A stretch of DNA of 64,000 bases from Squalus acanthias (lineage: Eukaryota), in the NCBI GenBank assembly GCA_030390025.1, contig CM059430.1, positions 152,334,001 to 152,398,000 on the forward strand, in the 5' to 3' direction. Of the stretch, positions 1 through 64,000 are shown one piece after another (positions within the stretch are counted from its first letter, which is position 1; each line of letters starts with the position of its first letter). A program made the position numbers and the translations under genes. The notes below the pieces were generated by a model. That model did not search any database and was not told the DNA's origin. It saw nothing but the letters and a program-made list of their open reading frames with translations.

Positions 1-629
1 AGTCACTTACAGAGTAGATCTGGTGTATACCAAGCAGCAGATCACTTCTTTAATCTCTCAGTTGAAATAGTGCATGGTTTGAAGGACCAGAGTGAAAGTA
101 ATAAACCATAAAAAAAGTCTACAGGAAAGAGCGATGATGTGCAATAACAAAGGTATTTGAATAGATTAAGACATGTTTATTTCCAAAGACAGAAATACAT
201 AGAACATGGTTTTAGCCAAAATAGCCATTACTGTGACAGAACTCATTAGTGTCTAAGTATGATTACAATATTAATAATGAATTATGAGTAAAAATGCTCT
301 CCATTGCAGAGATCATTCTGTCTGAAGAGTAGATCAAACTGTTTTAATTGTGTTTTTAATATTTTATTTTTTACACTTCACAATAAGCAGCAGATAGAAA
401 CTAGAAAAACAAATCAATATTCTTCTCCCTCAGTGTGAGAGAAATTGCTTTTCTGTGATTGCCCTTCTCTTGGTAAACACGTCACATAGGCTGTATTGCC
501 AGTGACTAGCAATCAGGGTACAGCTACTGGCTGGTGGCATTTGTTATTTCATTGCCTTGTTGTTATATGTTTCTTAAAGGTTGTTTTAAAATGCAAAAGT
601 GCAAACATAAGAAAAAACACAATTAACAG

Positions 630-905
630 ATTAAGCTGTACAGAACAGAATGGTCCCAGGTTTGATCCCTGGGCTGTACTGAGTTAGCTGATCTCTGTCT
701 CGGTTACAATTGGCCTCAGTATTCCCAAAATAAGGGAGGTGGTAAAAAAAAATCAAGTAGCATTGCTGCTCCTAATTGCTATTCAGTGATCCCTGCTAGA
801 AAGTGGCCATGTGTACACATCAGGTGAGAGCAGTGTCTGTGATAAATTCATAGGCGAATAGCCCAATGATATTCACTATCCAGGCTGATATATGAAGAAT
901 AACTA
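630..905 (+). mobile_element. Old tRNA-derived SINE remnant (LF-SINE-like); related copies near 24810-25110, 27660-27880, 36250-36460(-), 61590-61890(-)
   Basis: GGTCCCAGGTTTGATCCC B-box-like motif, then tgagttagctgatctc...caattggcctcag...gatccctgctagaaagtg...gaatagcc; similar motifs recur in the other copies. Family name is from recollection. Confidence 0.45.
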
Positions 906-909
906 TTTA

Positions 910-1372
910 GTGTCAGCTGTGGCTCAGTTGGTAGCACCCTCGCCTCTCAGTCAGAAGCGATTGTGGGTTCACGTCCCACTCCATGATACTTTGAGCACAA
1001 AAATCTAGGCTGACACTCCACTTCAGTACTGAAGGAGTGCTGCACTGTCGGAGGTGCTGTCTTTTGGACGAGACGTTAAAACCGAGACCCTGCCTGCTCC
1101 CTCAGGTGGACATAAAAGTTCCTATGGCACTATCTCGAAGAAGAGCAGGGGAGTTATCCCTGGGATCCTAGCTGATATTTATCCCTCAATCAACATCACT
1201 AAAACAGATTATCTGGTCATTATCACATTGCTGTGCGCAATTTGGCTGTCACGATTCCTACATTACAAACTGTGACTACTCTTCAAAAGTGCTTCATTGG
1301 CTGTGAAGCGCTTTGGGACGTCTGGTGGTTGTGAAAGGCGCTATATAAATGCAAGTCTTTCCTACTTTCTTT
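910..1372 (+). mobile_element. DeuSINE (SacSINE1/AmnSINE1-like), near full length
   Basis: tRNA head (TGGCTCAGTTGG A box, GGTTCACGTCCC B box), Deu-domain text (gaagagcaggggagttatccc...atttatccctcaatcaacatcac), L2-type tail AAAGGCGCTATATAAATGCAAGTCTTT. Confidence 0.85.
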
Positions 1373-1440
1373 ATTAATTTTGATGAGCTACCTAAGACAG
1401 GGAAGCGAACAATCAGCCAGGGTTCTGTTATTCATACTCG

Positions 1441-1838
1441 GGATATGGGCTTCACCAGCAAGGCCAGCATTTATTGCCCATCCCTAATTTCCCAGGAGAA
1501 GGTTCACTAATGTCCTTTAGGGAAGGAAATCTGTCTGGTTTGACCTACATGTTGACTCTTAACCGCCCTCTGAAAAGTCACTTATAAGTGATATTTCAGA
1601 GGGCGGTTAAGAGTCAACATGTAGGTCAAACCAGACAGATTTCCTTCCCTAAAGGACATTAGTGAATCAGATGGGTTTTTACAACAATCCAGTAGTTTCA
1701 TGGTCACCATTACTGGTGCTAGTCTTTCATTCCAGATTTATTTAATTAATTGAATTTAAATTCCCCATCTGCCATGGAGGGATTTGAACTTGTCTCTGGA
1801 TTACTAGTCCAGTAACATAACCACTATGCTACCATACC
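1441..1838 (-). mobile_element. tRNA-headed SINE of the family sharing both ends with the 21474 LINE; internally rearranged
   Basis: Reverse strand reads gtagcatagtggttatgttactggactagtaatccag...gttcaaatccc; tail gggatgggcaataaatgctggccttg lies at about 1460-1485. Confidence 0.75.
1503..1666. repeat. 164-bp spacer-less palindrome
   Basis: Two 82-bp arms centred on 1584|1585 (tcactta|taagtga); only 2 mismatches seen. Confidence 0.95.
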
Positions 1839-2565
1839 CCTGATCGAAGTCCAGTAAAACCCCCGCCCTTTTGCAATATGAGCGTGTGGAAATATTGGGG
1901 TTGACTAACTTATGGGCGGCCAACTGGCGGAGTGTGCCAGTAGCCTAACTGTTCCGGCAGTGAAAAGGCCGAAGCTGGCTACCTGCCGACGCAGCTCGCC
2001 AAATTCAGGTCGATCCAATTTCAGGCGGCCCAGAGGCCGGCAGCAAGATAAATTGAAAAAAAGGGGAGGAATATCACAATTTCAGAGGAGAGGCAGCCCG
2101 AGGCGGCAGCGGGCCAGATTTTTTTTGTAGGGCCTGACGGATCAATATTGGGCCCAGAGGAGCACACCTTCTCTTCCTGGCCCTACAAAAAATAATTCAA
2201 AACTTAACTTTTCAGGCCCTCTTCAGCAGCATCGCCAGTCAACTGGTCGGAGAGTGCTCGGCACACGCTTCAACCAGTTCTGTCCTAAAATGGCAATCGG
2301 GGTCCTATGTACATCACAGAACCCTGGTGTGCGTATTACAAGGCGTCTACCGCCTGAAACAGGCAGGTGTTTCAGTCTCCTAGCGGTAGGCCCCTGTACT
2401 AGTGGCAGCAGGCAGTGTGCTGGCGTTAATGGGGCGGTAGGTCTACCCACCTCATTTTTGAAACTGTTACTGTCCCATTAACGCCGATTTCAGCAAGTTG
2501 ACATCAGCCGAATTGGGTGAGAACACCACAGGCTTAGCTGTCAACCATTCAGTGATAATTAATTC

Positions 2566-3022
2566 TAAGAAAGATAAAAATAACTTGCATTTATATAGCG
2601 CCTTTCGGGAGCACAGAATGTCCCAAAGCGCTTTACAGCCAATTAAGTATTTTCGAAGTGTAATCACTATTGAAATGTAGGCAAATGCAGCAGTCGATTT
2701 GTGCACAGCAAGGTACCATAAACAACGATGAGATAAATGACTAGATAATCCGTCTTAGTGATGTTGCTTGAGGAATAGATGTTGGTCAGGACATTAGTAA
2801 AACTTCCCTGCTCTTCTTTGAATCATACCACGGGATCGTTTACATCCACCCGAGACTACAGACTGGGCCTCGGTTTAACGTTTCATCCGAAAAACAGCAC
2901 CTCCAATAATGCAGCATTCCCTCAGTACTGCACTGAAGTGTCATCCTGGATTATGTGTTCAAGTCTCTGGAATGGAGCTTGAACACACAATCTTATGACT
3001 CAGAGTTGCGAGTTCTACCACT
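2566..3022 (-). mobile_element. DeuSINE copy
   Basis: Reverse-complement similarity to 910-1372 (acttgcatttatatagcgcc tail; cctcagtactgcactgaagtg). Confidence 0.8.
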
Positions 3023-3525
3023 CTCTTAAAATGAATGTCACAATAGTGCCCCAATCTCTGTAACAGTTCTTCCCTCACTAACCATATGAAATAAAGATGT
3101 TGGAATTACCCTTAAAATAAGTACATACATAACAGGTGGAGAAATTCATCTTTTGATTCATAACCAGTCAGGCTACTTACACGCTGAATATAATAGCCCA
3201 TCAAGATACACTGTATCCTAAGCCACTGATGTGTGTGTGTGGATTCACTTCATTAGTCTTTCAGCCACTGTGATTCTAAAACAGCCAATCTCTACATTGC
3301 AGAGGCTTTGACAGATTTTCCTTGAGTAGGGTGATTATTGCACTATGTCACAAGGCTATATAGTACTATACGAGTACACAACAGACATATTGTGGAAATC
3401 ATTTTGAAATACAATTATTTTCATCATAAAGTTGATTTTAGCCTATTACAGTAAACAGTTTTAAAAATGCATATTTTGATATAGCATCCTCCCCTGTAAA
3501 CAGCTTGGAACATTTTATACACAAA

Positions 3526-3968
3526 GGGGGCTAAATTCGGTTGATTTAAGAGGGCGCTAACGGGACGCAAATCAACTAGCGCCTGGGCGCGGCGCCGCTA
3601 ACGCCTCCCGCGAAATTCAGCGGGCGGTTAGCGGCGGCGCTAACCGTTTGCGCCGCCGGCGATGACGTCATCGCTGTGCGCAGCGCCCCGCTCACGCCCC
3701 GGCTGTAACATTGGGTGGCGCCCCCGGACTTACCGCCGGACGCTATGTCCGCGGGGTCAGGGGGGCCTACCTGCGGCGGGGTGGCATTAGTTGAAGGGGA
3801 GGTGGTGGGCGGTTATTTTTGTTGCCAGCACCTGCCCCCGTTGCTGTCCCCGGCCCCCGTGAAGTCCCCCCGCGGGGTGCCAGCTGCTCTCCGTGAGCCC
3901 GGCACTCAAGAGGAGTGCCGGGCTCGTTTGCTGGCACTCCCGATCCCTGGTGGCCCAATTTTTACCCC
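3526..3968. mobile_element. GC-rich Harbinger-type MITE
   Basis: GGGGGCTAAATT...AATTTTTACCCC termini, 3-bp AAA on both flanks, strong reverse-complement similarity to 19200-19677. Confidence 0.7.
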
Positions 3969-4554
3969 AAAGAATCTTCTACCAATTACCTTGACATTGG
4001 CACTGCAAAGGTGTCACTGCACACTCATACATTGCATCACCACCTCTACTTTGTTCCCTCTGTTGTATTACCTCCTATTACCCTGTGCCTACTTCTGACA
4101 AAGCATAGGATAACAGTAAGTTCACATAATGGGAATAATTATGTGTCTAATAATAGAAGAACAAGATGTACTATACCACATAATTTCCTGCATCCAGTGA
4201 TTGTCATAAACAAACTGCAAACTTTTTCTTTTAATTTGAAGTTGGTATGATTCTGTATGCATGACGTGGTACTTGACAGAATAAAATATGCTTTAATAAA
4301 CCTATTTCCTATATCAGAATAATCTGATTGTTTCAGTTACGGGGCAGGAGAGACCCATAACCACAGCTGAAACAGGCAACGATCAGATTGTCTGGGACTT
4401 TGTGTGCCAATTCGAGTTCCTATTCTACTGGTGCAAGCAGTTGGATTCCTTTGTCTCCAAAAGTTCATTTCTCATTCATTTTCAAATGGAGCTCTTTCTT
4501 GATCATGAAGTTTTGACAAACAACTGTTCTGTATATTTTGGCTATTCCTTGTTG

Positions 4555-5005
4555 TAAAGCTTGTTGGCTAGAGGCGCGGCTAGTTCTGGAGCACAAGTCT
4601 TTAGCACGATAGCCGGGACGTTGTCGGGGCCCATAGTCTTTGCCGTATCCAGTGCGCTCAGCCGTTTCTTGATATCACGTGGAGTGAATCGAATTGGCTG
4701 AAGACTGACTTCTGTGATGGAGGCCGATATGGATCATCCACTCGGCACTTCTGGCTGAAGATGGTGGCAAACGCTTCAGCCTTGTCTTTTGCACTCACAT
4801 GCTGGGCTCCACCATCATTGAGGATGGGGAGATTCATGGAGCCTCCTCCTCCCGTTAGTGCCACCATTCACGGCTGGATGCGGCAGGACTGCAGAGCTGT
4901 GATCTGATCCGTTGATTGTGGGATCGCTTAGCCCTGTCTATAGCATGCTGCTTCCGCTTTTTAGCATGCATGTAGTCCTGTGTTGCAGCTTACCCAGGTT
5001 GGCAT
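4555..5005 (-). mobile_element. Fragment of the tRNA-headed LINE family
   Basis: Peptide LTGGGGSMNLPILNDGGAQHVSAKDKAEAFATIFSQKCRVDD is nearly identical to part of ORF 22399-23148. Confidence 0.9.
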
Positions 5006-5018
5006 TTCTCCACCTGTT

Positions 5019-5471
5019 ATAGAAACATAGAAACATAGAAGATAGGAGCAGGAGTAGGCCATTCGGCCCCTCGAGCCTGCTCCGCCATTCAATGCGATCA
5101 TGGCTGATCATCCAAATTCAGTACCCTGTCCCTGCTTTCTCCCCATATCCCTTGATCCCTTTAGCCTTAAGAAATATATCGAACTCCTTCTTGAATATAT
5201 TTAATGAATTGGCCTCAACTGCCTTCTGTGGTAGAGAATTCCACAGGTTCACCACTCTCTGGGTGAAGAAATTCCTCCTCATCTCAGTCCTAAATGGCTT
5301 AACCCTTATCCTTAGACTGTGACCCCTGGTTCTGGACTCCCCACCATCGGAAACAGCCTTCCTGCATCTAGTCTGTCTAGTCCTGTTAGAATTTTATAAG
5401 TTTCAATGAGATCCCCTCTCATTCTTCTAAACTCTCGCGAATATAAGCCTAATCGACCCAATCTCTCTTCA
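5019..5471 (-). mobile_element. CR1 LINE 3' end (inverted partner of 5472-7955)
   Basis: (ATAGAAAC)n tail and 3' UTR; near-identical reverse complement of about 7510-7955. Confidence 0.92.
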
Positions 5472-7955
5472 CAAAAAAGGTGACTCAACCGTGGCTAACA
5501 AGGGAAATTAGGGATAGCATAAGATCCAAGGAGAGGACATATAAATTGGCCAGAAAAAGCAGTAAACCTGAGGATTGGGAGCAGTTTAGGATTCAACAAA
5601 GGAGGACAAAGGGATTAATTAAGAAGGGGAAAATAGAATATGAGAGGAAGCTTGCAGGGAACATAAAAACTGACTGTAAAAGTTTTTATAGATATGTGAA
5701 AAGAAAAAGATTGGTGAAGTCAAGCGTAGGTCCCTTGCAGTCAGAATCAGGGGAATTTATAATGGGGAACAAAGAAATGGCAGACCAATTAAATACATAT
5801 TTTGGTTCTGTCTTCACAAAGGAGGACACAAATAACCTCCCAGAGATGTCGGGGAACATAGGGTCTGATGAAAGGGAGGAACTGAAAGAAATCAGTATTT
5901 GTAGGGAAATGGTGTTAGGGAAGTTGGCGGGATTGAAGGCCGATAAATCCCCAGGGCCTGATAATCTGCATCCTAGGGTACTTAAGGAAGTGGCCCTAGA
6001 AATAGTAGATGCATTGCTGATCATCTTCCAACATTCGATGGAATCTGGAACAATACCCATGGATTGGAGGGTAGCTAATGTTACCCCACTATTCAAAAAG
6101 GGTGGTAGAGAGAAAACGGGGAATTACAGACCAGTAAGCCTGACATCGGTAGTGGGGAAAATGCTAGAGTCCATTATAAAAGATGTAATAGCAGAGCACT
6201 TGGAAAACAGTGACAGGATCGGACAAAGTCAACATGGATTTACAAAAGGTAAATCGTGCTTGACTAATCTACTGGAATTTTTTGAGGATGTAACTAGTAA
6301 AATAGATAAGGGAGAACCAGTGGATGTGGTGTATTTGGACTTTCAAAAGGCTTTCGATAAGGTCCCGCATAAGAGATTAGCATGTAAAGTTAAGGCACAT
6401 GGGATTGGGGGCAAGGTATTGACTTGGATAGAGAACTGGTTGGCAGACAGAAAGCAAAGAGTTGGAATAAACGGGTCTTTTTTCCGAGTGGCAGGCAGTG
6501 ACTAGTGGGGTACCGCAGGGATCGGTCCTTGGACCCCAGCTATTCACAATATATATTAATGATCTAGACAAGGGAACTAGATGTAATATCTCCAAGTTTG
6601 CAGACGACACAAAGCTGGGTGGGCGTATGTGCTGTGAGGAGGATGCCGAGAAACTCCAGGATGATTTGGACAGGTTGGGTGACTGGGCAGAAGCATGGCA
6701 GATGCAATATAACGTGGATAAATGCGAGGTTATCCACTTTGGTGTCAAAAACAGGAAGGCAGATTATTATCTGAATGGCAATAGATTGGGAGAAGGGGAA
6801 GGGCAACACGGTGGCATAGTGGTTAGCACTGGTGCCTCACAGCGCCAGAGACCCGGGTTCGAATCTGACCTCGGGTGACTGTCTGTGTGGAGTTTGCACA
6901 TTCTCCCCGTGTCTGCGTGGGTTTCCTCCGGGTGCTCCGGTTTCCTCCCACTGTCCAAAAATGTGCGGGTTAGGTTGATTTGGCTATGATAAATTGACCC
7001 TTAGTGTTAGGGGGGGATTAAATATGTGGGGTTATGGGGATAGGATGGGATATGTTAGGGGGAATTAAATACGTGGGGTTACGGGGGTCAGGTGGGATAT
7101 GTGTACTGTGGGGATTAAAGCAGGGACAGGGTACTGGATTTGAATGATCAGCCATGATCGTATTGAATGGTGGTGCAGGCTCGACGGGCCGAATGGCCTA
7201 CTCCTGCTCCTAGATTCTATGTTTCTATGTTTCTATGAGACCTGGGTGTACTTGTGCACCAGTCGCTGAAGGTAAGTATGCAGGTGCAGCAGGCGGTTAA
7301 GAAGGCAAATGGTATGTTGGCCTTCGTAGCGAGAGGGTTTGAGTACAGGAACAAGGATGTCTTGCTGCAGTTGTACAGGGCCTTGGTGAGACCACATCTT
7401 GAGTATTGTGTGCAGTTTTGGTCGCCTTATCTGAGGAAGGAGGTTCTTGCCATGGAAGGAGTTCAGCGAAGATTCACCAGGCGATACCTGGGATGGCAGG
7501 AATGACGTATGAGGAGAGATTGGGTCGATTGGGCTTATACTCGCTGGAGTTTAGAAGAATGAGAGGGGATCTCATTGAAACTTATAAAATTCTGAAAGGA
7601 CTGGACAGACTAGATGCAGGAAGGATGTTCCCGATGGTCGGGGAGTACAGAACCAGGGGTCACAGTCTAAGGATAAGGGGTAAGCCTTTAGGACAGAAAT
7701 GAGGAGGAATTTCTTCACCCAGAGAGTGGTGAACCTGTGGAATTCTCTACCACAGAAGGCAGTAGAGGCCAATTCATTAAATATATTCAAGAAGGAGTTC
7801 GATATATTTCTTAAGGCTAAAGGGATCAAGGGATATGGGGAGAAAGCAGGGACAGGGTTCTGAATTTGGATGATCAGCCCTGATCGCATTGAATGGCAGA
7901 GCAGGCTAGAGGGGCCGAATGGCCTACTCCTGCTCCTATCTTCTATGTTTCTATG
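5472..7955 (+). mobile_element. 5'-truncated CR1 LINE, ORF2 RT pseudogene with frameshifts and a SINE insertion
   Basis: KSPGPD, NYRPVSLTS, YLDFQKAFDKV, GVPQGSVLGP, FADD motifs; (TTCTATGT)n tail. Confidence 0.95.
6801..7237 (+). mobile_element. Full-length V-SINE (HE1-like) inserted in CR1
   Basis: A box TGGCATAGTGG, B box GGTTCGAATC, V-domain (gtgggtttcctccgggtgctccggtttcctccc), CR1-type tail; it interrupts the CR1 reading frame. Confidence 0.9.
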
Positions 7956-8178
7956 ATTCCCTTAATATTCAAAAATCTATCGATCTCTGTCTTGAATATA
8001 CTCAACGACTGAGCCTCCACAGCCCTCTGGGGTAGAGAATTCCAAAAATTCACCACCGAGTGAAGAAATTTCTCCTCATCTCAGTCCTAAATGGCCGATC
8101 CCTTATTCTGAGACTGTGACCCCTGGTTCTAGACTCCCCAGCCAGGGGAAACATCCTCCCTGCATCTACCCTGTCAAG
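7956..8178 (-). mobile_element. Older CR1 3' fragment
   Basis: Similar to the CR1 3' region at 62800-63005. Confidence 0.75.
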
Positions 8179-9159
8179 CTTTATTTCTCAGATGGCTACA
8201 TCATATCTGACTTAGGAGTGCGTGATGCTGACACTGGGTGCCTAAAATGGGCAAGTATTCAATTTCCCGGTGCTAATACCTTTTCTGAACGCAAAAAGAT
8301 ACCATTTTTTGTAAAGGACTGCCTTCACTTGGTATTCAGAAAAGTGGTGCTTTGGTTGTGAGGAGCATACTCCTTTGGAAGGATGAGTATATATTCTTCC
8401 ATTCCATCCCAGTCATATTCAAGCCAACACAATTGCTATTTTTTCTATTGGATCCCTGACGAAAGAGCTCTGATCTGGAAACTAGCAAACTTTATTTTTC
8501 TCTTAATTCTGCCAAACCACCTAAATTCAGGTAAAATTTGAATCTTGGGTCTGGATTTTCACCCAACTTGTGTATCTTAACCTGGATTCTCAAGACACAT
8601 CCAGAGTCCCTTGCTGCTGGCCGTCAGGAAATTGGTTATCGATAATTACTGTGAAGCTTGAAACATTTCAGGACTGGATGTCCCTGTTGTTTTGCACTAA
8701 TCAAAGATTTGCTTTTTTTTCTGTAAACTAACAGGGTTTAAAGGAACGGACAAGGCGCAAAGCAGAAATACAAGAGAGATATAATGGTCACAAGGTATAG
8801 TGTTTGCCGAGTATCGACCCATTCCAGGGTGGAATGCTAGCTTCATAGTTCCAGTGCTGCAAGATGAGGGACATACATTCCAGTGCAACAACAGATTTTG
8901 TGCTAGGAATGTCATTCTGTTTGTGCTGATCAGTCAAGTGGAAAATTTAGTTGACAATGCAGGACTGTATTATCCAGCTGACACGTCAGAACACTGACCC
9001 CAACAACCAGTGGTTAGCAAAGAGGGAAACAATCAGCCAGACTATTAAAGGGGAGATGTACTCCACTGAATCATAATCCTAAACATTATAAAGGGAGCTA
9101 TCTGTATACTCGCCAGTGACTTTTAGTCATGCATTGCCATGTTTTATGTTTTGAAGCTG

Positions 9160-9366
9160 CTGGTTAGAAGCAGCCCAAGAAGCAGACATTTTGTGCAGAA
9201 CTTTCCCTGCTGTGATATCATGAAGTTCTGCTCCAATGATTACACAAATAGGGAATGCTGACCGTGGCCTGTTGTCCCCAATGTTGGTGTCACTGGAGCA
9301 GAACTTATTTCACAGCAGGGAGAACTATACATGAAATGTCTGCTCCCAGACTGCTTCGGACCAGTT
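9160..9366. repeat. Imperfect inverted repeat, probably an old MITE
   Basis: gcagacattt/aaatgtctgc, ccctgctgtga/tcacagcaggg and aagttctgctcca/tggagcagaactt pair in nested order. Confidence 0.75.
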
Positions 9367-9471
9367 TAAATGTATAAAGCATGTTAATAATGAGTGATTT
9401 AAAATACACTGGCAATTCCATAGTTAGCTCTTTTAGAACAGTTAGTCAAATAAAGCAACTCAGATGTATAC

Positions 9472-9962
9472 GAGGAACAGCGCCTCATCTTTCGTTTAGG
9501 CACTTTACAGCCTTCCGGACTCAATATCGAGTTCAACAATTTCAGATCATAACCCCGGCCCCTACCACATATGTACACATTTTATCCACCCTTTTGGTCC
9601 GTGCCTTTTTCCTTTTTTTTCTCTTTCTCCCCCCACGGCAGCTGTCTCTCATTCTGCCAGCATTTCACACCTCACCTTTTGTTTCTTAACCTGTCCCATT
9701 ACCATCTCGTCTTGCCTTGAGCATCTCTTAATGTCTCTACTTACCATAGACCCCCCCCTTTTGTTCTTTTATTCCTCCCCCCAGCCTCCCCCTTGCATTT
9801 TTATCTGTTTAATTTCCTGCTCTTTCAGTTCCGACGAAGGGTTTCGACCTGAGTCGTTAACTCTGTTTCTCTCTCCACGGATGCTGCCTGGCCTGCTGAG
9901 TTTTTCCAGCGTTTTCTGCTGTTATTTCGGATTTCCAGCATCCGCAGTATTTTGCTATCGTA
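9472..9962 (+). mobile_element. Penelope-like family B solo pLTR
   Basis: GIY-YIG C-terminus (EEQRLIFRLGTLQPSGLNIEF), degenerate hammerhead at about 9827-9861, 12-bp TSD TCAGATGTATAC (9460-9471 / 9963-9974). Confidence 0.85.
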
Positions 9963-10472
9963 TCAGATGTATACAGGTTCCTTTTAATCCCATGGGGCAT
10001 AAGTCCAAAGACCAGGGAAGATATAACATGGGCTTGTCCTCTCTCCCCCCACCCCCCAATTCTTTTGCCATGAGTTATATCTCCTGCTCCAAATTCCAGA
10101 TTGCACCTCATGTCACCCAACCCTTTATAGGTGCGTGTGCCTCTGTTGTATGGAAAAGGAGATAGTTAGGAACAATCACTTCATATCAGGGACTTAAGAG
10201 GAAGCATTAAAGAAGTGCAGTGTCAATAGTAGACATGCAGTTTCTGAAATGTTTACAGTCCAGCCGCAGTTTTGCACGAATTGTCGAGCAGCCCTGGCGT
10301 GTTGATGTTAAAATAGTGAGGGGAAAAAAATAAAAGAGTTCAGCGCTTCTGGGCTAGGGAGAAGATTCTGCAGCCAGGTTCCCACTCCCATCCGTGTCTC
10401 CGTAACCCCCTGCTGAAAAGTGTTTGTGTCGCTGTCACTTGAATTGCAGGAAAATCGTGGATCAGATTATAT

Positions 10473-11338
10473 GGGCTGGATTTTGCCGGCGCTCAGAGGG
10501 CGGGTTTGGAGGCGGGTCAAAGGTTAAAATCGTTTTGATTGATGGCGGGTTGCGATCCTGCCTCCAAACAATTTTCCCAAGTGTCGGGTCCCCGATTTGT
10601 GAATGGACCCAACACCTAGCGGAGGGAAGAGGATTAAAGGCAATTACCTGCCTATTAACAGGTAGTTGCCAGTAGTTGACAGCTTATTTTTGAATTTTGC
10701 CGCTTCTGGCTCAGGTTTCCCAACGTCCGGACACCACGCCAGGTAAGTGTGGCGTGTTGTGAGTCTGCTGTAATGTTTCTGGATTGATGACAGCTGCAGA
10801 AGTGGTGTGAAGGATCCAATGTTGCACATGGTGAGTCTCAGAGGAAAGAAAATGTTGGGAACTGCATTTTTAATACATTTACACTTTTCTTCAGGTTACA
10901 AGTTTTTAAATCCATGTCTAGTGCCACCTCATTGGGAGAACCTCTCTCACCAGTGACAGATCGCTTCTGCCACCTCACCTGCAACTGCCATCTATTCCAG
11001 ACTATGGAGGGAGCCATTGGAGAGCCTGGGTGCAAGAGGTCACCTTTGTGCAGTAATTGTCAGTGTTTTCAGCACCTCAAAGCTGTCAAACACTGAGAAA
11101 TCAACTGTCAAAATAAAATTGTGCGTGGTCCCTTTAAGGAAACCATCAGATGACGCGTCATCAAATGATGTCATCTGACCCGCTTCCTCTTAATTGGCCG
11201 GCAAGCCCGCAGGGCGGGCTTAACAAGGTCAATCAAGGCAAAATCACGTCTGTGGGCCGGATGCAGCTGGGGGCGGGACTGGGAGCCGGAAGCCACCTGA
11301 CCCGCAGCCAACCCGCCTCCGTTAATAAAATCGCGGCC
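10473..11338. mobile_element. Harbinger-type non-autonomous element
   Basis: GGGCTGGATTTT...AAAATCGCGGCC termini; subterminal GATGACGCGTCATC palindrome; ends resemble those at 20813 and 41223-41989. Confidence 0.7.
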
Positions 11339-11498
11339 AATGTCTTTTCTTACACAAACTAAATGCAGGGACTGAGCCCCCGTGTGTCTGCATTTCTTTA
11401 CACTGGGTCTCTGTACTACTTAGCTCAGCAGACCAGGGGCAATCAGCACCTGATGATAAAATGAAAGGGGGAGAGTGGTGCACATAAGTCATTCTCCC

Positions 11499-11598
11499 AA
11501 ATAACAACAGAAAACGCTGGAAAAACTCAGCAGGCCAGGCAGCATCCGTGGAGAGAGAAACAGAGTTAACGTTTCAGGTCGAAGACCTTTCGTCAGAA
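11499..11598 (-). mobile_element. PLE family B 3' fragment with an intact hammerhead core
   Basis: Reverse strand: CTGACGA-AAGGTC-TTC-GACCT-GAAA-CGTT-AACT. Confidence 0.8.
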
Positions 11599-12763
11599 GA
11601 TTGAAACAAAAAAAAGCAAAGCACAAGACCATCAAAATAATGCAGATGACAGCTACACCAATGGGACCAACCAGACCCCCTAGCTTCATTTTGTATAGAG
11701 AGGTAGATAGTGACAGATCACTGAGGACAAAAGGATCTGTTAAATCATGCAATATCTTTAAAAGGCATTGGCTACATTTAACTTACGAAGCTGCTACAAT
11801 GTTAGCTGCTCCAACTTCTGTGGCAGTGTTGTAACACAAAGGATTAGCACTGTGCCTCCGGCCCCCTCAAGAGATGTGTTTACCCCACACCTTCAGAAAT
11901 ATAACGGTTGAATTAGTAAACATAGTGGCCACTAGTGGCATGTACAAACTGCAACCATTTTCTTTTGTATCCCAGGCAGCCAAGTGTCGGCCAGCAGTGG
12001 AACTTTTCAATTCCTGCCTGGATGGAGCTTCCTCAGCTACCTGGCATGGTCGGTGGTCAGAAAAAAGTCACACTGTGGCTTTTAAGCATTCTTTTGTTTT
12101 GGCATTGATGCTTTAAAGAAAGAACTTGTATTTATCATCTCCTCAGCACTTTAAACAGAAAATTAATGAATAACCAGATAATTTGTTTTTCATGGTGAGT
12201 TGAGGGAGGAATGTTGGCCAGGACAATGAGAGAAATCTTTCGTCTTTTCAAATAGTGCGCAGGTACAGTAGCTTGGCATCTAACCAACAATGTGGAACAT
12301 TTCCCAGGTATGTCTTATCCATAAAAAGCAGGACAAATCTAAACCAGCCAATTATCACCCTATCAGACTCCTCCAAACATCATAAAAGTGATTGAAGAAG
12401 TTATCAATAGTGTCATCAAGTGACATCTACTTATCAACAACCTACTCACTGATGCTCAGTTTAGGTTTTGCCAGAATCACTCAACCGCAGACTTACAGCC
12501 TTCATTCAGACATAGGCACGAGAGCTAGATGCAAGAGGAGAGGTGAGGGTAACTGCCTTCGACATCAAGGCAGTTTTTGTCACAAGTATGACATCAAGGA
12601 GCCCTTGCATAATTACGGTCAAAGGGGGTTGGGAGAAACTCCTCCAGTGGCTGAAGTCAAACCTGGCACACAGGAAGATGGTCATAGCTGTTATCACAGC
12701 TCCATGACTTCATTGCCTGAGTTCCTCAGGGCAGCTCTCTCAGCCCACCACCTTCAACTACTT

Positions 12764-13011
12764 TGTTGAGGCTGCCGCGAAACACGAATTAAGACTGAAT
12801 CCATGTGTGGAAAACAAAGGCTTTTTAATACAACTGCATGGTCCAAAATGGCTGAAACCAACTGCTCCCAGAATTCTCTGGAAAAATCCTGAGGCCCCGC
12901 CCACTCCTTTTCTCCTGCCTTAAAGGCAAGGTGCCTTAAAGGCAAGGTGCCCGATATTTTGTCCACGGGCGGAAAAGTGGATTATGCCCGTTTAGGTGGC
13001 GATCCGCCACA
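12764..13011 (-). mobile_element. Solo LTR, 248 bp
   Basis: TG...CA ends, 4-bp TSD ACTT (12760-63 / 13012-15), ATTAAA on the minus strand; cleanly interrupts the LINE. Confidence 0.8.
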
Positions 13012-13243
13012 ACTTCATCAATGACCTTCTGATCAGGAGTGGAGCTGTTCACTGACGATTCTACAGTGTTCAGCTTCATTCGCAACACCTCTGGTAATGA
13101 AGCAGCCCATGCCAACCTACGGCAGGGCCTGGACAACATCCATGCTTGGCAGGTCACATTTGTGCCACATAAATGCCAGGCAATAATCATCTCCAACAAC
13201 AAAAGGCCGAACCACTTACCCTGACCTTTAATAGCACCTTTAC

Positions 13244-13681
13244 GGGTACGCTAATGTAGTGGTTATGTTACTGGACTAGTAATCCAGAAGTCTGGACCAC
13301 TATATTACAATCGAACCTGAGTTCAAATCTCACCATTGCAGTTTTGAGAATTTGAATTCAGTTTTTAACAAATCAGTAAAAGTGACCATGAAGCTGCTGG
13401 ATTGTCTTAAAAAACCCAAATGGTTCACTAATGTCCTTAGTGAATTGGATGTAAACCTGATGTCTTGTACCCAGTCTGGCCTATATGTGACTCCGGTCCC
13501 ACACCAACGTGGTTGACTCTTAACTTCCCGCTGAAATGGCCTAGTAAGTCACTTTGTATGAAAGCGCTACAAAGAATCTGCAGCGGTTGAAGTATGCCCA
13601 ACACCACCTTCTCAGGGCAACTAGAGTTAGGCCTTAAATGCCAGCCTTGCCAGCGATGCCCACATCCCGAGAATAAAAAAA
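13244..13681 (+). mobile_element. tRNA-headed SINE consisting of the 5' ~330 bp and 3' ~100 bp of the 21474 LINE
   Basis: Head and body match 21474-21810; tail matches 24650-24760; ends in an A-run. Confidence 0.85.
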
Positions 13682-14281
13682 GCTCCCCACCATCTACATT
13701 CTGAGTTCATAACTGATCAGAAGCTTGACTGGACCAGCCATATCAACAACTTGGCTACAAGAACAAGGCAGAGTCAGGGTACTTTAGGAGAAGCGGCTTA
13801 CCTCCTGACCCCTCAAAGACTCTCCATTATCTATAATGCACAAGTCAGGGGTGCGATGCAATACTCACCACTTGCCTGGATGTGTACATCTCCATGAGCA
13901 CTCAAGTAGTTTGACACCATCTGGGACAAAGCAGTTTGTTTGATTAGTGCCCCTGCCATTGGACGCAATATCCAGCACCACCCCCACCCCCCACCACCAA
14001 TGTACTGTGGCTGCAATATGCACTATTTACAGGATGTACTGTGACAACTTGCTAAGCCTATATTGACCAGTCCTGTGACTTCCAGCATCAAGAAAGACAC
14101 GAAACGTCATGGAAACACCCTCACCTCCAAGTTCCCCCTCTAAGTCGCACAATCCTCACTGAGACATATCTGTTCCTTCATCTTTGCTGGGTTAAACTCC
14201 TGGCATTCCCTGCCTAACACCATTGTGGAAGAACCCTCACCACAAGGACTGCAGCGGTTCAAGGAGAAGGTGCACCACCAC

Positions 14282-14444
14282 CAACATTCCCTTTAAGCTG
14301 CACGGCCACGCAGCGCTCTGCAGGTCCCTCGCAGCCGGTGAGCTGGCTTTTAAATAGAAAAACCGCGCTTGCGTGGAATTTTGAATGGCCCGCGCAGTCT
14401 GTTAAAGGGGCCGTGCGGGCCAAAAAAAATTAGAGGGAAGATTA
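14282..14444. mobile_element. hAT-type MITE
   Basis: Imperfect TIR CAACATTCCCTTTAA / TTAGAGGGAAGATTA; 8-bp TSD ACCACCAC (14274-81 / 14445-52). Confidence 0.75.
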
Positions 14445-14534
14445 ACCACCACCTACTCAGGGCACGAAGGATGAGCAATAAATGCAACCTCGCCAGCATT
14501 GCTCATATCCTAAGAACAAAATGAAAAAAGGATT

Positions 14535-14732
14535 TTGTGTCCACCTGAGTTTGTAGATGGAGCATTTATTTAATACCTCATCCAGAAGGCAGCACTTCCA
14601 AGAATGCAACCCTCCCTCAGTGCTGCACTGAAGTGTAAGCCTAAATTACATGTTCAAGTCCATAGCGGGGCTTGAACCCATAACTTTCTGACTTAGAGGC
14701 GAGATTGCTACCGACTGAGCTAAACTGACACT
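14535..14732 (-). mobile_element. DeuSINE 5' part
   Basis: cctcagtgctgcactgaagtg and a reverse-strand tRNA head. Confidence 0.65.
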
Positions 14733-15699
14733 TAAATCACAAAGCCATTTGCTGGGACATTTTATTTAATGATTAGGTATATTCACCAGTAATAGGTCTT
14801 CTTGGTCTATTAGTACATTCAAATTTCTGTTATGCTTTCAATCATTTTCATTCCAGCCCCATCCAATCAGCTCTTAAATGGCTGCCTCTTAATAGCAAAT
14901 TGAATAAGAGGTCAAGGACATCACACTTTCTGTATGAAAATATTCTTCTTTTATCAAGCCCCACAGCTGTTTTGTGAAGTGTAAAGTGCATATTTATACT
15001 TGCTTTTCCTACCATCTGTAAAAGACAATCAATTCGAATAAAAATTGGACAGGAAATAAAGAACAGCTGTCTCTTTTAGTTGCTGAATTTATCAAGAGAA
15101 GGCAAAGAAATAAATGCGGCTTGAAGATTTATATAACATTTTATTATTCCACCTTATTAACCCTCTGTGCCTTTGTGAGTAATATATTCCCTGCAGTAAT
15201 TCCAAAGACAGGATGCAGACTGATATTTGTGTGTTATCTAGGCAATGAACATGGTAATCTCAGGATAAGGTAAACCTGTTCATTGAGCATCTATCTAGAG
15301 CTAGAATTAGCAGAAATGAGTAAACAGGGTACCTTCAGAAAATAGGTCTCAGCATTCTCCCAATGACCTGGTCTGTAAATGTACTACCTAGACTGGCAGT
15401 AGGCCACATACCCCAGGAAGATCCCAAGTTCAGTACAAGTCTGTGGTGAATTAATTGCTGGCAGCTAGAGCACTGGTAGGAGTACCACAATTAGCCCAGC
15501 AAAACTCACCATCTAGCTGTATGCATGAAGAATGGATGCTTGAGTGAGCTATGGGAGGGCTAATGGCACCATTGGCGACCTAGCAGAGTCGATGTATTCA
15601 AGAGAAGGGAGCAAAAGGGAACAAAATGAGAAAAAAAAACATTACAGTAACTTTCATTTCAACCCAAGATGGTGCAGTGGAACAGATGGTAAGACATGG

Positions 15700-15771
15700 G
15701 AAATAACAAAAGAAATTGCTGGAAACACTCAGCAGGCCAGGCAGCATCCGTGGAGAGAGAAACAGAGTTAA
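15700..15771 (-). mobile_element. PLE family B tail fragment
   Basis: gctggaaacactcagcaggccaggcagcatccgtggagagagaaacagagttaa matches the other family B copies. Confidence 0.75.
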
Positions 15772-16707
15772 TGAAATCTATCGCAACGGGATGGGAATAA
15801 TTTATGTCCTCTCATCCTGGTCCTCTCAATCGGAGGAGCAGCAGCCGCATGGCTCAGCGCAGATCTTCCTGGGAAGAGGAGAAGGAGGAGGACGAGGGGC
15901 GCCTTGCATACCCTGTTGTGACCAATACAGCATCCCTCCAGTTCACTGCTGCCCGTCAAGCAGGGTATGCACACTGCTATGACACATTCGCATAAGTTTA
16001 CTCTTCAACCATAGGTGGCTACCATATGGCTCTGTAATTGTTGCCGACATTAGTCCAACGTCATACATCATCTCTGCTATATCTGGTTATTTCCTATCAC
16101 TATCACCATCAGCATTACAAAAGCAAGTCGCCCTGAGCCCTCAAAGCGCATTTGCCATTTCCCAGAACACATAGGCCACACAATCAACTGTTTGCCATAA
16201 TTTTTCTTTACCACATGACAAAAGGATCACAAACCAATAACAGTCAGAAAAAAAAGACAAAACACCCACGTGAGTCCCCTTGTGACTATATGTGCTTAAT
16301 CTTTCTTTTACGCGTGCTTCTATGTGGTGCTACCCCCTGTGGCTTCAGCAGATGTAGAGGCACCTTGCTGACTAGGATGCTGCTCCTGCTTAGATGCCTT
16401 TGGGGGGCGTCCTCTGGGTTTGGGAGCCTGAGAGGGCTCTTCAACAGTCTGCTCTTCCTGCGGCTGTGCAGGGGCTGAAACGGCCATCTCAGTTGGCTCT
16501 GCAAAGTGGGTCTCTGACCGAGGGCTCCGCAGTGGCATGGTCGTGTGAGCGCTTGGAGAGGAGCCCACACTTCCTTGTGTCCTGCCAACAACATCCCTCT
16601 CATGGGTCAGTGCTGGCAAGTGGCTGGAGAACACCTTGCTGCACATCAGGGGGACCATGAGGACCCGTATCTCCACTGGCAGTCCTCATCACAAGGACGT
16701 CCATGAA

Positions 16708-18278
16708 ACATAGAAACATAGAAAATAGGTACAGGAGTAGACCATTCGGTCCTTCGAGCCTGCACCGCCATTCAATGCGTTCATGGCTGAACATGCTACC
16801 TCAGTACCCCATTCCTGCTTTCTCGCCATACCCCTTGATCCCCTTAGTGTGAGTGTTATATCTAACTCCCTTTTGAATATATTTAGCGAACTGGCCTCAA
16901 CAACCTTCTGTGGAAGAGAATTCCATAGATTCACCACTCTCTGGGTGAAGAAGTTCCTCCTCAGCTCAGTCCTAAATGGCTTCCCCTTAATCCTTAGACT
17001 GTGACCCCTGGTTCTAGTTTTCCCTACCATTGGGAACATTCTGCCCGCATCTAATTTGTCTAAACCAGTCAGGATTTTAAATGTCTCTATAAGATCCCCC
17101 CTCATTCTTCTGAACTCCAGAGGATACAAGTTCAGTTGACCCAATCTTTCTTGATATGTCAGTCCGGCCATCCCAGGAATCAATCTAGTGAACCTTCGCT
17201 GCACTCCCTCAATAGCAAGAATGTCCTTCCTTAAGTTAGGAGACCAAAACTGCGCACAATACTCCAGGTGTGGCCTCACCAAGGCCCTGTACAACTGCAG
17301 CATCACCTCCCTACTCCTGTACTCAAATCCCCTTGCTATGAAGGCCATCATTCCGTTTGCTTTCTTGACTGCCTGCTGCACTTGCATTCCCACCTTCAGT
17401 GACTGATGTACCATGATGCCCAGGTCTCGTTGCACCTCCCCTTTCCCTAATCTGCCACCATTCAGGTAATATTCCGCCTCTCTATTTTTACCACCAAAGT
17501 GGATAACCTCACATTTATCCACATTATACTTCATCTGCCATACATTTGCCCATTCACCCAACCTGTCCAAGTCACTCTGTAGCCTCCTAGCATCCTCCTC
17601 ATTGTTCACACTGCCTCCCAATTTAGTGTCATCCACAAATTTGGAGATATTACATTTAATCCCTTCGTCCAAATCATTAATATATAATGTAAACAGCTGG
17701 GGTCCCAGCACCGAACCCTGCGGTACCCCGCTGGTCACTGCCTGCCATTCTGAAAAGTACCCATTTACTCCTACTCTTTGTTTCCTGTGTGCCAACCAGT
17801 TCTCAATCCACGTCAACACATTACCCCCAATCCCATGTGCTTTAACTTTGCTCACCAATCTCTTGTGTGGGACCTTGTCGAAGGCCTTCTGAAAGTCCAA
17901 ATACACCACATCTACTGGTTCCCCCCTGTCCACCCTATTGGAAACATCCTCAAAAAATTCCAGAAGATTTGTCAAGCATGATTTCCCTTTCACAAATCCA
18001 TGCTGACTTGGACCTATCATGTCGCCACTTTCCAAATGGTCTGTTATGACATCTTTAATAATTGCTTCCATCATTTTACCCACGACCGATGTCAGGCTGA
18101 CCGGTCTATAATTCCCTGCTTTCTCCCTCCCTCCTTTTTTAAAAAGAGGGGTTACATTGGCCACCCTCCACTCCTTCGGAACTGATCCAGTGTCTAAGGA
18201 ATGTTGGAAAATGATCGTCAATGCATCCACTATTTCCAAGGCCACCTCCTTAAGTACTCTGGGATGCAGACCATCAGA
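16708..18278 (-). mobile_element. 5'-truncated young CR1 LINE with a long open RT frame
   Basis: About 500 codons of uninterrupted RT; FVDD in place of FADD; (ATAGAAAC)n tail; TSD CCATGAA (16701-07 / 18279-85). Confidence 0.95.
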
Positions 18279-18944
18279 CCATGAAGCTCTGGTCTCTCTG
18301 CTCAATAGCTGCCCATCTCTCCTCCAGAGATGACATTCTATTTTGAACATTCACCATGTTTTCCTGACTCTGGCGACTTATTTCCTCCATGGCGGTAGCC
18401 AGCCTTTCCACAAAGGTTGCCATCCTATCCATGGAGGTTGCCATCCTATCCATGGTGGTGTGTTCATGCGCCATTGCCTCCACCACGGCAGTGCTGATGT
18501 TACAGATGGACTCCTCCATTCTATCCACACTCGCACTAACCCTGGCGGCAAACCCTTCCAGAGACTCCTGCACTTGTTCCTGTATTTCATAAGACGCTCT
18601 TTTTCTGGACGGCCCCAGAGGCACAGCGTCTGCATGCAGCTCAGCAGAGCTAGGAGATTGCTGCGACCTCCGCCGAGGACTCTCCACTGCTGTCGCTGTC
18701 TCCACCATGTGCTGATGCTCACTTGTGCGCTGTGATAGACCAGGTGGCAACACTACCCTAACTCGTGAGGGCCCCACCGAGGTGTGCGTTGCTGTGCTGG
18801 TGCTGGGTGCGCGGAGTCCTGGTGACGCTGCTCCCTCAGAGGCTTCAGGTTCCTCTGAGGAGTCGTCTGGCTCTTCGTCCTGGAACGTGGGGAGGGGGGC
18901 GCTCGATGGTCCTGTGGGAGAGTAAAGGCATGATTTAGACATCT

Positions 18945-19677
18945 GGGGGGAAAAATTGAATCGCGCCCCAGCTAATGTCGGGCGCCCGGAAAAAATTAGC
19001 GCCCCCACGGCTGAAATTCACTGGTAGTGCCCCAAGAGGGAGGTGGGGCGCTACTGGAAGCGCCCCACCTCCCTCTTGGGGTGCTGCGAGTGAATATAGC
19101 GGCGCTACGTGGCACTGCGGCACGTCACACTGCGGCACTGTAGGCCTTCCTCCCCTTCTTAAAGGGGAGGGGCCTAGCGCAGCGCGACCCGGGACCCGGG
19201 GCCCAGCTGGGCCACCAGGGATCGGAGTGCCAGGAGAAGAGCCCGGCACTCAAGAGAAGTGACGGGCTCACGGAGCGCAGTCAGCACTCCGCGGGGGGGC
19301 TGCAGAGGAGGTCAGCGACGGCAGAGGGGGCAGGTGCTGGCAGGCGGCCAGCAACAAAAATGACTGCCCGGCACCTCCCCTTTAATTTGCGCCACCCCAG
19401 CCGCAGGGAGGCCCCCCTGACCCCGTCGGACATAGCGTCCGGCGGTAAGTCAGCGGGCGCTACCGAAGACCGCAGCCAGGGCACTGCGCACGGTGATGAC
19501 ATCATCGCCGGCGGTGCAGCGCCGCGGGGCGTTAATGGTTACCGCCGCTGCTAACCTCCCGCTGAATTTCGCGGGAGGCGTTGGTGGTGCCGCGCCCAGG
19601 CGCTAGTTGTTTTGTGCCCCGTAAGCGCCCTCTTAGGGCGCTAACGGGAGGCGCAAAGCAACCAAATTTTTAGGCCC
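18945..19677. mobile_element. GC-rich Harbinger-type MITE in the Myb intron
   Basis: GGGGGGAAAAATT...AATTTTTAGGCCC termini; homologous to 3526-3968 and 34513-35405. Confidence 0.75.
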
Positions 19678-21473
19678 TGATATTGATGTAGCAGACACAG
19701 CCTTTTGTGCAGATGATACAACGCGATTCTCTATGAACATCATATGCCATTGCAGTCAATCACTAAATGTCAATGAGAGGGATGAAACTCTATTATGTCA
19801 CCAGCTTCCTCCAGTGTGCCCGTCTCTCCATTGCCCACTTCCAGGTCCTCGCCACCTCCAACAATATTGTGTGCAGCCTCCTCAGCACTTGTCAAGGTTG
19901 CTAGGGTTGGTGTACCTCCTCCAGTCAGTGCTCTCTCCCTCTTGTGGGCTATCTTTTCCTGCAAGGAGGGACACAAGCGAAGTTTCAATCACAGTGATGG
20001 AGTGAGTGTGAAGAATCCCTACCATAGAAGCTTTGAGGGAGACGAAGATGGAACGAGGTGCCAAGAGGAAGCTAGCTCCCTGTGCGTTGTTAGTTGTTGT
20101 CACTGCATGACAGTGAGAGTGAATCTAAGGGGTGCATAGGCAGGATGCTGAAGTGATTCAGTACAGAGACAGAGATGGATAGGTAAGGGTGCAAGGGAAG
20201 TAAGGGTAAGGTGGTATGTGAAGGAGAAGGCTTACAATGCAGAGTGCTGGTGATGAGAAGAGAAGGGAAGCAGATTGAAGGTAAGTGTGATGGGATACTC
20301 ACTTCTGATGTTTGCACAAGATCATTAAACCATTTCCTGCACTGGATCCATGAGCGTGAACATATGGACCTTGCGCTGACCTCCTCAGCAATGCGCAGCC
20401 AGGCTACCCTGGTCTGCTGAGGAAGCTTCCTCCGGCCATCCGGTGGGAAGAGAATCTCCCTGCGCCCTGTACAGCATCAACAAGAGCATGGAGGGACTCA
20501 TCATTAAAGCGTGGAGCTGCCTTGCCTCTGGAAGAACTCATTGTGGATGGAGCAATATCACGGAGTATCAGAATGCAGAAGAGAAAGGCTGAGGCTGAAT
20601 GGCAGCTTTAAAACCAGCTGCTATGATGACATCATCAGAGGCGGCCAGCCGACCCGATCGCACTCATTGGACCGGCCAGCGCGCCCCAATGAACTCAACA
20701 AGCTGATTTAATTAAAATCGGACATCAGCAGCTGATCCCGCCGGAAGCGGCTCCGGAACCCGCCCACCACGCAACCCAACTCCAAGCTGTCTCGGTAATA
20801 AAAATCGAGCCCCTAGTGTCAGAGGACTGAGCTGCTAAAAATGATTTGAAAAGCTTGGACTTTTCAGCCTAGAAAGGAGGTGTCCAAAAGGTATATAAGA
20901 TAGTTAAGGGAATGGAAAAGTAAATCCAGACTATTACTTTCAATTAAATTATGAGGTAGGACAAAGAGACACAGGTTCAAACAGATTTGAGGAAGTTCTT
21001 CTTCACAAATAGTGAAGTAGTGGAGGCAAAAACCCTGGAATTATATAGGAAACAATAATGGGGGGACTTAGGGGTCTTTCTGAATGGAGATGGGCCTCAT
21101 CCATAATTATCTTGTGAAATAACACTGCAGGATGTTATTGTTTTTTTTGGTGATAAGAAGGGATTCTTTAATGCAGGAATACTGTAATATAACTGATTCA
21201 GCATTGTTTAATTGGGCTCAGCTTTAACTTTAAATCCAGTTTGTTTAATCTTGGACAAGGGAATAAATCCCTTGTAATCAGATACGAGGGCTCAGTTGGT
21301 AATCTTAATGTGAAACTGAGTCATACAGACCAAAAAGGTCCCAGGTACCATGCTAGTTTGTATACAGAGGAAGGGGTTATTTTACAGATGCTGGCAGAGT
21401 ATACTTTCCTCCATTTTCCTCATTGGCTGTAAAGCGCTTTGAGACATCCAGTGGTCAAGAAAGGCACTGCATA

Positions 21474-24400
21474 ATGGTAGCATAGTGGTAATGTTACTGG
21501 GCTAGTAATCCAAAAGGCCTGGACTATTGATCTAGAAATGTGAGTTCAAATCCCACCACGGCAGCTGGGGAATTTAAATTCAGTTAATTAAATAAATCTG
21601 GAATAAAAAGCAAATATCAGTAATGGTAACCATGAAACTATCGGATTGTTGTAAAAACCCATCTGGTTCACTAATATCCTTTAGGAAAGGAAATCTGCTG
21701 TCTTTACCTGGTCTGGCCCATATGTGACTCCAGACCCACAGAAATGTGGTTAACTCTTAACTGCCCTCTGAAATGGCCTAGCAAGCCACTCAGTTGTAAC
21801 AAACTGCTACGGAACACAATAATAAGAATAAAACTGGATGTACCACTTGACCTTGGCACTGGCTATGGACATGGCAACGACACACCCAGCCCAGTCGACC
21901 CTGCACAATCCTCCTCACCAACATCTGGGGAGTTGTGCCAAAATTGGGAGAGCTGTCCCACAGACTAGTCAAGCAACAGCCTGACATAGTCACACTCACA
22001 GAATCATACCTTTCAGCCAATGTCCCATCACCATCCCTGGGTATGTCCTGTCCCACCGACAGGACAGACCCACCAGGGGTGGTGGCACAGTGGTATACAG
22101 TCGGGAAGGAGTAGCCCTGGGAGTCCTCAGCATTGACTCTGGACCCCATGATGTTTCCTGGCTTCAGATCAAGCATGGGCAATGAAACCTCCTGCTGATT
22201 ACCACCTACCACTCTCCCTCAACTGATGAATCAGTACTCCTCCATGTTGAACACCACTTGGAAGAAGCACTGAGAGTAGCAAGGGCACAGAATGTACTCT
22301 GGGTGGGGGACTTTAATGTCCATTACCAAGAGTAGCTTGGTAGTACCACTGCTGGCCGAGTCCTGAAGGACATAGCTGCCAGTCTGGGCCTGCAACAGGT
22401 GGTGAGAGAACCAACACAAGCGAAAAGCCTACTTGACCTCATCCTCACCAATCTACCTGTCACAGATGCAGCTGTCCATGACATTATTGGTAGCAGTGAC
22501 CACCGCACAGTCCTTGTGGAGACGAAGTCCCATCTTCACACTGAGGACACCCTCCATCGTGTTGTGCGGCACTACCGCCGTGCTAAATGGGATAGATTCA
22601 GAACAGATCTAGCAGCTCAAAACTGGGCATCCATGAGGCGCTGTGGGGCAGCAGCAGAATTGTATTCCAACACAATTTATAACCTCATGGTCTGGCATAT
22701 CCCTCAATCTACCATTATCATCAAGCCAGGAGACCAACCCTGGTTCAATAAGGAGTGTAGAAGAGCATGGCAGGAGCAGCACCAGGCATACCTAAAAATG
22801 AGGTGCCAACCTGGGGAAGCTGCAACACAGGACTACATGCATGCTAAAAAGCGGAAGCAGCATGCTATAGACAGGGCTAAGCGATCCCACAATCAACGGA
22901 TCAGATCAAAGCTCTGCAGTCCTGCCACATCCAGTCATGAATGGTGGTGGACCATTAAACAACTAACGGGAGGAGGAGGCTCCATGAATATCCCCATCCT
23001 CAATGATGGTGGAGCCCAGCACGTGAGTGCAAAAGACAAGGCTAAAGCATTTGCAACCATCTTCAGCCAGAAGTGCCGAGTGGATGATCCATATCGGCCT
23101 CCTCCTGAGGTCCCCACCATCACAGAAGCCAGTCTTCAGCCAATTTAATTCACTCCACGTGATATCAAGAAACAGCTGAGCGCACTGGATACAACAAAGG
23201 CTGTGGGCCCCGACAACATCCCGGCTGTCGTGCTGAAGACTTGTGCTCCAGAACTAGCCGTGCCTCTAGCCAAGCTGTTCCAGTACAGCTACAACACTGG
23301 CATCTACCTGACAATGTGGAAAACTGCCCAGGTATGTCCTGTCTACAAAAAACAGGACAAATCCAATCCAGCCAATTACCGCCCCATCAGTCTACTCTCA
23401 GTCATCAGCAAAGTGATGGAAGATGTCATCGACAGTGCTATCAAGCGGCACTTACTCACCAATAACCTGCTCACTGATGCCCAGTTTGGATTCCGCCAAG
23501 ACCACTCAGCTCCCGACTTCATTACAGCCTCGGTCCAAACATGGACAAAGGAGCTGAATTCCAGAGGTGAGGTGAGAGTGACTGCCCTTGACATCAAGCA
23601 TTTGACCGAGTGTGGCATCAAGGAGCCCGAGTAAAACTAAAGTCAACGGGAATCGGCGGGGGGGGGGGGGGGGGGGGCGGGTACTCTCCACTGGCTGGAG
23701 TCATACCTAGCACAAAGGAAGATAGTTGTGGTGGTTGAAGGTCAATCATCACAGCCCCAGGACATCGCTGCAGGAGTTACTCAGAGCAGTGTCCTAGGCC
23801 CAACCATCTTCAGCTGCTTCATCAATGACCTTCCCTCTAACATAAGGTCAGAAATGGGGATATTCACTGATGACTGCACAGTGTTCAGTGCCATTCACAA
23901 CTCCTCAGATAATGAAGCAGTCCATGCCCGCATGCAACAAGACCTGGACGACATTCAGAATTGGGCTGATAAGTGGCAGATAACATTCACGCCACACAAG
24001 TGCCAGGCAATGACTATCTCCCACAAGCAAGAGTCTAACCACCGCCCCTTGACATTCAACGGCATTCCATCGCCGAATCTCCCACCATCAACATCCTGGA
24101 GGTCACCATTGACCAGAAACTTAACTGGACCAGCCACATAAATACTGTGGCAACAAGAGCAGGTCAGAGGCTAGGTATTCTGCAGCAAGTGTCTCACCTC
24201 CTGACTCCCCAAAGTCTTTCCATCTACAAGGCACAAGTAAGGAGTGTGATGGAATACTCTCCACTTGCCTGGATGAGTGCAGTTCCAACAACACTCAAGA
24301 AGCTCGACACCATCCTGGACAAAGCAGCATGCTTGATTGGCACCCCATCCACCACCTTAAACATTCACTTGATCCACCATCGGCGTACCGTGGCTGCAGT

Positions 24401-24765
24401 GTGTACCATCTACAAGATGCACTGCAGCAACTCGCCAAGGCTTCTTCAGCAGCACCTCCCAAACCCGCGACCTCGTCCACCTAGAAAGACAAGGGCAGCA
24501 GGCGCATGGGAACACCACCGCCTCCAAGTTCCCCTTCAAGTCACACACTATGCTGACTTGGAAATACATCACCATTCCTTCATCGTCGCTGGGTCAAAAT
24601 CCTGGAACTCCCTCCCTAATAGCACTGTGGGAGTACCTTCACCACACGGGCTGCAGCGTTTCAAGAAGGCGGCTCACCACCACCTTCTCAAGGGCAATTA
24701 GGGATGGGCAATAAATGCTGCCCTTGCCAGCGACGCCCACATCCCATAAAAACGAATTAAAAAAA
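21474..24765 (+). mobile_element. Full-length single-ORF APE-RT LINE (CR1 group) with a tRNA-derived 5' end; ORF now frameshifted
   Basis: APE motifs LLTNIWG, PDIVTLTES, GDFN, LDLILTN, SDH; RT motifs GPDNI, NYRPISLLS, QFGFR, QSSVLGP, FTDD; 3' UTR and A-rich tail. Confidence 0.9.
21478..21553 (+). promoter_or_regulatory. Pol III type-2 internal promoter (A and B boxes) at the LINE 5' end
   Basis: A box TAGCATAGTGG at 21478-88; B box GTTCAAATCC at 21544-53. Confidence 0.7.
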
Positions 24766-26133
24766 ATATAAATTTTCTTTCGCTGCTCCAAGGCAAAGTC
24801 TCCACCTCTGCGCCAGACCGACCAGGCAGGCCTGTGTCTGTGCTGAGTTATTTGAACTCAGCCAGAGCAGCAGTAGGTGTATTACAATTAACCATTTATT
24901 CCCTGGGTTGAGGAACGGCAAATTGCCTGCCCGAATCGCTATACAGCGACCCCTACTGGAAGTGAGCATAATGGGGGCCGAGCTTTCAGGACAGCATCAG
25001 ATTCGTCTGTGATGTCCTTTACAACCAGATAGCCTGCCGACATTCACTGTCATGGCTTACACCTGGGTAACGGCCACTTAGGTGGAAGTACTTTCTATTC
25101 TTGGAACTGTACCTTAATCAGGTGGGGAGGGGGGCAAAATTATACAGGAAAATAATATTAGATGTGAGCGAACACTGCTTTATGCAAATGTCTACGTTTC
25201 CCACTAAAATGAGCAGACAGAAGAAAATCCATTGATCAGGGTTCATAAGTAATTGATATCAACTGCCCAGAATTCAAAGAATATTGTTTTGCTTTATCTT
25301 CCATCTCCGAACTCTACCCTAGTGTAACCTACAACAAAAAATGATAATTGGAAAGGCACAATCAATTTTCTATATAAAATGTGTACATGGAACATTAACA
25401 ACCACCCATGGGGATTCTTTGTAATCTTTTGAAAATGATGAAAAATATAAATGATCCCTAACTAGTCTGTGAAAACATCAAGTGGAAGATAAATTAAGCT
25501 ATCTTTATTCAAAAATTACATAATTTCCCCCTAAAGCTATGATGATGCTGACTAGGTAAATGATGTTTTACTCACTGACAAGCTCCCTTACTGCTGAAGG
25601 GCATCGAAGCGAACGAGACAATTGGAAGGGAGACTGTTATTTGCAAGGAGCTGTGACATGAGGGATGAGTTCAGAGGGATTTTAGCCTATGAGACAATTT
25701 GTCAGTTTCAGAGATGGTACTGGTGATTCGCCTCATAAAATCTGCCAGAGGCATTGCAAGCTGGCTGTCAAATAGGTAATGTGATTATCAATAGCGCCCC
25801 TCTAGTGGAAGCATCTGTTTAAGTAAATGAGGCTAATATGAAATGTTGTCCTCTCACTCTCGCTTGCTCTCTTGCGCTCTCGTGTCTGTGTGTATCTGTT
25901 TTGCGGGAGAGTTGCAATGCAACAGCACTGCGAAGCCACCTGTCCTTGACATGCTTTGAAAACACATTTCAAGCTAGAAGATGGTATTAACAGGAACTTG
26001 GACAAAGCGTGAGTGACTGTCTACAAAGCTCCGTGCTCAGGGAAGCCTCAGCTTTACCCCAAGGAAGTTAGATCTCGGAGTTGTTTCAAAATGCAAAACC
26101 TGTGACTTGCTTTCATTTCCTTAAACTTCGACA

Positions 26134-26403
26134 ATGACTGAGTTTTACTTCAGACAACCTGGAAATTTCACTGCTGTGGTGTTCCACCAACCAACCGTGT
26201 CTACGGACGTGGAGGACTCGGTGGGTAAACCGTCAAACATTTACACCTATGTGGCGATATTCATCAGTCTGTTGGTGCTTCTGCTTGTCATCATGGTCAC
26301 TGTGCTGTACAGATTAAAGCATGTCATCGCTCCCGTTTCCTCACCCGTGGAAAGTGCCGGCAACACCGACGTTTTCTCCAACGTGGAAGTCGGCAGCTTT
26401 TAG
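26134..26403 (+). CDS. SERTM2: Serine-rich and transmembrane domain-containing protein 2-like microprotein (89 aa, single coding exon)
   Basis: MTEFYF..GNFT N-glycosylation sequon, SNIYTYVAIFISLL single TM helix and RLKHVI motif parallel the human SERTM2 sequence as I recall it (MTEVHF..GNLT, SNLYMYVGLFLSLL, RLKHVI). Unique flanks; A at -3. Confidence 0.85.
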   Translation: MTEFYFRQPGNFTAVVFHQPTVSTDVEDSVGKPSNIYTYVAIFISLLVLLLVIMVTVLYRLKHVIAPVSSPVESAGNTDVFSNVEVGSF

Positions 26404-26847
26404 ACTTTGGCTCGGCAAATGTCAGCAGATTTGTTTGGCTGAGTATGTTTACTAAAAGGAATGAGGATGCTGAATCAATATTTAACTCCTTTTGGGACCC
26501 GATTCTGGAGATGTGCTGCCATTCAGCATTCTGATCCGGACTCAATCATCACAGACGGTTATAGATGGATAGCAGTTAAACAAATGAAACTGGGAAATGC
26601 CACAAACATCAGCTTAAGTCTATGACATTATGAAATCTGCAGACTCAAGACAGATTGCATTAACAAGGCATTAATATATTAATATTTTCATGAAGTTGAT
26701 GTATATTAGTTATGAAACTATTAATTAAGAAACCCTCTAGTCTTGTTGGATTAAATGAGGGATATTATGATTAACCGTGATATATATTTTGGTTCTACTT
26801 AACATTTCTTTAACCCAGCTTTGTCAGAATTTTCAACGTATACTTGA

Positions 26848-26859
26848 AATAAAAATAAA
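26848..26859 (+). terminator. Candidate poly(A) signal for the SERTM2-like mRNA
   Basis: Tandem AATAAA AATAAA about 450 bp after the stop codon; the AT-rich context makes chance occurrence possible. Confidence 0.3.
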
Positions 26860-29517
26860 GATTCAACAGGATATGAAATCTGCATAGACAGAAACTGCAT
26901 GGGACTTTATCCAATGTTTTAAAGAGGTATGTGGAGGTTTCTAGTGTTGACAGCAGTCTAGGAAAAAATCTCTTCAAAATGCTTCTTGAAAATGTGTCAT
27001 AAGCAATATAATGTTACACCTATAGACAAAAAGGCTGGCGCGTGGCAGAATGTCATCTTACTGATGAAAGTAAGGTGCCACATCTTCCCAAGACAACTGG
27101 ATCTGCTAATGTTATAACATGTTACTGTCTCTAAGAGTCAATGAAATAAATACAATTGGAAATCTATAGTTTTACATAAAAAGTAAGATACATTTGTTTT
27201 TTTTTAAACTGCCCCAAAATCCAAATCTCTGACTAATACTTCTCTGATCTGTCATTTATATTATGGAAGTGAATGTTTTTTTAAAAACTTACAATGTTGG
27301 GGCAGCTAACCACCATAGCATCAGCAAGTATGCATTTTGAAAGGAGTGTGGCCAGACTAGACCTTCAGATTTGATACCGAGGTACCTCTTTGCCACGGGA
27401 TGCAGGATTCTTCAAGACGGAGGTGCCATGAGACACCCCAGGCTACCGTGTACCCCATGGTGCACAGATACAGGGACGCATCAGGAGAGATCGAGGGACT
27501 GGTAGCTGGGCCACCCTTATCAGCTGGGGAATGATGAGAGAATATAATCCAAAAAAAATAATAATAAAGGCCTTTATGACTTGAAGGGCCATGACATTTA
27601 TTTGCTACCATTAGGTAGTTTAAAAAGATAGACATAGAAGTAGGAAGGAAATCATTTTTTTAAATCAGCCAGGGTTTCTGCTCCTAGTTTGCTATCCAGT
27701 TACTCCTGTTGGAAGTATGCATGGATGGATGTTGAACGAGGGCGGAATCAGGCATGACCGCAATGCTTTCCACAGTGGAATAGCCTGCCAACACTCATTA
27801 TCAAGACTCAGAGGTGAACAATGGCCACTTGAGTGAGGTACAAGAGGTATGCCAGTACCCATGAAGCAAAACCCTATGTGATTCCATATCTTTGGGAAAG
27901 GAGGGAAGAAAATGACTGGGGTGGGAGTGGGGAGGGGGTTAACAGAGGGAATTCCAATCATATTCTACACACGACCAGAAGCTTCATTTATAAGCCTCTG
28001 CTTGACGCACATTGTAAAGCAAAGTCTTTTTTCATTAGTATAGAGCAGAGAACAATCACTGGAACTGTTGAAATTGCTGTGCCGGGAATCTCACGGAAGA
28101 ATAAATGTAAAATGGAGGTTATAAAACACAGTGGAGAGGATTCTTTATGGGTGTATCCAGACTTTATAGTGCTGACAAATTCATACAATAGACAGAGGGA
28201 AATGTGAACTGAATCTCAATGAGGAGGTTCAGTGCTGCCATTAACTCTTTCACTGGGGACCGAGAGCGGCATTACCTTTGTGTTGTTAACGTCACGTCGC
28301 GTTATGCCGGGGAGCTGGAGTCACTGGCTTCCTGTCAAAAGACTTTGGTTGAGTAGGTATAGTGTATTTCATTCAAAAAAACAATTTTACATTTTTGTCT
28401 GTAAATTTTACGCTTCTGAAGGAGGAGGGATGTTACCACTGAGGAATGCAACACTTTAACATTTCAATCAGCTTTTTTCAGCTTCAAGCCCTCCTGGGAC
28501 AGGTACAGCACAGCTCATTGCAGAATAATGCTCATGCTACTCTGCCCAAAAATTGGGGCCGTTTTCTGCTGTTGTTTAATGGCAGTGACACTAGAGATGG
28601 GCATTAAAACGGAGAGGAAACCGGGACATAGGATGAAACATTCATTTTTATTTCCTTTTCTGCACTGCTTCCTTGTTTTCCACATCCAAAAAAAAACAGG
28701 GCAGTGAGATGGGTAGCAATATTTTTTTTTTAAATGCTGTTGCTCGTTAAGGTCTTATTAATGAGCTTTCAAAGAAAGATGCAGTAGTTTTTTTTCAAGG
28801 GGGAGATTAAAATGACTAGGTAAGGACATAGCTCATCTGCTGCCATGGAATTAATTCAACAATAGCACATCTGAATTCTTTGGCAGTGTGCCTCTTCAAC
28901 ATGTATTTTGCTGCAATTATTACACTAACTGGTTCAGCGTCCCCATTGGTGACAGGAGGCGGTTGGGGAGTGGAGGCATTGCTAGAGAGTAAGCACCCAC
29001 GCCAGCAACTTCCATCTGGCTTTTAAATAGTCTACTGTGCTGCACTCACTGGCGCTCAGTTGAGCAGAGTTGGTTCCGAGACACTTCAAACAGATGAGGT
29101 TGAAAACCTCTGGGTACTACTCAGCTGTATAGTCTCCCTCATAGGTGATCAAATATCTCAAGGTTTGGATATTTAAATTAATCTGTACAAGTAGAAGGAA
29201 GGCCTACTTCCTTGAACCTCGCATCAAAAGGTGCGTTGCCGCTTTAAATAGGCCTCTGGCTAACCTGCCGGAAATTGTGCAGCGGGTGAGTTTCCCAGTG
29301 TGTCAGTGAATCGGGTGGGAAACCCGCCCGTGCAATTGTAATGAGGCACGGGAGTTATAATATTCCCTAGGCTTGTTTTCAAGGGCAGCAAGTGAGTTTC
29401 AAACTCATCCCGCTACCCACCCCCACCATCCAAAACATGCCCCGAGTTAAAATCGGGGACTTGGTTTTTGGGCGGATGCAGTTTTTTTGAGGGTGTAAGG
29501 ATTGGGAGAGATATTGA

Positions 29518-30365
29518 TCATGACTGTCTAGCAGGGGAGCAGGGATTGTTCAGCTGATCTCCGGCTGCTAGCAACTGTAGGAGCTCGCCCGCTTCCTCGC
29601 CATCCTCTATGTAATCAGTGTCCTTTCCTTCATCATACTCGAGGTCAATGTCCAATGGTGGTTTCAATTGTTGACCCCATTGCAAAGCAAAGTTACGCAG
29701 CACATGCAAACCACTATCACTCTTTGTGGGCTGTATTGCAGGAAGCCACCAGAACTGTCCAGGCATCAGAATCATTGTTTGAGGACTCGAATGGTCTACT
29801 TAATGAGGGTTTTAGTTGACCCAGGCGCCGAGTGTGGATTCATGAGAGGAACCATGAGCCAAGTGTAAAGGGCACAGCCCTTGTCCCAAAGCAGCCAGTC
29901 TGTCACTTGCTGTGCAGCATCAGAGAGGGGGGAATGGGGGATTGCTGCAATATAAACTGTCATAGCAGCTTCCAGGAAAGTAGGCACAGAGCTGAATCAT
30001 GCGTTGCTCTTGATCACATACCAGTTGCATTTTAATGGAGTGGAAACCCTTGTAAATAATGAAGGCAGTGGGGTCATGTGAAGAAGCTGCAGGGTGATGT
30101 GGATGTAGTCAATGACACCTTGGATGTACGGGAATGCTGAAATCCAGAAACCTATCCTGTTGCTTGCAGTTGTCCATGGGGAAAGTGATGAAAGTGTTTG
30201 TTCCAGCAAACATGGCATTAGTCATCTGCTTAATGCAAGCATGAACTGCAGACTGACTCATGTTATTAATTTCCCTTTGGCAACTTAGAAGGAGCTGGAG
30301 ACAAAGAGGTTCAGGACTGCAGTGACCTTGACTGCAACAAGTGATGCTCTACTAGCTGTGGCGGA
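29518..30365 (-). pseudogene. Decayed Harbinger (HARBI1-like) DDE transposase
   Basis: Fragments FPYIQGVIDYIHI, WLLWDKG..WLMVP and LHVLRNFA plus an acidic tail, in the expected order across frames. Confidence 0.75.
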
Positions 30366-30369
30366 TGAT

Positions 30370-31598
30370 TGACATGGTTGACCATACCATCCTCCTCCAA
30401 CGCCTCTCCTCCATCGTCCAGGTGGGCGGGACTGCACTCGCCTGGTTCCATTCTTATCTATCCAGTCGTAGCCAGAGACTCACCTGCAATGGCTTCTCTT
30501 CCCGCTCCCGCACCGTTACCTCTGGTGTCCCTCGATGATCTACCCTTGGCCCCTTCCTATTTCTCAGCTACATGCTGCCCTTTGGCGACATCATCCGAAA
30601 ACACAACGTCACGTTCCACATATACAATGACGACACTCAGCACTACCACACCACCACCTCTCTTGACCCTGCCACTGTCTCTAAATTGTCAGACTGTTTG
30701 TCCGGCATCCAGTTCTGGATGAGCAGAAATTTCCTCCAACTAAATATTGGGAAGACCGAAGCCATTGTCTTCGGTCCCCGCCACAAACTCCGTTCCCTAA
30801 CCACCGACTCCATCTCTCTCCCTGGCAACTGTCTGAAGCTGAACCAGACTGCTCGCAACCTTGGTGTAGTATTTGACCCCGAGATGAGCTTCCGACCACA
30901 TATCCGCGCCATCACTAAGTCCGCCTATTTCCACCTCCGCAACATCGCCCGACTCGGCCCCTGCCTCAGCTCAGCTGCTGCTGAAACCCTCATCCATGGC
31001 TTTGTTACCGCTAGACTTGACTATTCCAACACACTCCTGGCCGGCCTCCCATCTTCTACCCTCCTTAAACTTAAGCTCATCCAAAACTCTGCTGCCCGTG
31101 TCCTAACTCAGACCAAGTCCCGTTCACCCATCACCCCTGTGCTCGCTGACGCATTGGCTTCCGGTCTGGCTCCCGATCTAGCAACCCCTCGATTTTAAAA
31201 TTCTCATCCTTGTTTTCAAATCCCTCCATGGCCTCACCCCTCCCTATCTCTGTAAGCTCCTCCAGCCCTACAACCCTTCGAGATATCAGCACTCATCCAA
31301 TTCCAACCTCTTGCGCATCCCTGATTTTCTTTGCTCAACCATTGGTGGCCGTGCCTTCAGCCACCTAGGCCCTAAGCTCTGGAATTCGCTCCCTAAACCT
31401 CTCCGCCTCTCTACCTCTCTTTCCTCCTTTAAGACGCTCCTTAAAAACCTACCTCATTGACCAAGCTTTTGGTCATCTGCCCTAATATCTCATGTGGCTC
31501 GGTGTCAAATTTTGTTTGATAACGCTCCTGTGAAGTGCCTTGGGATGTTTTACTATGTTAAAGGTGCTATATAAATACAAGTTGTTGTTGTTATTGTT
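30370..31598 (+). mobile_element. L2 LINE 3' part
   Basis: FHIYNDDTQ, WMSRNFLQLNIGKTE, RLDYSN, IQNSAAR; (GTT)n tail. Confidence 0.92.
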
Positions 31599-32968
31599 GT
31601 AGGTTACAATTTGAATCATAAGAAAGTTGATCCTTTTTATTATGTATTTATGAGAGTTGCCAGTCACTTTAAATCCATCTTCCTGCAGGGCCATTGTTGA
31701 ATTGGGTATAATCCGCATCCTGTATGTTTGAATGGAAATGGCATTTCAGTCAACATGTTTACCAGTGGATGTAAGGAGTCTAGGTGTCCTTAACATGTAA
31801 ACACATTTTAATTACAAAGCCACCAGCACCGTTCTCACCAGAAGCATTTGATAATTATTAGTCTGTTGAAATCTGGAAGATTGTTAACTTGTATTTCAGT
31901 TTATTTACATCCTGGACTAAACCTCTCTCAGGGTTTAAAAGTTAAACACCGTGTGGACAGTACCTTCTTTAAAACTTGGAAACCAAAGTCAGGGACGACG
32001 GCCTTATGCCCTCGAGCCCCATTGTAAGTGAGAGCTGTATTTGTTTGATTCTCTTTTTCCTGATAATAGATGAAAAAAACTTGAACTAAAGTGGCCCAGT
32101 TATCCTGGTGGGGAGAGCTCTGCGGTAGATGTGTCAATTGACAACTCCTAGCAGATATATATCTTGGGCCAACTCTCAGCTCACCAGTTCTTGTATCACT
32201 GAATCGCAGCTGCGTGGAGCTGCTCACATAGCCAGTCTGAAAGAGCTACAGTAGACACCAGTCAAGGTTTTGAATCATCAGTAGAACTAATGAAGGGCTG
32301 GGTCTATTTTGTGCTTAAGGGAGGAGCATGAGTTGGAAGTTTTATAAAAATAGTGCAAACTGCTGTAATGTTTTGCTACTGCATATCGATTTCCTTTAAT
32401 AAACCTGTTCTGTTGTTTATAGCATGAACTAAAATCTGATTAAATGATCATTCTTCCACTATCCAAAGTCTAGGTCACAAGAGGGCTCCTATCATCTGCA
32501 GTAAGCTAAATACTATAACAGAGGTTTCTGTTTGATCCCTGGCCAACACTACAATACCAGATATTGTGTGTGTAATGTCACACTTTAGTTCATAGAAAAC
32601 GAGGGCTTACAAATGGCAGTGGTTCTTGCAGCTGAGCATGAGAGAAATATCTGGTGACAGCCTAAAAACATAATAGCTTTGGATTAATTTCCCCTCCCTT
32701 ATAGGGCCAAGTGTAGCACTCCTGGCACCATCCTTGCTGAGAACAGCTAATTCAGCAGAGGTCTTGGTTCAAACCTGGAGCCTTCCTCGTCTACTGTAAG
32801 CAGAGTCTACTCTGTTCTTCAACTTGAGAAACCAGAGTGAAGGGCACAGTCCCATTGTGCAATACACCACTAGATACAAGTAATGGTTAGTTGCGACATA
32901 ACTTGGGTTTTAAAAGCTTATAGATTGTGGGAGGAACAGAAAACTGAAGGAGGTAAAGTGTTCCACAG

Positions 32969-33396
32969 TGTTAATTGTATTCAGGTGGTGTATATCAATT
33001 GGGTGTTAATATTTTATTCAAGTACAATAGTACTTATACAACTCATCAATTACATAGTAAATCCATTACATTCATTGACCACAATAAAAAATAAAGCCTT
33101 GAAAACAGCTTTATGGTTAACAATATAAATGCAATGATAAGTTTTACAAATAAATCAATAATATTTACAGTACAAATACCCTTAAATAGTATCAATTGGG
33201 TGTTAATTGTATTCAGGTGGTGGGTATTAATTGGGGGACGCTTTTGTGTTCATATATATGGGAGCAGGCTCAGGAAGGGATAAAGCTTGGGGGTGCATGG
33301 TATGTAACGTGTATCTTTGTAAATAAAGGATTGTAAGCAACTGAAGACTAGGCTCTATTATTCTATCCTTCACCACCTGGCTATCTGACTTTTACA
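32969..33396 (+). mobile_element. Probable solo LTR
   Basis: TGT...ACA ends, 5-bp TSD CACAG (32964-68 / 33397-401), TATATA and AATAAA inside, internal duplicated blocks. Confidence 0.55.
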
Positions 33397-33547
33397 CACA
33401 GTTTTGAGATCCCAGGAAAGAATGAGTTAGCGATTAATCATTATTTCAACACAGTGAGAATGCAGAAAGGAGGAAGAGTGTGTAGCTCTTCATATTTGGA
33501 GATGAAAGTTCAGCGGAACACTGACCACAGCCGTATAAGAACATAAG

Positions 33548-33797
33548 CCTCGGGTGACTGTCTGTGTGGAGTTTGCACATTCTCCCCGTGTCTGCGTGGG
33601 TTTCCTCCGGGTGCTCCGGTTTCCTCCCACACCACAAAGATGTGCGGGTTAGGTTGATTTGGCTATGATAAATTGACCCTTAGTGTTAGGGGGATTAAAT
33701 ACGTGGGGTTACGGGGATAGGGTGGGATATGTGTCGGTGCAGGCTCGATGGGCCGAAATGGCCTCTATCTGCATTGTGGGGATTCTGTGATTCTGTG
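33548..33797 (+). mobile_element. 5'-truncated V-SINE inserted into a CR1 microsatellite tail
   Basis: V-domain; (GATTCTGT)n tail; 13-bp TSD ATAAGAACATAAG (33535-47 / 33798-810); a minus-strand CR1 3' end follows. Confidence 0.85.
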
Positions 33798-34512
33798 ATA
33801 AGAACATAAGAAATAGGAGCAGGAGTAGGCCAATCGGCCATTCAATAAGATCATGGCTGATCTGATCCTAACCTCAAATCTAAAGAACACAAGAAGTAGG
33901 AGCAGGACCCGGCCACTCAGCCCCTGACTGTGCCCTTCACTCTGGTTTCTCAACAAGGTTGTATCAATAAAATAAAAAATAACTGTTGTGACGGAAAGAT
34001 GTATATAGAGATGATCTTCCTCTTGTCTTCTTCCCTAGATGTGGGAGCAGGATTAAAGTGTTGGACAGACATGAGGATGTTTCTGATTTGTGTTTTTACA
34101 GGACATGTGGGAGTTTTCAATTATGTGACGGTGCAGGTGACTTGTTGCCTACGCTAGTGAAACACTGCTGAAGTGTACAGTTATAAATCTTGATGCTGAG
34201 ACTGCTCCTTCAATTAATCACTGACTGAATTTTATGATGGATTTCAACCCTCGAGGGAAATTAGCATGCAACCTGACACAAAAGCAAGACAGTTCCTGTA
34301 AAAGTCTGGCTGCCTTTTATCGAAATGACGAAAACAAAACTGAAATCCCGAGGGCTTATATTAAAGCCATTTGCTGCAGTTCTCAGCTGATGTCTGCAGC
34401 TAGTAGTGTTGGCTGGCTTTGTGCCAACCTGGGAAAACAACAGAAACAAGCCAACAGCTTCTAAAAAGCTGACAACACAAGACCAGACCTGAATGTCGGC
34501 GTAGCACATATA

Positions 34513-35405
34513 GGGGGAAAAATTCAGTTGGTTGCGCCTCCCGTTAGCGCCTTTAGAGGGCGCTAATGGGGCGCAAAGCATCTAGCGCCCAGGCGCGGCG
34601 AAGTTTGTGCCGCTCGCGAAATTAACTAGACATTTTGCGGCGGCGCTAAACACTACCGCCACGATCTCCTGCGCCGGCAGATCATGATGTCACTCGAGTG
34701 CGCAACGCCCCGGTATCGCCCCGGAGCGGATATTGAGTGGCGCCCCCTGCCTTACCGCCTGACGCTAGCAACGACAGGTTGAGGGGAGCGTTCTGCAGTC
34801 ATGAAGGGAAAGGGAGAGCGCTATTTAAAGGTGTCCGCTTCCTGCCTTTTATTGTTGGTGCCATTTTTGAACTACGCATTCTGAGAGAGAGAGGGAGAGA
34901 CTTCTGGAGAGATTCAATGTTGTGTGAAGGAGTTTTGGGTACTGAGCAGCACTTTGCAGGTTCATTTTGATTTGCCATTCCTTGTATCGATTTAGAAGAG
35001 ACTGTGGGGGCTGCACTCTGAGCTCTTTGCCTGGTACTCTCCATTGTTCTTTCCAGCACATTTGATGTGCAGGTCTCTCCAGGCCGAGATTCAAGGCTGC
35101 AATGAGCAGGATGTGGATGGAAAGCAAGATTAACCATCCCCTTTAAGAACTGGCCCGTGCCATTGTGTGTGTGTTCCATTGCTGACTGACATTACATGAG
35201 CTTCGCCAGCGCTCTGAGGTAGCGCCTCGCTCCTTGGCATTTGCGCCTTAAGACAGGTGTGAAGTGCCTGATATAGCGCTGCAATCACCTCCAGGGGCGA
35301 TAAAAGTCAAGTTTGCAGTCGGTGGCGATAATTAGTGCCAGGCGCTAATCTTTGCGCCCGGCCGATAATTGCGCCCCAAATGGGGCGATACTGAATTTCT
35401 CCCCC
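34513..35405. mobile_element. Harbinger-type MITE
   Basis: 15-bp TIR GGGGGAAAAATTCAG / CTGAATTTCTCCCCC with one mismatch; 3-bp TSD ATA. Confidence 0.85.
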
Positions 35406-37279
35406 ATAGTGACTGTGATAGTACTACAAGTTACAAGGTGGCCATAGAATGTTGGTATATCACTTGTGTAGCAGTAAATTGTGACAAATATTGCAGAAAT
35501 TGTCCCTAATTTCTTGCGATAAAATTGGACGCTATTTCGGATATGTATTGATACTCTCTGCTAAATCTGATTGTCAAATTGTTTTTAGATTATTTACTCG
35601 CTTGTCACAGTAACACTGAAGCACTCTCTTTCCCCTTCCATGCAGTTGACAGAGACACGCTTCCTCTTCCCCCTTCAGTTTATGTTGACACTCCACCCCC
35701 TCCAACTCAGGTCACACTGGCACTCTCCTTCCTCTTCCCCCCTCAGTTCAAATTCCCCTTCTCCCAATTCAAGCTGTGCCGTTTATCCCTCTCCCCCTAT
35801 GTCTAGCTGGTGTTCTTCTTGCCTCTCCCATCAGCACTGCTCCTAACTGCTTACCACCTGCTGCTGCTGTTCCAGGGGATTGAACATGCTCATAATTTTG
35901 GTGAGAATTCCTATCCACAGCATGCAGTGGTGTTTAATGGTTTGGAGCAGCAACAGGAGCTCGAGCTAAGAATGGCACTAAGGTGAGGAGCCAAGAACAG
36001 CGCTGATTTTCATCTGCAAGCAATTATAAGCAATAGTATAACGTTATTCTAAAATTATATATAAGCTGTAATTACAAGGTTTTGTAGTTACTATACTCTT
36101 ATCAATGTTATAAACTGAGAATGTGTCCTGACCAGCAACAAGTTTGAATTAACATTTCCACTAATGCAATCGACCAGATAACTGACATTGACCAAGTTGC
36201 TCATGCCTCATCAGTGGAGATATTTATCATATTGCAAGGTTGTCCAGGAGCTATTCTCCTCTCCTTGCTTGCTCAGTGTCAGCAGACTGTTTGACCATTG
36301 GATACATCCCAGCCAAAGTTAATCCTGTCCTAATGTGCACTTTCCAGCAAGAGTAGATAATGATCAGGACAGGAACTCTTAGATTTGTTCCCTGCCTAGC
36401 CCAGAGCAGCTAGCTTAGTACAGACCAAGGACTGAAGATGGAATCTTCTCCATCTATATGGTTCAGTTCTATGGTGCTCTTGCCAAGAGGATGGTGAGAG
36501 AATGCACTCTGCGATGTTGTGTCTGGTGCTAGTTTATTATTTTCTTCTTTATTGTTGTAATTATAGTAAGATTTTGTGCTTCATTGGAGAGTGTGAGTGT
36601 TGGGGATTGGAACATGCTTCCATTATCAACATTCAATGTCAGCATTAAGCGTACCCAGATCAAGTAAAACACAGCCAGGTGCAAAGTAAAGACCGCTCTA
36701 CACTGCCTAATCTCAGATGAGTACTAACGACTCCGCCAGCATGAATCTTTCCATTCATCACAACAGCCATCCTTGTGGCTCTCCTTGGATTGGGATTGCT
36801 ACTATAGTCCCTACCGATTTGTGCTGAACTGTGGACAGTTTTGTACTGCAGTGTTGCCAACAATCTCAATTCACTTGCAAGTCCCACAATTTGCAGAAGT
36901 TCTTTTTTTAAATCTTACAGTTCACACAGGAACCTTAAATATGTGAATTACACAAATCTCCACAAACCACAGCTCACAAGTAAATTGCAGTCCATCCCCT
37001 CCAACTCAGGTTGAATTCTGACTTCATTAAGACTGTCCCAAACTCACTTCACTTTCAATCCTCTCTCTCAAGAGGAGTCATTCATTTTTCCTCCCACCTA
37101 GGCTGGTTTTGGAACACAAGTCCCTGAGAAGAAAGGGTAGAATTCCAACCCGTTGTCCATGCACGCTTCTATTTTTTAATTTAAATTAAAAAAACAATAT
37201 TTTTGAAACACAAGTGAACTCCTCAAAACAGCAAACTGTAAAAATTTACACTGCAGCAGATAATAAAACGTAACATTTT

Positions 37280-39815
37280 TAAATGCAAACCCAGCAGCAA
37301 AAGTCTAAATTTTAAAATATAAATCAATTATTTTTCACTCTGATGTATCTTTTGATGTGGCATCATTATTAAGATACTCAATGACCTTTCCTAATCAGGA
37401 ATGCACACAAAAGAACTCAAGCCCTGATCCAGGCAGCTATTCCTTGCCCCATATTATACTTGGTGAAAGAAGAAACGCTGGGGGTGAGGGTCTCGCTGAG
37501 TTCTATAGATGTTGCATATTACAATATTGCTGCAGCATCAATTTTTCATAGTGAGTTCTCCAAATGCAACACATGCACAGTCTAGCAATAGAAATATCAT
37601 GATATTTCTTAGTTAAGTTTATGTAAAGTAAATAGACAACAACAATTTGTATTTATATAACGCCTTTAACGTAGTAAAATATCCATAGGCGCTTCACAGG
37701 AGTATTGTAAAACAAAATTTGACACCCAAGCCACATAAGTAGAAATTAGGGCGGATGACCAAAAGCTTGGTGAAAGAGGTAGGTTTTAAAGAGCGTCTTA
37801 AATGAGGAAAGAGAGGTAGAGAGGAGGAGAGGTTTAGGGAGGGAATTCCAGAACTTGGGGCCTAGGCGGCTGAAGGCACGGCCACCAATGGTGGAGTGAT
37901 TAAAATCAGGGATGCTCAAGAGGCCAGAATTAGAGGAGCACAGATATCTCTGAGGGAATTGTGGGGCTGGAGGAGATTACAGAGCTGCGGGGGGGGGGAG
38001 GGGGGCGGCGAGGCCATGAAGGGATTTGAAAACAAGAATCAGAATTTTAAATTTGAGGCTTTGCTTAATGGGGAGCCAATGTAGGTCAGCGAGCACAGGA
38101 CTTGGTGAGAGTTAGGACACGGCAGCCGAGTTTTGGATCACCTCAAGTTTACGTAGGGTAGAACGTGGGACTATTCCAATGCACTCTAACTGGGAATGCG
38201 TTGGAATAGTCAAGTCAAGAGGTAACAAAGGCATGGATGAGGGTTTCAGAAGCAGATGAGCTGAGGCAGGGATGGAGACGGGCGATGTTACAGAGGTGGA
38301 AATAGGCGGTCTTCGTTATGGCACAGATATGTGGTTGGAAGCTCGTTTCAAGGTTAAATATGACACCAAGGTTGCGAACAGTCTGGTTCAGCCTCAGACA
38401 GATACCAGGGAGAGGGATGGAGTCAGTGGCTAGGGAATGGAGTTTGTGGTGGGGACCGAAAACAATGGCTTCGGTCTTCCCAATATTTAATTGGAGGAAA
38501 TTTCTGTTCATTCAGCACTGGATGTCAGACAAGCAGTCTGACAATTTAGAGAGAGAAGTGGTGGTGAAGTAGAGCTGGGTGTCGTCAGCATACATGTGGA
38601 AACTGATGCTGTGTTTTCGGATGAGAGGCAGCTTGTAGATGAGAAATAGGAGGGGGCCAAGGATAGATCCTTGGGGACACCAGAGGTAACGATAAGAGAT
38701 TTAATGCAAAGTGTCCTACCTCACCTTCATATTTCTGCACTTCCATTTAGCCAAAATCAAGGCTGTAACATCTCCTACAGTAAAAGAACAAATTAATTGT
38801 TTGAGATACTGCTGAAGTTATGGGAGACCAATGGTAACCCCGTGGAATTTTACTTTTAAGTTGAGTTCTAGAAAAGTAATTGTTTTGTAGGGAGTACATT
38901 AGATGATGGTATAGATGCAAAGAACAGCTAAATATTTAAAGGGTTATTTCACTTGGCAACTACAACTTCTGCAAAGAAACCCAGTCAATTATCAGAGTGA
39001 GGGAGAAAGCGATCATTGCCCCATCCTGCATGTTAGTGGTGTGGTGAATGATACTGACATCTCACTATTTTGTTTATTCACCCATCTCGCTTAGCAGAGC
39101 TGTAAGCAGACGTCATGAAGCTCCCCAAAGGGACAACAAGCTGCTTTTTAACCCCCACACAGATTATTTACATTTTTGTTGCCAATTAAGTAGCATTTTC
39201 CAATTTACATCAGTTTAAATTTCAGTCACTATTAAAGACGCCATTTGACACCATTCCTTCAGTCCCTGATCCCCTGAAGGCAGCAGATGGCAAATACACA
39301 TGGAGTGCCTAGCAACGGGTGAAGTGGTTCCACTAGGTTTAAAGGGCTATGGCAACCACCTGTCCTCATGCAGACAGTCTCATTTTTGAGTGGGCTGCCT
39401 TAAAAATTCTAAAATGTAAACCCGGCAGCAAAAATGTCTGATTCTTAAAATATAAATCAATTCTTTTTCACTCTAATGTACCTTTTGATGTGGCATCATT
39501 ATTAAGATTCTCAGTGACCTTTCACAATCAGGAATGCACACATCAGAAGTCAAGCACTGATCCAGGTACCTATTCCTTGCCCCATTTTGGACCTGGTGAA
39601 AGAAGAAAGCCTGGGGGTGAGGGTCTCGCTGAGTTCTATTGATGTTGCATATTACAATATTGCTGCAGCATCAACTTCTCATATTGAATTCTCCAAATGC
39701 AACACATGTACAGTCCAGCAATAGAAATATCATGATATTTCTTAGTTGGGTTTATGTGAAGTAAATAGAGATCTAATACAAATCCTACATCATTTTCTTA
39801 TTTTTACACTTCAAT
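37280..39815. repeat. Local direct duplication of ~400 bp unique sequence (37280-37636 plus 38695-38750 vs 39410-39815)
   Basis: Colinear, e.g. ctgggggtgagggtctcgctgagttctat and gcaatagaaatatcatgatatttcttagtt occur in both copies; the first copy is split by an L2. Confidence 0.9.
37636..38692 (-). mobile_element. L2 LINE 3' part
   Basis: MNRNFLQLNIGKTE; (CAA)n tail on plus; same family as 30370. Confidence 0.92.
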
Positions 39816-40417
39816 TTCATTTGGACCACAGTTTTAAAGTACTGTATTAATGTTGGATAAACAATACAGGCAATGTCAGTGATCTCAGTTGTTTTGCATG
39901 GGAGGGTAAATATGACAGTTACAAGATAGGTCAATTAGCTATAAAACCTGACCAGCAGACCAGGTCCTAAGCACTCATGCTAAAAGTATTTTACCCATAC
40001 CAGTAATACATTTAATCGTGGGATATGTGGAACATTCTTTGTTCCAGTCCTACTCAGGTCCCCTCCCTCACCTCTTTTTCCGGTACATTGATGACTGTAT
40101 CGGCGCCGTTTCCTGCTCTCGCCCTGAACTAGAAAATTTCATTCACTTTGCTTCCAATTTCCACCCTTCCCTCACCTTCACATGGTTCTCTTTTGTTGTT
40201 TCCTCTCCTCCCCCCTCTCCCGGCCCCTACACTTGCTTAAAAACCTTTTACATCTTCAACTTTTTCCAGTTCTGACGAAGGGTCATCGACCTGATACGTT
40301 AACTCTGTTTCTCGCTCTACAGATGTCATGATGCGGAGATGCCGGTGTTGGACTGGGGTGGACAAAAATGAGAAGTCGCACAACACCAGGTTATAGTCCA
40401 ACAGTTTTATTTGAAAT

Positions 40418-40452
40418 TACGAGCTTTCGGAGCTCTGCTCCTTCGTCAGGTA
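40418..40452 (-). ncRNA. Minimal type I hammerhead ribozyme
   Basis: TAC-CTGACGA-A-GGAGC-AGA-GCTCC-GAAA-GCTC-GTA on the minus strand. Confidence 0.8.
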
Positions 40453-40956
40453 CAGTGAGGGAATACAAATCGATTACAAAGTATATATAGAAGTATGAAC
40501 GGACACCGCGCAACAATCGCCAGGCAGGATTGTTACCTCCCAGTCGGGGAACACTTCAGCAGTCAAGGGCATTCAGCCTCGGATCTGCGGGTTAGCGTTC
40601 TCCAAGGCGGCCTTCGAGACACACGACAACGCAAAATCATCGAGCAGAAACTGATAGCCAAGTTCCGCACCCATGAGGACGGCCTCAACCGGGATCTCGG
40701 TTTCATGTCACGCTACAGAACGTGACTCGACATCGTTGTCTGGTTCACAGGTGTGATTTCCAGTTTTTAAAAAAAAGTTAAAAGCTTAACTGCAGACTGC
40801 AGCATTTGACACGTTGGACCCCCTGTGACCCACCTCATTGTCTTAGCTGTACTCTGCTGTGTCTTTGATGTAATGCCTCCCTGACGGATTGTATCTCTGC
40901 AGACACATTGTTCTCTGTCTATATATACTTTGTAATCGATTTGTATTCCCTCACTG

Positions 40957-40991
40957 TACCTGACGAAGGAGCAGCGCTCCGAAAGCTCGTA
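40957..40991 (+). ncRNA. Minimal type I hammerhead ribozyme
   Basis: TAC-CTGACGA-A-GGAGC-AGC-GCTCC-GAAA-GCTC-GTA. Confidence 0.8.
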
Positions 40992-41222
40992 ATTTCAAAT
41001 AAAACTGTTGGACTATAACCTGGTGTTGTGCGACTTCTCATTTTTCTCTACAGATGCTGCCTGACCTGCTGAGTATTTCCAGCATTTTCTGTTTTTATTA
41101 TACATTTAATACAACCCCATGTAGTTTATTGTCCACTTGTAGCTCATTTCCCACTCATTGGTGGTCATCCTGAGATGTATCTGGACCTCTGTTCCCAGCC
41201 CACCAGTACAGAATGAGAGAGA

Positions 41223-41989
41223 GGGCTGGATTTTGTCTTGGGGTCGGGTTGGGGTCGTGTGATCAGCATTTCGTGTTGCCCCCCCGACTCCAGATTAATG
41301 TGGATGAATGATGCAATTTTAACTTAATTGGGCAATTGAGTTCCAGCATGTGGGAACCCATGAACCAATTAGTGGTTTCAGTCTGAAAGTCGCCTCTGAT
41401 GATGTCATCATTGAAGAGACTGCCTGGCCTTTGCTGTGAGTGGACCTGGATGCANNNNNNNNNNNNNNNNNNNNNNNNNNNNNNNNNNNNNNNNNNNNNN
41501 NNNNNNNNNNNNNNNNNNNNNNNNNNNNNNNNNNNNNNNNNNNNNNNNNNNNNNNNNNNNNNNNNNNNNNNNNNNNNNNNNNNNNNNNNNNNAGCAAGGC
41601 CAGGCAGTCTCGCTGCGACTTTCAGACCTAATACTACTACTACCTTCATCACATCTCTGTTGTAATACTGGACCTGCAGCTGATAGTCAGCTATCCACTT
41701 GTGCTCCCGCCAGGTTTCACTGGAGTGTTTCACATCAGGCGTACTTCACGTCGGAAAAGGGTTAAACTAGCTAAATCGTTTCAAAATGGCATTACAGAGC
41801 CAATTTAGGGCTTGTTAAGGGCTTTAATGGCCTCTCCCGCCTCTTGGAGGCGGGACGGAGTCGGGAACCCCGCGACTGATTTTGTCAAAATTGCGTGGAG
41901 GCGGGATGGGGTCGGGACCCCCGAATCTGCAACTTTAACCCCCCACACGCCTCCAAACCCGACTCCACGGGTCATTGAAAATCCAGCCC
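41223..41989. mobile_element. Harbinger-type element spanning an assembly gap
   Basis: Perfect 12-bp TIR GGGCTGGATTTT; 3-bp TSD AGA. Confidence 0.85.
41455..41592. other. Assembly gap (N run)
   Basis: 138 N bases. Confidence 1.
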
Positions 41990-43424
41990 AGAGAGTTTCA
42001 GAGAACAAGAGAAAGAGAGTAATCAACACATATCTTATGTGCGTGTGAGATAGCCAACCTGTTTCAAATATCCATCCTGTGATCATTTGGGTGCGTTGGT
42101 GGACCTTGGGAGTTCCAACCTAAGTCACTCTTCAGCTCCCTCGGCTGATCAAGCACACAGCTCCAGGTTATCTCCATTGGTAAATGCCTTTCATAGAATG
42201 AAAATACATATTTCAGAAAAGACGTGAAGTGTTGTGACAGCTTTTAGACATTATAATTGAGTTGGAGATACACAGTTTAATGAAAGGTATTCTGTTAACA
42301 TTTACGTTTGTTCAACTGAGAGGTTTAGTTCAGGCTTTAAATGAACTGAAGTCCATTCATTTCGAATACACTTCTGTCCCTATTGCTAGTCCTAGAATAC
42401 AGTTCTGATGCATTGTATTATCAACAGTGATTGCCTATCCGAGCAAATCAATAGTTGGGTATCATTAGATAACCACATATTCACCATTAATGCTGCACAG
42501 ATATATGGAAGGTTCAGGAAATCTTACCTGGCATAGATTAGGGAAGACCTGGGATATATTCACCTTCACTGAGATCTACGGAAGAGAGACAACTCGAAGT
42601 GAGAGTAATAGAAAGTATTGAACTCTTGAAAGTATAGCTTTAGCATCTCTGAGTGGAAATGAAGAAGAAAATAAATGAAATTCAGTGAAGAATTAATCAG
42701 TGATAATTAATTCTAAAACTAATGTAACTATAGATCCACATTTCTGTTATTGTTATGCCCTAAATAACTGCATGCTGTAGAAATTATCCTTCCAATAAAG
42801 AGAGTAAATACAAAATGGCCACATAAATTCATATTTTGGTTAATAACCAGTCGGGCTACTGACATGCTGAATTTAGTAGCCCAGTGAGACATGCTGTAGG
42901 CTAAGGCACTGATACTTGAGTGGATTCAGTTCATCTATTTTTGCAGCTGCTATGATTCTAAAAGCCATGATGTGGAGATGCCGGTGTTGGACTGGGGTGG
43001 ACAAATGCGAGAAGTCGCACAACACCAGGTTATAGTCCAACAGCTTTATTTGAAATCACAAGCTTTCGGAGCGCTGCTCTTTTGTCAGGTGAAGTGAAGA
43101 GATGCATATGGGCACAGCATATATAGTCAGAGAACACTGCCAGATGATTACAGTTAATCTTTCTAACTGCCCTTTATCACACCTCGGCAGAGAGATAATC
43201 ACGGCAATCAAAGGTGTGGATGGTGTCCAAACAGGTCAGTCAGGAAAACATTACATCAAAGACAATGAGGTGGGGTCACAAGGGGTCAAATGTGGCAGAT
43301 GCTGGGGTCTGTATGGAAAACAAAAAACTTTTTTTGCTGGAAATCACAGCAGGTCCGGCCGCATCTGTGTAGAGAGAACAAGCCAACGACAACTCGAGTC
43401 TGGATGACTCTACGTCAGGTGGGG

Positions 43425-44136
43425 TTACATGTAGCGTGACATGAACCCAAGATCCCGGTTGAGGCCGTCCTCATGGGTGCAGAACTTGGCTATCAGTTTC
43501 TGCTCGACGATTTTGCGTTGTCGTGTGTCTCGAAGGCCGCCTTGGAGAACGCTTACCCGAAGATCGGAGGCTGAATGTCCTTGACTGCTGAAGTGTTCCC
43601 CGACTGGGAGGGAACACTCCTGCCTGGCGATTGTTGTACGGTGTCCGTTCATACGTTGTCGCAGTGTCTGCATCGTCTCGCCGATGTACCATGCTCCGGG
43701 GCATCCTTTCCTGCAACATATGAGGTAGACAATGTTGGCTGAGTCACATGAGTATGTACCATGTACCTGGTGGGTGGTGTCCTCACGTGTGATGATGGTA
43801 TCTGTGTTGATGATCTGGCATGTCTTTCAGAGGTTGCCGTGGCAGGGTTGTGTGGTGTCGTGGTCGCTGTTCTCCTGAAAGCTGGGTAATTTGCTGCGAA
43901 CGATGATCTGTTTGAGGTTAGGCGGCTGTTTGAAGGCGAGTAGTGGAGGCGTGGGGATGGCCTTAGCGAGGTGTTCGTCGTCATCGATGACATGTTGAAG
44001 GCTGCGAAGAACATGGCGTAGTTTCTCCGCTCCGTGGAAGTACTGGACGACGTAGGGTACTCTGTTGGTTGTTTCCCGTGTTTGTCTTCTGAGGAGGTCT
44101 ATGCGATTTTTCGCTGTGGCCCGTTGGAGCTGTCGA
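43425..44136 (-). pseudogene. Penelope GIY-YIG endonuclease region, left arm
   Basis: Mirror image of 44137-45131; QTLRQRMNGHR...GLNRDLGFMSRYM. Confidence 0.9.
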
Positions 44137-45131
44137 TCGACAGTTCCGACGGGCCACAGCGAAAAATCGCATAGACCTCCTCAGAAGACAAACACGGGAC
44201 ACAACCAACAGAGTACCCTACGTCGTCCAGTACTTCCACGGAGCGGAGAAACTATGCCATGTTCTTCGCAGCCTTCGACATATAGAAACATAGAAACATA
44301 GAAACATAGAATCTAGGAGCAGGAGTAGGCCATTCGGCCCGTCGAGCCTGCTCCGCCATTCAATACGATCATGGCTGATCATCCAAATCCAGTACCCTGT
44401 CCCTGCTTTAATCCCCACAGTACACATATCCCACCCTACCCCCGTAACCCCACGTATTTAATTCCCCCTAACATATCCCATCCTATCCCCATAACCCCAC
44501 ATATTTAATCCCCCCTAACACTAAGGGTCAATTTTATCATAGCCAAATCAACCTAACCCACACATTTTTGGATGATGATGACGAACACCTTGCTAAGGCC
44601 ATCCTCACGCCTCCACTACTCGCCTTCAAACAGCCGCCTAACCTCAAACAGACCATCGTTCACAGCAAATTACCCAGCTTTCAGGAGAACAGCGACCACG
44701 ACACCACACAACCCTGCCACGGCAACCTCTGCAAGACATGCCAGATCATCAACACAGATACCATCATCACACGTGAGGAGACCACCCACCAGGTATATGG
44801 TACATACTCATGTGACTCGGCCAACGTTGTCTACCTCATACGTTGCAGGAAAGGATGCCCCGGAGCATGGTACATCGGCGAGACCATGCAAACACTGCGA
44901 CAACGTATGAATGGACACCGCACAACAATCGCCAGGCAGGAGTGTTCCCTCCCAGTCGGGGAACACTTCAGCAGTCAAGGACATTCAGCCTCCGATCTTC
45001 GGGTAAGCGTTCTCCAAGTCGGCCTTCGAGACACACAACGCAAAATCGTCGAGCAGAAACTGATAGCCAAGTTCTGCACCCATGAGGACGGCCTCAACCG
45101 GGATCTTGGGTTCATGTCACGCTACATGTAA
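44137..45131 (+). pseudogene. Penelope linker plus GIY-YIG endonuclease, right arm
   Basis: PPNLKQ, PC...CKTC, NVVYLIRC, WYIGET, RMNGHR, VGEHF, GLN motifs. Confidence 0.92.
44282..44572 (-). mobile_element. 5'-truncated V-SINE
   Basis: Near-identical to 49961-50235; absent from the left PLE arm. Confidence 0.9.
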
Positions 45132-45245
45132 CCCCACCTGACGTCGAGTCATCCAGACTCGAGTCGTCGTTGGCTTGTTCTCTCTACACAGATGCGGCCG
45201 GACCTGCTGTGATTTCCAGCAAAAAAAGTTTTTTGTTTTCCATAC

Positions 45246-45439
45246 TGTGGTAACACAATACAGCTTCCTGTTACTCGAACTTTATTGCATCACTTCCTGT
45301 GATTAGTCCAGGATAAATACTGGACTGAGCAGTTGGATCCTGGAGAGGCATAGAGTAAGACCTCTTTTGTATGTAGCACCTTTTTAGTTGATTAAAGCTT
45401 ACTTTAAGTTCACCACGCGTAAGGCTCATTCTTATGACA
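45246..45439 (+). repeat. 5' LTR (194 bp)
   Basis: Starts exactly where PLE homology stops; TGTGGTAA...TTATGACA imperfect terminal inverted repeat; ATTAAA at 45391. The 3' boundary cannot be confirmed without a second LTR. Confidence 0.75.
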
Positions 45440-45517
45440 ATTTAATCAACTTTGAAAAACTTCGCACTCAAACTTTTTGGACGAACTCGGAATTAAGGAT
45501 CCAGGGAATCACCCATC

Positions 45518-48500
45518 AGGGAAAACATCCTTAAACCATCGCGTCTTGACTTGGACCCAAACACCCCAGCAGCCGGTAAGGTGTGGAAACACTGGTATCG
45601 CACGTTTGACAATTTTCTCGAATATTGCAAGGCTGATGATGACACAAAGTTGCGGATACTCATCAACTGTGTCACTCCGAATGTATTTCAGTATGTTGAG
45701 GAATGGGGCAGTTACGAGGAGGCAATTCGGACGCTTAAAAGACTATATACTAAGACACCGAATGAGGTCTATGCCAGACATCTACTAGCTACAGCTCAAC
45801 AAGGGCCGGAGGAATCCATTGATAAATTCCTCCAAGAGCTTCGCAGACTTAGTATGGACTGTAACTTTCAGGCGGCCTCAGCTGAGCTGTACCGTGAAGA
45901 AATGATCCGTGATGCTTTCATCTGCGGGCTTGCCTCCCCATTTATACGCCAGCGTCTACTGGAAAGTAAGACACTTGAGCTTCAGAGAGCTTAGGACATG
46001 GCTTGCTCTCTAGATCTGGCAAAAAGAAATGCAGACCTTTATACAGTGCCCAGACCTCGGTCTGCTGCCTTAACTACAGTCAGGCAATTTAAGAGGCCAC
46101 AGGTGAACTCTATTAGGGAGGACTTTATCCCTGACGATCAATCTGATGACTTCACTGATGAAGAGGATGATGACCCCACTGTGGCAGCCTCTTGGCAATC
46201 TAAGAAATGCTTCTTTTGTGGTGATGAGTTTCACCCTCGGAAATTCTGCCCTGCTCGCAATGCGTTTTGCAGTCATTGCAACAAAAAGGGTCATTTTGCA
46301 AAGGTTTGCCTATCAAGAGCCTCTACGAGGGCTTATCAAGCTAAGTCCTACCGAACTGCCCCGGTAAGGGCCTATCAAGATGTTCCGGCTAAAATCTATC
46401 GTGCTTCCTCTCGGGTTTTCTCTCGAAGAAACACACCTAGAGTTTCAGCCACTCTTTGTGCAACGACACCAATTACAGCTGCTTGTCCTCAGAACCTATT
46501 CCATGCAGCTACAAAAGCATCAATTAATGGACATACTTTAGATACCTTAATTGACTCAGGTAGCACTGATAGTTTCATTAGGGAACAGATTGTTGCAGAG
46601 TTAAAGCTACATGTTTTCCCATCAGACCAGGCAATTGCGATGGCTCAGTCATCACTTAATACCAGAATTTCTGGCTTTTGTATGGTTGAAATAACACTTA
46701 ATGGTCGCAGGTATCCCTCCACCCGGCTTTCGGTGCTCAAGGACTTATGTAGTGATCTTATCTTAGGGCTGGATTTTCAAAAGCAGCATAAGAAGCTCAC
46801 CATTGAGTTCGGCGGATCCAAACCTGAACTCACTATTTCTAATATACGACCTCGATTACCGTTCTGTGCCTTGTCAGCAGCTTCACTGGATGAACCCTCA
46901 CTGTTTACCAGTATCCCTCCTCGATGCAAACCGATTATAACAAAGTCACGACGTTTCAGTCAGGAAGACCAGTCTTTTATTGCGGCTGAGATTTCTCGGC
47001 TTTTAGCAGAGGATATCATCGAGCCTTGTTCGTCGCCATGGCGCGCCCAGGTCGTTATTGTTAAGAACCCTCTACAACCTCACAAGAAACGGCTGTGCAT
47101 TGACTATTCACAGACCATCAATCAATATACGGACTTGGACGCATACCCATTGCCGCGCATCGATGATATGGTTAATAAACTGGCTGAGTACACGGTGTTC
47201 TCAACATATGATCTGAAAAGTGCCTATCATCAGGTACCCTTGAAGGTCTCAGACAAGCAGTATACGGCCTTTGAAGCCAATGGACGGCTGTATCAATTTC
47301 GTCGCCTCCCCTTTGGGGTCACTAATGGAGTGGCTGTCTTCCAGTGAGCAATGGATGACCTGGTCAAACAGGAAGACTTGAAGGATACGTTTCCTTATCT
47401 GGACAATATTACTGTCGCAGGTCGCAATCAGCGGGAACATGACGCCAATCTCCAACGATTTTGGGATGCACTCCAGCACCGTAATTTGACATTAAATGCG
47501 GCTAAATCCATTGAGTCATCAACATCCTTGGCTATTGTGTGGGCAATGGCATCATTAAACCTGACCCTGAAAGGCTTCGCCCACTCCAAGAGCTCCCGCC
47601 ACCTAAGAATCCGGCCTCCTTGCGCCGGGCCCTCGGCCTGTTTGCATACTATGCTAAATGGATTCCTAACTTCTCGGACCGAATCCAACCTCTACTGAAG
47701 GCCAGCACATTCCCACTAGACACAGCGGCTGTTGCAGCCTTTAACCTCCTGAAAAAACAGTTGGAGAAAGCGGCTCTTCACTCCATCGATGAGAGTCTTC
47801 CTTTTGTTGTTGAGTGTGATGCCTCGGAGGTGGCGATCTCGGCCACTCTGAATCAGGAAGGTCGTCCGGTGGCATTTTTGTCCAGGACTTTTCAAGGGGC
47901 TGAGCTACATTATCCTCCAGTCGAGAAAGAAGCTACAGCCATCATAGAGGCAGTACGGAAGTGGACTCATCTCCTAGCTCGCCAGCACTTTACCTTAATC
48001 ACGGACCAGCGATCGGTCGCCTTCATGCTCGATAATCGAAACGGACCAAAATTAAAAATAATAAAATCCAGCTTTGGCGGCTGGAATTGGCTTCTTTTGG
48101 TTACACCATCCACTATCGACCTGGCAAGGAGAATGTGGCTCCGGATACCCTCACACGAGCATTCTGCTCCGCCATGGCACCCTCTACGCTCGTAGACATC
48201 CATGATGGGTTGTGTCATCCGGGCGTTACTCGCATGCTACACTTCGTGCGGTCCCGAAATCTCCCATTCTCTACCGGGGATGTAAAGAAGATGTGCTCGG
48301 ACTGCAGAGTCTGTGCGGAATTGAAACCTCAGTTTTTCCGCCCCTCGGGTGGTATACTCATACATGCGACCCAGCCAATGCAACGGCTTAGCATCGATTT
48401 TAAGGGGCCGTTGCCCTCTTCAACTCGCAACACTTATCTATTGACCATGGTCGATGAGTATTCCCGTTTTCCGTTTGCCTTTCCCTGCCCCAATATGCTG

Positions 48501-49379
48501 ACGACCACGGTTATCAGCTGCCTTGAGCAGGTATTTGCTTTCTGTGGCATGGCATCCTATGTTCATTCGGATCGGGGCCCTTCTTTTATGTCAGGAGAAC
48601 TCAAGGCCTATCTCTCGGAACGGGGTATTGCTGCCAGCAGAACGACGCCTTATCATCCGGTCGGGAATGGGCAAATCGAGCGTTTTAACGCTATCATCTG
48701 GAATGCGGTACGTCTGGCTTTGAGATCTCGGGGCCTACCCAACCAGCAATGGGAAGCAGTACTTCCAGACGCATTACACTCCACACGGTCCCTCCTTTCG
48801 ACCGCCACAAATACGACGCCTCATGAACGGTTCTTCCGATTTCAGCGTCGCTCATCCTATGGGATATCTCTCCCGTCGTGGCTGACTGCACCGGGACCAG
48901 TGCTACTCCGAAGATATGTCCGGGCGTCTAAGAATGACCCCCTGGTAGATGAGGTTGAGCTCACTGACGTCAACCCTACCTACGCCTATATTCGGTATCC
49001 TGACGGTCGGGAATCTACCGTGTCATTGCGGGATCTGGCTCCCTGCCCGCCGAAACATAGAGGGACACCAGGGGATGATATTGTACCAGGCACATCTCTG
49101 GGCTCGCCAGGTGCCTCTCATCACGATCTGGATCTGACGCCGGCTGGTACCTCACTCCAGCGTGCCGACCTGGGGCAGACTGACTATGAGCCCGTCGGGG
49201 CTCGCACGCGCAGCCACGATCCACCCCGTACCATACGCTCGGAAACGGATCTGCCACAGCCCTGCCCGACACCCGTTCGGGCACCAGTACACAGTCAGGA
49301 TCGTCCTGACCCCTCACAGAGCGGGCTGGATCACTCGGACTCTGGTCCACGGCCCGCGGCGGGTAAACGGGCTAGGGGC
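45518..49379 (+). pseudogene. gag-pol single-ORF pseudogene
   Basis: Two CCHC knuckles, protease LIDSG, RT SPW/RLCIDY/YDLKSAYHQ/PFG/YLDN, RNase H CDAS/EKEA/TDQ, integrase HPG...C..C, IDF, DRG, NGQIER. Stops at 45992 and 47345, frameshifts near 47515 and 48040; likely ATG mutated to AGG at 45518. Confidence 0.92.
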
Positions 49380-49518
49380 TTTGGACACCATCCACACCTT
49401 TGATTGCCGTGATTATCTCTCTGCCGAGGTGTGATAAAGGGCAGTTGGAAAGATTAACTGTAATCATCTGGCAGTGTTCTCTGACTATATATGCTGTGCC
49501 TATATGCATCTCTTCACT

Positions 49519-49555
49519 TCACCTGACGAAGGAGCAGCGCTCTGAAAGCTTGTGA
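49519..49555 (+). ncRNA. Minimal type I hammerhead ribozyme
   Basis: TCAC-CTGACGA-A-GGAGC-AGC-GCTCT-GAAA-GCTT-GTGA; the mirror copy at 43056-43092 has a core mutation (CTGACAA). Confidence 0.78.
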
Positions 49556-49960
49556 TTTCAAATAAAGCTGTTGGACTATAACCTGGTGTTGTGCGACTTC
49601 TCACATGATTCTAAAAGATGCTCCTAAAATGACAGATTTTCCCACCAGGAGAGAAGTCAACAGCCGAGTTATGTCGCATTGCATTCCTATATCTCCTAAT
49701 GGCTGTAACAGAGCTAAAGTTACTACCTGTTTAGTCTTGGACCAGCCAGTCAGATTTTCAAGCAGGCTGTTTGAAAATGTCTTAAGATATCAACCAGGCA
49801 TTGAGAAGTCTGTTTTTTCTTAATACCATTTTTTATATAATTCTCCATCTCGCAATGTGGAGGATTTAATTATTGGGGACTTTATGGTTTTTGATGAACT
49901 TTCATCAGCAGCCAAAAATCTTGAATTCCAGCCATGATTTCACCACTGCCCTGCATGATA

Positions 49961-50386
49961 TGGAAACGTAGAATCTAGGAGCAGGAGTAGGCCATTCGGC
50001 CCGTCGAGCCTGCTCCACCATTCAATACGATCATGGCTGATCATTCAAATCCAGTACTCTGTCCCTGCTTTAATCCCCACAGTACACATATCCCACCCTA
50101 CCCCCGTAACCCCACGTATTTAATTCCCCCTAACATATCCCATCCTATCCCCATAACCCCACATATTTAATCCCCCCCTAACACTAAGGGTCAATTTATC
50201 ATAGCCAAATCAACCTAACCCGCACATTTTTGGACTGTGGGAGGAAACCGGAGCACCCGGAGGAAACCCACGCAGACAGGGGGAGAATGTGCAAACTCCA
50301 CACAGACAGTCACCCGAGGCCGATTCGGACCCGGGTCCCTGGCGCTGTGAGGCACCAGTGCTAACCACTATGCCACCGTGTTGCCC
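49961..50386 (-). mobile_element. Full-length V-SINE (HE1-like)
   Basis: Reverse complement of the 6801-7237 type, from the GGGCAACACGG head to the CR1 tail. Confidence 0.92.
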
Positions 50387-53300
50387 AAATGATCCTGCCC
50401 CTCGTCCAGTTTTAGCCTTTACAAGAGGTGATACCCAGTATCATTGGCAAAGTCCAGGAAAGTAGATGATCTCTCTCAGCATCACAGGTTCATGTGAGTT
50501 GTGAGGGAGAAGGGCAGAAAAGAGAAAATAAGTCAAATGAATGATAGAAACAAAAAATTGACATTCTATTCTCTGGCACTGTCTTCTCTGTACATGGACA
50601 CAAACAAATCTACATGGCAAACTGTGAAAGAAATTCAGCGTTGCAACGATTATGCTACTTCTGCTCTACCTGCCAATCATTATGATTGAATTACCATGAA
50701 ACCGCACACTGTCAAAGTAGATGATATCATGGGAACCCGCACTTGTTGGCAGTGCAAGCGGCTTGCTTTTTATAGTCACTTCTGTTAATATTAATGAGTT
50801 CAATACGAGGCTTGAATTGCCATGAGGTGACGGTGCGTGAGCTCTAAGTGAAGCATTTCATTTTGAAAATAATTATCTGACGCTTGTGTAAGCAAAGTAT
50901 TCAAGATATCCTCTCCTTTTGCCTACATTTAAAATAAAATCTGCATTTTCAATAGAGAATTGAATAATATTAAAATAGGTAGTTGTTGAGTTGTATTCTT
51001 AATTACATGCTTCTGTCGAGAGTACAAGACATATTTTAATGACTATTATGCAAATAATTTACATTCAGATTGTGGTCAGGAGCTTTTTTTTACTGCTTAG
51101 TTCTCTTTATCCAAGGGGTCGCATCAGTAGATTACAAAGATAAGATTAGTAAATCCACAAATATTTGATTTGTACGTGTAGTTAGAGAATCAATTAAAGT
51201 TAAAATGTGAATAGCACAAATATTGATGTTTAGACAATCATGCATCAGTTTCTACTCTCATTTTATTCTCTTTGCCTTCATTCAGCAAATAGGATGGTTG
51301 CATATTGGCATTTACTGGCCAGTGTCTTCAGCTGAACTATACTGTTCAGAATCTCAGTGTCTTGTTTGATCCTGAGCTGAGCTTCCAACATGCAGACGGT
51401 GATCTTCAGTCTAAGCAACACAGTTGGGTGTGCTGAGTAACTAGTACGCCCAGAACTTTGAAATTCAGCATTTGGTATAAAGACAGGACCAGGATGAAGG
51501 AAAGCAATCAGGAATTAACCAAAATGGAATAAAAATCGAATTTCCTGATATCCAATCCAACTTTATCCCACAATGCTCAACTGCTGCCAGGGGATGTCAG
51601 GAAGTAGGGACTGGAACAGAATTGGTCTCCGTTGAAGGGTAATTGGGTAGGAATATTAAAATGCTTTTGGTGTGTAAGAAACAGCCCAGATGAGGATAAA
51701 AGTACACCAGCTGGCATTGATGGTAATGCCTGCACTCTAAGTCTCAGCCCTGTCAGAGCTAAGACTGCTGAATTGAGTACCTGGCTGAAGGCAATCTTGT
51801 AATATAGATAGGATTAGACTGATAACTGCCACATTGCATTTCACTAACAACCATCAGCAAATGGAAACCTTTGTCCAACTTTCTTCAACTAAGCTGAGGC
51901 CTCCAGATATGGTAACACTGTCAGCAGAATGGTCTCAGTGCATTGTGTAGCTAGTTGATCCCATTTCTCTTCTGCTTCACATAAATCTCAGGGAATCCGC
52001 ATCTTTAAAGGTAAACCTTGCTTTAGAAACTATGAAATCTGTGTAACCTCTTAATTGTAATTTTTATGACGAATCCTAAACTCATGGTTGAAATCTCTGG
52101 CTTTGGTTACCTCCTTAAACACTGAATAATTCACTGGAGTACCAAGGACATTGATTAAGAGAGATGTATGGGGAATGGTAGCGAGATGAATAAGGAGTTG
52201 AGCTCTGCTGTTCCTATTGTTAAATCAGCTTTTATGTAGGTAGGCACATTGTTCCATTAGTACTTCTCATGAAGTGATGGATGATAAAAGGTTAGCTATA
52301 AAGTAAAGTGTTCTGCAATGCTGTACTTCTAATTACCCATTTGATAAGAAGTAAGGCTGCCAAGTTTTCATGTCTGTCAAGATTTTAAAAGCTGTTTATC
52401 AGTTCAAACATTTAGTGCTTTTTTGTCTTTTACCAATCATTTGGGTATGGTGGCATTGCACAGTGGAGTGCTAACTCACGGTGCCATGAAGTGCTGGTAA
52501 ACATGTTCAATCCCCCACTCTACTCAGTTCTCAATTCGGGGGACAGGCATGGAAAATTGGGCTGCTGTTGTGCACCTTCAAGTGGTCTGCTGCAGAGTGG
52601 CGTCGATGGAAGCCTGGCAGCAGTTTTCTGGTTCAGGTTCAGTGAAACAACAAGATCCATTTAAAGGTCCATAATAACATTCAAGAGCAAGGTAATTGAA
52701 TTGTTAGCTCTGGAATGGATCTGCTTGAAAGGTGGGGAGGCGTGAAACATGCACAATTATTTCTATGTAGCAATGGGAATCAAATCAGAAGTAATTTGAG
52801 CTGGGGCAAAATTTGAAACACTGACCCCTGTACGTAGAAGCTCAAAGGCAGAGCTGTCACTTTCCGAGATTTCCTGGGAAATATACTGGGCTGTAGCGAC
52901 CCATTGGCTGTCGACAGCCCAGGGCAATTTTTTTCCGCTGTTCTTAGCACATGCAGCACAGAGTCATCTCATGAGAGATCTGTTTCTGTTACAGTCATCT
53001 TCAGTTGCACATTATGTCACCTTTTATGAAAACAAAGAACATGCAATAGGTTTGTGAAAATGTGGTCATCTGCTTATTGAACATTTGTTTAATAGTCAAT
53101 CAAATAACCAAAAGACAAATGTGATTGTATATTTCAAAATTTACAGAAAGGTTTCAACAGCCAATTTAAATTGAAAAGGGCGTAAATTCAGACCAAATAG
53201 GATTAAAAAGTGCTTTATAACAGCTGGTGCCGAAGGACATTGTTAGCTGACAGAGGTTGTGTATGTGTAAGAGAGTGAGAGAAAGAGAGAGACAGATTGT

Positions 53301-53810
53301 ATTGATTACACAACTGTTATAGAGGATGCTTGGCCCACTTGTGAGAGTATCTGATGATGCTGCTCCAAAGAAAATACTGAGTACATACCTGAAACTTGGA
53401 ACATTGCTCAACCCTTGCATCCTTCCTTGCCCTTTCTTTGCTATGACACACCTCACCCTTAACACTCCATCCACTCCCTCATTCTCAACATGTTTAGTTT
53501 TGTCACTTCCTCCTTTCTACCCATCCCTTCTATCCACTTCCCTCAAAGAGGATAAGGAAGGACACACTGTCCCTCTCACCTTATACACTTTATGGAGTTT
53601 ATAGAACACAAAACAAAAACTAAACAGAATCTCCCCTCTCCCATTGCTGGCATCCCTGCCCCTGCTTGGCCTTGGGGGTGGAGGGGACGGCAAGATTGAG
53701 GGACATAAACAATGAGGGACAAATACCTAAAAGAAAACCTAGAACAAAGTGATGGTACAGGAGACTACTACAGAGATGGGGTCCTGGACCTTTTAGCCAC
53801 ATTTTTTGGA

Positions 53811-54412
53811 ACAAAAACAACAACTTGTATTTATATAGCGCCTTTAACGTAGTAAAACGTCCCAAGGCGCTTCACAGGAGTATTAAAAGACAAAACATTT
53901 GACACTGAGCCACATAAGGAGAAATTAGGGCAGGTGACCAAAAGCTTGGCCAAAGAGGTAGGTTTTAAGGAGCATCTTATAGGAGGAAAGAGAGGTAGCG
54001 AGGTGGAGAGGTTTAGCCAGGGAATTCCAGAACTTAGGGCCTAGGCAACAAAAGACACGGCCACCAATGGTTGAGCGATTATAATCAGGGATGCTCAAGA
54101 GGCCAGAATTAGAGGAGCGCAGCTTTCTAGGGGGTTGTGAGGCTGAAGGAGATTACAGAGATAGGGAGGGGTGAGGCCATGGAGGGATTTGGAGGAAATA
54201 GGCGGTCTTAGTTATGCTGCGGATATGTGGTCGGAAGCTCATTTCAGGGTCAAATATGACACCAAGGTTGCGAACAGTCTGGTTCAGCCTCAGACAGATG
54301 TTAGGGAGAGGGATGAGTCAGTGGCTAGGGAACGGAGTTTGTGGCTGGGACTGAAAACAATGGCTTCGGTCTTCCCAATATTTAATTGGAGAAAATTGCT
54401 GCTCATCCAGAA
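53811..54412 (-). mobile_element. L2 3' part, internally deleted
   Basis: Matches 37636-38520 with a central deletion. Confidence 0.88.
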
Positions 54413-55082
54413 CTGAGCAGTGTCCTAGGCCCAACCATCTTCAGCTGCTTCATCAATGACCTTCCCTCCAACATAAGGTCAGAAATGGGGTTGTTCGCTA
54501 ATGACTGCACAGTGTTCAGCGCCATTCACAACTCCTCAGATAATGAAACAGTCCATGCCCGCATCCAACAAGACCTGGATGACGTTCAGGCTTGGGCTGA
54601 TAAGTGGCAGGTAACATTCGCGCCACAGACGTGTCAGGCAATGACTATCTCCAACAAGCGAGAGTCTAACCACCTCCCCTTGACATTCAACGGCTTTTAC
54701 TGTGCGTACCGTGGCTGCAGTGTGTCCCATCTACAAGATGCACTGCAGCAACTCGCCAAGGCTTCTTCAGCAGCACCTCCCAAACCCGTGACCTCGTCCA
54801 CCTAGAAGGACAAGGGCAGCAGGCGCATGGGAACACCACCACCTCCAAGTTCCCCTCCAAGTCACACACCATCCTGACTTAGAAGTATATCGCCGATCCT
54901 TCATCGTCGCTGGGTCAAAATCCTGGAACTCCCTAACAGCACTGTGGGAGTACCTTCACCATACAGACTGCAGTGGTTCAAGAAGGCGGCTCACCACCAC
55001 CTTCTCAAGGGCAACTAGGGATGGGCAATAAATGCTGGCCTTGCCAGTGATGCCCAGATCTCATAAGTGAATTAAAAAAAAA
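54413..55082 (+). mobile_element. 3' part of the tRNA-headed LINE family, internally deleted
   Basis: Matches 23783-24063 joined to 24383-24760. Confidence 0.9.
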
Positions 55083-57916
55083 GGATGTGGAGGAGAAGGG
55101 TAGGTAGATAGGTAAAGAGATGGGTAGGTGACAGAGACATCAGTGGAGGAGAACGGGGCACAGAGATGAGAGGAAGCAAAAGAGAAATAGTGGAAACTGA
55201 TTGAGTGAGATGGAAATGGGGGGACAAAATTACTTGACATGTGGGTAGACATTGTGAAAACAATATATGTGTGCAGAGAGATGGGTCACCAAGAGACAAT
55301 TAAAGTAATTGAGGTAACAGAGAGATATTCCCCTTGTTGCTTCTTGCCTATTTTCCAGTCCACGCCTTCCCCCTCCTCTTTCCCACTTGCTTTTCCATGT
55401 TTTCCCTTACCATTCTCTTAATTCTGCAGCGTTACTCCTGAAATTTAAAGAAATTGTAGACCTTCTTCCCTGTAGCTTTACTTCCCCCATCCTTCCAGCC
55501 CTCCTGAAAAAAATTAAAAAAACAAAAATGTATTTTCCCCAGCCCACACCCCTCCTATCCGATATTGCTTTCCAATTCTACTCCAAAATCTTCGCCCTCC
55601 GGCTCTGCTCGCCTCCTCCACAGCCCAATTCCCTGCTAGCCTCACTCCCCACACTTCAGCCTCCAAATAATAGTGCTCTTCATATCTCTGCTCAGATCCT
55701 GCCCTTACTGTTTACACTTCCCCTGCCTTCATTCTCGTCCTACCATTCTCACTTTCTCTCCTCCCGATTCACCCACCAGCCATGATCACCACAAATCTTC
55801 AGGATAACACAGATGGATTCATAAAAGGTACATTCCTGCTTCTTTATTAATTTATTGGCTTAATGATGTTCCCTTTTACCCATTGTTGTATAAGTTTATG
55901 GGTTTGCTGATAATCTATTAAAATTTTAATTCTGTGCTATCTGCTTCTTTAATTTCTTAATTTTCTGCTTCCTGTTCCTTTAAATATATTAATTGAGTGA
56001 TGACTAGCATTCTATTAATTCACTTAACCCTACTTAATTGCACTGCAATGTTCAACAGGAAGATTTCATTTTTGTCACTGTGCAATTACACAGCCTCAAA
56101 CAAAACCAGTAACACATTTAGTGGTAATGTAATGACTCCATTTGTTTTTAATTTTCATGTTATTATGCTGCCAGCTTCTGTTCGCCACTGTTTTACTGTT
56201 TAGCGTCATCACATTATTTAGGAATATTGATATAAAATTTCCAGACTGTACAGCTCTTGACCCACGACTGCTAGTAATATATGAAAAATCTTATATCTGC
56301 CGCAACCCTTATCAGCTTTCTCCATTATAAGTTTCTCTATCCACAATTAGAATGGAACCTGTCACGCTGTAATTACACACTCTCGTCAATGGTAGCCATC
56401 GTCAAAGCAGGTGGTCATGGCAACAGCAGCTATTGGGAAGGGAGTGGCTCAACCTCTAACAGGTCACTACAGCAATGGAGGAGCCCGAGGCCAAGCAAGA
56501 TCAGGGGATTCCAGCAGTTGGAAAGGGAAGGCTCCAGCTCCATTGGATCACTACGGCAAGGGAGGAGCCTGAGGCCTATCAGGAGTTATCAAGGAAGGGG
56601 CCAACTTGAACGGTCACTCATGGCAAAGGCCAAACAGGACACAAACTCAGCAGCAGAATGATGTCTGCTCGGAAATAAATTCAGGGGCAAAGAGCCACCA
56701 ATAACTGCAGGCTATATATGGGGTGGGGGCTGCAGGGTAAATGTGGCTCTCAGTAGCTCCTTTTCCAACCCCTCTCTCAATTACTCATGCTTTCCTCTCC
56801 CATCGTGTTTATCACGTCCGCTACTCCTTTACCCATTTCCCTTTCTTCACTCACTCCCAGCACTACCCCTACCTCATCCCCTTTGAACTGCATACTCAAC
56901 CCCTGTATCTTCTCCCCACCCCCGTTTGATATGCTGTCACTCATCTCACCCTTGACCCTCCAACGATTCCTCCCACACCCACTTGCTCCCCATAAGGACA
57001 GGTGGTAAGAGATCAAGGAGTCCCTGACCCTTAATGAGTTTCCTTCCGCCACTCCCTACTCTCCCTTCCTATCTGTTTCCCTCAAAGAGATTTTGTCACC
57101 TAGCCGATTTTGACTGCCCGCCCACCTGATTTACGTCGGGTGGATAGGGTTAAACTCACCCCTCAAATGTTTGCTTGGTCCGCCTTCAGAGAAATTAAAA
57201 CAGGTACACGTGCGAAAGACACGAATATCTGATTCGGGTCACAAGGTTACGCTATCATACAAGTAGATATAGGGCAGTGTGAGTCAACTCCCATAAAAGT
57301 AAGATGCTTAGACTAAGCGGAGTGACTGAACCTGAGATGGCATCTACAGCAGATCGTAACACATGACATAACACTCCTAATGTTATAAAACAGCTTACTC
57401 TCCAACCCATGTAAGCAACATCATCAGAGATCTGCTAGTAATATATTAAAAATGGTGCATCTGCACATATTACCTGTCAATCACTATTTGTTGTCTCTCG
57501 CTATCACACTTAAGTGTCCAACACTCTTTTTCAAGTGTCACATAAAACCTATCTGTCATACTTACACTTCATACGTGCAAATTTTGTTTTCAGAAAATGT
57601 TAACAAATCACAGCTCAAGAACGTTACGATTGACCAATCAAAATCAGAATAAAAATAACTAATTAGAAGCTACTAGGCATTTTACACAAGAACAAATCAA
57701 CAAACACAAGTCTGCAAAGTTTACCAATAAAAAGAGCAGCAGCCCACCAATCAAATCACTCAAAACACTTTATAAAAACAAAAATGCCCTCAGCCCAGCA
57801 ATATTGGCTACAAATTAGCTTTCCAACATATTAAAATGATAAAATGTGCTTATTTCACAATTATATCATAAAGTTATTTTTGTGTATTTGTGTAGTTTCA
57901 TTAATGTTTATACAAA

Positions 57917-58093
57917 AAAACATTATCTGGTCATTATCACATTGCTGTTTGTGGGAGCTTCCTGTGTGCAAATTGGCTGTCACGTTTCCTACATTACAAC
58001 AGTGACTATACTTCAAAAAGTACTAAATTGGCTGTAAAGCACTTTGGGACGTCCGGTGGTCGTGAAAGGCACTATATAAACGCAAGTCTGTCT
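57917..58093 (+). mobile_element. DeuSINE 3' part
   Basis: Matches 1205-1360. Confidence 0.85.
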
Positions 58094-58176
58094 GTACACA
58101 AAGGCCTCAGCCTTTTTCAAAAGCCTGGGCTTGGGGTTGGGGTTGATACTTTGATGTACAACTATCATAATGTTAA

Positions 58177-58718
58177 AACAACAACAGAAAACGCTGGAAA
58201 AACTCAGCAGGCCAGGCAACATCCGTGGAGAGAGAAACAGAGTTCACGTTGGGGAACAGCACCTCATCTTTCGTTTAGGCACTTTACAGCCTTCCAGACT
58301 CAATATCGAGTTCAACAATTTGAGATCATAACCTCGGCCCCTACCACATATATATACATTTTATCCACCCTTTTAGTTCGTGCCTTTTTCCTTTTTTTTC
58401 TCTCTCTCCCCCTACGGCAGCTGTCTCTCATTCTGCCAGCATTTCACACTTCACCTTTTGTTTCTTAACCTGTCCCATTACCATCTCGTCTTGCCTTGAG
58501 CATCTCTCAATGTCTCTACTTACCATTGTTATTCCCCCCCCTCCCCCCAGCATTTTTATCTGTTCTATTTCCTGCTCTTTTCTCAGTTCTGACGAAGGGT
58601 TTCGACCTGCAACGTTAACTCTGTTTCTCTCTCCACGGATGTTGCCTGGCCTGCTGAGTTTTTCCAGCGTTTTCTGTTGTTGTTTCAATTTTCCAGCATC
58701 CGCAGTATTTTGCTATCG
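58177..58718 (+). mobile_element. PLE family B pLTR with a short inverted 5' arm
   Basis: Homologous to 9472-9962; inverted arm 58177-58245; 14-bp TSD TATCATAATGTTAA (58163-76 / 58719-32); hammerhead core mutated (GCAA). Confidence 0.88.
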
Positions 58719-59857
58719 TATCATAATGTTAACTTTAGATATGGTGCAGTCTGAGTATTTGCATAATTTCTCACCTGCACCAATAGGATTCTATCAATTC
58801 AGTGGCAGACTAACTCACAGCTGGAAGAAAGTGTCTTTGAGATTTTGCAAAACAAGTTGCAGAATGAATTTTTGGGGTAATGTTTCATATTTTTCACTTT
58901 TTTATAAAACATCATGGCCTCTGACTTTGCATGAGAAATGATATGGGAAATCAACTAGTATTAGAAGAACTTCATGTCTGGAAGCACTTTTTATCCATCA
59001 CATACTAGGCAATGCAAATTTAAGTGTCATGTTTGAAAAAATAACAAAGGCAGTCATTTGGAATGTCTGAACCCTCCAGCAACAGAACAGTGTCGCAATG
59101 TCTGCAGACACTCAACTGACCTTCCAAGACACAAAGCCAGTGTTCTGTTTACCAATCTGAATAGCAATTAACCCTTGAATGAACTAACCCAGTGTTTAGC
59201 TGACCTGAATAAGACTTTGTAGCCTTAAAGGGACACATACCTATACTTTGGCAACAGAATAAGGCAACACATCCTTTGAGTCACAAGTAGTGCCACAGGA
59301 GATTAACTAATAATGTTATAAAACAGTACTTTATGTGCATTTTCTGTCTGTCACTCTTTCCTGCCACACTCAAATTTCTGTCTCAGACTTCAAACAAAGA
59401 TATAAAGAAACAAAGCAACTCTCCAGAAACACAAAATACTGATCAAAATGCTGATCATTGGGAGTCGGCTGATAGGGTGGTAATTGGCCGGGTTGGATTT
59501 GTCCTGCCTTTGTGGACAGGCAATTTTCCACATTGTTAAGGTAGATGCCAGCTTAGCTAGGGGCACAGGTCTTCAGCACTACAGCCTGTATGTTTTCGGG
59601 GCCCGTAGCCTTTACTGTTTCCAGTACACTCAGCTGTTTCTTGATGTCACATGTGTTTCTCTTGTCAATTCTCCATACAATTGCCCATTTCAGGTGGTCC
59701 AGAAGCATCCAGCTTTTCCTCCTTCTTGGTCGTTTCCTTCCATCTACACATCGCTACAAACATGGACTTTTAAATGGGGCAATCCATTTACTCTAAACTC
59801 ACACTATCTTCCTCCCTGTCAGCACTAATTTAAGACACTAAGCCAGTTTCAAAACTG

Positions 59858-60004
59858 GCAGATAATTTTAACCTGACCTGAATCGGCCGCCCATTTAACA
59901 GCCCACTCAATTTTACTCCCATCAACTTCAATAGAAAGTAGAATCGGGCGTGGTGTAAAACAAGTCGTCAATTTCCTGTGGGTGGATTAGGTTAAAATTA
60001 ACCA
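59858..60004. mobile_element. Small degenerate MITE
   Basis: TAATTTTAACCT / AGGTTAAAATTA inverted ends. Confidence 0.45.
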
Positions 60005-61909
60005 GGTTCGCTGACTAAAGATTGGCAGTAACCTAACAATACACATCTGTAAGAGGACCTCTCTGACCACAAGCTGTCAATCGCAGAGGGCACCAGCCAA
60101 TCATAGAAACATCAGGTCTGGAGTTTCCTCCTTGCGCGCAACCCAGAAGTTAGACCCGAAAATGCGCCCAATGTTGTCCTTATTTTACTGGTCAAGTTAC
60201 GCCCAAGTATCCTCCCAATCTCATTCGAATACACCCGAATTTAAAATGGACATAAGTGGCCATAAATCGGCATACACAATCGGGGCCCAAGGAAACGCCA
60301 AACCCACAGCAGTATATTTCTTGAGTCATAAAATTTAAGTTTCTACTCATTCGTGAACATTAGGCACAGCATGTTTAAGAACCTACAATCGGGGAAGCTT
60401 TTCAATTTTCAATGTGACTTATACTTAGGCCATAAAAATGCAAAATTGTGGCTTCTGTCTTTAAGTTGGAGGAAGTTGTGGCTCATTCCATGACTTGATG
60501 TGAAATAGGCAATCTGACATGGGGTCAAGACAGGTGGTGAAGCGTTAGAGCTGGATATCATCACAGCATACATGTAAAAATTGACTTATGCCTGTGTAAG
60601 ATGTTGCCAAAATCTTTGCTAGGATTTTCACGCTCTGAGGACAATAGTGATTGAACAGGTGTTCGGCAGATGTCAGAGTATTATACTGTCTCGTCAGGTA
60701 CATCCAGAAATAGGATTTTTTGCAATTTTTGACTTGATGAATGTGTGTTGTATTTTCCAATTTATTGATTTATTTAAAAAGTCCACTTTTCTTTTTCATT
60801 TTGCTTCATGGGTCAAGGGTTCAGGTTGCAGCTGAACAGTAAGTGGGTACTCACACATTCAGGCAAAATTAACAGATGTTTGTGAACTCTTTATTGATTT
60901 AATTAGCTTAATTTGAAAGGATAATTATTGAAGAAAATCAGAAAGATCATTAATAGACAATTTATTGCAGAATTGAATTGAGCACATCTGCTGCTGAGTG
61001 AAACTAAATGTTGCTCGATAGCACATTTGAAGCACCAGTGTTTACTCATTTACCTTTAACATTTAATTCCACAGAAAACTAAAGACAAGCAATATGTCAC
61101 TGTTGAGCCAGTAAAATAATAGCCTAGTGCAGCATGCATTACTATCAACTCCTCTCCTGTCTTGTGGGAAGAATTCAAAGCAACACACTAGAACCACAAT
61201 TATAAAAATGCTGAGCAAAGCAAACGTTGTAATGAAGCAGAAATGATAGTGGGAGATTGAGTCGTATATCTTAGTGTTCCAGAATCCAAAGCTAATGGCC
61301 GTGAATGGAGTCCTCTGGTCATTCTCATCCCTGGTTGCCAGCCAAGTGTATTATATTGCAATGTTTTTGGTCTATTTGCTGCGCTGCTGCTGTTAGAAAC
61401 TCACAACAACAAAATTCATATTAAGTTAAATGCCAGTTAAAATCACTAAAGAGCTGTAATCCAGCTGCTGGAAGTAGATTTGGTACAAATGCAAGTATTT
61501 GGGATAGTCTTAATATACTTTCATTTTCCATTTTCTGCTTCCACTTCCTCCTTTTCCTTTCTTCCAATTTTCTCCCCTCTCCTGAAGGTGCTAACATGTG
61601 CTGTGTTATAGCTCCACAGGGAATAGCTGCTTTTTACTACCTTTCCCAAGTGGCCTCTTTCATGTATGAGGCTAGATAGTGAACATTGGCAAGCCAATCA
61701 GCAATAGGGGCATCAAGCCCAATCCTGTCTTCACCCTGTGTGTGTTTTCCAGCATACTGATCAGGAGAAGGAACCCTGATTGATTCCCCCCACCCCCCAC
61801 TCAGGGGACTGAGTCCATTTATAGTATTCTTTATGCTACCCTGGTAAAGATCAGCTAATTCAGCACAGACTAGGGATCATTCTAGTCTGTATGGCTCTTT
61901 TACACAGGG

Positions 61910-62095
61910 CAAAAGTGAGAAGTCGCACAACACCAGGTTATAGTCCAACAGTTTTATTTGAGATCACAAGCTTTCGGAGCTGCTGCCCCTTCGTCAGGTG
62001 AAGTGAAGGAATACGAATCGGCAAAGCATATATAGACAGAGAACAATGCCTGTGCAGCGTACAATCTCAGACGACTACAGTTAATCTTTCTGACA
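61910..62095 (-). mobile_element. PLE family A pLTR 3' fragment
   Basis: Matches 43005-43165. Confidence 0.85.
61964..62001 (-). ncRNA. Minimal type I hammerhead ribozyme
   Basis: TCAC-CTGACGA-A-GGGGC-AGCA-GCTCC-GAAA-GCTT-GTGA; a G-U wobble preserves helix II. Confidence 0.8.
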
Positions 62096-62648
62096 GGGCA
62101 GTTTCACTACCAACTGATATTTTAGGCAACTGCCTAAATCTCTTAAATCCTCTCACTGCTTCCTTCACCAGTGTATTAGTTTCTCCAGAAATATCACTAA
62201 ACTTGTACGCCGTGACCTCTTGAGATAGGCTTTTAACACAGTGCGATGCCAAGTCAGTTTTTCTTTAGCTGTGTCACAGCTGCTTCATTTAATGACTGGA
62301 CCTCTATAAAAGTTCATTCCAATTATAGTGGGTGTATTTCAAAATACAAGTTGTTTTATTGGGGTTAGAGTATAGTATAGTATCTTTTGAAATTTGGATT
62401 GGTGCTGAAAATCTGCAGCTAAAACTGGTAGAACCACCATTCAATAAGGTATGGTGTGTACCCATGTGGTAGTCAGGAATGCTCTCACGTCTTAATCTGC
62501 TGCTTGTGAAGAATTTTTAGCATCTACTGTCTGCCTAGAGAGGGCACAAATCCATTCTTGCAAGTTGTCCAAAGACCAACTGTCACATTTTTGGGATTTG
62601 TTTGACCAACTTTCCAAAGTAAGGATTTGGAAAAAAAGAGAGTGCATT

Positions 62649-63790
62649 TAGAACATAAGACGTAGGAGCAGGAGTCGGTCATTTGGCCCCTCGAGCCTGC
62701 TCCGCCATTCAATAAGATCATGGCTGATCTGATTTTGGCCTCAACTCCACTTCCCTGCCCGCTCCCCATAACCCTTGACTCCCTTACCTTTCAAAAATCT
62801 GTCTATCTCCACCTTAAATATATTCAATGACCCAGTCTCCACAGCTCTCTGGGGAAGAGAATTCCAAAGATTCACGACCCTCTGAGAGAAGAAATTCCTC
62901 CTCATTTCCGATTTAAAAGGGTGCCCCCTTATTCTGAAATTATGCCCCCTAGTTCTAGATTCCCCCATGAGGGGAAACATCCTCTCTGCATCTACCCTGT
63001 CAAGCCCCTTCAGAATCTTACTTGTTTCAATAAGATCCCCTCTCATTCTTCTAAACTCCAATGAGTATAGGCCCAACCTGCTCAACCTTTCTTCATAAGA
63101 CAATCCCTTCATCTCCGGAATCAACCTTGTGAACCTTCTCTGAAAAGCCTCCAATGCAAGTATATCCTTCCTTAAATAAGGAGACCAAAACTGTATGCAG
63201 TACTCCAGGTGTGGTCTCACCAATACCCTGTACAGTTGTAACAGGACTTCCCTACTTTTATACTCCATTCCCTTTGCAATAAAGGCCAACATTCCATTTG
63301 CCTTCCTAATTACTTGCTGTACCTGCATGCTAACTTTTTGTGATTCATGTACAAGGACCCCCAGATCCCTCTGTACCTCAGCATTTTAGAAACATAGAAG
63401 CAGGAGTAGGCCATTCGGCCCGTCGAGCCTGCTCCACCATTCAATACGATCATGGCTGATCATCCAAATCCAGTACCCTGTCCCTGCTTTCTCACACAGA
63501 ATCCCCATCGAGCCTGCACCGACACATATCCCACCCTATCCCCGTAACCCCACGTATTTAATTCCCCCTAACATATCCCATCCTATCCCTGTAACCCCAC
63601 ATATTTAATCCCCCCCTAACACTAAGGGTCAATTTATCATAGCCAAATCAACCTAACCCGCACATTTTGTAATCTCTCCCCATTTAAATAATAATTTGTT
63701 TTATTTTTCCTACCAAAGTGGATAACCTCGCATTTTCCCACATTAAACTCCATCTGCCAGATTTTAGCCCACTCACTTAGCCTATCTATA
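62649..63790 (-). mobile_element. CR1 LINE 3' part with a nested SINE
   Basis: KANGMLAFI, LVRPHLEYC, RMRGDLIE, FFSQRVVNLWNSLP; CR1 tail. Confidence 0.93.
63388..63668 (-). mobile_element. 5'-truncated V-SINE with a composite tail
   Basis: Same body as 44282-44572; interrupts the CR1 at catttt. Confidence 0.88.
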
Positions 63791-64000
63791 ACCCTTTAAG
63801 AGTTGTGTTTGAAGCAAAGCGTATTCACACAAGGTTTTCATTCAAAGTAGAGATGAAAGGTAATTAAAATGCTAATAAGGTTTTGAAGTTATTTCCCTAA
63901 AGATTGTAAACAATAAGCAATTTGTTCGCCTGACTTGGTAATCAATAAATGCTTCAGTTCTATTGCGTTGGGAGTTCCGTGATTTGGAAGTTCAGCAATG

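Follow-up and report, generated by a model that had tools for sequence, protein, structure and literature searches.

The window analysed here, a stretch of 64,000 nucleotides of Squalus acanthias DNA, contains at 21474-24765 (+ strand) a tRNA-like head with A and B boxes that leads directly into the reading frame of a LINE. Runs of four or more T (T4) terminate vertebrate Pol III, and LINEs are normally Pol II transcripts. The locus raises the question whether two repeats lie side by side by accident or whether an autonomous LINE family carries, and uses, a Pol III promoter. An earlier note on this DNA had proposed the latter, with selection for Pol III read-through of a protein-coding RNA. 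We find that head and frame form one unit throughout the family, and sequence evidence makes its transcription by Pol III fairly probable.

Organization of the element

Based on the identity of its 5' part with published Zenon consensuses, the window copy is assigned as a decayed full-length copy of the elasmobranch Zenon LINE, a member of the CR1 group that has one APE-RT frame and an A tail. Its parts, all on the + strand, are as follows.

21470..21560 (+): tRNA-derived head (Rfam tRNA match at 21477-21557); full copies of the family start 8 nt ahead of the A box, and the first ~4 nt are diverged in the window copy
21478..21488 (+): A box, TAGCATAGTGG; same box in the consensuses of five elasmobranch species (by eye)
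21543..21553 (+): B box, AGTTCAAATCC; three other sharks have GGTTCGAATCC
21561..21653 (+): AT-rich spacer, free of T4, in which AATAAA occurs twice (21591, 21602)
21654..21799 (+): conserved SINE body, common to the SINE-like copies and to 7/7 elasmobranch consensuses
21800..21907 (+): linker plus Arg-rich N-terminal stretch, both read in the ORF2 frame; the ACG at 21809-21811 is a candidate non-AUG start
21908..22510 (+): APE endonuclease domain (TNIWG, TESY, GDFN, SDH), broken in the window copy
23149..24140 (+): reverse transcriptase (RT) domain with RVT_1 matches, interrupted by stops and by an inserted poly-G run
24141..24701 (+): C-terminal stretch of the ORF, closed by TAG at 24699-24701
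24702..24765 (+): short 3' UTR and short A tail, with AATAAA at 24710-24715; common to the SINE-like copies
24773..24776 (+): first TTTT, in unique flank 7 nt beyond the tail, which would end a Pol III transcript of the window copy

The order described in the earlier note, A and B boxes and a SINE-like body followed by the APE domain, is borne out by position (APE onset at ~21905, ILLTNIWG) and by the Rfam tRNA match, a weak one of 22.3 bits (E 0.045) that lies under the gathering score of 29. The two boxes, arranged as in a type 2 Pol III promoter, belong to a tRNA-like fold that opens the element, with a spacing of 54 nt versus the 30-40 nt cited for SINEs, and the B box of the window copy deviates from the GGTTCGA form. 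The conserved body, putatively Deu-domain-like, ends with ATG GCC TAG (21773-21781), followed by an in-frame TAA (21797-21799). Since only ~430 nt precede the APE domain, there is no space for an ORF1, as had been remarked, and the family lacks one as well (leader of ~430 nt, upstream frames of at most 77 codons). The window copy itself is dead, with stops at 22183, 22333, 23146, 23632 and 23638, frame changes near 22020 and 24050, a run of 20 G at 23658-23677, and FTDD at 23863 for the FADD of the family. The terminal TAG is found at the same place in at least 136 of the 3' ends listed and the AATAAA is intact in 135/141.

The head-ORF junction is a family trait

The abundance of SINE-like copies, and one old copy lying inside an old Zenon in the window, might suggest chance adjacency or a LINE with a single target site within SINE copies. 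The family leaves hardly any room for either, however. When a 627-nt junction query was searched against the species' own 3.7-Gb genome and the best 40 of 10,960 candidates were scored, the junction was covered by 39/39 non-self copies at 88-90% identity; all of them go on into the ORF, 20 unbroken to the tail. An exact body-to-ATGAAAC pattern across the junction gave 2,632 matches (control 0), seven of the first 100 hitting a decayed ACG instead. The check proposed in the earlier note, whether the head is joined to the ORF at one point in many copies, has therefore a clear answer: the junction is not peculiar to this locus but common to thousands of copies. With a query limited to the head, 25/29 loci extend into the ORF (7 of them already among the junction copies) and four end at 325-350 nt. 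Selection by RT protein gave 46 distinct loci (best 30 of 150 matches, and 20 picked for long open frames), most of them 5'-truncated; 14 extend upstream beyond the start of the ORF, and each of them runs into the same leader, no alternative 5' end being found among these 14. The 5' end is sharp, with a G at column -8 (8 nt before the A box) in 50/65 heads and column -9 near background, which places the start of full copies at the tRNA +1 region. We thus reject both chance adjacency and SINE-targeted insertion, given the same junction in 39/39 copies, the unique 3' flanks with no SINE remainder after the tail, the lack of an upstream head in 5'-truncated copies and the same fusion in five species (by eye). 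The 5' truncation and A tails are compatible with TPRT; among 11 complete copies no target-site duplication could be detected (1.18 nt on average, against 0.86 after shuffling; P 0.155). Many copies (L281, L340-L353) show several internal deletions of 5-40 nt, at differing places.

Relatives and age of the fusion

In copy L161, an 819-aa natural frame holds APE (PF03372/PF14529) and RT (PF00078) in one ORF. The longest natural frames reach 819 and 874 aa, and no fully intact copy was seen among the copies examined. Further Zenon fragments of the window resemble L161 at 89% (4564-5004, -), 92% (54417-55082, +) and 69% (59449-59653, -). Full-length relatives are 33-41% identical (nearest proteins 33-45%), and the element clusters with sponge, shrimp and beetle members. 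An RT tree without labelled Zenon rows, from which a length filter removed 4/43 rows including the CR1 row, groups it with sponge- and beetle-cluster proteins in a clade supported at 98/96. Much closer are partial shark and ray proteins, with 90% and 82% amino-acid identity. Two annotations were noted in passing: a shark protein named aldo-keto reductase contains a stretch of Zenon at 90% identity, through exonisation or misannotation, and a LINE ORF2 filed under a bacterial MAG name is probably host DNA.

According to PMC13343379, Zenon elements occur in elasmobranchs, coelacanth and hagfish, invariably lack ORF1 and end in a poly-A tail, and the elasmobranch consensuses are more than 84% alike to one another. 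Since ORF1 absence is thus known of all Zenon elements, it is uninformative on the polymerase and we reject it as Pol III evidence. In Supplementary Table 2 of that work, the first 400 nt of the seven elasmobranch consensuses (three SquAca entries, three other sharks and one ray, i.e., five species) all open, by eye, with the tRNA head and are free of TTTT. In the same 400 nt, the two hagfish and one coelacanth Zenon (3/3) are headless and contain TTTT, the coelacanth 5' end being of low confidence. Among ~1,000 consensus rows cut to 400 nt, the body motif occurs in the seven elasmobranch Zenon rows only, and in these the A and B boxes were kept across five species while the spacer changed (by eye). 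No tRNA head was found by ARAGORN in 49 metagenome loci, nor by an A/B-box pattern in 60. The presence of the head in both shark and ray consensuses dates the fusion of head and ORF before the shark-ray split. This split occurred roughly 250-300 Ma ago.

SINE-like deletion forms

A head-to-tail pattern returned at least 1,009 SINE-like matches (control 0), which look like deletion products of the headed LINE. Among the first 100, about four junctions recur beside many singletons, and ~29 retain 10-30 nt of the LINE linker (by eye); in eight copies examined, each junction is different and some copies are only 74-85% like the young family. As the junctions differ and LINE linker is retained, SINE forms would have arisen repeatedly by deletion from headed LINEs, with amplification of some. 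These copies are presumably SacSINE1. The reported presence of SacSINE1 in chimaera, with relatives in coelacanth (PMC5499810), suggests that the SINE came first and that the LINE captured its head. In a likely course of events, a Zenon living in an elasmobranch ancestor took up the head of the SINE that parasitised it, and SINEs were afterwards produced anew by deletions within the headed LINE.

Two other places in the window carry such copies. At 12274-14282 (+), an old fragment of Zenon, 70-74% like the young family, has a head-plus-tail copy inserted at 13256-13668. At 1440-1838 (-), an ARAGORN 'tRNA-Thr' (1770-1838) overlaps a SINE-like head (1636-1812, 77%) with its tail at 1440-1503, and is likely a SINE, not a tRNA gene.

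Depletion of T runs

The window copy has no TTTT and 16 runs of four or more A. It lies in a T4-free stretch of 3,355 nt (21418-24772), longer than any other in the window; the runner-up measures 1,159 nt. The sense strand is indeed TTTT-free with frequent AAAA up to 24773, as the earlier note had read it by eye, and the window CR1 and L2 do carry several sense-strand T4 (five and six, respectively, both +). This CR1 (5026-7955) belongs to a very young family, 98-99% identical to other copies, with open frames up to 1,015 aa; the copy has ~430 extra nt at ~6808-7236 and an inverted copy of its own 3' part at 5026-5471.

Family copies (tails trimmed, 7 duplicate loci left out) contain 28 T4 in 177,884 nt (0.16/kb), at scattered places, versus 755 A4, whereas CR1 and L2 of the same genome (24 copies each) have 2.37 and 5.12/kb at shared sites, matching the expectation from composition. 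In 215 distinct pieces, columns with T as the commonest base form 465, 74, 8 and 0 runs of lengths 1 to 4; for A, C and G, such runs extend to 5-6. Although 40 sites are a single change short of a T4, not one of the 103 common variants creates it. No T4 is thus common to the copies and ORF1 is absent, so that in these two respects the family behaves as the earlier note anticipated. By comparison, the frames of all 60 relatives (metagenome loci with a frame of at least 450 aa, 60 of 80) hold two or more T4.

T4 absence as such is rejected as proof, since it is not significant against codon nulls (P 0.04-0.25). For the window copy, base composition predicts 4.9 T4 (P0 0.005), but dinucleotides predict 2.35 (P0 0.10) and trinucleotides 1.42 (P0 0.24). 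Synonymous shuffles predict 1.2-2.6 per frame (P 0.07-0.25, or 0.04-0.18 with Phe codons redrawn), and 16/20 frames tested in this way have none. The possibility raised at the outset, that composition explains the missing T4, is therefore answered in the negative for base composition and left standing for the richer nulls; likewise, of the two controls then proposed, codon shuffling gives no significance while CR1 and L2 hold far more T4.

The case for Pol III from T runs consequently rests on the depletion of TTT and on the comparison with relatives. In two open frames, runs of three or more T number 5 vs 16.3 and 4 vs 15.9 expected by composition (0.31 and 0.25; relatives' minimum 0.52, median 1.19), and 5 vs 9.8 and 4 vs 10.6 under synonymous shuffling (0.51 and 0.38; relatives' minimum 0.66). 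Both frames are below all 60 relatives on both measures, while A runs are at expectation. The whole window copy, at 0.52 of expectation, equals the lowest relative. The P values overstate the effect, since the CR1 control is also short of such runs against its synonymous shuffle (25 vs 32.8, 0.76, P 0.01), and the T-run evidence is close to one evolutionary observation, since all copies descend from a few masters. Searches with diverged copies for older Zenon subfamilies, as an independent T4 test, gave the same family. Phe makes up 1.9% of the protein vs 2.3-5.3% in 20 relatives. Taken together, a T-specific depletion appears real and is supportive, coming from essentially one lineage.

No in-frame AUG before the endonuclease

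No AUG is found in frame ahead of the endonuclease at family level: the first in-frame Met is residue 279, past the SDH at 233, i.e., after the whole APE domain. The leader holds 8-12 ATGs in six copies, all with short frames. The requirement for non-canonical translation, stated in the earlier note from one copy, thus finds support across the family, and ordinary scanning is predicted to be unable to make the endonuclease, whichever polymerase makes the RNA. The ORF2 frame opens after the TAA with an A-rich linker and then an Arg-rich peptide; the N-terminus of the closest relative is Arg-rich too, although a Met is present there. An ACG follows the stop in 41/62 parsed copies, and 14 more have its two CpG-decay forms. 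In the published consensuses of the four other species (by eye), ACA or AAA stands at this position, the linker is in frame, and three have an in-frame TTG upstream. Judged by eye, none of the five species has a linker that leaves the ORF2 frame, and 51/79 copies hold it as well, AAT repeats favouring 3-nt slips.

Initiation at a non-AUG codon is our best guess, with frameshifting and reinitiation as further candidates. An AUG start followed by a -1 frameshift from the out-of-frame ATG (48-codon frame) is disfavoured: this codon reads ATA in 17/79 copies, the window copy included (21828-21830), and no slippery heptamer was seen by eye. The ATA goes with seven loosely linked variants (uncorrected P 0.001-0.003). 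Readthrough from ATG GCC TAG CAA is not favoured either, a second stop (TAA) coming next in most S. acanthias copies. The ATG GCC TAG ending of the conserved body is kept in the published consensuses of five species, in the ORF2 frame in 4/5 (by eye). A consensus fold gave no support for a conserved leader structure (covariation term +0.74, two-sided change in 3/58 pairs).

Discussion

We lean towards a headed Zenon LINE that is transcribed by Pol III from its head and translated from a non-AUG start, a reading drawn from sequence comparisons. TFIIIC would bind the A and B boxes of the head, and Pol III would read 3.3 kb up to the first T4 in the flank, selection on master copies having removed T4 together with most T3. 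Ribosomes would reach the uncapped RNA, which carries 8-12 upstream AUGs, by a route other than ordinary scanning, a start in the ORF2 frame (ACG in S. acanthias) would give the Arg-rich N-terminus, and ORF2p would bind the 3' tail and prime reverse transcription at the target. Proteins can be produced from Pol III promoters once TTTT is removed from the reporter (PMC8223928). In favour of Pol III, the leader has no space for a LINE-type Pol II promoter and shows two AATAAA within its first 140 nt. Against it, the tail ends in AATAAA-poly(A) like that of Pol II LINEs, the B box is off the GGTTCGA form with the head under the tRNA gathering threshold, and, in the published consensuses of the four other species, ACG is not at the start position (by eye). 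A built-in TTTT or TCTTT terminator after the AATAAA is not the rule, as 1-3 T follow in 100/141 ends and four or more in ~21 (by eye). One contig set presumed to be RNA (its status is our guess) covers 30/30 bins with a strong 3' excess and SINE-type joints, these contigs bearing no information on start, strand or polymerase. Of the original proposal of selection for Pol III read-through, the junction and the T depletion hold, whereas ORF1 absence is uninformative and T4 absence alone not significant, so that Pol III transcription keeps the standing of a probable explanation.

Deu-type SINE bodies can act as enhancers. The headed LINE could be autonomous and made by Pol II, with the SINE body as promoter or enhancer, or by host read-through, the head only setting the 5' end (e.g., by RNase P-type cutting) and T-poverty reflecting C-rich codon use. 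Such a scenario, which we regard as unlikely but not negligible, would fit the AATAAA in the tail, the T4 nulls and the persistence of tRNA-like stems; lepidopteran Zenon derivatives without a Pol III promoter (PMC6740152), promoter swapping among Pol II LINEs (PMC13174262) and the enhancer role noted in general terms for body domains (PMC5499810) lend it precedents. It accommodates less well the A and B boxes kept in the published consensuses of five species while the spacer changed (by eye), the depletion of T3 runs beyond 60/60 relatives and synonymous shuffles with A runs at expectation, the two AATAAA in the first 140 nt and the amplification of SINE subfamilies cut from the same head; moreover, an RNA cut at the head would also be uncapped. 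Quite improbable, in our opinion, is that Pol III makes the headed copies but no translation follows, an unseen, Pol II-transcribed master with an AUG moving them in trans as very long SINE-like passengers. The missing in-frame AUG ahead of APE with 8-12 AUGs upstream, the lack of a fully intact copy among those seen, and the Met right before APE in the closest invertebrate relatives would be expected of passengers, yet 14/14 RT-selected copies have no other 5' end, the ORF is conserved across sharks and rays (partial proteins at 90% and 82%, consensuses above 84% in PMC13343379), and the linker keeps the ORF2 frame in five species (by eye) and in 51/79 copies, even if AAT repeats favour 3-nt slips.

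Returning to Pol III transcription from the head, a fuller version of this model, which we offer tentatively and as somewhat short of probable, is that of a natural Pol III-made protein-coding autonomous retrotransposon existing since before the shark-ray split. The LINE would have taken over a SINE promoter and purged terminators from a 2.9-kb ORF, the conserved (Deu-like) body would serve cap-independent ribosome entry for the non-AUG start, and SINE subfamilies would continue to derive from it by internal deletion. LINEs are taken as Pol II transcripts and Pol III as confined, in normal biology, to non-coding RNA (PMC5786205, PMC8223928); if the model is true, a high-copy family making a ~950-residue enzyme from a tRNA promoter breaks both rules in a natural genome, offers a route around Pol II-directed silencing and blurs the division between SINE and LINE. 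The role of highly conserved SINE body domains is presented as an open question in PMC5499810, and becomes testable here because one body adjoins a start-less ORF. Should Pol II prove to be the polymerase, the architecture would still put right which LINE is the partner of the SINE, and would illustrate how a headed LINE gives rise to SINE subfamilies through simple deletion.

Comparison with known systems

Small RNA sequence 5' of a LINE is also seen in tRNA/L1 chimeric insertions, but those described in PMC13174262 are 21 one-off human loci, mostly with antisense tRNA halves and no amplified family. T+ SINEs such as B2, Dip and Ves (PMC8466645) resemble the Zenon ends by a Pol III head, an AATAAA near the 3' end and a T run growing at a short A tail, and differ by being non-coding with a built-in terminator, which most Zenon copies lack. 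In Zenon, the T run before the A tail ranges from 1 to 11 T (e.g., L146, L159, L289) and the A run shrinks as it grows, similarly to terminator elongation in B2 (PMC8466645); this growth is probably post-insertion slippage and was not counted as evidence.

The Persaeus SIDE derived from Zenon (PMC6740152) and the RTE/Vingi-derived SINE bodies (PMC5786205) join 5' and 3' ends by internal deletion, as here, but in the accounts given a Pol II UTR forms the 5' end of the LINE, the tRNA head being a later addition, while here the autonomous LINE itself is headed. The tRNA-Deu SINEs SacSINE1 and LmeSINE1 (PMC5499810) share with our SINE-like copies a tRNA head, a conserved body and a LINE tail; they measure 430-460 nt and occur in sharks and skate. 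They are non-coding, unlike the window element, which at 3.3 kb with an APE-RT frame departs from the short, non-coding definition of a SINE; a LINE with a SINE head is not described in the available text of PMC5499810. The SacSINE1 tail is matched there to L2-2_CM at 78.6%, while the SINE tail here corresponds to the Zenon 3' end at ~79-92%.

Zenon and CR1-Zenon elements of invertebrates, hagfish and coelacanth have a single APE-RT frame and an A tail like the element studied here, and differ by the absence of a tRNA head, the presence of T4 and, in most full-length relatives, a Met shortly before APE. Closest of all are the elasmobranch consensuses CarCar, HypSab, RhiTyp, ScyCan and SquAca (PMC13343379, GBE 2026), which are the same family (3.2-3.3 kb, no ORF1, A tail) and match the first 400 nt of the window element by eye, the SquAca entries best. 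In the main text of that work, 'tRNA' does not occur and 'SINE' occurs once, in the reference list, the head, the T-run depletion, the missing AUG and the SINE link being undiscussed there. Our own search, which had subscription papers and Repbase/Dfam notes outside its range, found no published account of a SINE-headed or Pol III-made autonomous LINE. To conclude, the element belongs to a known Zenon family with a previously unremarked SINE-headed architecture.

Follow-up and report, generated by a model that had tools for sequence, protein, structure and literature searches.

Probable self-priming of reverse transcription in a chromodomain-free Ty3/Gypsy lineage of animals

Sequence analysis suggests that in one animal Ty3/Gypsy lineage, which has no chromodomain, the elements use their own RNA to prime minus-strand synthesis, much as Tf1 does, and we give this reading a probability of about 0.7. 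If a primer drawn from another copy of the same sequence is counted as well, self-priming becomes very probable. Self-priming in Gypsy elements is commonly taken as a hallmark of the Tf1/sushi chromoviruses. The lineage is represented by a damaged element in a 64,000-nt stretch of Squalus acanthias DNA (hereafter the window), in which a segment of the 5' long terminal repeat (LTR) is complementary to the bases at the primer-binding site (PBS) position.

The LTR arm of this duplex, the putative self-primer, lies at 45386–45396 on the plus strand (AGTTGATTAAA), and its last six bases (45391–45396, ATTAAA) form a poly(A) hexamer. The PBS-position arm, at 45441–45451 on the same strand (TTTAATCAACT), contains no TGG and is separated from the LTR end by a single base at 45440, which is A in seven of the eight duplex-bearing elements described here and T in L002. 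The two arms are exact reverse complements and each is unique in the window. The original prediction described a run of exactly 11 bp without a tRNA-type PBS, and both observations stand: the adjoining pairs, T/T on the outside and G/A on the inside, are unpaired, and no TGG occurs within 20 nt after 45439 or at the LTR end of any of the eight duplex-bearing elements, the nearest being at +14 in L003.

In the 200 nt before gag this duplex exceeds every other inverted repeat in length, and none of 200 dinucleotide shuffles matches it. The complement of any 11-mer starting at 45440–45444 was present in 80 of 200,000 shuffles of the 194-nt LTR, and the same test was passed at 362 of 63,780 window positions, an upper bound because the N gap (near 41455–41592) is counted. 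Perfect inverted repeats of at least 11 bp with a loop of 10–150 nt number 13 in the window outside the gap, so it is the position that is unusual and not the inverted repeat itself. Folding of the whole 45386–45500 region is no better than that of shuffles (z −0.17). A small hairpin is predicted directly 3' of the LTR arm (45397–45409, plus strand), with a similar one just after the arm in L001, L002 and L003 and none in L005 and L006 (four of six families including the window); another, predicted near the LTR end within the 44-nt loop (45418–45436, plus strand), is not conserved between families. TTTTT at 45381–45385 could also pair with AAAAA at 45455–45459 past a 3-nt bulge, lengthening the window duplex, and this may be chance.

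The 5' LTR itself spans 45246–45439 on the plus strand (194 nt, TGTGGTAACA...TCTTATGACA). Its left junction at 45246 (CCATAC/TGTGG) is set by alignment to an uninterrupted copy of the host repeat at 43985–43005 on the minus strand. The right end cannot be fixed from the window copy alone because its 3' LTR is absent, and the 64-kb window holds no second LTR or further Gypsy copy. We place it at 45439, as the original prediction did, from the terminal inverted match of the LTR ends (7/10), the LTR length (194 nt, one less than the 195 nt of three two-LTR relatives) and the junction of CA, one base and TTT in relatives. An end at 45330, the single CA-xx-TGG inside the LTR (CA-GT-TGG), is at odds with the LTR length, the terminal match and the relatives, and was rejected. 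That intact two-LTR copies would settle the LTR end proved correct for the relatives L004, L005, L006 and L008 and not for the window element, which has a 5' LTR only.

The element is inserted in a host repeat at 44574–45245 (plus strand, by alignment to the uninterrupted copy) that resumes at 49380–49606 on the same strand, with the right junction near 49380. The window copy has no polypurine tract (PPT), 3' LTR or target duplication, and about 70–80 nt of the host repeat are also lost. We take the segment at 44574–45245 to resemble the GIY-YIG 3' end of a Penelope-like element; Pfam gave no match there. The two presumed Penelope-like 3' ends, at 43005–43985 (minus) and 44574–45245 (plus), are 97% identical and inverted, about 600 nt apart.

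To relate the window arms to those of other elements we used 11 loci (L001–L011) from one contig scan, whose titles call them bacterial MAG contigs, evidently through carry-over of eukaryotic DNA; some of these Gypsy elements have satellite-rich flanks. Eight of the loci have an LTR–gag junction and entered the duplex count, while L009, L010 and L011, which have none, were left out. Five relatives carry two LTRs, and L001–L003 are circular contigs with one collapsed LTR, whose ends were inferred from the PPT and CA. In all eight relatives the PPT ends in GAA immediately before the 3' LTR, ahead of TG or TA (positions 237 in L001, 3216 in L002, 3670 in L003, 6682 in L004, 6689 in L005, 5491 in L006, 5567 in L007 and 6769 in L008), and the target duplication is 5 bp, exact in four of the five two-LTR copies and agreeing at 3/5 bases in L004.

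In seven of the eight relatives the longest inverted repeat of the 200 nt upstream of gag is a duplex of 10–15 bp, a length reached by 0 or 1 of 200 shuffles, and in the same seven the PBS arm begins one base past the final CA of the LTR. The two-LTR relatives L004, L005, L006 and L008 fix the LTR end, with the PBS at +2; as a control, the bases following their 3' LTRs match the LTR over 3–6 nt only. The arm is 11 nt long in the window, 14 nt in L001 (TATTGTTGATTAAA), 13 nt in L002 (TAATGTAATAAAA), 15 nt in L003 (CAACGTCTAGTAAAA), 14 nt in L005 and L008 (CTTAGTTGAATAAA; 10 nt in L004) and 14 nt in L006 (TTAAGTTGAATAAA). L004, L005 and L008 are one family, and the six independent families in all are a small sample. 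The significance first attached to a pairing of exactly 11 nt finds no support, as six of the seven duplex-bearing relatives pair 13–15 nt.

The original prediction had also proposed a search for compensatory changes between the two 11-mers in related families, and these were found. MAFFT misaligned the arms of L002 and L003, and pairs were therefore counted by anchored coordinates. Across the inner 11 pairs of eight elements, the window and seven of the eight relatives, Watson-Crick pairs fill 87 of 88 cells, with no G-U pair; the single exception, in L004, pairs with L004's 3' LTR. The four families that share a register show two-sided changes at five positions (pairs 5, 11, 12, 13 and 14), and L002 and L003 differ more. 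Each arm fits its own PBS best, with runs of 11–15 against 3–11 in cross pairs, and a true mismatch terminates every arm–PBS run. RT identity between the families that carry the duplex is 43–64%. On these comparisons, arm–PBS complementarity is a real, lineage-wide feature.

That the LTR arm overlaps the poly(A) signal, as already pointed out for the window, is likewise general: the arm ends in a poly(A)-type hexamer (ATTAAA, AATAAA or AGTAAA) in all six families, 23–50 nt before the LTR end, and the loop measures 24–51 nt. L004, L005 and L008 have a second AATAAA (2931–2951) 12–13 nt past the arm's hexamer, outside the cover of the duplex. Folding z-scores run from −2.8 to −7.1 in the six families, values that lean upward since the stretches were picked around the duplex, and the predicted mean pair probability of the intramolecular duplex is 0.59–0.99. 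The remaining relative, L007, has no duplex at the poly(A) signal (z −0.03); instead, a sequence overlapping the end of the LTR pairs near its start, in the longest repeat of this element (12 bp). Its LTRs are 74% identical, and the exception is likely due to decay of an old copy.

In the mechanism we propose, transcription would begin within the LTR, at the arm or slightly upstream of it, which in the window copy means about 45381–45386. The first 11–15 nt of the RNA would fold over the 24–51-nt loop onto the PBS, a step for which the complementarity is observed and the folding predicted. Cleavage would follow immediately 3' of the hexamer's AAA, with the element's RNase H as the probable nuclease on the model of Tf1; the 3'-OH so released would, by the same analogy, prime reverse transcription. 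After the cut, strand transfer would have only about 15–25 nt of repeat to work with, as estimated from the usual distance between hexamer and cleavage. Plus-strand synthesis would copy the primer back into the PBS in each cycle, so that an alteration of the LTR arm returns as its exact complement in the next generation. Such copying would explain the pure Watson-Crick covariation and the sharp ends of the runs, which it fits better than does selection on a hairpin, and would make primer length equal PBS length, 13–15 nt in most families. In the accessible text on Tf1, the PBS is paired with the 11 bases at the start of the RNA and RNase H cleaves between the 11th and 12th (PMC7175516), and primers become copied into the cDNA ends (PMC11042837).

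A start site at 45386 itself, as initially predicted, finds no support in the relatives. The pairing in L005/L008 and L006 reaches 3 nt upstream of the initiator-like A in TTAGTT/TAAGTT, which probably places the RNA 5' end at the beginning of the longer run or upstream of it. As a likely second function, the duplex would hide the 5' poly(A) signal and leave the 3' one free; only the 5' signal would be hidden because the PBS follows the 5' LTR alone. Weighing against self-priming are that the start site and cleavage are deduced from sequence, that L007 is without the duplex, that no conserved pretzel (the multi-duplex fold of Tf1, below) is predicted, that the families number six, that the LTR ends of L001–L003 had to be deduced and that the repeat left for strand transfer would be short.

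Among other explanations, the one that survives best is self-priming by another copy, in which the primer would be supplied by the copy in the 3' LTR, close to the poly(A) tail, or by a second packaged genome, and the start site could lie downstream of the arm. The arm is present in both LTRs, which makes the source of the primer undecidable from sequence, and its ending in the hexamer in six of six families, with 23–50 nt of LTR after it, also suits such a source. Ordinary poly(A) cleavage, however, takes place downstream of the hexamer, so that a special cut would still be needed, and the intramolecular duplex is predicted to be dominant over its 24–51-nt loop, and we consider a primer from another copy unlikely.

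Quite unlikely is a duplex that acts as a regulatory hairpin only, hiding the poly(A) signal of the 5' LTR while another, unseen primer is used. HIV-1 has such a poly(A) hairpin, which hides the signal of its 5' LTR, and a regulatory role would account for an LTR arm that always ends on the hexamer and a 3' arm found after the 5' LTR only. Yet the 3' arm lies exactly one base past the LTR end in all eight duplex-bearing elements, which is the site required of a PBS, and no alternative PBS is present at the LTR end. Selection on RNA structure should moreover leave some G-U pairs, and there are none in the 88 cells.

The PBS might instead bind a host tRNA half or other small RNA, with the LTR match secondary, since half-tRNA priming exists in Copia elements (PMC6317226, accessible text); this we judge very unlikely, as a conserved host RNA would fix the PBS, whereas the PBS varies by family with each tracking its own LTR, and Rfam gave no match at 45150–45650. 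Chance pairing in an A+T-rich LTR, to which the 13 like-sized repeats of the window and the z of −0.17 lend some colour, is scarcely credible and is refuted by the same arrangement, in different sequences, at the same place in seven of eight relatives.

The lineage that would prime itself in this way consists of compact Gypsy elements of about 4.1–4.2 kb with one open reading frame (ORF) of ~1200 aa and LTRs of 110–200 nt. In the window, gag-pol occupies 45521–49085 (plus strand); it is a single ORF in intact relatives and is broken here, with no ATG at the relatives' start site, stops at 45992–45994 and 47345–47347, and frame changes near 47518–47539 and 48039–48057. Two CX2CX4HX4C zinc knuckles (46208–46309, by motif) are followed on the plus strand by an aspartic protease (DSGS, 46514–46795, Pfam), the RT core (47084–47509, with the catalytic motif YLDN at 47396–47407), RNase H (47731–48042, Pfam) and the integrase zinc finger and core (48186–48659, Pfam), with no chromodomain after. 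The order of gag, then protease, RT, RNase H and integrase is that of Ty3/Gypsy in Pfam annotation of the window ORFs and of 13 intact relatives. The best solved-structure match of the window RT is the Ty3 RT (E 6e-27), and an ESM Atlas search with the window Gag region returned generic Gag clusters only.

A search with the RT among long proteins gave relatives of which the best 120 of 534 matches, 56–77% identical, were analysed. Among these 120, 74 have a single polyprotein of 1160–1260 aa, 83 have two CCHC fingers, and the RT motif is xxDN in 87 and xxDD in 20. The double CCHC and the missing chromodomain, both part of the original prediction, are thus traits shared with relatives: PF00385 was found in none of the best 120 of 534 (precomputed Pfam), in none of 13 proteins rescanned and nowhere in a Pfam scan of the window. 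The tail beyond the integrase C-terminal motif measures 63–108 aa in the 50 full-length proteins in which that motif was found. Loss of the last Asp of YxDD usually cripples RT. YxDN is nevertheless a lineage trait in intact ORFs and not decay; it is typical of the lineage, and deeper-branching members such as L003 keep YLDD.

Hosts among the matches listed are Xenia, Acropora, Macrobrachium, Palaemon, Caligus, Armadillidium, Ischnura, Mytilus, Trichuris, Trichobilharzia and Scyliorhinus, to which a length-shifted RT search (20 proteins) adds Narcine, Myxine and Periplaneta. A FastTree RT tree of 247 sequences puts 205 in one group (branch 0.57, SH-like 0.999, the only kind of support computed), apart from 42 other Gypsy RTs; as no named reference from Tf1/sushi, Mag or MolGy was among the sequences, the tree marks a distinct lineage and gives neither its sister group nor its name. 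No canonical chromovirus RT appeared among the 20 proteins of the length-shifted search or in a representative search, and a chromodomain query returned itself only. One Gypsy-type polyprotein outside the lineage in the tree, P0133, has a chromodomain between RNase H and integrase and not at the C terminus. In another FastTree RT tree the window RT groups with L007, the relative nearest to it there, and with Xenia P0006 and P0004, and stands apart from the named shark and ray proteins (P0080, P0103, P0121), a placement that may reflect either ancient paralogy or transfer between aquatic hosts. The partner of L002 in the tree, P0066, is named as a bacterial DDE integrase, and a cluster look-up of 10 proteins returned no names.

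Self-priming is placed by the literature, in the text accessible to us, in Tf1/sushi, Tcn1 and Copia TAR elements. The Tf1/sushi group (Tf1, Tf2, Tj1, Tosmo and sushi-ichi; the plant Tcn1 clade) shares with the present lineage the Ty3/Gypsy order, the lack of a tRNA PBS and a PBS that directly follows the 5' LTR and is complementary to an LTR stretch (PMC10085805, PMC4600332, PMC6317226). Unlike that group, the present elements have no chromodomain, two CCHC fingers, a mostly YxDN RT, a single ORF of ~1200 aa and LTRs of 110–200 nt, and their primer arm of 11–15 nt ends in a poly(A) hexamer and is joined to the PBS by a short loop. Tf1 forms a three-duplex 'pretzel' (PMC10085805), whereas the folds predicted here show the central duplex and no conserved flanking duplexes. 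The hosts, too, include cnidarians, molluscs and other protostomes, where the accessible text of PMC2774666 reports chromoviruses to be absent. Because no chromodomain was found and no conserved pretzel is predicted, the lineage should not be filed as Tf1/sushi, its RT having been compared with 42 other Gypsy RTs, none of them a named Tf1/sushi element.

Outside Tf1/sushi, self-priming has been predicted from LTR complementarity for the Copia TAR lineage (Houba, Osr-1; PMC6317226, accessible text), and it therefore arose more than once. Those are plant elements of the Copia superfamily, in contrast to the protease–RT–RNase H–integrase order and animal hosts seen here. Closer in kind are the Mag lineage (A, B and C clades) and MolGy/PolGy of molluscs and annelids, which are env-less metazoan Gypsy elements as here. 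The two CCHC fingers, single ORF and 5-bp duplications presumably recall Mag. Compared by description and not with MolGy sequences, the lineage may be one of the numbered MolGy clades, since it occurs in Mytilus. The accessible text of three Mag/MolGy surveys (PMC6238403, PMC8556966, PMC9679248) contains no occurrence of a PBS.

The Saci2/lennie clade of flatworms resembles the lineage in its single Gag-Pol ORF and TGT...ACA LTRs, and the accessible text makes no mention of a chromodomain there (PMC12471100). Saci2 has 4-bp target duplications, a length of 4.7–5.2 kb, LTRs of 251–521 bp and tRNA primers (PMC12471100), and assignment to this clade was rejected on the 5-bp duplications, 4.1–4.2-kb length and lack of a tRNA PBS of the present elements. 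Skipper of Dictyostelium and the fungal GalEa Copia elements likewise lack a TGG PBS. Unlike the elements described here, Skipper has a polypyrimidine tract and no LTR complement (PMC5006619), and the GalEa hairpin is reported to lie wholly within the internal domain (PMC6934838), both as far as the available text goes.

Nowhere in the searchable literature, which covers few subscription journals, did we find self-priming described for an animal Gypsy lineage devoid of a chromodomain; Repbase Reports may note the PBS. No such lineage is described in the accessible text of PMC6317226, PMC3601003, PMC6934838, PMC6238403, PMC5006619, PMC2774666, PMC4600332, PMC13524379, PMC10085805, PMC5718144, PMC11042837, PMC9679248, PMC8556966, PMC7175516 or PMC12471100. 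Tentatively, and at somewhat short of even odds, we suggest that an undescribed and widespread lineage with a mostly YxDN RT evolved tRNA-free priming independently of Tf1/sushi, with one 11–15-nt stretch serving as transcript start, self-primer and poly(A) signal and a duplex that keeps the 5' poly(A) signal silent.

If a second, broad lineage in animals does self-prime with an RNA structure that much smaller, it would bear on a question raised in the accessible text of PMC3601003, whether hairpin priming came before tRNA priming or was repeatedly re-invented. It would offer a minimal substrate of 50–80 nt with which to examine how retroelements cleave their own primers, and it suggests a single structure that solves both priming and premature polyadenylation. 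Regulation by tRNA fragments would presumably not reach such elements, and annotation tools that insist on a tRNA PBS would presumably overlook them.

Elsewhere in the window, dispersed repeats lie at 5022–5474, 16705–17160, 44293–44572 and 49955–50234, which we take to be LINE/SINE tails, cartilaginous-fish-like in look. ARAGORN places a tRNA-Thr(AGT) at 1770–1838 on the minus strand, possibly the head of a SINE.
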